Of a DNA stretch of 47,140 nucleotides, positions 1-47,140 are shown one piece after another. The position numbers were made by a program, and so were the translations under genes. Origin of the DNA: Klebsormidium nitens (taxonomy: Eukaryota; Plantae; Klebsormidiophyceae); assembly GCA_000708835.1 (NCBI GenBank), contig DF237600.1, positions 1 through 47,140 of the forward strand, given 5' to 3'. Within the stretch, counting starts at the first letter, position 1. Each line of letters starts with the position of its first letter. The notes under the pieces were generated by a model. The model was given only the letters and a program-made list of their open reading frames with translations, was not told the origin of the DNA and did no database searches.

Positions 1-32
1 CCCCAAAACCCTAAAACCCTAAAATCCTAAAA
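1..32 (+). repeat. Telomeric repeat tract (CCCTAAAA)n, i.e. TTTTAGGG type
   Basis: Four 8-bp units: ccccaaaa, ccctaaaa, ccctaaaa, tcctaaaa. The C-rich strand starts at base 1, the orientation expected at a left chromosome end. TTTTAGGG is the telomere unit known from Chlamydomonas and Klebsormidiophyceae. Confidence 0.85.
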
Positions 33-409
33 CTGTTTCAGCGCTAGATACGTTTTCGATCGATCAGCTAGGAATTTGACGATCATTGCATGAGTCCAAG
101 ATACACACTGCAATAGTGCATCAACCTGGGATCGAATTAATATCACCGGCATTGGTATATGTTGTGCCGTAAGAAACAGCGACATACAAAAAGTAATATT
201 GACACTGCTTGTCGCTACGTACACTGACACTTACAGTGATTCAATGATTAGGCCTTATAATTGTGTTTTAAAACTATCCCTCAAAGGCCGATCGCAAATT
301 TTAATCCCCACATCTTGCGAATGATCTTGAAAGTTTGATCGCCGTGCACGAAATTGGAAAGCCAAGGTGGAGTCCGCCGGCCTTATACATATAAGCCGAA
401 GACATATAG

Positions 410-537
410 GGATTTGGACGATCCGGCCATCTGGTTGGGGGGTCTTCTCAAAGGATTTGGACGATCCGGCCATCTGGTTGGGGGGTCTTCTCAAAGGATT
501 TGGTCGATCCGGCCATCTGGTCGGGGGTCTTCTCAGA
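410..537. repeat. Subtelomeric 43-bp tandem repeat, 3 copies
   Basis: Unit ggatttggacgatccggccatctggttggggggtcttctcaaa starts at 410, 453 and 496. Copies 1 and 2 are identical; copy 3 has 3 substitutions and a 1-bp deletion. No spacers. Confidence 0.95.
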
Positions 538-717
538 ACTTAAAGTGCACGACAATGGAACTTTCAACATTGCGACGATACCGGCGAAATCCGATTAGGT
601 TGCGAGGGACAAGGTTCACGCGAACTGCTGTACGCTTTAGGCGGTCAACATTTTTCAGCTCGTCAACGTCAGTATGAGTCAGATTCCAAAATTCGATTCC
701 CTAAAAAGTTCTTCAAA

Positions 718-1478
718 CATAGCGTTGTAGAAGTAGCTTGCAACCCCGCCCCTAACTCCGCCCGGTTGCTTGATGGAGAAGTGGTCGGGGCATTTCAGCA
801 AGATTCGTTTGCAGGATAAGATCCATTCACAGACCGCCACCTGTCGTAGGTCGGAACTTTGGTGTTAGGGGCGGCTCGGCCCTCAAATTTGTAGGCCGAG
901 AGCTAATTTAGCTACCGGCTAGACCACCGGGCACTATTGCAGACTGTACATCGACTGGATTAATTGCCCGGTCCATAGTGTACCGCGCTGGTTCGACCGG
1001 CCTACCACTGTTGCCCAAGTTCGGAATATTCAACTGGAGTAGGTGATACCTAGGCCGGATTCGAAATGATATCATCCTCTTCAAGCAAATGTGTAAATGG
1101 TAGCAGAGTCGCGTACAACCGAATTTAAATCTACACTGACCGTAGAGGCTCACCCGTAGAAGTCGGTCGACCGTACGGGCCCGATGAAATTTCTGACATG
1201 AATGTAAAATTGGGTAGGTTCACCGCGCGACGCGTGTCCAAAATCAAATGTCGTTGCGTGCGGCGGTGTACCCGGATTTCTGTAGACATGGGCTGCGGGC
1301 AGCCATTGACACCATCGAAACTCCACCATTTGGCTGAGGTTCCGCGCGCCGTCGATACGAATATCTACGGTCATTCTACCTTATCCTGCAAACGAATCGA
1401 CTTTCCAATCTGGCAGTGATAGCTTCTGCGGCCTCCCGAGTTAGGGGCGGGGTCGCGGCGTTCTTCAACAACGCTATG
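718..1478. repeat. Degenerate long inverted repeat (foldback/MITE-like relic)
   Basis: 718-758 is an imperfect reverse complement of 1438-1478 (catagcgttg...accccgcccctaactc). 802-820 (gattcgtttgcaggataag) is a perfect 19-bp reverse complement of 1380-1398. The arms are colinear. No clear TSD. Confidence 0.75.
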
Positions 1479-1771
1479 AAGTATCGAGACTGACTTGACT
1501 TCTTTCCGCTTGCACCTTAAATCGATTCAGTCAGGCCCATCAATGATTGTTTGTTACAGCAATTGCATGACTCCAGACTGAACCGAGTGCCGTTGTCTCT
1601 GTCTGCTATCTATTGGCAAGTAAAACTCTTGCTGCTACACAGGATTGTACTGGTCGAACCTCATATAAGTTGAGCGATCTCGTTCCGAGAAGAATCCCAG
1701 ATTACATAAGCGGCTATCCAGCAGTCTACCCTCAACTTTTTTGTCACGTTCGTAGGGGAGCTGCGCCTCAC

Positions 1772-4700
1772 TCAAAGCTTGATGTATGCAAGTTCCGAGA
1801 TGGCGGGCAGGGACGCAATTTCGTTGAGGACCTCCTTGGCCGGCTCGTCGTCCACGCCGATGGCCATGACGGCCTGTTGCCGTGGCCCCGTGCGGCCGAC
1901 GCTCATGAAGGAGACGTTGATGTTGGACTTGCCGAAGATGGTCCCCACGCTCCCGATCATGCCGGGCTGGTCCTGCTGCCGGCACAGCACCACGCTGCCC
2001 TCCAGCGCGATGTCCATGTTGAAGCTGCCGATCTTGGTCAGGTACGCCACGCCGCCCTTCACCGCGCCCACCACCGTGATGTGGCCCGGCTGCCCCGTCG
2101 CGCTCGCAAACTTGGACTCCACGTTGCTGATGTCGATCTGGATGCTCTCCAGCGGCGCCCCGCTCTCGCCCTCCCCGCCGTCGGTGCTCTCCTTGACCTC
2201 GCTGATGCGCAGCCCGCGCTGCTTGGCCGTGTAGTCCGCATTCACCAGGTTGATGAACGCGCTGCTCACCGGCTCAATGAGCCCCTTAGTGATCATGGCG
2301 CGCAGCAACCGCGTGTCCAGGTCGTCCGCGCTGCGGCCCGTGCGGTACGTCACGCGCACGTCCTTCACCCCCGCGCCGCCGCTCACGAGCTGCACCGCAA
2401 TGCGGCCCAGCCGGTCCGCCAGCGACACGTACGGCTGCAGCTCCGACAGCACCTGCCACACCAAAGCCCCTAAGTTTGAGACGACCGAAAAGCCCACGCT
2501 GGCAAGCCAGGGCAGAGAGGGGAAGCAAGTGGGCGCGACCCCTTGGAATATGTAAGAACATGAAGGAACAGCCTCTGCCCAGGCCTCCAGGGCTGCTCTC
2601 AGATGTGTGGCGAAGCGCTGCGCGTTGGTGCACCCACCTCTGCTGGGACCATGGGCGCGTTGACGGCGGTGGCGGCCAGCTCGCCCTGCAGCGCACCAAT
2701 GACGGCCTCCGCAATCTCCACCGCCACACCCTCCTGTAAACGCATGCCAACAGGAGTGAGCTGAAAAGAACCACCGACGCTCCTTCACTGGCCAGCACAA
2801 CTACATTCAGGCCGTCTGCAGACATTCAGAGATGGCTCAGCCTCTGTCATTGGCCTGCTGACTGACTTTTGCTCAGCGGCGAGTGAAAGGGGCGCGGCGG
2901 CTAACCTGCGCTTCTGTGGTGCTGGCGCCCAGATGGGGGGTCACAACAACGTCGTCGCGCATGACGAGAGGGTCATCCGCAGGGGGCGGCTCCTTGGTGA
3001 ACACGTCCAGCGCAGCCTGCGCACAAGAGCGACTGAGCTCAGCCGAGGACACGCAAGCCATTTGCTCGTCAAGCTGGCCCATATCTCCAGGGCAGGGCAG
3101 GGCAGGATGTAGGCATTGTCACCGATTAAGGGCAGCACACTCGATCCTGGGCAAGCAGGGCAGTCAGCTGGCGCAAGCAAGCAGGCGCACGCTGTTCCTG
3201 CTTGCTGGCCCGGCACGCACACTGGCCTGGTGGCCCGCACCTGGGAAACGATGCCGCTGTCGAGGGCGCGCACGAGGGCAGGCTCATCAATGACGCCGCC
3301 ACGTGCAACGTTGATAATGCGCGCGCCGCGCTTCATCTTGGCAAATGTCTCGTCGTTGAACAGCTTGTCGGTGGTGGGTGTGAGCGGCATGTGCAGGCTG
3401 AAGAAGTCACCCGCGGCCAGCGCTTCATCAAAGGAGACGAGGTCCACCCCAATGGCGCGCGCGCGGTCGGCCGGGGCATACGGATCGTGCGCAATGACCT
3501 TCATGCCGAGGCCCTTGGCGCGGCGCGCGACCTCGGAGCCCACCTTGCCAAAGCCCATGACGGCCAGCGTCTTGTCCACCAGGGACACGCCCACGTACTT
3601 GTTGCGCGCCCACTTGCCTGCAGGCAACCAGGGAGGCAGGGTCACAAAAAGCGGCGTTTCAGAAATGAAGTGAACGCTGCTTCCTCCCTGATTGGCCGGC
3701 TGACTAGAACAGATGGACGCTGAGCCCCAGCGTGACCGGCAAAGCCCCATCGCGGAACAGAGTCATGTTGCCTGACCAACAGCGAGAAGGACATCAAGCA
3801 ATTAACAGGAAGAAGTGCCACATCTTCTTAAGTTGACCACGCTCCCAATCCCCGCAAGTCGGGATTTGGCTTGATTGTGGAAACATTCATCTAGCATGAC
3901 CTTGTGCCACAGTGATGTAACGAATAGATCCATTGGGAATGCTATCCATCTGCTGCAGGCCCCAATTGCCGCCTACATGGTGCCCACAGCTGCATAGGCA
4001 GGCAACAGATCTGTCCTGATGGCAGGGTGGTGGTACAAAACATTACCACCAAAACCTGGCAATCAACGAAGTAAGATCCGCCAGATCCTCGGCCAGATCT
4101 CCTCCTGGATCCTAGATCTCTGATTGGCCATTCTTGCCTTGAGTCACACCTCCTTCCACCAATGAGAGCTGCTGGGAGTGCACCGTCAGACCTGAGAGGT
4201 CACAATTGGACAGATCCCGCATGATGCGCGTGCACCCTCACCTGCCTTCATTGACGCATTGGCCTGCGCCACATTCCTGGAGAGCGCGGCCAGCAGCGCG
4301 ATGCCGTGCTCTGCGGCGGCCACCGTGTTGGCGGTGGGCGCATTGACCACGAGGCAGCCCACCTCGGTGGCGGCCTGCAGATCCACGTTGTCGATGCCCA
4401 CACCTGCGCGCCCGACCACCTTGAGGCGCCCGTTGGCGGCCTCAAACACCTCGCGCGTCACCTTGGTGGCGCTGCGCACAATCAGCGCGTCCACCAGGCT
4501 GACCTTGGCCAGCAGCTCCTCCGGCGTCAAATTGTACGCCAGATCCACGTTGGCGTACTGCCGCAGCAGCTCAATCCCCGCCTCACCCAGCTTCTCTGGC
4601 ACCAGGATGGTCGGCTTGCCCTCCACTGACCCCCCCTTCTTGGCAGCCCCACTGCTGGGTGCGGCTGCGGCACTGGCCACCGCCCCCGCGATAGAGCTGC

Positions 4701-4908
4701 CGCGGGGCTTGCGAGCGGTCTCTACTGCCTCACGGATCACCAATTGGCCAAAGAAAGCCTTGGGGAGCGCCTCAGGCCTGCATTGCATGCGAGAGAGCGG
4801 TAATGGTGCCACATTGCTGGAAGTGGAGGAGAGGGTGCTGGGGCTTTTGCAGGAGGCTGCCAAGCTGTCAACGGCAGCGAGGCGCAGGCTGGCGGCGGTC
4901 AGGGCCAT
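1772..4908 (-). CDS. PGDH: D-3-phosphoglycerate dehydrogenase, plastid type (type I with ASB and ACT domains), about 643 aa
   Basis: Exons 4908-4242, 3617-3241, 3016-2906, 2733-2638, 2452-1772; all GT-AG and frame-consistent. Motifs [36 protein letters not shown] and C-terminal ACT (DQPGMIG...NVSFMSVGR). Ser/Ala-rich N-terminal transit-like peptide. Confidence 0.95.
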
Positions 4909-5254
4909 GGTGCCTGGGAAGCAGCGCTAAATTGCGGCCTCTGGTCAGCAGAAAGGAAAGTGTACTGGGCCGAAGCGAGATCTGGGGTGACGGGTCTAGC
5001 TTGGACAATGTCGCGGCATCAAGGCTCCAGCTTTGTCCCCTCCAGGCTCCAGATCTGCACAAGTGCATGTCCTGTACCCTGTCCTGACAACAGTGTCCAG
5101 GCTGGAGTCTGACACTGAACCAGCGAAACTTTGCAGGACCTACGCAGGCTACGGCTTCAAAGTTCACTGTTCAAAGCGCCAAGTCAAGACTGGCAGTGCA
5201 GTAGAAATATCTTGCGGGGAATCTTGACAAAGTGCATCAAGGTGAATCTCTGTA

Positions 5255-5516
5255 CAGGCGGACCGCAGAACCGCCGAATAGCTGGGGGACGACCAAGAAT
5301 CGCAGCGCTGCCGTCCAGATTTTGACGTCAAAAAATGAACGCTCGAGATCTTCTGTTTATTCTCAGTTAGGCCCGGTTTGTCCGAACGCTAGTATCGGAA
5401 CCTGTCCTGCCAAACTTTGCGACCCCCTAGCTAAACTTTGCAGACTGGAGTCCTTATGTTGAGATCGGACGGTAGCGCTGCGATTCCGTCCATCGCGAAG
5501 TTCTGCGGTCCGCCTG
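5255..5516. mobile_element. Probable pogo/Tigger-like MITE (262 bp) in the PHGDH/PFK divergent promoter
   Basis: Perfect 17-bp TIR caggcggaccgcagaac (5255-5271, reverse complement at 5500-5516). Inner inverted pair 5298-5316 / 5467-5485 (19 bp, 1 mismatch). Left flank is TA; right flank is TT, so the TSD is imperfect. Confidence 0.6.
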
Positions 5517-5688
5517 TTTAGCATATCAGAGAACGACAGCTGGCGACTACAGCGTTACCGTCTGCGATGTCAAGGTTTTCTCTCGCCTCTAGTCTTCAAT
5601 AATGGTGGTGGGTAGCCCCCGCCACATGCATTCCTGAGGGGGCTTCTGATCACAGGGGTTGCAAGTTGCACCACCTGTCGTCGTGAGC

Positions 5689-8600
5689 ATGGCCGCTTCG
5701 CCCTACGCAGGCTGCCCCACACTCCCCCATCTCAGCAACGCAGCAGGCGCCTCGTGCAGCAGGTATCCAGCTAGGCTCGATCCCCCATGCACCGCTCTGG
5801 TGGGCCTTCGCGCGGCCGCCTGTAGGCCGCAATCTGATAGGCGCAGGTGCAGCTTGGCTGCAGGCAGGGTCAGCTCGTGGGCCAGCACATTGAGCGGACA
5901 GAAGCTGAGCTGGGGTGGCAGCATGCAGGCCAACAAGCCGCGCAGCAACAGGGGGGCGCGGTGCCAGGGGGATGATGATGGCTGCTACCCCGACCAGGAC
6001 GGGCCGGGCAGCACGGTGTCCCTGTGCGGGGCAGACCTGGATGACATCCCGCACCTGCGCGACTGGGTGCCCGATCTGCAGGTCAGGCCCAAAAAACCCT
6101 CTTGATTAGATTCGCGCGTCCAGTTCAACAACAAAATTCTGGGTGAAACAGCAGACAGTGAAGGCTAGATCCAAGCATTCTTGATCCGCCCTGGTGCCAC
6201 CATATCCAGTTCCTACACGCAATTGCCCGGTCTGATTGACAGGGCCGAGCTCAGCAGCCATGGCCTTCACCTTATGCACGGTTCCATTTATGCAGGAACA
6301 CGAGAACCCTCTGAAGCAACACCCGGCATACCGAACCCGCAAGTGAGCCCCGACCACAATGCACTCTCTTGCAGCAAGGAAGCAGCCAGGGATGTACCCA
6401 CCAGCCCCCTGGTCATTTGGCTTGCTGCAAGATGGGTCGGCAGACTTGGGGCCGCTGGTTTGCAGGGCTGACCCAGTGCGCACAGCTTGCTCCCAATGCT
6501 GATGAGTGGTGTTTGTGTGATGTCTTTTTGCAGCAACGATTACTTCATCAATCCCGGCGATGTGGTCACGCAGCAGGTCAGTCTGGAGCCGCGCCTTCCC
6601 CCCATGCCATGCTGCTTTGATGAACCCCACCCCTGTACTCCTTACTTGGTTGTTCTATTTCTGCCAGTTCATTGCCAGTGGTGACTAATCTGCAGCGTTG
6701 CTGGTCATGGATAAGAACGCCATCGTCCTGTAATTCCAAATCCATCTGCTGCTCTGCTTCAATGGCCAGGTCACATCTAATCAGCCTTTCCAACGTTTGC
6801 TCTCCTTAACTTTAAGCATGAATTGGATGTCTGACAGTCCAACAGCACAGTCTTTCCCCTTTTCCTTCTTGAAGTGATTGCCCTTGTAGGTGCCCTGCAT
6901 CCTCCCGCTCTGTGACTCTTGCCCTGTTAGAGACGTTGAGCGGGCCTCCCCCTCACCCCCCCTGCTTCCCGCCCTGCAGGTGGTGGTCAACATGGACCGC
7001 CCCCGTGAGCCCACACACTTTCGAAGGGCCGGCCCCCGTGAGAAGGTACGGTTCACGGATCGGTGCAAGTCTCTGGGGCAGCTCTGGACATGCCTGCTCC
7101 CTCTTGTGTGCAGACTCTTTGTGCAACGGTCGCAGGCGAGGTGCTGGGCCTTTGTAGTGAAGCAATATTTGTTTGCTGTGCGCAGGTTGTGTTTGCTGGG
7201 GAGGAGGTGCGTGCCGCAATTGTCACCTGCGGAGGGGTAAGAAAGCATTCACTGCCTAGATTTTAAACAGAGCGGATCCTGACAACGTCGCCAGGTAGTT
7301 CGAGGCTGCTTGTGTCCCGTTTTGGTTGTTTCGATAGTTCCAGAACTGGCCCGCCAGATTTGATCCACAGCTCTTGATGGGCAGCATTGTTTAACATGCC
7401 CGTACGTTTGTTTGCTGAATGTTCAGGCTCGTGTGTCGCTCTGAGCCCCCCCCTTTTGTTTGCCGCAGCTGTGCCCTGGGCTGAACACGGTGGTCCGCGA
7501 GCTGGTGTTCAGCCTGTGGCAGCAGTACCACGTGCACGACATCCTGGGCATCGACGGCGGCTACCGCGGCTTCTACGCCAAGAACACCATCCAGCTGGAC
7601 CCCAAGAAGGTGGGCGACATCCACAAGCGGGGGGGGACCTTCCTGGGCACCTCCCGCGGGGGGCACGAGACCACCAAGATCGTCAACTCCCTGGAGGACC
7701 GTGGCATCAACCAGGTGCGCACAGCAAAGGCCGCTCCGACGTGGTTCGCAAGCGACCGAAGGCGTCTGCTGGCAGTTGGGGACTCTTTGCCCAAAGCCCA
7801 AGTGTCAGTCAACGGAAAGTTTCTTCTGCACCGTCTCCTTACCTGCGTTGAGGGCATCATGGGAACGTGACTCGGCAGAAGAACACCTTAGACGAGAAGT
7901 AGAGGGCGGGCCTTCGGCTCAGGCCCTCCATCTCTTCGTTTTCCTGGTCGTCGGTCCATTCCGTGTTGCTTGCAACCCTCCAGCGACGGAGGGTAGTGAC
8001 GTGTTCAGCTGGTGTGGCAGGTGTACATCATTGGTGGTGATGGCACGCAGCGGGGGGCCCTGGCTATTCACAAGGTACGTCGCTCCCTTGCTTCCTTACA
8101 TGCTAGTGGGTCATACTGGGAGGCCCCTGTTCGATTTGCTTGCTTGCTGCTTCTCTCGTGGGCCTTGCCTGCTTGCCCTACTGCTGCGAGCCCCTCCCCT
8201 CCATATCCTGCCCGAGTCTGAGGCGGTGCGTTTGGTGGCGGTAATTGCAGGAGGTCGTGCGGCGGGGCCTCAAGGTGGCGGTTGCCGGCATTCCCAAGGT
8301 GAGCCGCATCTGCAGCCGCGGCACAGCGCAAATTGTGCGTCAACTGACCAGAGCGAGGGCTGTGGAACGGTTTACGTTTGCTTTCCTGTGAGGGGCTAGA
8401 ATGTGAAGAAGGGGAGCGCCCCTCACCCGGGTCGCCTGTGTGCAGACCATCGACAACGACATTGCGGTGATCGACAAGTCGTTTGGGTTTGACACTGCGG
8501 TGGAGGAGGCGCAGCGCGCGATCAACGCGGCGCACGTGGAGGCGGAGAGCGTGGAGAACGGGCTGGGCGTGGTGAAGCTGATGGGCCGCTACTCGGGCTA

Positions 8601-10287
8601 CATCGCCATGTACGCCACGCTCGCCAGCCGCGACGTCGACATCTGCCTCATCCCCGAGGTCCCCTTCACGCTCGAGGGCCCCGGCGGGCTGCACCGCTAC
8701 GTCGAGCGGCGGCTGCGCGAGAACGGGCACATGGTCATCGTCATCGCGGAGGGCGCGGGGCAGGAGCTGATGGCCGCCGACACGACGGGGACCGACATGT
8801 CCGGGAACAAGCTGCTCAAGGACGTCGGCCTCTGGCTCAGCCAGAACCTCAAGGTGGCCCCCCACTGGATCGAGGCAGTCGCCGTGTGTCTACTCATGTT
8901 GCGTATACAGCATATGAGTGCTGTTCTGGCGCCGCCCTCGCCGTACGAGGCTGCATATGCTCAGTAGAGCGATCATTGGCAAGTTCGGATATTGTCCAAA
9001 CTTGTTGTTGGGGCGACGGTATCTTTGACGGTTGATCTTCGTGCTAACAAGGAACTTTAAGTTTTGTTGCAGGACCATTTCACACAGCATACGAAGCAGG
9101 TGCTGAACCTCAAGTATATTGGTGAGCTGCCCTGCGCCCTTCCTTGCCTTGACAAGTTGGAGAATTCCTTTTAGACTTTCGACTGGACTCTGGCGCCGTC
9201 CTTTGGCGACTTGTCAGGGCTGGTGTCACAGCTTGTCTCTCCCCTTTCGACCCAAAATGTTGCAGCGGACTCTGGCCTCTGTGCCTGCGGCATGCTGACT
9301 GGCATGCGCGCTGCCTGCTGTGGTGCGCAGATCCGACGTACATGATTCGCGCCATCCCCAGCAACGCGTCCGACAACGTGTACTGCACCCTCCTGGCGCA
9401 CAGCGCGGTGCACGGCCTCATGGCCGGCTACACGGGCTACACCGTGGGGCCCGTCAACGGCCGCCACGCCTACATCCCCATCGAGGTGCGCACTGCGCGC
9501 ACCACCCAGCCACGAAAGTGGGCAACCGGCCGCTTGAGCGCCAGTTGAAAGCTTGGAGCGCCACGTGCCTCACTGGTTTGTTTCGTCGCCTGGCCCTTCC
9601 CCGGTGCGGAGGGTCCGCCTGCTGACGAGGCCCGCTTGCATGTGTATGTGTGCAGCGCGTGATTGCCAGCCAGAACCGCGTGAACGTGAACGACCGCATG
9701 TGGGCGCGCCTCGTGTCGTCCACGCAGCAGCCCGAGTTCACCTTCTCTGAAGCCGGGGACGACTCCTCGGCCAAGCCCACTCCCGAGCCCGCGCCCGAGC
9801 CCTCCCACGAGCCCGCCCGACGGCCCCCAGTGCCCGTGGGGCGCACTACCAACAACGGCGCTGCCGACACGAACTCGGTAAAGCGCGCTGGACGGCCCTC
9901 CGTATGCTGACCGGGGGTGAGGCCCCACCGCTGGGCACCCCCGCGTCAGCGTGCGCGCAAGCATGGATGCCGCTGCTGCAAAGACTCTGGCACATGTGAC
10001 GGACGTGGACTGGTTTGATCTGAGGGTCTTGAGCATGCCCTTGCAAGCTCTGCATGATGCTGCTGCAAAGCGGAGGTTTGGTACGGCACGGGGCTGGCCC
10101 TGCTTTGCGGGTGTCAACAGCGTGTGTTCCCGCGTTGCAGGCTCTGGTGGCGAGCATGGGGGGCGGCGGCGTGGGGGACGTGCCCCCCGCCACCACGGGC
10201 ACTGTCAGTTTTGACAACGACTACGGCGCAGCCGCGCAAGAAACAGCGGCTGCGGCCATGCTGGAAGGAGCACGCAAGGATAAGTGA
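5689..10287 (+). CDS. PFK: ATP-dependent 6-phosphofructokinase (plant group A PFK), about 642 aa
   Basis: Exons 5689-6081, 6296-6342, 6534-6576, 6980-7045, 7186-7236, 7469-7714, 8021-8074, 8251-8298, 8446-8853, 9073-9121, 9331-9485, 9656-9877 and a probable last exon 10141-10287 (otherwise stop at 9910). Motifs [64 protein letters not shown]. Confidence 0.93.
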
Positions 10288-11833
10288 CGGTCAGCGCACG
10301 AGTGCCCCCGGGCTGGTGCGGCCCTCTGGGGGTGGGGCGCAAAGACGAGGGCCGTGTCAGCGGTGGGCAGTCTGGTGGCGCTCGTGCTGGTCGCACTGGG
10401 ACCCAGGATCCTGCGGGCGCTCAAGCACTGGCTGCCGCGGTCCTGATAGGAAAGAGGCGACCCATAAGCAGCTAGCTTGTGGTTAGTAAGGGTCTTGCTT
10501 ATGACGACAGGCGCATTGGGATCTTGTGAGAGCGGGCAGTCCGCATATAAGCGTGCATAGATGTAACCAGTTTTGGAACCGCCCCTAAGGAATCATTATG
10601 TCCAGGCTCTGTTGCCTTGAAGTCAGGTTAAACATACGAAGCCCCACTAAGTGGCCTAAGCTGTGTACATACGAGAAAGGTACGCAAGATCGAGTCTTTT
10701 TGTACGGCTTCTTTGATGATAAACTTGTGTTTTGTTGATAGTGAACACACCTGACGCGACAACAGTCCAGAGTTTCTAAACGTGAAAAGCAGGCTGGCTC
10801 ACCGTCTCGAACGCTACTCAACCCGGCGAATTTGTTGGGCTGTGTTTATGCGGTTGCATCTCAAACATACAGGACGTTGAATGCCATGCCAGAAACCTAT
10901 CATAGTATGGCCGCAATTTGGTTTAGTATGGTGTGTGAAAGAAGACCATGCATGCATGAATCAAATCGGTTTACGACGATGACAATCAATTGTTTCGCTC
11001 CAAGTCCGGGATCTGCACCCCGATGGCGGCAATTATATACTGGCTTGAACGTTGAACTGGATGGACCGTGCATACCCGTAGCTTTTCAACATAGGTAAGC
11101 TTCAATACGTTTTGGCGAAACTTGCATGCTCGATCCATGTAATATATGAAATATTCGATCGCCAACTTTTTTGATTACGTTGGCGAATTATGAGCGCCAG
11201 CGTGGCCGGATTTCATCGACAGGAAATTCGCACGTGGCACATGAACACATACACCGTTACGTAAACAAGGTTTGGCCCCACTGCCATCATTCCGTCCATA
11301 TGATGCATCGAAATCTGCGTGATACTATGGCGCGCCTGCACGCACATGGGCGGGCTTGCCTGCCACAGGCAGCAAATTATGATTGTGGGCTTGACTTGCG
11401 ATTCTAGCTCAGTAGAGCTCAGCTAGATCATGCAGATCATGCTGCACTAACTCATGCAGTGACAAACTGCTGATTATTATAAGGTTCATGCAGGGCCACG
11501 GGATCCTTTTCTTAACAAGCCAGGCTCTAGTCTGTTAAGCGCCAAGCGGCTTGCTCCCCACCTTCAAAAAATGGTGCCGTTAGTGACCCCAACCTCTAGC
11601 GTTGGTGTTGAAGTGAGCTCCTCGCTAGCCAGTGACGCTCCACAATCACCCTTACTTGCCTGCACCTCTGTGCGTCTGCTCCTCGGTTGAAAGCATCTCG
11701 CACGTTAGGCTGATACAGTAAATGCAGAGCTGCATCGTGGGGGCCATAGGGAGACTGAACATTGAAAAGAGGCCAATGGTCTTGCAACGTAGTAGAGCTT
11801 CCGAGTATGTGCAAAGCAGTTCTCAAACCAAAC

Positions 11834-12168
11834 TCAAATAACTAGACTCTGGCTCATAATTACCATTTCTCCATTTCGCATCCTATAGACAGCCCTGCCA
11901 CCAGCCTTGAGACCTACCGTGCGAACAGAGTATTGTTTCTCATGCCCGGCCGACCTGCCAAACAAGTGCACCAGCTGGTGCCTGACATCCTTGACTGGCA
12001 CCTCCAGGACTAATGCATCCCCGGGATGAACGTCTTAACGATGTTCTTGGAGACGTCATCACGTCGCCACCCGCATGGCCAGCACAGCATCTTCTTTCGC
12101 ACCGCCACAACCTCGATGGCGAAGTCGCACTCGTTTTCGACAAGGGCAGGCACCACCACGTTCCCCAT
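11834..12168 (-). pseudogene. Candidate small gene (about 111 aa) with one frameshift in a G4 run; function unknown
   Basis: ATG at 12168 gives MGNVVVPALVENECDFAIEVVAVRKK...KTFIPG. The stop-free continuation DALVLEVPVKDVRHQLVHLFGRS...MSQSLVI* (12019-11834) lies in another frame. One extra G in the run at 12019-12022 would fuse them. No family recognised. Confidence 0.35.
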
Positions 12169-12539
12169 CCCTCCTCAGCCAGAGTCGGGTCCGCTGCGAA
12201 TTTGTTCACTGCCACATTCCAGCGACAACGTGACACCACCGCTAGCTCCTTTTCAGCATCGCTGCTGGCGGCAGAGGTTGCCAGCTGGCGGCCGCCTGCG
12301 GTCGGAGCGGGGTGCAGCCACGTCGGCCCCAAGCGCGGCCGGCTCGGGTTTGGCTTGGGCGGCCGCCCCCTGGGCCGGCCTGCTGTTTCGTAGAACCTCG
12401 CAAACCCCCGTTGCGCAGTGCATCACGACCGCGGCCGGCGAAGCCGCCGAACATCTTCAAGCAGACAAAGAGGTTCTTTGTACGGCGAGTCTGAGCTGGC
12501 TGTTGCCAGTGTTGGGTAACTTTGCGTTTTCACTGCGTA

Positions 12540-12829
12540 CCGTAGTCCAACGTGATGATTCCGAACGATTTTATTTCGAATTATTTTCCAACAGTCCGAC
12601 CAGGAAAGCGGAATTATTTATCCAGATTCCGACAACAATCCGAATGCCCTATGTTCCCAGTAAGAAGGGGATTTTGAGGCTGATTTTCGCCGTTTTGGGG
12701 CTTCCGAGGACCATTTCAGAATTGATTAGCCTTTCCGAATTTGCACTTTCCGAATGAGAAATCCGGATTTCTGACTTTCCGGATGCAAATAATTATTTAT
12801 TTATTCGGAATCATTACCTTGGACTACGG
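12540..12829. mobile_element. Tc1/mariner(pogo)-type MITE, 290 bp, 26-bp TIRs, TA target-site duplication
   Basis: Left TIR ccgtagtccaacgtgatgattccgaa (12540-12565); right TIR ttcggaatcattaccttggactacgg (12804-12829); 24/26 match. TA at 12538-12539 and 12830-12831. AT-rich interior with about 10 TCCGA/TCCGG-like motifs and no transposase. Confidence 0.85.
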
Positions 12830-12889
12830 TATCGTAGATTGGGGAACAAACGCCGCGCTCTGAGGACGAAGCGTCATCTAGAGCGCAGC

Positions 12890-15162
12890 ATGGCCACCTC
12901 TCCTGCGCCCAGCGGCGCCCACTGGCGGGCAGGGCAGCCAGCAAGGACGAGGAGGGGGAGGCGGGCAGCATGCACCTCACGTTCGCGTATGGCTCCGCCG
13001 TGACGCAGTTTAGCGACCGGCGGATCAGGGTGCGCGTCGTGCCCGACCAGGAGCAGGCCGGCCGCGGGGAGGTGGGGGAGGCGGCCGCGGCAGGGCAGGA
13101 CAAGGGGCAGGGGCCGGAACAGGGCCCCCCTACCACGGACGCAGCGGAGCAGCATGTGGCAGCAGACCTGGAGATGCAGCCTAAACCCGATCACGACCCA
13201 GAAGGTAAGCCTGACTTGTAGAAAGCGCAGATCGGCCGAATGAACGTGAAGCGAGAAAGCTTTTTGATTCAAATCTCTGGCAGTACTCTTTTGAGTAGGC
13301 TGACTTCCTGAACTAGGGAAGGTTTTGCTCTCAAGAAGAGCAGTCTTTGGATTGTTCAATTTGAGACTCAGGACCTCACTGAACAAACACGGCACCTCTG
13401 GGACAAATCTCCTTGAAGAAAGACATCACTTGAGAGCAGGGGCGCATCACGCATTTGTTCGTCCGCGCCAGTCAAGCTGGTGGTTGGAATATTTTTCTTG
13501 GACGGTCTTAGATGACGTCAGGCTATGTACTCGTTCCTCTTTGCTGACGGCGGCCGTGACGTGCTCCCTGGCTCAGGTGGTGGCGGGTACGAGCTGCCTG
13601 TGTCCAGCCTGGTGCTGGCCGCTCGCTCGCCCTACTTCCGCCAGATGCTCTCTTCCGACTGGCAGGAGAGCGGTTCCAAAGACCGCCCCATCGAAGTGGC
13701 GCTCTGCCAGGAAGGTGAGCCGCTCGAATCGATGACAATCTCTGCACGGCTAACATGACCTTCGACTGCGTAACCGTTTTTCTCCTCTTGGCGACTGCCC
13801 AGAATCAGCGGTGCATAGATTCTGGAAGCGCAGTATAATACGTACAAGGAGTGGGATACTCGGACCCTTGACTGAACCGAGCGATGGAAGATTGTCCATC
13901 CAAATAAGCGCGTACTGCAACCTTTATATAAACAGATAGGAAACCGCCCGCTGACTTGCGGCCGGCCATTGGTTGTAACCTGGTTGTAGAGAGCGGCAAA
14001 AGACTGTTTCAACCATGTGCAAGTTGTTGACGTCAACTACGATTACTTTTTCTTGACTGGACTTTCCCTTTTTCCTCTCGTCTACCCGCAAGGCAGTGCC
14101 AAACTGATTTGTAAACCAAGACTACTTATGCACATTTTAAATAAAAGCTTCAGCATAAAGAAACGAAAATAAGCAAGTCGTGCAAGCCGAAGTATCCAGA
14201 GTTGGACCACGATTACCGAGACGACTGAATGCTTAGAATGCGTCCTGCCTTTCTCAGTGAATCTGCCAACCAACTTGGACTCCAAAAGTTTTCCGTCCGT
14301 GATCAAGGTAGAAATTTTCCGCAGGCAAAGAATCTCTTCGTTATTTTCACGTTCCGTTGCTCTCCGACGCCCGATCATTACCTGCAGAGGCGGCCGTCTT
14401 CCCGCATCTCATCGAGTATCATGTACCGCCGCAAAATCCCCGCCGCGGTGCAGGACAAGGAGGCGCTCTGCTGGCTTCTCCAGGTGGCGGACCGCTTCGA
14501 GACGCCGGCGTGCGTGGGCCAGTGCGTGGCGCGCCTGCTGAGCACGGCCGTGACCCTGCCCGACGCGGCCCTATACGTCGCCCTGCCGCAGCCCCTCAAG
14601 ACGCGCCCCGCGTTGCGCCGCCTCATGGACGCCGTGTGCGCGCTCACCGGCTGGTCATACGACGAGGTGACGCGCGCGGACAGCCTGGCCGCCATGTCCT
14701 TCGAGCGCATGGTCGAGCTCGCGCACACGCTGCGCGGGCAGGGCGAGCACGCGGAGGCGCTCTTGCAGCTGCTGCTGGAGTGGCTGCGGGCGGACGCCGC
14801 GGCGCGGTGGAACAGCTTCTCCGTCCTGCTGCCGCTCCTGGAAGTTCCCGGCCATGAGCGCATCGTTCCTGCGGGAGGTGGAGCGCTGCCCCGAGCTGAG
14901 CAGCCCCGAAAGGCGCGCGCTCCTCAAGTATGCCCGAACAAAAGCGGCTCCGCCGAATGCGGTCGACGTGCAGGTCGTCCCGCAGGACGGGCTGGCAGCG
15001 CAGGCGCCTGCAGGCGCGCCTGCCGCAGCAGCCCCAGGACAACCTCCACAGAGACAAAATGGGCGTCCGTGCTTAATCATGCTAATCCTAGTTATCGTGG
15101 CTATCTACATATGCTTGTTTATAATGGTCAACGATAAGCCAAAATCACGCAACAAGCATTGA
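12890..15162 (+). pseudogene. BTB/POZ-BACK gene (LRB/POB1-like) disrupted by frameshifts, with a C-terminal hydrophobic tail
   Basis: Exons about 12970(12890?)-13204, 13577-13714, 14388-15162. BTB motifs FAYGSAVTQFSDRRIRV, LPVSSLVLAARSPYFRQML, LLQVADRF. Removing A14418 restores LIEFMY; removing one G at 14840/14841 restores the BACK-type LLPLLKFPAMSASFL. Assembly errors cannot be excluded. Confidence 0.7.
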
Positions 15163-15807
15163 GTGCATGAGAGGTTGAGTATACAAACACGTCATAATCT
15201 GAGACTTGTTCAGCTTCAGGCTTCAGTCATTCCGGTCATCCCACTGTTGCAGTCATCACATGCGTCATTTCGTTGTTTGAGCGCCACAAATCTCTTCGCC
15301 ATACATGGTAAAGTGATGTCATGTATCCGCTTTCAAGAATTTTCAAGTACGTCACTGCAATCAATTTGTATTCGTATGTCTTTCAAGTTTTCCGTAAGAC
15401 AATGGCCGGCTATTAGCTTATATAAGTTATTGCACCGGCGATGAACTTGAATTAATGCCGGCGGGCTACTAGCTCATATGATAACATCGTACGTACTTAC
15501 CCATGCAATTTGCCATATATCATGCGCACATACCGCGCGTGTGGGCTGCAGTCACTTGCACATGTGAGTCCTTACATATATGCTGCATAAGCGTGCATAA
15601 GCGTATAATGTCACACAATGCGCCGTGAACAAGTGGACTGTGGGACTGGACTCCGGGATGCATGTACCTTCCGAGATTAGCTAGCCTGCGCGCGGCTGCC
15701 GCATGATACTGCCAAGTGACTGTGCAACAACGGCCTCCTCAATGACTCAAGTTCTCAACAACGGCTCTTTCCGCCTGCAATGGGACATTCCTACGCAGCG
15801 TCCGCAA

Positions 15808-18800
15808 TCAGGGTGGCATCCCTCTCGACACTTCCTTGGGCCGCAGCCTGCCCGCTTTCCGTGCATCGTACTGTTCCCTCAGCCTGCGCGCCCACCCGTT
15901 CCAGTCAATCTCCCGCAGCGCGACGGCCCTCTGCTCCCACGCGGGCGGAGCCCCTTCGAAGCCGCCCCCCGAGACGGCCACCATGCGCGCTAGGAACTCG
16001 TTGCGGGCCTCCGCGCTCGGGTACAGCATGGCCGCCCGCGTCACCTCCGCTGTCGCCGCGTCCTCCTCCTCGGCTTCGCGCCCCTCGGGCACCACGTTGT
16101 CCGCCACGAACTCCCAGTCCTCCTCCGGCGCAACTGTGCGGCCCACGTGCAACCCGCGCTGCACTGCTTCGTGCGGGCCCCACAATCTGCTCCTACCCTC
16201 CTCCCCGTTTGAGACACGGCTCGAAAGCCCTTCCTCCCGCTGATCCCGCACGTGGGGCACCGCCTCCCCCGTCTGCGCGCTGGCCTCCGCTGCTTCTGGC
16301 ACGAGGCCCCCGTGCGGCTCTACTGTTGCGTCCCCGTGGCCGAACATCCTGGCCGTCAGTGCGTCCAGCGCCTCTGCCGCGTGGTCCGGGCAGCCCTCGC
16401 TCACGTACGAGGTCACGGTGGTCAGGCACGTGTCGCCGTCGGGCGCAACGCCGCGGCGCTTCATGCGCTCCAGCAGTTGCTCCAGCGTGGCCGTGTCGCG
16501 CGCGATCGCGGCCGCGCGCAGCAGCAGGTTGTAGCCCACCACGTCGCTGTGTGCACCGGCAGCCTCCGCACGGAACAGCAGCGGCAGCGCCGCGCGGTAT
16601 TGCCCGCAGAAACAGCACAGCTGCAGACAAGGAAGACAAACAGAGGGAGGCAAGTCAGGCGCACAACAAGGAAGGCCGCCCTTGTTGGGCTGTCACTTGG
16701 GATGACGCTCAGCCGGGGCGCAAGAGGAAGCAGGCACGGCAAATTCGAGGCAAACTCTCTGCTGGGACGAGGGGGAAGTGGCAGAAACTCAGAAGGGACT
16801 CGCTAAGCTCAGCACTAGGGTTAGTGCGCCAAGCACTTACTGAATGGCAGAGGCGCAGCAGCCAGTCTTTTCAGAGGGACGTTGCGCAAGCGAGGCCGGC
16901 TGCTCACTGACCTTGATGACGATGTTCAGTGTGGCACCGTCCACGTGCAGCCCCGCCCGCAGCGCTTCGTCCGCAAGGCGCAGGCCGCGCTGCAGCTCGC
17001 GCATCTCCGCGCAGCAGTTGATGGCCGCGTTGTAGGCCGCCACGTCGGGGCGCACCCCGAGGGCCAGCATGTCCGCCCACAGCGCACCCGCGGGGTCCAG
17101 CTGCAACCACACAGCGCCAGCTCACAGCATGCACAATCCGCCAGGGCACAACGACTCGGAAGGAAGGCGCACAGCCAGGGGAAGACGAGCGGGGCCTTCT
17201 TCGCTGGTCCAACGGAGGGGCGCCAATGAACAGGCAAAGACCATGCGCGCAGCCCTTGGCGGAGGGGTGTGGGGCCCAATCTGTGTGGGCTGTATCTTTG
17301 GAGCTCACCTGCTTGGCGGTGGCGCACACCCCGATGGCGACGGCAAAGAATGCGGCGTCCAGGGGAGCGGCGGCCGCGCTGTCAGGGCCGGCCTGCCGCG
17401 CATGGGCGACCCGCTCCAGCAGCAGCCCCAGACTTGCCGGGCCTAGTGCCGCCACCTGGCAGCGCAGAGAAAGAGGGCACTCAGGGCAGGCGGCACTGGT
17501 GTTCTGCAAAGACCAAAGCGCCTCCCCGGTCACGTAGGACTGTAGTGTATTGAAGTTCGCACCCGAATTGGGTGCTCGAAACTAAGGGACCTGATCAACA
17601 ATGACAAACTTCAACCACGTGCTGCTCACCAGAGCTGTTAGCGTTTGCGGTGTGTGCCGCACTCCACTGGCGCGCATGTCCCCCTCCAGCCGCAACAGCT
17701 GCTCCTGCACTGCCCGCTCCTCACTTTCGCCGGCGCCAGTATCCCCGTGGCTGGCGGCAAGGCGGCTCCGGTGAAAGGCCTGGAAGAGGGCCCGGTAGGT
17801 GCACGCGTCGGGGGCCACGTGGTGTGCCCTCATCTGCTGGAACATTTTCATCGCGCGCTCTGGGTCTCCCTGCACACCACATGCACGCATTTGGAATTGA
17901 CTCTTACCAACTGCTGACTGGTACGATTTAAGAGCAGATGTGGACACATCCGCGGACGACGCTAGGAGTGCCGGACAGTCTACCTCGTCTGCACAAGCAC
18001 ACCCCAGGTGCGGGGCTAACATGCCAGCAACCCCCTCATTGCTTCAGGGCGCTCTCTCCACAGGAGACACCTGCCCCCCCTCCGCCAGTGCCGCGCACCT
18101 GGTTTGCCCATGCGTCCAGCAGCGTGTTGTACGCAACGGTGTAGAAGGGCGCCTCCGTGGTGGTGGCGGTGGCCCCCTCCAGCAGCTGCGCGGCCTGCTC
18201 CAGCTGGCCCGCGCCCGCGTGCGCGTCGACCAGCGTGGCCACCGTGTGCTCGTCCGGCCGGATGCCGCCAGCCTGCATGCCACGGTACTGGGGACACAGC
18301 AACCGCCGGGCAACAGTCAACACAATTGCGAGTTGATTCACGTCAACAGGGTAAGTGACTTGCTCTTCAAGGAGTTGAATCGAGCATCTGTCCGTTCGAT
18401 ATTGCCCTTCCGCAAACGAGAGAACTGGTCATCACACCGGACGACCGACGGCACGGCTGCATGAGATGCCTGGCGGGGGCCCTCACCACGCGCTGTGTGT
18501 CCTCTAGGTTCCGTGTGGTAGCCACCGCTCTCAGGAGGGCGTTGTATGTGTAGCGGTCCGGCTGCAGGTCGGCGCGCCGCATCTGGACATGACCAAGACA
18601 GGACGGGTTCAGGCAGCTGGCGCACGGCCTGCGAGACACCCATGACCATCCAAGCCGCACTCCTCTTACTAAACGTGTTTCTCTCGAGCTCATCGACGGC
18701 TGCGGTAGCATCTCGGTCGGCCAGCCCGAGTCTCCACCCACCTCGGCGAACAAGTCCTTGGCCCTTTCCACGTCCTTGGCTCGCGACGCTGCGGCGATCA

Positions 18801-20890
18801 CCGCATTGTATGCCACGCGCAGGTGCGCCAGCGTGCTCTTGCTCGTGCTGCGAGGAGGCGGCGCCTCCCACCACAGCCCACGATGCCGCGCCTCGCCCCC
18901 CTCGTCACCCCCATCCACCCCTCGTGCCCCCACCTCCTCAGGCCCCAGCTCGACAGGCAGCGGGCCAGCCCCGTCATCCACGTCTATGGCCGGGTCTTGG
19001 CTGCTTCCCGCCCCACCTTGACCCCTCTGCTGACCGCTCTCCCAACCGTCATCCTCCTCGCTGCCTCTACGGTCGTCCTGTGCTCCCTGGATCGTCCCGC
19101 CCCACCGCCACAGTTCCCGCACTGCATCGTCCAGCTGGCCGCAGCGTGCCAGGGCCTGGATGTACACAGAGCGCTGCTCGGGGGTGGGCACGCCGCGGGC
19201 CTCCTGCAGGGCCGCCCATGTGAGGGCTACTGTCTGGGGCTGCTGCTCCAGCCCCGCAATCTGCACGTGCACGCAACGACATTACGACGGGCATTGGTTT
19301 TCCTGACGTTTCCCAAATGACATGTACGGTAGATGTTTGGGCAAGCGACGAGAAGCATGCTGCACCAACAGCGCCCATTAGCGCAACTGGGATAGATATA
19401 CAAGGCCGCCAGTAAGACACTCTGCCCACCGCTTCGAGCTGGTCCCCAACATCCGCTCACCTGAAGGAGGAGGAGGTACGTCTGTCCGTCCATGCCATAG
19501 TGGCCTAGCTCGTCCGCATAGCGCCCTGCAGTGGCCCAGTCACGGCGCGTAATGCACTCCCCCAGCAGCACGTTCAGGAAGTAGGCAGGGGAGCGCAGCA
19601 CCCCCGCCTCGCGGTCCTCCAGGCTGCGTAGCGATGCACGTGCCTGCGCCAACCATGGCAGCGCCTGCATGGGACCAGCCCAGAGGAAACGTGAGCAAGC
19701 AGGCCCAGGGCTGAACGCAGGGCGGCAAGAGAGAGGCCCTGGCGTATTTGGGCGGAGGCAGGGCAAGGCCAATACCCACAAAGGAGGTATCCTTAAATGC
19801 AGATATTCTGCGCGCAATCATCGCCCAACGATGGGACCTGCCAGGACGGGACCACTTCACAACATCCCAGGTGAGCTGAGTCGAGTCTCCTCCCTTGTAC
19901 CACCAGCTGTTGGCAAGGCAGTCAAAGAGTGAGAGGGCTCACCTCGTCCGACTGGCGTGCTCTCACAAACAGGCGAAGCATCCAGGCAACGCTCTTGGCG
20001 TCAGGGGTGACGCCATGCTCCGTCATGGTGGCATACACGTATAAACCCAACTGCACAGCAAACAGCGCACCAGTCAGACAACGCCGGCAAGGGGCGAACA
20101 TCTGGCACCTAGTCTACCGGGGGTCTGGCAACAACTTGTGGGGGAGACTGCGGTTGGTCCTGCCCAAACTGAATGACATATGCAGCCGAAATGCACCTCG
20201 CTTGCCTGGCCGTCTTCTCACCTCCGTATCTTGCCCCCCCGCCGCGCATGCTTTGAGCAGGTAGTTGAAGTCCCTGATGGTCATCCTGCCCCGCTCCTCC
20301 AGCAGTCTGCGCAGCCCCTGCCTGGCCGCCTCCTTGTCTCCGCTGCGCACCACGTCCCACAGCGCCAGCAGCTGCGGGTCCGACGGCCGACTCCGCTCCG
20401 GCCGTGGCCCCCGCTGAGCGCTGCGCATCGCCTTCTCCACCATCGCCCACGTGTGCCCAGGGCCCTCCGCAGACTCACGCCGCTGGTTCCTACAGTCTGT
20501 TTGCCTGCTCCGCAGGAGGTTGGGGTTTGAGGAGGCGGCAGATCTAAAGGGGACATCCTGGGGTTTTGGGCTCCGAACTCTTTTTCCCTCCGCTTGACTG
20601 GACCCCGGTAGGCCCCCCTGAGATGTGTCTTGCCTCCCCTCAGAGGCCTGGGGTGCAGCATTGCATTCTCTGCCATCGGTGCCGCGTGGTGGGTGGCGCA
20701 TCTCCTCCGGCCCTTCTGAAGTCCCCTGGTTGTCTTCAACCAGGGGCCCTGCGGTGGTGGAGCAGGTGCGCCATGGGCGGGGCCAGGGGGCAGTGCAGGG
20801 CACAGCAGCGGCGCCAGGCACCACCACCCCATCGGACAGCACAGGCTGCACAGAGCAAGGGACGTTCTTCTGCATCTCACACCTGCCCAT
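15808..20890 (-). CDS. Pentatricopeptide repeat (P-type PPR) protein; 5' end uncertain
   Basis: Exons (20890 or 20845)-20222, 20050-19943, 19664-19461, 19260-18742, 18582-18487, 18287-18099, 17869-17630, 17455-17309, 17100-16912, 16620-15808. PPR motifs include VAYNAVIAAASRAKDVERAKDLFAEMRRADLQPD, YTYNALLRA, VAAYNAAINCC and VVGYNLLLRA. Further upstream exons toward about 21550 are possible. Confidence 0.85.
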
Positions 20891-22743
20891 TTCGGAACCA
20901 GCATCGCTTCACAACACACTGTTATGGAGCATTCTGATCAAGGATGCCCAGTGTCATTCTGTTGGATTCATGGACGCACTTGCAACCTTTTCTGCCAGCA
21001 TGACAACGGTCTGCTGAATGAGGTCACACATTGATGACCCCTTCTCCCAGGCGCTCTCAAAGCAGTGGTCGAGTGGTGCCTTGCCCGCACCACCCTTCAG
21101 AAGCATACAGGGGGACCACGCAGAGTCTAGCAGATGACCATAGCGCCTGTGCCCGCACTTCACAGATCCCCTGCATCCTTTACATAGAACCTTTACATAG
21201 AATCATGCTCCAAGCGAACAGCGATGACCTTACCTGTTGATCATGCTTGAGCGACTGAGGCCATTCTGCACTGGTTGAACCGCCCAATGGACCACACGCG
21301 TTGACAGACAGATGATGCTTGATTCTGATAGGCCGGCCTGCCGCCAGGTGGAGAAGCCTCCGGCCAACAAAGAAGAGAGGCATACTGACGTGAGATGCAG
21401 TCCGCTAAGAGCGCCCAAACAATCATCTGAAAGAGGGCGGCTGCCCAATCGTGCATCGAATTCTGGATTTTTGCCCTGGAAGCTGGAACATATGGAACCA
21501 TGCAATGATGCATGGCAGGCTGCATTCGAAGTTGAACTTGCATTCTCTCTGCCAATGCCAGCAATGGATCAGGCAGCAACCAGGTTGGATTAGTAGGGTG
21601 GGTTAGTGAGACCAGGGAGGTGGGGTGGGGAGAATCGGATCTCCTATTGCCGCTCGAGCCTCGATGGACCATCGAGCAAGTTCCGCCAGCTGCATATATA
21701 TATATGGGCGAATTGCTCGAATCCTTACCTGGAGGGGGCAGTATTGACAGATATTCTAAACCCCCTGAAACTACACAGACCCCGCGCGGTTCACATCCTT
21801 GGGTTATAATACCGACAACTTGGGTTCAAGTTCGGCGGCCCTGACCGGTAGGTTTCGAATCGCTGCTCATCGAGCCGTCAAGGGTCCATCGGACGGACAT
21901 TGTGTTCCCAATCGAGCTCCTTTTGCCCGGCGACATATGCTGTCGTCGAGCTCCGAGCTCGTGTTACTGCCTTGAGCTTGTTCGAGATTATATTCCAATT
22001 TTTCCCCACCCCCCCTCCCAGGGGGCCGTGGCGTAGTATCCTGCCCTTCAAACAAACCAAGTTGCTGAGCACTCGCGAAGACAGTGCTCAAACTGTCAAA
22101 GAACGGCGACGCTGTGCTGCATGCCAACGTCAAAAGTGAGACCAAGAGTGAGACTCAAAGGCCCACTTGAAAAGTGCTGGGTGGAAGGCGCTTCCCTAGC
22201 TTCTGTTGCTTCGCTCTCCTTATCGAATTCGCGCCTAGCTTTTGCACTCAGAAAGTGGGCGGAGAGAGAAGAGGATTGACTGTGAGGGGTAATCAGTCGC
22301 GTGGATTCTGGCCACGTTCCGAGTCAAAGGTGCCCAGAAGGAAGGACGGCCTGGCATTTGATGGGGGTTTTGCTGATTAGCATCAACAACTCCAATTTGA
22401 ACTCAGAAGGCCCGGTACTTAGATGAATCAACGACAGCTTGAAACGGTGAACATGTCAGCTTGAGTTGCTGGCGGCATTCTGGCATTCAGTGCTGGTGCT
22501 CAAGAGGGGGTACGCCGGTGACTGCACATGTGCGCCCATTTGTACCAATCTGCCGGAGCGGTGGTACGGCTCAGGGACCCATAGATTAGTGAACCTTTGT
22601 TTAGCACGTCTGCAACTTTGACGACACTTTCTTTCCAAGGAAACAATCAGGGCAGTAATCAGGAGCAGGCGGGCAGCATCAGGGGGCGCTGAGTTTGTCC
22701 ACGTTGGCCCAAGTGGGTGGTGCAGTCTTCAGGGGCGGCTGCC

Positions 22744-25700
22744 ATGACTTCACCGGGGCCCACTCCCCGGACACGGCATCGGAAGAAAAAGTCAGCGTCA
22801 GCGGAGATCGATAGTTCGCAACTGGTAAGCCCATGGCTGGGCAGCATTAGCCGACACTTTCGTCCTGAAGGTAGCTGCCTCAGCATTCTTGTCGTTCCTT
22901 GAACAAGGTCAAGTTCTCGGACAGGGGATGCCATGTGGGCACAGGAAGTCGCAAGCACAACACGGGCTTCTACTATGCACGTGTTCCTCCTGCTTCACTC
23001 TGCTTACCCATCTCATAACATGTTCTTTGTTTACCCATCTCTATTGGACAGGGTGGTTCTGCCAGCAAAAAGGCCTCTACTTGGTTAGCAGTGTGTTTGA
23101 AAGTGGATGTCACATTCATTGAAGTTCTGTCCACTTGTCAAGCTTTTGGTGCCAGAAAATCCAATCTATAATCAAACTTCGTACTCTGTTTTCTGTACCC
23201 AATCACTGATGGACTGCCCGCTTTTCCCCTACTCCAAGGGCCCCCGCTCCTTTTCCCAGTACTTTTGTTTCATTCATGTTTCCCTGCTCTTTGGCACAGC
23301 GTTGCCCCTCTCTTGTGCCAGACCCCTCTTCCCTGTGCCCGTGCTGGATGCAGGGAGATGTCGGAGATGCCAAGGGGGCCATGGCGCCGCAGGAGGGTCA
23401 GGGCCACTCGCGGCGGAACAGCCACGGGCACGGGCATGGCCACGGGCTGCTGGTGGACCGGCAGGACAAGTACGCGAGTCTGCGCATCCGCGCGCTGAGC
23501 AGCGTGTGGATGATTGTCTCGTTCTGCGCGGTGATTTACCTGGGGCACATTTACATCTGGGCCATGATCGTGGGCATCCAGATCGTCATGGCCAAGGAGC
23601 TCTTCAAGCTGGCCGCCCTGGCGCAGCGCGAAAAGAACCTCCCCGGCTTCCGCCTCATCAACTGGTGAGCGCCCGCGTAGCACAGACTCTTCTGAAGGTA
23701 GGAAGCCCAGTATGTCAAAATTAGCCGGAAGTTGGAGGGCCAGCCCCGCTCAGTACTGACTACAAGCCCGTTGCATTCATTCGGAAGCAGCAGTTGCCTC
23801 ACTTAAGTCTTTGCATAACCTCCAGGTCCTATCCGGTGGGAGACAACCCGTGTCCGGATAAGGGAAATGAAAACTAAGTAGCCATGCCTTATTCCGCAAT
23901 GACGGACGTTGGAGCCCATTTCTTCTTCGAGATTTTAAGCATGATCTGAAGGCATCGCAACCTTGACAGGGAGCCCGTTCTTTGGTTGATTTCAATCCGG
24001 AAAACAAGTGTGTCTTCGCAGCCTTTTGCTGTTCACGAGGTCCCAGTTGACTTGCTTTACAAAAAGCTGTGGGTTGGTCCAAAGCTTTTGTACAAGCTTT
24101 TGTATGGGAACAGGTCTTGTGCACACAAGAATGCATGTTAGCCTGCCACTTGCTGGTAGGCGGGAAGTCAGGAGACACATCCGGCCCTGACGCGATCAGG
24201 CAGTTTGCGATGCAAGGAGGATTTGGGGGTCAGATTCCTCAAAACGGCCAAAAGTTTTCCTGTTCATGGAAGGGGCATACACACAGTAGCAGACGAACAA
24301 CAGGTCTCCGGGCTATGCTGTATGCCCCAACCGGTCCGGACGTTTGCTTGGATTCGTGTGCCTGCGGTGTGCCTGGTCAGAAGCGGTGCTTGCGTTGCTG
24401 CTCGTGCAGGGCGATCTTCTTGACGGGCATGCTGTACGTGTACGGGCGCTTCATGAACCGGCAGCTGACGGTGACCATCTCGAGCGACCGCCAGCTGGCG
24501 CGCATCTTCATCGTCTTCCTGCGCTACCACACGCTCATCTGCTACTCGCTCTACATCGGAAGTGCGCGCACCAAACTCTGCCTTCCCAGTTGTACACTCG
24601 AACAATTGCAATCTGGGCTTGCTTCAAAGGCTGTCACTGGCTGCCCTCATCAACGTGCGAGCTGCGTTGTGCTCTTGCATCCAGTGGGCTAGGTCCTATC
24701 TCGCCGCCAACCGAAGTAGTCCCTTTTTTGTGGTAACCTCCCCAAGGCCCAGCCCGCTGCCCCATGCGGGGCTAATGGCCCCCATGACTGGCGCACGTGC
24801 AGGCACGATCACTTTCATTCTGAGCCTGAAGAAGGGGCTGTACCAGTACCAGTTCGGGCAGTACGCGTGGACGCACATGATCCTGTTCGTGGTGTTCACC
24901 CAGAGCGCGTTCACGGTGGCCAACGTGTACGAGGGCATCCTGTGGTTCCTGCTCCCCGTCGCGCTCATCATCATCAACGACATCTCCGCGTACCTCGTCG
25001 GCTTCTTCTTCGGCCGCACGCCGCTCATCAAGCTCTCGCCCAAAAAGACCTGGGAGGGCTTCATCGGGGCCTCCTTCATCACCATGGCGGCAGCCTTCCT
25101 CGTAAGCCGCCCAACCCCCGCCTCTAGTTGCGCCGACCAGCGCAGCACGCCGCAGCCCCTGCCGGGGCCTCCGTAAATTTGGGGCCCACAGCAACGGTTC
25201 TCAATCACATCTTTACTATTGGAGCGCGTGTGGATGGGCAGCTTCACAGCGTAGGGTCTGTCTCCTGGCAACCTGCACCTGTGATCCGCTTGTCCTCAGT
25301 ACTGTGCCTTTGAGTATAATGTGCCTGCCCTCAGCTCTGACCAATATCGACTCGTTTGCCGTTTTGACTCAGGTGCGAACACGTCCTTCTGCTTGCCACT
25401 TCCACAGTGTCGATTCCATAAGCTAAGCTTGGCTTGTCGCCCCGCCTTGCCCCAGCCTGTGACTGCCCGTTCGTTTCGGCCTCTAACTCCGCTCTCTTGC
25501 ATGCTGCCAGCTGGCGGGCATCCTGGGCCGCTACCAGTGGATGACGTGTCCACGCACCGACCTGTCCACGGGCTGGCTCACCTGCGACCCGGGCGAGCTG
25601 TTTGTCCTGCGCCACCTCAAGCTCCCGCGCTTCCTCGAGGCGCTGCTTCCAGACTGGGTGCGCACTTCAATACGCTCCGCTCCTGTTTTGCCCCATCCAC

Positions 25701-26668
25701 ATCAGACACCTGGCAGAGATTGAGTTTGACGCATATGGACTTTCTTCGCCGAGCGGCCCCTCCCTTTTATTCTTTCTGGATAAGGGATACAGCCCAGCTC
25801 GGATCGAAAATTGACCCAAAAGCGCAGATCTGAATGACTAGGCAGGGTCAAAATCAGCGAAGTTGCGTCCATTTACTTCGACTAGCGATGCCCCCAAGCC
25901 GCCTTTCTCTTCTTTCGTTTCTTCGACTGCGCTCATTGTCTGATCAAGACCCGCTTGACCTCGTATGCCCCGAGCGCTGACTGGGCGTGTGTGCGGGTGC
26001 AGTTCCGGTGGCAGTCGTGGACGTATTTGCCCATCCAGATCCACGCGCTCGCGTATGGGCTCATGGCCAGCAGCATCGCCCCCTTCGGCGGCTTCTTCGC
26101 GAGCGGGTTCAAGCGCGCGTTCAAGATCAAGGACTTTGGCGACAGCATCCCGGGCCACGGCGGCATGACGGACCGCATGGACTGCCAAATGGTCATGGCC
26201 GTCGCGGCCTACATCTACTACCAGTCCTTCATCGCGCACCGCAGGCTCTCCGTCGACAGCCTGCTCCCGCGGGTGAGCCGCGACCCAAATGCCCACCGCT
26301 TCTCTACGTTCGACATATGCGTCCAGTCGGTGATAGGCCGAAAGCACCACCTTGCGGGTCCCAGGCTTCTTTGCTTTCGGGACTCCTTTGGTCTACGACA
26401 TGAGGGCTTACTAAGATTGCTCTTTGATCCAATCTCTTGAATTTAAATGGTGGGCAAATGCTTGCTCCAGAATCACTTGGGGTTCTCTTTCCATGGTCGT
26501 TGCTGGTCTTGCAACTGTCACTTTAAGGCACCTTAAGCCCATTGATCGACGTGAGCTGATATCTCTTTGCTGGTTGCTGCGCAGATCCTGAAGCTCTCCA
26601 CGCAACAACAAGTAGAGCTGTATTACAAACTCGGGAATATACTACACGGAGAAGGGATAACATTCTAG
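22744..26668 (+). CDS. CDS: Phosphatidate cytidylyltransferase (CDP-diacylglycerol synthase, eukaryotic CDS1/2/3 type), about 447 aa
   Basis: Exons 22744-22824, 23354-23664, 24410-24561, 24803-25101, 25511-25657, 26003-26272, 26585-26668; frame-consistent. Motifs [12 protein letters not shown] and [29 protein letters not shown] (CTP_transf_1 signature). N-terminal RHRKKK resembles plant CDS1. Confidence 0.95.
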
Positions 26669-27350
26669 ACGTGGGACGTTTTCGTTCTTGCCTGCATAGC
26701 ATACAAGTCGAGGCACTTCTTCGGCTGGACTTCCTCAAATAATGGGTCATTGCAACGTATGGCCAGAGAGCGAAGAATCGTCGAGTCATAAGGCTCCCAA
26801 CCCAATGTGCTGCTAGAATGCACGTATCTGGGCCCTAATGTTCATGTATGTGCATGTTGAAAGGCTTGAGCTTAATATGCTGTTATAATGCACATGATGC
26901 GCACCGATTGACTGTTTCAATCGTTTTCAAAAGGCTCTTGCCAAACCTCATGTGCGTTTACAAAACCTTATATTAATAAAATGCACGACTACCTAACATA
27001 TGTTCAAAATTACTACTGTAGTAAACGTGGCCAGAATTACGTCCTAGAAATATCCGACGACCAGGCATGCAATGCCCTACATCACCCTACGGTATATGCA
27101 CTGCAATTCGAACTTGGAGCTCGGGCGTGCGCGCGCTCATATGACGGTTGCCGAATGATGATCGCACCGATTCAAAAGCCAGGCCCAGCTAGCATGGCGT
27201 GACTCCGCTGGCAGTGGTACTATGGTATGCTCTAACTCTGTGGGACTAGAGTTGGAATACTAGAAGGAGCAGAAGCAGGCGCATTTCAGCAGTTGAGCGC
27301 TACACGGGCCTGCAATCCAATTCAATTCTGCGTTGACGGACGCTTGGCCC

Positions 27351-30300
27351 ATGATGGAGTCCTTCATTTTGCGTCGCAGCACTCTTAGCTCGGGCTGCCA
27401 TTGCCTGGCTGGTGCAGGACAGGCATCAAGGCAGGGGACGGCTTCGCTGCGGTCGGCCAGCAGCGGTGGCCTTGTCGGCTGGGTGGAGAGCATCTGTGGG
27501 GACAGGCAGCGGCTGCAGAGGGGCCAGGAATGTGGCCCCAAAGGAAGGCGTAGGCAAGTGCGTGCAGAATTGCGGAAAGAGCAGAGTAAGCAGTACGAGC
27601 TCTTCAAGGAATACGAGAGCATCCCCGGGCGGGGTGGCCTGCTGGGAGAGAGGCAGAAGGAGAATCCAGCGCTGCCAAAAGACCCCAACAGTGCAGAAGG
27701 CTGGGCGCAAGTGCCTGCGGTGAGACAGGGGTCGTAAGCTGACTCAGAGGATGGAAGAATGCACTCTGTTGACGGTGCATTGTGAAATTTGCCAAGATGC
27801 TAAGAGTTGCATCTTGTTGAGACGTTTAAGCTGAACCCTGCAAATCACTGAGGTTGTTTACCAATGCAGCAGAAAGAGGAAGATGGTATTTGAAATTGTC
27901 ATGGTCTGCTCCCAAATTCTGTGCAATGGGAATATCTTGCAAGCCCTAGTGTTTAGCTGCTCTCAGGCTCGTTGCTTGCATCCTGGCTTGGCAGCCACGC
28001 ACATTCCTTCGCTTGACATCGAGCAAGTTTTCCAACCCCTCCACATCTCCAAATTCTTCAAAATGTCTTTAAGTGTGCGCCACTTTGCATTGGTGCAGGG
28101 GTATCTGCCTGAGTTTGCGGACTACGGCATCTTTGTGCGCGGCGACGTGCGCGTGTGCATCTGCCTGGTGGCGGGCGGCGTGGTGGAGAACCTGCTGTTC
28201 TTCCCGGTGCTGGAGCAGCTGCGCGCGCGCTACCCGGGCGTGCTGGTGGACATCTTTGCCAACGAGCGCGCCAAGCAGGCGTACGAGCTCAACTGGATCG
28301 TGCGCCGCACCAATGTGGTGCCTTTTGATGACCGGATGCTCGTGGGGGGCGACTACGCCGACTTTGTGGGCAAGATGAAGGTCAGGGCACCCCTGTGCTG
28401 TGCAAAGGCAGTGCAAGAGTTGGATGATACACAGAGCAAGCCTGCAATCATGTGGCGCTCTTGTCTTGTCATGAAAGTATGTAGCCATTGATTGGCTCTT
28501 ATTTGGAAGCAGATGAACTTCCGCGGTCTTGCTTGATATGCAACCTGTTGCTCAGCGGAGCACTCATCACTGCCGTGCATATGCTTCAAAATCAGAGAGC
28601 AGGGCCATGGCTGAGACAGTTTCTGTGCACTGTGTGCAGAGCATCTACGCCGAAATGATCGTATCGACACGGCCGGCGGGGCTGGGCCACGCGGTGACGC
28701 TAGGCTTCTCAGATGCGCGCCTGCAGATGGGCTACGTCCTGCCCAACGTGAATGGGGCCGGTGCTGCCAGGCTGTTGACCAACCCCCTCACCGCACCAGT
28801 GGTGGACATCACCACCCGGGGGGTCAACATGTAAGGGATGGCGGCATCGTGATGCCCCCGCAAGGCTGATCTTTGAACTCGATGGCTATCAAAGCATGCT
28901 GGTGAAAAATGTTTTAAGTTCTTTGAAGAGATCGAGACCAGTGAAAGAATCAGCAAGAATGCTGACAGAGTCAGACAATAGCTTCCTTGTTCAGAAGGGC
29001 GCAAGTGATTTTGCAGTGCTTGCTCACGAGCAATAAAGTAGTAAGACACTCTGTCACCCCTTCGCTCCGCTGTGCCCCGCTGCAGGTACTCGGAGATGCT
29101 GGAGGCACTGGAGGGAGTCCCTGAGGAGATCCCCCCGCTGCGCATTGCCATCTCAGACACGCTGCGCGAGGTTGCGACGTACAAGCAGGGCAAGGCGGGC
29201 GTGGCCAAAGGCGAATACCTGCTGGTGCACGGCCTGCAGTCAGAGAGCACAGCCACCATGGCGCCGCGGGGAGACACCGACTGCCTGCTCGACCTGCCAG
29301 CCTGGGCCGCCATCCTGCAGAATGTCAGGTGAGGCGGCTGCGGGGAAGCAGGAGGTGCAGCAGAAAGGGTTTGGCTTTCGTGGCTGCGTGCTGGCTTACA
29401 AAGGTCAATGTGCTGCTAAGGGAAAGGATTGTGTAGGCCTCCCTCGCGCTCCTTCTGATGATCACATTGGGGGATGGACGAGCGAGGGGGCAGTCTTGTG
29501 ATTAGGAATTGGCAAGGAAAGGTCCCAATCAGTTGTGCTAGAGTCCATCTCGACTTGTACTGCTAGCTCTCAGCAGTGCTTGTTTTGAAGCCTTTGCTGT
29601 TTAGCCCAGCTCCCAATATGCTCATGTGCGGTTTGGTTGCAGCTCCCCCGTGTTGTTCTTGGTCCCCCGGGAGAAGGACGTGGCCCGCGCCAAGGAGGCC
29701 CTCCCCTCCAACGTGCGCGTCCTCTTTGTCTCAACTCCGGGACAGGTGAGCACCCTCCTCGCCCCCAGTAAACCACGATGCCAATAGGGACTCCCGTCAT
29801 ATCGTCAATGCTGCAGGTCCAAGGGGCCTTTGCTGCCAATGCAGATGCTGACTTGGGCGCCCTGCCAGACCGGGACTTCTGAGCAAGCTGGACACTGTAG
29901 CACACTCAAATCGCAAGCCCTGCTTTGCTCTTGATCCGATGGCTCCACATTCATTGTTGTCGAGGAAGCTGGAAATAGGTTGGTGGTGAGAACAGGGCAG
30001 GAAAGGAAAGACTTGGACTGCGTTTTGCCCACGATATGACGTCCAGCCCGAACACGTCATTTATGCTGGCCGTATTGCTGCCACGTTGGACCACCTGTGT
30101 ACGCATGCGCAGCTTACATCTAGCAACGGTTTCGGCTGCACTCTAAGTCTGACGTCACGGCCTTGGGGGGTTTGCAGCTGGCGGTGCTGATCGACGAGAG
30201 CGCGGGCGTGCTGACCACCAACACGGCGGCGCTGCAGCTGGCCGTCGCCGTCCAGAAGCCCAGGTGAGGCGCGGGGCACGCAGGCCAGGGACTCAGACTG

Positions 30301-30641
30301 CAGGGATTGGAAGCGTCTCAGCAGCTCTAGCAGAGGTGGCAAAGGGCTGCAAGGAGAGACAAACACTGTTCGCTGTTGGTTGGAGGCGTGGTTTGAAATG
30401 TTGCACTGTTTATCAAGCTTCTTGTTCTTGAGAGAAAGTCTTGCTGAGTTCCACGCTTGGTGCCCGCAGTGTTGCGTTGTTTGCCACGAGCGACAAGGCA
30501 GAGGCGTTTGCTCCGGACCCGGAGTCTCGGAAGGTCCACGTGGTGGTGTCCACAACGGGCCGGCTGGCTGACGTGGACGCAAAGCAAGCAGCGGAGGCGG
30601 TGAAAAGCCTGGCCAGTCAGCCAGAGCTAGCACTCGCCTGA
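27351..30641 (+). CDS. PnsB1: Photosynthetic NDH subunit of subcomplex B 1 (NDF1/NDH48), about 481 aa
   Basis: Exons 27351-27719, 28099-28380, 28640-28830, 29086-29328, 29643-29745, 30178-30263, 30470-30641. Resembles recalled Arabidopsis NDF1 segments: RGDVRVC...GGVVENLLFFP...RYPGV..D, AGLGHA, PNVNGAGA, STPGQLA..I..SAGV.TTNTAA.QLA. Transit-like N-terminus. Confidence 0.88.
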
Positions 30642-32185
30642 GCACAGCTTTTGGATGTTATACCAGATCTCTAGATCATTATCAGGTAACCAGCAATAGT
30701 GTACGGTCTATACTAGGATTGCAGAATGGTCGACCCCCTGGACTCTTGATGGCTGGTTGAAGCTGGTGTGGAAGTCGAGCACCTGGATTGATTGGAAGGT
30801 TCGTACTGTTATTGCTTGTTCATGGTTCTCGTCCAGACTCACGGCTAAGGTTGGTCAACTCTCCATACTGCTTTGAAGGAAGTTTTATCGGGCCCCGGAC
30901 CTGGCAGTGCTTGGCATTCATTGAATTGAAGAACTATGATCTCTTGTCGAAATTGCTGAAGCCAGATTGTATAGGCCATACTTAAGGCTTCTTGCATTGG
31001 TATGACAATTCCAACATGGACTGTGTGCATGTCTTTCGGTCTATCATAGACTCGGACTTAACAACCAGCATGACAGTGACATGCCGCCCATGCAGAGCCT
31101 AGGGCCCGGCTGGGTTCCGATCATCATCCGTTCGGTGCTGAGCTTTAACAAGAATTGGTTGTCCGACTCAGTTCGTCATTGTCAGCAGCTATACTCGATA
31201 TGCGTTCAACGCGCAGCGTCTCAAGGTCGATCTATACATGTGCGTACGATCGATTGGAATCTGAGATCTTAGAATGCATGGTCTTGCGTTAAGGGCGCCG
31301 GCCAGCCCATGTTTTTGTACGCACGACGTACATGCATTTCAATGAAGGTCACTAGTCTCATGCATGTATAGTCTATGCTATAAACGAATGCATCAGTGAC
31401 TCAAGCTAGACGTACAGAACAATTTGATGCCGCAGCCGCGCTGGCTTTAGGACGCGCAATATTAAGACGTTGAGTCCAATTGCTGCCATTCGTTATGCAT
31501 GGCATGGCCGCTTAAATAGCTTTCTTCAGACGGTACGTACTTTGAACCGTACAGGGCCCGGCCTGGGTCGCGCCATGTGAGCGGCCGGTGCCACTGACTG
31601 CGATGCAAGCGACCTCATTGCTTGAAAGTATGCATATGCCACGTCCTGGCTGCTCGTTAAAATGAGGAAGACGTTGTGCAGTGCACGTACCTCAGGCTGT
31701 TGCATCAGCAGAGCCTCATATGATTACGGTGGTGTATACACCGGCTGAGAAACATCCAAGATGGCCACAGGTCTTATCATTGCCGCATACTGCTTGCAAT
31801 TGATTGCTGTTGTCAGACACAATCCTGCTAGGTACCAAGTACCAAAAGCAAACTCTAATCTACTCTGAAAGAGATTTCCGAGCCTACCTGACTAGACCTG
31901 CACTTCGTAAACAACAGAGCTCCAATTGAAAGGGTAAGAGAGCGCCTATTTGCTTATCCGACCTCGCTTGATACTATACACACCGTATCAGAAGCACTGG
32001 ATAGACGCAACAATTCCTGAACCACAGATCCACACCCCCAGGCTGTCCTGTAGACCTACCGCTAATAGTAATCAGTTCTTGCGTTGCCTGATGAGCTTGG
32101 CAGTCGGGACTTCCTACCGAATGCCGACTCTACTTGTTGTGTGCATGTGGATCTGCGTCGACCTATGTAACCACGACATGGCTTG

Positions 32186-33886
32186 CTAAGAATGCTCCGA
32201 GGATGACGACGGCTGTTGCTTCCCGGACTGCTCACCCGTTTGCAGCTGCAGTTCCTTCAACCGCACTGCCGTGTTGGCTTGCAAGTGCCGCAACTCCGAG
32301 ATGGTCTCCAGGCTGTCCTCGCGATCCTGCAAGCGAGCAGCACGGTCAGAAGCCGCCTCAGTCAGGCCCCACTGTTTTCTCAATCGACGTAAGAGAACAG
32401 GTCAACCGACGAGCTAACAGGTCACCCTTGAGGAAGTCATCACGACGAGTGAGACAAAACCTATTCTTGGGCCAGATGCTACCTAACAAAGATCCCTCCG
32501 CAGAGACAGAGACGAAGGATTGTACTTCGACAGCTGCTCTATTGAACCCTCACCTGTTCAACCCGTTTCCGAGACCGCTGTATCATCTCCCTCGACTCTG
32601 CGGTCAAACCGCCATCCGCCCCTGGGCTTTCTAGGTCTTCTTCCCCCAGATGGTGAGCACCTCCACTGTGAACGCTCGGCCCGTCGTCGTCCAGCTCAGA
32701 CTCCTCGTCCAAGTTCTGGCCGTTGAGGGTCCGTAGGTCGGGCAGGGCCTCGCACACTTGCTTGGTCAGAGTGAGGTCGGAGCAGCACGGGTTGTTGCGC
32801 AGGTCAAGAAAGGACAGCCCCGTCGGGAGGTCCGCTCCTGGGGGGGGATGTCAACGAGCAGTCAGGGGACCACCACCATGGCAGGGGGGACGCCAAAGGA
32901 CGTGGTCTCTCCATGTATGCGAGGCCCCCCGCTGCGGCCAACACACTTCAGAAACTTCCAGAGCACACTGGAAGCCCAACAGTCGGGGCCTTGATGCAAA
33001 CCATGGCTTTTCTCGAGCAGACGAAGGAGCATAGTACAGCTGCACTCTGTACAAACAGCCTCTTGTCTCATGCATCACAGCTCACAGCCGAACTGGCAGA
33101 GTCCCTCTTCTCCCACACAGAAGCATCATAGGTACGGGTGAGTGAAATTAAGTTGCTCACCAGGATTTAAAGAAGCAATCAGATTGTCTGATACGTCCAG
33201 GAATAGAAGCTTTGTCAGCTTCTCCAGCCCTCTCGTTGAGGTCAGCTTGTTCCCCGCCACCGTCAGGAACCGCAGGTTGGTCGCTGATGCCAGTGGGAGA
33301 AGCGACTCGATGCGGTTCTGTGACACAAAACAACTCGCAAAAGCATCAGAATCCCATTCACCTCGTTCGGAAGAAGACCTGCAAAAGGTGGATGTACATG
33401 GCAACTCTCTGCAATGGAACAACCAGGCAAATAGAGCGTATCGCACAGATTCCTGGTAACGTGACTCGTCGAGACGCTGTTCGCATCACCAGGCAAACGA
33501 GGCCCATTGAATGATAATCTGGACCGCTGCTGCAAAGCATGACGGGAGTAGTGCAGGAAACAGACATAGCAGAGCGACAGGTTTTGGACCAGCTGACCTG
33601 TTGTAGGTACAGGTTTGTGATGTTTGGCAGGAGAGGCAGTATCTCGCCGCTGATGGACACAATATTCTCTCGATCAAGCCGCACGTGCTGCAGCTGCTTC
33701 ACCCCATCTTCGCTGCAAAGCACAGGAGCACGTCATGTGCTAGGATACCATGGCTCCCCGAGCTCCACCAGACCAAGGCTAGTGAGCTGACAGATTATGC
33801 TTCAATGAAGACTTCTTCTCGAGTGGACTCCAAAAGTCGACTTTGCTGAGAATCGCAGCTGGTAGGCGCACCACTGAATAGCTCAT
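32186..33886 (-). CDS. Leucine-rich repeat protein, LRRC46-like (SDS22-like LRRs, LRR cap, acidic/coiled-coil tail)
   Basis: Exons 33712-33598, 33317-33161, 32837-32554, 32371-32186, plus a tentative first exon 33886-33813 (weak donor). Sequence LQHVRLDRENI...NITNLYLQQNRIE...LRFLTVAGNKL...LLFLDVSDNLI...LSFLDLRNNPC...EALPDLRTLNGQ parallels recalled LRRC46 (VRLDREGI, LYLQGNKI, LRFLSLAGNQI, FLDLSENLI, EALPLL..LDGQ). Confidence 0.75.
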
Positions 33887-34876
33887 GTTTTGAGAGGACA
33901 AAGTTCCACAACAGTAAGTGCAATAGAGCAGCAATTCTGAAGGAAGGAACACTTGACCCAATGTCCAACCCCGGGTGCGAGAATCTCACATGTCGGGGCC
34001 CGTCCCGTTCTCCAGGATATCACTGCTGAGGTTCCGATCCGCGATTGTCGATAAGAGGATACCCACGGCTGACTGAGAGCTTTCAGCTGCAGATGGAGAT
34101 TCCATTGCTGAAATTTAAACTTGGAAGCTTCAGATCTCAAGTTGTTCAGCTCTGCTTGCGCAAATGTATAAAACCATCTCTGGCATCCAAAGCTCAGTTA
34201 CCCTTTCTGATTCACTTCTGCGATGGGCAGCTGGGGTCCTTCGCCTTATAGAAGAGAGTCGGAACGGGCTTCACGAACTAACCAAAGTATCGCATTCAAG
34301 CGATCATGCAGCTTGCAATCAGATGCAACATGGGGAGCGCTTCCAAGTTTCACTATTAAAGCTACAGTAGAACAAGGGACTCGTGTGCATTGCCACCATC
34401 GTGTGGCACATTGCCAACGCCAACTTTCAAGTTTCAGATGGTCGAATCAACACCGACAGTCAACTGCGTGCGCATTTTAGGGTTTGATCATTGGACGGCT
34501 TCATCCACGGGTCCTCACCTAACGATCAAGCGTTCGATTCCTAGCAACAGCAACAACGTCAATTCATTGAACTATCGCGTCTATCAACTTTTTGATGACC
34601 GTGCATGTTCAATGTATAGATGAAGTTCTACTGCCAAGAATTGAAGAATCTACACCAATCGCGTCAACGGGAGGGGAGGAAGAGGGCCTCCTACCCATGT
34701 ACTACAGGGGGTGCTTCAGAAGAAGTCACCACCGGGCTGACTAACAGACTAAGTCGAAAGTAGAAAAGTAAAACAATCCCCCTCCACTCGTGATCAACGG
34801 GATTAGGTAGGGACTCAGTTGACTACGGGCTAAGCTAGTCTCGGCTAAGTCAGGGCTTCAGGGGCCGGCTGCTTGC

Positions 34877-34923
34877 TGGGGTGCCATTGTTTCGCTTTCG
34901 ACTTGGGGTGCCATTGTTTCGCT
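34877..34923. repeat. Short direct repeat, 2x20 bp (tggggtgccattgtttcgct), period 27
   Basis: Identical copies at 34877-34896 and 34904-34923. Confidence 0.85.
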
Positions 34924-36071
34924 CGCCACAAGTGCGTTGAAGGGCTGTAAGACAAATACGTAGACGTGACACAACATGCATTCGAGTGTGTGCGCAGCCA
35001 TACCGAAAGAAACTATCATTATCCGCTATGGTGTACTACGCGGTAACCCTGCCATACTTAACCTAAAGTAATTTTCGACTTGGCCGGATAACCGGCCTCC
35101 TCTGGCATGCTGAATTGGAGGATCAGCACGTAAACACTCATACATGTGTCATGTATGCCATATGAAGCCTATGGCATATTTGGCTATGGCGAGAACGAAA
35201 AAAGATCGGACCGTGTCAGCTAGCTAGCAATCATTCCTGACGGCCAAGCTAGTTCCTCAAAAGTTCCTTCGGCTTAGAATAGCTCATGCAATTTCATTAA
35301 GCGCTTTGAACGTTTAAGTTCACATCACACATCATTCCTCGATCCTTCACTGAGTTGGAATGCATATGAGAACGTTGCTGCATGATCGAGTCAGGGCCTG
35401 TGATCATGACAAAGCTTTATTGTTCGTCAGAATCGCTGCATGCCCGCTGCCACCATGTGGCGATCACGCCATGCCCGGTGAACATGATGATTACTCGAAG
35501 ATACACAGACGATAAAGGGAACCCCATCACCGACGGACAACGGGATCATATGAATCATCGATCTCAATGTACTGCATATGAATCCACCAGGCCCGGTTGC
35601 CAGTAAGAGAAAGGCTTGTCGCTAGGTTGACAATACTGCTTATCGAAGCTATCAAATATGTATGTTTGATCATACAGAAGTTCCAGTAGCCGCCTCTAGT
35701 GTGTTTACAAACCCGCAACGGACCATAGCTCTATGTCTCTATTTGCTCAATGTACACACTACAGTGGCTACTTCTTGACAGCACCCTAGTGCGGCTCATG
35801 ACACATGTGAACCGACACCGAGTGACCTATCGACCAAAGCACTTGATACAAGAATTATACCCCTTTAATGAGCCATATCTTCGTCCTGGACAAACGTAAG
35901 AATATGACCGACAACACCGTTCGTGATCTCTAAAACTATAGCTTCCGAAGCCACCGATGATCTCTTTCATGTCGGAGCCGCGACCCATCACCGAGCGGGA
36001 CACACCGCCAGCCTCGCCAAAGCGTCAGAGGCACAGACTTGCACTCAACAGAGGCTCAAAACCCCGCCCTA

Positions 36072-39000
36072 TCAGTCCCCGTCCTCTTTGTGCGGATGCG
36101 AGGTCGCCGCGATCCCCTCGGGCCCCCCCGCATCGTTTACACCTAGGCTCGACGAGGCCTCGTCGTCGTCCCCCTTGGTCTCGTCCGACGAGCCGGCCCG
36201 GATGAGGGGCGGCGTCCACTGGTCGGGGACCATGACGAAGTAGGTGGACATGGCCTTGCGGAAGCGCTTCTTGTACTGCTTGGGCGAGATGACGGTCGGC
36301 GCCGCGTTCTTGGACCCGCCCAGGATGCCGCTGGCCTTGACCCACGTCTCGAGGTGCTTGTCCCACGTGTACTGCCGGAAGAAGTCGATGATGCCCAGCA
36401 CCAGCTCGCACCGCTCCTCGTCCACGCCCACCAGCAGGCTGTAGTCCATCACGTACACGCTCTGCGCACCGCCAATCACCGCAACCCGTCAGAGTCGCAC
36501 ACAGCCAGACCTGGACACTTACCGCTTACCGCAAGAACAGAAACCGAAAGGGGCGCGCAGTGGCAGAGGGTAGAGTGACCAAAAGAAAAGGTGTGTGGAA
36601 TGCAACAACACAAAGGAACCAACCGAAAACTCTCCTTTTTGTGGTCCTTCCTGAAATCAGGGAGCAATCCTAAGCAGGCTTGTTTGCTGTCGCAGAATCT
36701 ACTTCAACCTTTTCCGGTCTGACTTCACATCACAAAAACCATGCCTAGTCCAGCGAGCTATAATCAAACGGATCACAACTCAGATACTCTCACGTCGTCA
36801 ATCTCATCTTTTCCTTTATGTACGTGTCTCAAGGCGGCAAAAACCTGCCGACAACGCCGTCGAAGCGCAATGACTACAAACGGTGGGTCTGGTCCGGAGC
36901 CCAAGCGCAGGCGAAGGAACACGCAGGCGGGCTGTGGGGCGTACCGCAAGGAACTGGGTGTCGTTCCAGACGGCGCGCTCGAGGAGGCGCTTGCCCTTGT
37001 TGCCGACGAAGATGGGGTCCGTGGGCATGGCCTCCAGCAGGTTCTCGTCCAGCAGCACGCTGTTGCGCCCGCTCGCGTCCGCGTTGTAGCGGCTGCGCGT
37101 GCTGCCCTTGAGGTCGTAGATGCGCGCGATGCGCCGCCCGTACAGCAGGTTCTCCATCACCACCACGTCCATGCGGCTCTCGCGCCCGCTCTTGGCGTGC
37201 TTCGCGTGCACCTGCGCAGCAACCACGACCGCGAATCAGCGAGTGGTCCGGAGGGGACTACCTCGTAACGTACGTTGTTTGTGCTCCCATGGCTTACATG
37301 TGGAAGTACCCAAGAAACAATTCCTCGCTACACTCCTCGCTTGACTTGCGAAACTTCAATCGTGTAACAAGCCAAAACAGATATCATGCTCAAGTGCCCA
37401 GCAATCAGCTGCCCCTAAAGTAAAGAGCTCACTCACTCCGTATTTAAATCCCTTACGGATAACTTCAACGCAGCAGCTGAACGAAAGTGAGCTAGAGCGG
37501 GCATGACGGCCTGACCTGGTAGATGCCGAGCGTCTTGGCGAGGCAGGTGGGGGCGCCGGTGGAGAGCGCGTCGGAGAGGTACTTGAAGTAGTCGGGGCCG
37601 AACTCGAGGAACGACAGCAGCTCCGTGCGCGTCACCTGCTTAATCACGAACCGGTCGTCGAGCGTCTTGGCAAAGAAGACGTTGCTCTTGCCGCCCGACG
37701 AGTGCCACTTGCGGCACCGGCAAAGCGAGCGCGCAAAGTCCAGGTCGCCCCCGCAACACTTCCTGCAACGAGCATAATGTCGGGGGTGAGCTTGTCTGGT
37801 GAGATGCTATGAAGGTCAGACACACAAAGACAGATCATATCCTTTGCTGAAAGCGCAACCTTGCATCGTTTCCAAGACACACTCGTTGATTACCTTCAGA
37901 ACCGCGGCCAATGGGGCCTGCCTGCTTTGACATAAGAGCAGGCTCGCCACACCCAGACCTTCCTCCATAGGATTGCCATTTTCATTTTTCCTAAAGAGCA
38001 ATTCTCCTCCACGCATGACCATCATTGCTGAAGGATCGGCTCACCTTCGCAGCGCCTCGAACTGGCGCGCGTAGTAGATGGTCACCGAGAACTTGACCTT
38101 CCCCTGCGGCGCGTCGTCCGTGAAGCTCGTCTTGATGTGCACAGGCTCCATCGACAGCAGCGGGTCTTCCACCTCGCCGCGGTCCGCCCCCTTCTCTCCG
38201 TCCTTGCCCACGCCCTTCTTGTCGCCTCCACCACCCGCCTCCTCGTTCCCCTCCCCCTGCTCCGCCCCGCCTTTTCCCCCCTCGCCGCTCTCGCGCGACA
38301 ACGACGTCTCCCGGCGGCTGCGCCCGTTGGCCGCCCCCCGCAGCTGCGCCTGGTAGTCCTCGCTGCACAGCGCATACGCAATAACGCTGCTCGGCTCGTC
38401 GTCGTATACGGCGACCACCACCTCGTCGTGCCCCACCGGCAGCATGATCCGCGCGCCCCCCTGCGCCGCCACCTGCGCCGCGTGCGACACCACGCTCGGC
38501 ATTGCGCCCCCTGCCGCTCCACCCGCAGCGTCGCGCGGGGGCGACGTCGGCGCGAGCGCGGCCTTGTACAGCGTCGAAAACGCCCACGCGCTGCGGTCCT
38601 CGTCGCGCGCCTCTTCGCCCCGCTTGCTGGGCGATGTGGGCGCGCTCGGTGCCGCAGATCCGGTGTCAGCGGAGTCCGACTCCGAGCGCTGGCTTGCCGT
38701 TGGGGCAGCCCCACTCTCACCCTGCTGCTCGGGCGCCTCTAGCGGGACCGCCACTCCTTCCGTGCCCTGCTTCTCAGCGAGGGCCGCAGCAACGGCGGGC
38801 ATGTCCCGGGGGGCTTCCCCCGTCCAGGCCGCGTCGAGCGTAGCCGACAGGTCCGCGAGGATCGGCAGGTGGCCCTCGGACAGCACGCGCCGCACCCCGA
38901 GCGCCCCCGACTGAACCGGGTCCGGGCTCTGCTGCGGGCCGCCCTCCAACTCCCCCGGCGCTGGCCAGCTCGCGGTCGGACCCGCCGAGTTGGTGCGGTA

Positions 39001-42000
39001 CACCCCAGCGTCCGCGGGACTGAAGTCGCCGCGCAACTCCCCCCCCCGACTTTCCTCGCCTGCCGGCTGCTCTACGCCAGCGTCGCCCCCCGCTTTCGTC
39101 CGTGCACCCACGCTTTCCGCAATCTGCTCGAGGCGCTCCACTTGGGCGCGGTCCCAGCTCTGTTTCGGCCGGCACGCCGTCGGGCTGGCCACGTTGTCGC
39201 TGCCTCCGTGCGCCTGCGCTATCGCGGCCGCCACTAAGTCCTCCTCCGCGCGCAGGTCCGCCAGCTCCTCGCCAGCTTTGCCCTCCCCGCTCAACGACTC
39301 CCCCGCCAAGAACCGCTCCACCACGGCCCCTGCCCGCGCAACTAGGTCTGCCACCTGCGTGCCGCTGGTCTCGTCAGCAGGGGCCGCGTTGGCTGCCAGG
39401 CTGTCCTGCCGGTCCTGCTCCACGATCCTGCCCTCCACCAGCGACTTGGCCTTTTCGTCGCTGAGCAGGGGCGCTGGCAGGGCGCCCAGGATGTTGGACC
39501 CCTGCACAAAGCTCTCCAGCACGTGCTCCCCGCCCGCCACCTGGCGCACATGCGAACTTCCAGCGCCGACACTATCCACTGAAGATGGAGCGTGCTCCAG
39601 TCCATCGGCTTTCTGGCTAGCCTTATCCTTCTCGCTGCTCGTTTCTTTCGTCGCCTCGGCACCTGTCACCTCACCTACTTTCGCGCTCTTCGCATCACTG
39701 CCTTCCTTGCTCGCGCTCGCTTGCGCGACGCCCTCACTCGCGGCATCCCCGTCTCCCTGCTTTTCCTCCCCCTGGCCGCCATCTGTTTTCTCCGTCCCCT
39801 CTGCCCCCTCTTTGCCCTCAATCTTCCCCTCTTTCTCCGCCTGATCTGCTGGGGGCGGCGACGGCCCCCTGGACGCGAGGAACAGTGCATGGTCATCCAG
39901 CGAGCTGGGCCCCTCGGCGCGGGTCGGCTTGCGCAGCTTCAGACTCGACGCCAGGTAATGCAGCCGACTGTCCCACTGGAACGACCCGATTGCCAGCTCC
40001 CGCCGCAAGCGGTTCAGCTCGAGCACGTCGGCGATGGGCTCCCCCGGGGCCTGCTCCACCCCGCCCGTGTGCTGCGGCATCTTCTTTGAAATCTCGAAGA
40101 GGTGCTCCTCGAACGCCGCCTTCTCTTTCACCAGCAGTGCCTCCAGCTCCACGATGCAGCGCCGCGCTTCGGGCGTCGTCGTGCGCCCCGCCTGCCCGCA
40201 CAGCCGCTCGCCGATCACGCGCAGCGTGTCCAGCACCTCCGCAAACACGAGCTCCGCCTAGGGGGCACACAAGAAAAGAGGGAGTCAGCACAGAGCACCG
40301 AAGACCATTGCGCAGTGAGCTCAAATCGTAACAACGAAATTAGATGTTTTAGCAACCAAAGCTGTCCACAGTCTCGAAGCATCAGTGCACCTGACAAGTT
40401 GGTAGAAACTCAAACGTGCTGTGTACTTTCTCTGCTGTCTTGCTCCTTGCACAATGTCCTTGTCTACATCCAAACGCAACCGTATTCCCTTGCATGACAA
40501 GCACGAAGAACGCGTGTGCGCACCTTGTCTGCCACGTCGTGCACCTCTTCGACGAGCCACTGCTGTTGGCTGGGGTTGTTGAACTCGAGGCGCGGGTCCG
40601 GCAGGTGCACCGCGTGCAGCAGAATGGGTGCATACCGGAAGCACGCAATCATGCCCTCGCACCCGTAGAAGCGCAGGCAGTCGCGGTGGATCGAGTGACC
40701 GCAGCTGGCAAGCCGGCTCGCCGCCACGTGGTTACTGAATGACAGCTCCAGAAATTTGCCGAATGAGAGACTCGACGCCGCATCCGACATCACCACGCGT
40801 TTGCTGCTGGGGGGCAGCCCATTCACGTCGCGCGGGCAGCGCAGGCAGCGGTGCCACATCCAGATGCGCGGCTCCCCGCTGGACGTGCCCGCGGGGAGGG
40901 TCTGCCCACGCTTCAGGCGCCGCACCGAGATAGTCAGGCTGCCCTGCCGGTGCGTGTAAGTGCGCACGTGCGCGTCGCTCGGCTCGTCGCAGCGCGGGCA
41001 GCGGTGCCGCTGCGAGACAGGTACAAGTGCGTCAGTCTTGGAGACAAACAAAATGGCGGGAAGGTGCCAGAGACAAGAACATGCAAAGTGCATTCCTTGT
41101 GACAACGGGGATGGATTCGATGGAGTACAAAATTGGAGAAGCAGCCAACCACTTTCCGTAAGGACAGCGGCAATGCATGCTGGGCTCACAACGTTGGCAG
41201 AACAATGTTCAAACAAGCTTCAAGAACAGCTCTGCTACGACGATTTCACCCAGGGGCCAAAGCAGCTTACGACCTGAGCCAGACTCTCACCGTGTTGAAG
41301 AGGCCGTTGCGCAGGAAGTGGCCGAGCGGCATGTCGGTGCTGCCGTAGTACTTGATGCGCACCAGGTGAGCGCGGTCGCAAACGGTGCCCTTGGACAAGC
41401 ACCGGCTGCTCAGCGACACCAAGATACTCTGGTGCTCGCTCGGGGACGGCGCCACTTTACTGAAGGACCCCAGAGGGGTCCCGCACGCATCTGACACCTG
41501 GTCCAACGCCAAGCCCCCATTGGCTAGACCTTTGCCAGGGCTGCCTACAGGGAGGGGCGTGACAGTGTGGGGTAGCGCTAGAAGTTGAGCTGCCCTTTGT
41601 TCCTCGGACTGGAGGGACAAGGCGGCGGGGCCGTTGAAAATAGCGCCCGGCAGCGCTTCTTTCAGCTCGCGGCTGGAGGAGGAGCGCAGCAGGGGGGTTG
41701 CTGTGGGTGCATCGGAGGAGGGGTGCAGTGGTTGAAACGAAAAGTCCTCCGACTTCGCCGAGTTCGCTGGCTCCAGCAGGGAGCCGCCATCAGATGGAGG
41801 GGTCACCAGTGCGCCCTGCTTTGGTTCGGTGGGTGCGGGGCTGAGGGACTGGGAGGGTACCGGCTTGGGGGACGAGGGAGCGGAGGATAGGCCCGACACT
41901 GACTGAGGTGCCGGGCTAGACACGACCTCAGGTCCTGCAGGCACCTCTGGGGGCCACTTGTGAGAAAGCGGGGTATCCGGGCTCTCCTCAGGAGGGAACG

Positions 42001-45000
42001 AGACGTTGGGCGACACTGACAGAATGGGCAAAGGCTGTCGGCGGGTCTGGCGCAGGCGCGCGGAGGGCCCGTCGCTGGTGAGGTGCGCCGCGGAGAGGGG
42101 GGAGTTCTGGCTGAAGCTGCCAGTGAGGTACTCCCCCCCGCTGGAGGCCGAGGGGCTGGGCTGGATGTACAGTGGGGCGGGGCGCGAAGAACGCAAGGAG
42201 GCGAGGAAAGCGGAGGTGCTGCTGGTAGGGAGCGTGGCGCCCTCGTCCGCCAGGAAGGAAGTCTCCAGCGACAAGTGGTACGCAGCGAAGGCAGCGAACT
42301 GGGTCACGCGCTTGACGCGCTTGAGCTCGTCGCCAGATGCGCCCTTGAGCAGGATCTGCCCAAAAGGGAACGAGCGAATCAGGGTGCCTGATACTCTCGA
42401 CTGTTCTGAAAGAAGGTCCATTGAAAAGACGCCCTCTCGAAGACTCCCCCGTGTCATTGAACATTCATTATTCCATTTAATACCTGGGCGCTCCCTGAGC
42501 GACTTCCACATAATACAAAGAATCTAGGAAACAAGGCGTCTTGAAGCAGATACATTTTGGGGAGAGATGCGTTCACCAGAATCTCTGGAGAGATGGGTTC
42601 ACAAATTCTCTTCTGAGCTTCCTGGTTATAGCCTGCCCAGAATTAGCAAAGCAAGCCTGAGCAGCTTGATATTACAGTACAGTTGTATCACAGCAGCCTG
42701 CCTGCATTCTGTCGCATAATGCACGCCGTGAGCTACTTACTGTGCAGCCCAGCGGCTTGAGGCAGCCCTCAAAGTACATGAGCGTCTTGGTGCCCTTGCG
42801 CCCCTCCTGCCCCGCGCTGCCGTGCTCCTCCACAAAGCGCTCCACATGGAACATCTCGCAATGCCCAATCTTGGGCGCCACCAGGGGGTCCCCTGGAGGC
42901 ATGATCTGGCCCCCCGTGCAGCGCGAGATGCGCTCCATCAGGCCAGGCTTGAGGTTCAGCACCTGGGGCGCAAAATACCCAAGTGCAAGTCAGCACCCGA
43001 GACTCTCTTGGAAAGACATCAGCGTGACCTCAGCGCGACCAGAGTGTGCTTACTATACTGAGCGACCACGTGGTATGGCCAGCAAGAAAACCTCAGCCCT
43101 TGCAGAATCTTACAGAACGCCGACAGCCCTGCTCATGAGTGGCAAGGTAGCAACTGGCACTCTAGGCACCTAAAGAGCAGTAATAGCATGTCAACAGCAG
43201 TTAGACAATCTAGTCTGGCCTTGCACCTGTCGCAACACACTTCCTTCAAGATCTGAAGCTTCTTCTAGTTCCCCCCAAGAGCATGCTCACCAGCGAGATC
43301 TGGCTCTGCAGGAGGCGCTCCTGCGCGTAGCCCGAGACGGCCTTCTCCACGAGCAGCACATCCGGCTTGTGCTGCTCGATGCGCGCCACGAGCACGTTCA
43401 GGTGCTCGCGCTCCTGCTGCAGCACCTGCTCCAGGCTGCTCAGCTGGCCCGCGCTGCGCTGGTACTCCAGCGCGCCCCCCAGAAGCAGCAGCCGCGGGTT
43501 GCGCTTCGGGTGGCTCATCCGCCGGTGCGCCACGTTCTTGCGGCACACCACCCCCTTCACGACGTCGCTGTCGCCCTTTGTCCCCGTCCCCACGCACTTC
43601 ACCTTGATGTACCCCCCCGGGTCCATTGTTCCGGTCTTCTTCTGATCCAACCGAATCATGCTCGCCGCACGCGATGCCAGAGCGGCCACAATGTCGAGCC
43701 AACCTTCGCTGTCGCCCCCCCCGCCAACGGGCAAACCTTCCGCGCTCAGTAGCTGCGCAACCAGCGCACGGAAATGGTCGTCACTGACGGAGCGCAGCAC
43801 CTTCTTGTGCATCTCGCTTGCAGTGCTCTTGCTTGACCGCGAGTTTCTTCGCAGCCGCCGCCGACGCCGTGCCCGTTCGCGCTCCTTCTCGTCCCAATCA
43901 TCGTCCTCGTCGTCCTCCCCTTCCCAGCCCCCCTCCTCGTTATCTTCTTCGTCCCCCCCCTCATGGTCCTCCTCTGGCGGCACTTCCTCCTCATCGGACT
44001 CGGGGGCTGGCGGCACCCAGAGCTGGCTGTTGTCACTGTCTTCCACAGCCAGGCTGCAAGTGAAACAAGAGCCATGCTTTCACTTCGAAAAACCCACTTC
44101 CAAGAGAAAGGGCATAAAGTGGCGCGCAAAGAATCCAAATTGAAAGAAGTATCAAGACAAGTTAGCACACCGACTTTTCCAAGCAAAAGGCCTGTTTTAA
44201 TCTGGGGGGGGAGCGGAAGTCTTCAATTGTCGGAGTCAGATTGAAGGATGTGTCATTGTAAGTGCCCCTCAACAGCGAGTGCCTGTTGCGTGCCGCATCG
44301 CCAGAGCACCAATGCCTCGGCCAAATGAAAAGACGTTCTTTGACTCAGTCAAAATACCTTCACTCGCTGCCCACCCCCAGAATGCATCTTTCACTCTCTC
44401 ACCTGCGTTGATCGGGCTTGGGCCGCTCAACCGTCTCCCCAGCATCCGCGTACAACGAGCCAAAGTCATGGTTCGTTGCATCATCGTGCAGTGCAAAGCT
44501 GTCCGCGTCCAGGCTGTCTTGGCGCATGTGACACCCCGGGTTCAGCGCCGCCTCCGCACTATCCTGCCGCGCATGCTTCAATCCACCCCCTTCCCCCGAC
44601 GCGCTCGGCGCAGTAGGGGGCCGTGGCGGCAGCTTACTAGAACCATGAGCGCCGTCCCCTGATCGATGGGGCTCCCCTTCCCCTGTCCCAATTGCAGATG
44701 CCCGGCTCGCGCTTTCCATGCCAGGGGGGCCCTTTTGGTCCTCAAGCACTGGCGCCCCCCCCCCCTCGCCCGCCATGCCCCTTTCTGTCACTTTCTCCAT
44801 GTCTGCCCCATGCCACCCGTAGCTGCCGGACCAGCCCCCGGGCCGAGCAATCCGTTCTGTGTCTGTCGTACTCTCATCGACGCTCTCATCTTCTGAGCCT
44901 AGCGAGGCATATTGCCGCTGGCGGATGCGCCGCGAGCGTGTGCGCTGCTTGGGGCTACTGCCGAGTCGCCTGGCGCGCGCCAGCTGCTTGTTGGTCTCAG

Positions 45001-46106
45001 CTTGCTCGTCATCATCGTCCTCTTCCTCACTCCTGGCAGGAAAGGGAGGAGCCAAGGGCTATAATGACACAACGAATCAGCAATGACTTTTGGTACAAAT
45101 CTCAAATGAGATACATAATAGCAATGGAATTGCCGAGTTTGATCTCGAAAGCCACGCATCCCATCTTCCTGGCACTGATAGTCTTGTCAACTCTCGTTGA
45201 CAAGACAAAGTGAAAGCCATCATGTCAGTGTCACCTCGGACCAAACAAACCACCCTAAGAACTGACAACATATCCAACCTGGGTGCTCCTACAGAACCAG
45301 CCAATTGCCAATTGATGGACCGGTGGGTGACCTGGCCACATGTCTTCCTTGGATCCTTCACAATTCACCACCATCACGTCAGGTGACCTAGCCTCATCAA
45401 GAGGGTATCCAGCCAAGAGGGTGTCCAGCCAACACTGACAGACAGCCACAGTGGTCCTGAAGTTGATCAAAAGCGCTTTGATCCTTCCGGCCACGTTAAA
45501 TAGCTCGGCACCGGCTCACCTGCTCCCATAATCCCCGGGGCTAACCGCCCTCTCCTTCCTTCTAGGCTCCCCATCCTCATGAGCCCCCCCATTTGGCAAC
45601 CGCCGCCTCCAGCTCCCCCCATCTGCAATGTCCACAGCATGTGACGAAGCCCCACCATCTCCCCCCCTCTGTCTTATCAGGCCATTGGCATGTTGAGGGC
45701 TGTGCCGCCCGTTGCTGTCAACCTCTGCTGCGTCCAGACTGCTCCTGCTCCCATCCCCCCTGCTCTGCTGCTTGCGCAGGTTGTAACAGAAGTTGCAGAC
45801 CCGCGTCTGGGACCCGCTCTCTCCGTCTGACTTGTAGTAGCTGGCCGCCTCGTCCCCAGATGGGCCCGGCCCAGCCACCGGCAGAGTGTGCTTGGTGCAC
45901 TTTGAACAAAAGCCGCGCCCACACAGGCCGCAGTACTGCCGCCTGTTGAACAACGTGAACAGGGCCTGGCACTCGTAGCAGCTCCCCTGGTCTGCCGCCC
46001 AGTGATGGTTGCCCGCGTCCGTCTCCTTCTTGGAGCCCGGCAGCCACGCGCGCCACCCCGCAAGCGCATCATTCAAATTGCTGCCGCTCTTGCTCCGCTC
46101 CTCCAT
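36072..46106 (-). CDS. FAB1: 1-phosphatidylinositol-3-phosphate 5-kinase FAB1 (FYVE, CCT-like, conserved Cys-rich region, PIPK domain), about 2289 aa
   Basis: Exons 46106-45520, 45032-44403, 44053-43291, 42962-42741, 42355-41291, 41009-40524, 40257-38045, 37762-37516, 37211-36945, 36461-36072; frame-consistent. Motifs: FYVE cysteines and RVCNFC, GVVCRKNVAHRRM..RNPRLLLLGGALEYQR, HRQGSLTISV/IWMWHRC, GGKSNVFF, YDLKGS, MDYSLL, GIIDFFRQYTWDK. Confidence 0.95.
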
Positions 46107-47024
46107 GCTGCCGCTGCTGACTGCCTACATGTCAGGCCAACGGGTCACACAGCTTACTAGGTCACAGGCACCAGAATCAACCAGGAAACCTGATCCCAAG
46201 CAAGACTTGCTCTGCTGCGCCCAGTATCATTTTGCACCCTCTTGTTGGCGTCATCCAAAGCAGCCTCTCTGCACAGCTACAATTCTGCAAGGTACTTCCC
46301 AATTGAGTCGCCATATGTGGACAATGGACCAAATCAAGGTATGCTTTGTCAAATTAGGTCAACAATAAACCTACAGAATGCCCCACAGAGTCTGCACCCG
46401 TCCCATTGTGCAGGCTCCCTTCCCCAAAGAGAGTGTGACGCCCTTTGCTGCAAAAGTCTGCACCCATATTGGGGAGACTACTTTCAAGCAGCTCCGATTT
46501 GTCCTCGTGCTGTAGCCTATCTCCAGGCGCCTTATCGACTCGACTATGGAAAAAGCATGCAAACGGACGCTTTTCACCGCAGTTGTCCAGGATACTTCAA
46601 ACCTGGGGATGTACACCTCAGCTCCATCTGTTTCAGTGTTTGTGCGCTGAAGCCCACTTGGGAAGAGACGCACTTTCAAATTCCATCCGGTTCTTGCAGG
46701 GGGCCTTTCATCAGTGATGAGTCATCATGGGCGCCACCTATGCAGCTCTTCTATGCAGTGCGCCACCTTCCGAGATGCTGCTGCAGCAGGCGGTCCAGGC
46801 CTCGGATCACAATTCACGGTTTCAACTTTCACCGTTTCACGGTTCACCTTGTCTACACTGATGCAAAGTTGAAACCCGCAAACCAAGCATCACCGTCCGG
46901 TCGCCACGCTGGGGGCGACCGACCAGCTAGCGCTGCGGCTTTGGATATCGCCGAGCATGGCACGGTACTGGTGCACAGTACATAGACGGTACATGTTTTT
47001 GTGTACATGTAGTAGTTATAGCTC

Positions 47025-47140
47025 GAGGGGGAGGGGATACGAGCGATATCCAGCTCCCGAGGCGAGATATCCCCCGAGGGCGGGAGCCCGAGGGGGATAG
47101 ACGCCGAGGAGCTGGATGTCGCTCGTATCCCCGACCCCGA
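47025..47140 (+). other. Long rod-like hairpin with tandem GA/GA internal loops and a GGGA tetraloop, truncated by the window end
   Basis: Stems 47027-30/47135-38, 47033-57/47108-32 (25 bp, one G-T), 47061-64/47102-05, 47068-75/47092-99, 47078-81/47086-89; loop 47082-85. Confidence 0.85.

Follow-up and report, generated by a model that had tools for sequence, protein, structure and literature searches.

The upkeep of hairpins that fold on one strand is well documented in bacterial and viral single-stranded DNA systems and in structured RNAs, not in dispersed nuclear foldbacks. Strand-specific folding with kept mismatches is the recognition mode of HUH enzymes and of single-strand origins. In rolling-circle single-strand origins and in HUH hairpins (IS200/IS605 ends, REP/RAYT, Helitron, Replitron 3' ends) the imperfections of the stem are kept as recognition marks, and function rests on the one strand that folds. 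A related behavior is found in centromeric satellites such as the Drosophila dodeca-satellite and (TGGAA)n, in which only the purine-rich strand folds back, via tandem sheared G·A pairs. Strong stacking of tandem sheared GA-AG is a property of RNA as well as of DNA. For DNA, tandem GA-AG is the classic example of a sheared mismatch with strong stacking (PMC8163305). Among viral hairpins, the left end of the parvovirus MVM is GC-rich, about 120 nt long and contains a small GA bubble that makes its two arms non-equivalent; a GA doublet opposite a GAA triplet acts there as a functional spacer (PMC1185569). Two further groups come close in architecture. Foldback and MITE elements, for example of the Mutator type, are short, non-coding, intergenic and promoter-distal and consist almost entirely of inverted repeat, and plant and algal miRNA or hairpin-RNA precursors combine very low folding energy with a long, near-perfect helix between internal loops.

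We describe here an imperfect palindrome at positions 47021-47140 of a 47,140-nt stretch of the Klebsormidium nitens genome (contig DF237600.1, referred to as the window), which resembles each of these systems and coincides with none. It shares with foldback and MITE elements the general build, the location, the repeated short sites in the arms, the lack of a detectable counterpart in relatives and a sequence that breaks off inside the element. However, the known foldbacks have arms that are mirror images with random differences and carry no one-strand GA/GA steps, and the palindrome described here is known without its right end. The likeness to rolling-circle and HUH hairpins lies in the kept imperfections and the single folding strand, whereas no Rep gene is seen here and the rod lies in nuclear intergenic DNA. 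The MVM left end has one bubble compared to five here, is the end of the genome of an animal virus and carries NS1 sites, while no viral gene is seen here. Centromeric satellites are long tandem arrays, in contrast to the solitary, non-periodic palindrome of K. nitens. Finally, miRNA and hairpin-RNA precursors are similar in size and folding energy, but the hairpin has neither a family match nor conservation. To our knowledge, precursors of this kind have not been described with a regular series of tandem G·A pairs.

Fold geometry and strand asymmetry of the palindrome

Sequence reading and folding of the + strand agree on a single rod of 45 bp, composed of 32 G-C pairs, 12 A-T pairs and one wobble, T47047·G47118. 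The rod is interrupted by five GA/GA loops, two one-base bulges and the wobble, and it is capped by an apical GGGA; 30 bases are unpaired, 26 of them purines. The window ends at 47140, within the right arm, hence the foldback comprises at least 116 letters and the 45 bp are only its visible part. Read from the open end inward, GCTC (47021-24) is unpaired, its partner position lying past the window end. It is followed by the fifth GA/GA loop, at the open end (47025-26/47139-40), then by 4 bp and a GA/GA loop at 47031-32/47133-34. The longest unbroken helix, 25 bp formed by 47033-47057 with 47108-47132, includes the T·G wobble and has GA/GA loops at both ends. Further inward are a 3x2 loop with CGA (47058-60, bulged C47058) opposite GA (47106-07), 4 bp, a second 3x2 loop with AGA (47065-67, bulged A47065) opposite GA (47100-01), 8 bp, and the innermost GA/GA loop (47076-77/47090-91), which leads over 4 bp into the GGGA loop at 47082-85. 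The left arm (47021-47081) carries both bulges, T47047 and one GA of every loop, those of the 3x2 loops being 47059-60 and 47066-67; the right arm (47086-47140) carries the five partner GA and G47118. A sequence-only reading of this DNA had listed the five loops, the two bulges, the G-T pair and the GGGA loop, and all coordinates were reproduced. CGAG opposite CGAG is the context of only three of the five loops; GGAG faces CGAC at 47031/47133, and (A)GAT faces AGAC at 47066/47100. What is invariant across the loops is the GA/GA step (G·A·A·G) and not a CCGAGG word, and we rejected this word as a direct-repeat unit because it is absent from two of the five loops. A kink-turn was also rejected, since it needs a three-nt bulge with tandem G·A, A·G (a 5x2 loop) and the loops here are 2x2 or 3x2. 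By eye, the sequence has no four G-runs with short loops, and a canonical G-quadruplex was rejected as well.

The structure is far from what chance would produce. Folded with RNA parameters, the + strand reaches a minimum free energy of -100.4 kcal/mol (z = -12.2), a value that no dinucleotide shuffle out of 200 attains, and the minimum free energy structure accounts for 72% of the ensemble. A foldback scan found it to be the sole strong foldback within the 47-kb window. As a control for the loops, we collected 2x2 loops closed by 4+4 Watson-Crick pairs from the window and about 60 kb of fetched loci (about 110 kb in total). GA/GA occurred in 9 of about 455 such loops, two of the nine belonging to this hairpin, which gives a background of 1.5-2%. 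At this background the chance of finding GA/GA in five of five loops is of the order of 1e-9, and the loops are therefore not the result of palindrome decay. The scattered single mismatches expected from a decaying palindrome are absent from the rod, all ten mismatched bases being those of the five GA/GA. The claim of the sequence-only reading that the mismatches do not look like random decay is thus borne out by the control loops. A purely mutational origin was considered and set aside: each loop needs two specific adjacent transversions from the mirror-image state, and such a route, passing through a single-mismatch intermediate, is unlikely.

All asymmetric features, seven of seven (five GA/GA loops, apex and wobble), favor the + strand. 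On the - strand GA/GA becomes TC/TC, the T·G wobble becomes A·C and the apex GCGGGAGC becomes GCTCCCGC. On the + strand the apex (47080-47087) forms a GNRA-type GGGA loop with a C-G closing pair and at the same time fits GCGNNAGC, the pattern of exceptionally stable DNA mini-hairpins (PMC13037366). The energy gap between the strands is modest. The - strand still folds strongly (-90.0 kcal/mol, z = -9.8, RNA parameters), and the asymmetry amounts to only about 10% of the RNA folding energy (-100.4 vs -90.0 kcal/mol). Folds with DNA parameters give -52.1 (+) vs -49.1 (-), from a nearest-neighbor set that may lack a tandem-GA term and may underestimate the true asymmetry in DNA. Hence the proposal that the structure is tolerated on the + strand only holds for the direction of every feature, but not in the strict sense, given the stable - strand fold. 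Likewise, the wobble, which had been counted as a sign of strand bias, does favor the + strand, but one transition yields G·T on either strand with equal odds, so that it adds almost nothing to the case. Full Watson-Crick pairing would stabilize the rod more than GA/GA does, and this suggests that a shape or recognition mark has been kept, not stability. The + strand looks built for folding alone.

The FAB1 upstream region and its orthologous loci

FAB1 is encoded on the - strand, the ATG of its exon-1 open reading frame (ORF) being located at 46106, and the hairpin begins 915 nt upstream of it, in agreement with the distance of about 0.9 kb noted before. The 9 kb adjoining the hairpin are FAB1. 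The exons were searched singly: exon 1 contains the FYVE domain, and domain matches of the downstream exons to Cpn60_TCP1 and PIP5K are seen in the orthologous loci. A Pfam scan of the ten largest ORFs in the window (196-376 aa) gave no transposase, Rep or helicase domain; the domains found were PGDH (phosphoglycerate dehydrogenase), PPR and FYVE only. The other ORFs tested are ordinary nuclear genes, coding for a phosphoglycerate dehydrogenase and for a PPR protein. If the gene order of L004, the nearest relative at hand, applies here, a + strand ORF cluster without Pfam match and then KIN17 would follow beyond the window, which suggests that the hairpin probably has divergently transcribed genes on its two sides. 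A search with KIN17 found only a further relative, on short contigs, and the best named matches of this neighbor gene are from streptophyte algae and bryophytes.

For comparison we used the orthologous FAB1 loci of a Logan assembly (L001/L004), of a pair of JGI metagenome contigs (L002/L003) and of a pair of short Logan contigs (L009/L010). An exact look-up of the exon-1 ORF gave no match, and the best protein matches of FAB1 exons have 85%, 82% and 61-64% identity. Neither L001/L004 nor L002/L003 has a comparable hairpin upstream of FAB1. None was found in L009/L010 either, but these contigs reach only 547 nt upstream, less than the 915 nt that separate hairpin and ATG in K. nitens, and therefore add little. 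The sole block of the FAB1 upstream region that aligns with the closest relative, at about 70% identity, is 46326-46573, about 220-470 nt before the ATG, and this conserved block is probably the 5' UTR or core promoter. More than about 470 nt upstream of the ATG the intergenic region gave no interspecies alignment and hence no clean empty site. Since nothing can be aligned beyond this point, the absence of the hairpin in relatives is weak evidence in itself. As far as sequence comparison goes, the hairpin is not a conserved element of the FAB1 promoter.

Some neighboring features of these upstream regions were also recorded. A short run of direct repeats of the type TTCAC(G/C)GTTTCA is located at 46812-46850. 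The left flank of the hairpin (46962-47010) contains four GTAC cores together with the short direct repeats ACGGTAC and GTACATGT, two copies each; the density of four cores in 45 nt compares to a background of 2.9 per kb. This cluster could represent SBP-type transcription-factor sites or subterminal repeats of the element. The left flank is no more similar to the hairpin than shuffled controls are. In the distant relative, L002:2159-2412 (the same in L003) is an AT-rich element of 254 nt that is bounded by perfect terminal inverted repeats of 23 bp and lies about 950 nt upstream of FAB1. It is MITE-like and comparable in position, and its sequence is unrelated. Two independent Logan assemblies of a third relative break identically, 547 nt before the FAB1 ATG (L009:1 and L010:1), and the shared break point suggests a repeat or a structure that is hard to assemble.

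Origin of a palindrome with one-strand G·A steps

Our leading reading, which we hold tentatively, is that the palindrome is a MITE-like foldback element specific to its lineage, with a G-rich (+) strand that folds either in single-stranded DNA or in a transcript. It would be one copy of a small family of non-coding, GC-rich foldbacks confined to the Klebsormidium nitens lineage, and would have entered the intergenic DNA 0.9 kb upstream of FAB1 as a palindromic insertion that is, or once was, mobile. The + strand would be shaped for solo folding, its helices broken only by tandem G·A and capped by the GCGNNAGC/GNRA apex. Tandem G·A would be used as the one double mismatch that stacks well, the other strand being left with the poorly tolerated TC/TC. 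Single strands may become available as DNA, during replication or mobilization, or through transcription; in either case the G·A steps would be marks for recognition or spacing. We infer family membership and mobility, as well as the importance of the single-stranded form. Several observations argue for this reading. A young insertion fits the lack of a hairpin upstream of FAB1 in relatives better than a conserved regulatory RNA does. The palindrome is the sole strong foldback in 47 kb, and its location in promoter-distal intergenic DNA is typical of MITE insertions. That the available sequence ends within the hairpin is what one would expect of an assembly failing at a repeat or strong palindrome. 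In its visible part, a 45-bp rod over 120 nt, the element is mostly terminal inverted repeat, as foldbacks and MITEs are. A search for further copies had been proposed, and within the 47-kb window it returned no second one. Transposon origin alone leaves the GA/GA unexplained, since the arms of an ordinary element with terminal inverted repeats are exact mirrors, and a one-strand process is needed in addition.

It is possible, though we consider it less probable, that the palindrome is a hairpin-RNA gene on the + strand, either a young miRNA-like or siRNA precursor, perhaps foldback-born, or another structured non-coding RNA, with tandem G·A and the GNRA loop as marks for processing or protein recognition. 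A stem-loop of suitable size with -100.4 kcal/mol for 120 nt and a dominant structure in the ensemble is what such a gene would provide, as is a 25-bp unbroken helix between internal loops. RNA typically makes use of GNRA loops and tandem sheared G·A, and nothing further would be required on the DNA side. However, stable DNA hairpins show these features just as typically, and the hairpin lacks conservation in the FAB1 upstream regions of relatives. The Rfam comparison that the sequence-only reading had suggested for a structured RNA did not identify one: the window sequence gave 0 matches at the gathering threshold. At a permissive threshold the only similarities, all weak, were to miRNA-precursor models, which speaks for an RNA of this kind, but their scores are 22-31 bits compared to gathering thresholds of 60-85. 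The best of them, mir-185, reaches 30.7 bits vs 60 and matches both strands. Low scores and a match on both strands indicate generic hairpin likeness.

An array of protein sites in double-stranded DNA, with the hairpin and the GA/GA as by-products that never act in single-stranded form, is improbable in our view. A repeat scan found one 7-mer four times in alternating orientation between 47033 and 47132, as GGGGATA at 47033 and 47093 and as TATCCCC at 47068 and 47126, and these copies are possible candidates for protein half-sites, to judge from their arrangement, separated by spacers of fixed polarity. GATATCC occurs twice and CCCGAGG three times within the arms. The 7-mer pairs derive from a short internal duplication in each arm, and the two arms, compared directly, are only mildly more similar than shuffled controls. 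A site array, with two 7-mer copies per orientation, would account for these repeats, but it leaves unexplained why exact GA recurs on the same strand, including the two loops without CGAG flanks, and why the apex matches the pattern of hyper-stable loops.

We attach similarly little probability to a signal for rolling-circle or HUH enzymes acting on single-stranded DNA, perhaps the hairpin at the end or origin of a Helitron-, Replitron- or IS200-like transposon or of an integrated single-stranded DNA replicon. It would be read on one strand only, comparable to the single-strand origin of a plasmid or to a parvoviral terminal hairpin with its GA bubble. The functional GA/GAA spacer of the MVM left end has a likeness in the two 3x2 GA loops of the rod, and the strand bias of a rolling-circle origin is present. 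However, an adjoining Rep gene is absent from the ten ORFs scanned, the proposed transposase or HUH gene nearby did not appear among them, and the adjoining 9 kb are FAB1. A terminal hairpin of the Helitron or Replitron type, as had been suggested, is also disfavored by size, the rod of 45 to >50 bp being several times longer than the known eukaryotic hairpins of about 11-20 bp (PMC10288648), and the roughly 40 nt that follow the hairpin on the - strand contain no CTRR terminus.

The apical part of the hairpin does recur elsewhere. An exact scan with the apical 22-mer gave no match in viral contigs and matched two metagenome contigs and three GTDB genomes, all in prokaryote-type contexts; Rfam returned no family for these bacterial loci at either threshold. 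At three of them (L008:2545-2575, L011:1755-1785 and L012:7697-7727) the match is part of one small hairpin located directly after the stop codon of a gene, CCC-GA-GGGC-GGGA-GCCC-GA-GGG, with near-identical flanks. L008 is from a metagenome and the other two are Acidobacteriota (Thermoanaerobaculia) MAGs. Its sequence and position suggest that this hairpin is conserved as a terminator-like element containing tandem G·A pairs. In a Thermanaeromonas MAG (L013) the match lies inside a structured region without Rfam family. The remaining match, a 3-kb metagenome contig (L007), encodes a 398-aa ORF identified as a Rep_1 rolling-circle replication protein, distantly related to Reps from 2-3 kb plasmids; relatives of this Rep were not found in viral contigs. 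On L007:1197-2986 a GC-rich region of about 600 nt comes after the Rep_1 gene, and CGAG and CTCG occur on one strand of it in a ratio of 17:1. This region folds with three C[GA]G/C[GA]G loops, one C[CGA]G/C[GA]G loop and one C[GGA]G/C[GGA]G loop, and it shares the apical module of the K. nitens hairpin, with 22 nt exact by the scan and 24 nt when the two sequences are read side by side. It has the look expected of a single-strand origin and probably serves a small rolling-circle replicon as its strand-specific origin. By analogy, L007 would illustrate folding of one DNA strand with a C[GA]G/C[GA]G vocabulary beside a HUH enzyme, and to this extent it speaks for an HUH signal in K. nitens. However, the 22-mer is a generic stable hairpin that is present in unrelated bacteria, which makes the likeness to L007 one of analogy, not homology, and we read the matches as convergent use of a stable mini-hairpin and not as homologues.

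It is very improbable that the palindrome is an inverted duplication in neutral decay or an artefact of assembly or sequencing at the contig end: the position at the very end of the window and the known trouble of assemblies with strong palindromes would fit, but adaptor or chimeric-read foldbacks and fresh duplications give perfectly mirrored arms with random errors, whereas ten of ten mismatched bases here are in GA/GA.

Possible one-strand hairpins in a nuclear genome

In the literature on Klebsormidium repeats, tandem G·A hairpins and Replitrons we found no dispersed nuclear foldbacks that are interrupted solely by one-strand tandem G·A. We consider it unlikely, though worth stating, that the palindrome belongs to a previously undescribed class of strand-specific hairpin elements, in which tandem sheared G·A pairs are the sole interruptions and which are read as single-stranded DNA or RNA by a dedicated protein. 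Should the hairpin be solitary or an ordinary foldback, it would be a curiosity of one promoter region. If such a class exists, it would be a eukaryotic counterpart of bacterial REP/RAYT hairpins, attC sites and single-strand origins, or a new family of structured RNAs, and it would point to a partner that reads tandem G·A steps, be it a nuclease, a transposase or an RNA-binding protein. Related foldbacks that keep GA/GA while differing in their stems would show directly, at the sequence level, that one-strand hairpins are maintained in a eukaryotic nuclear genome.
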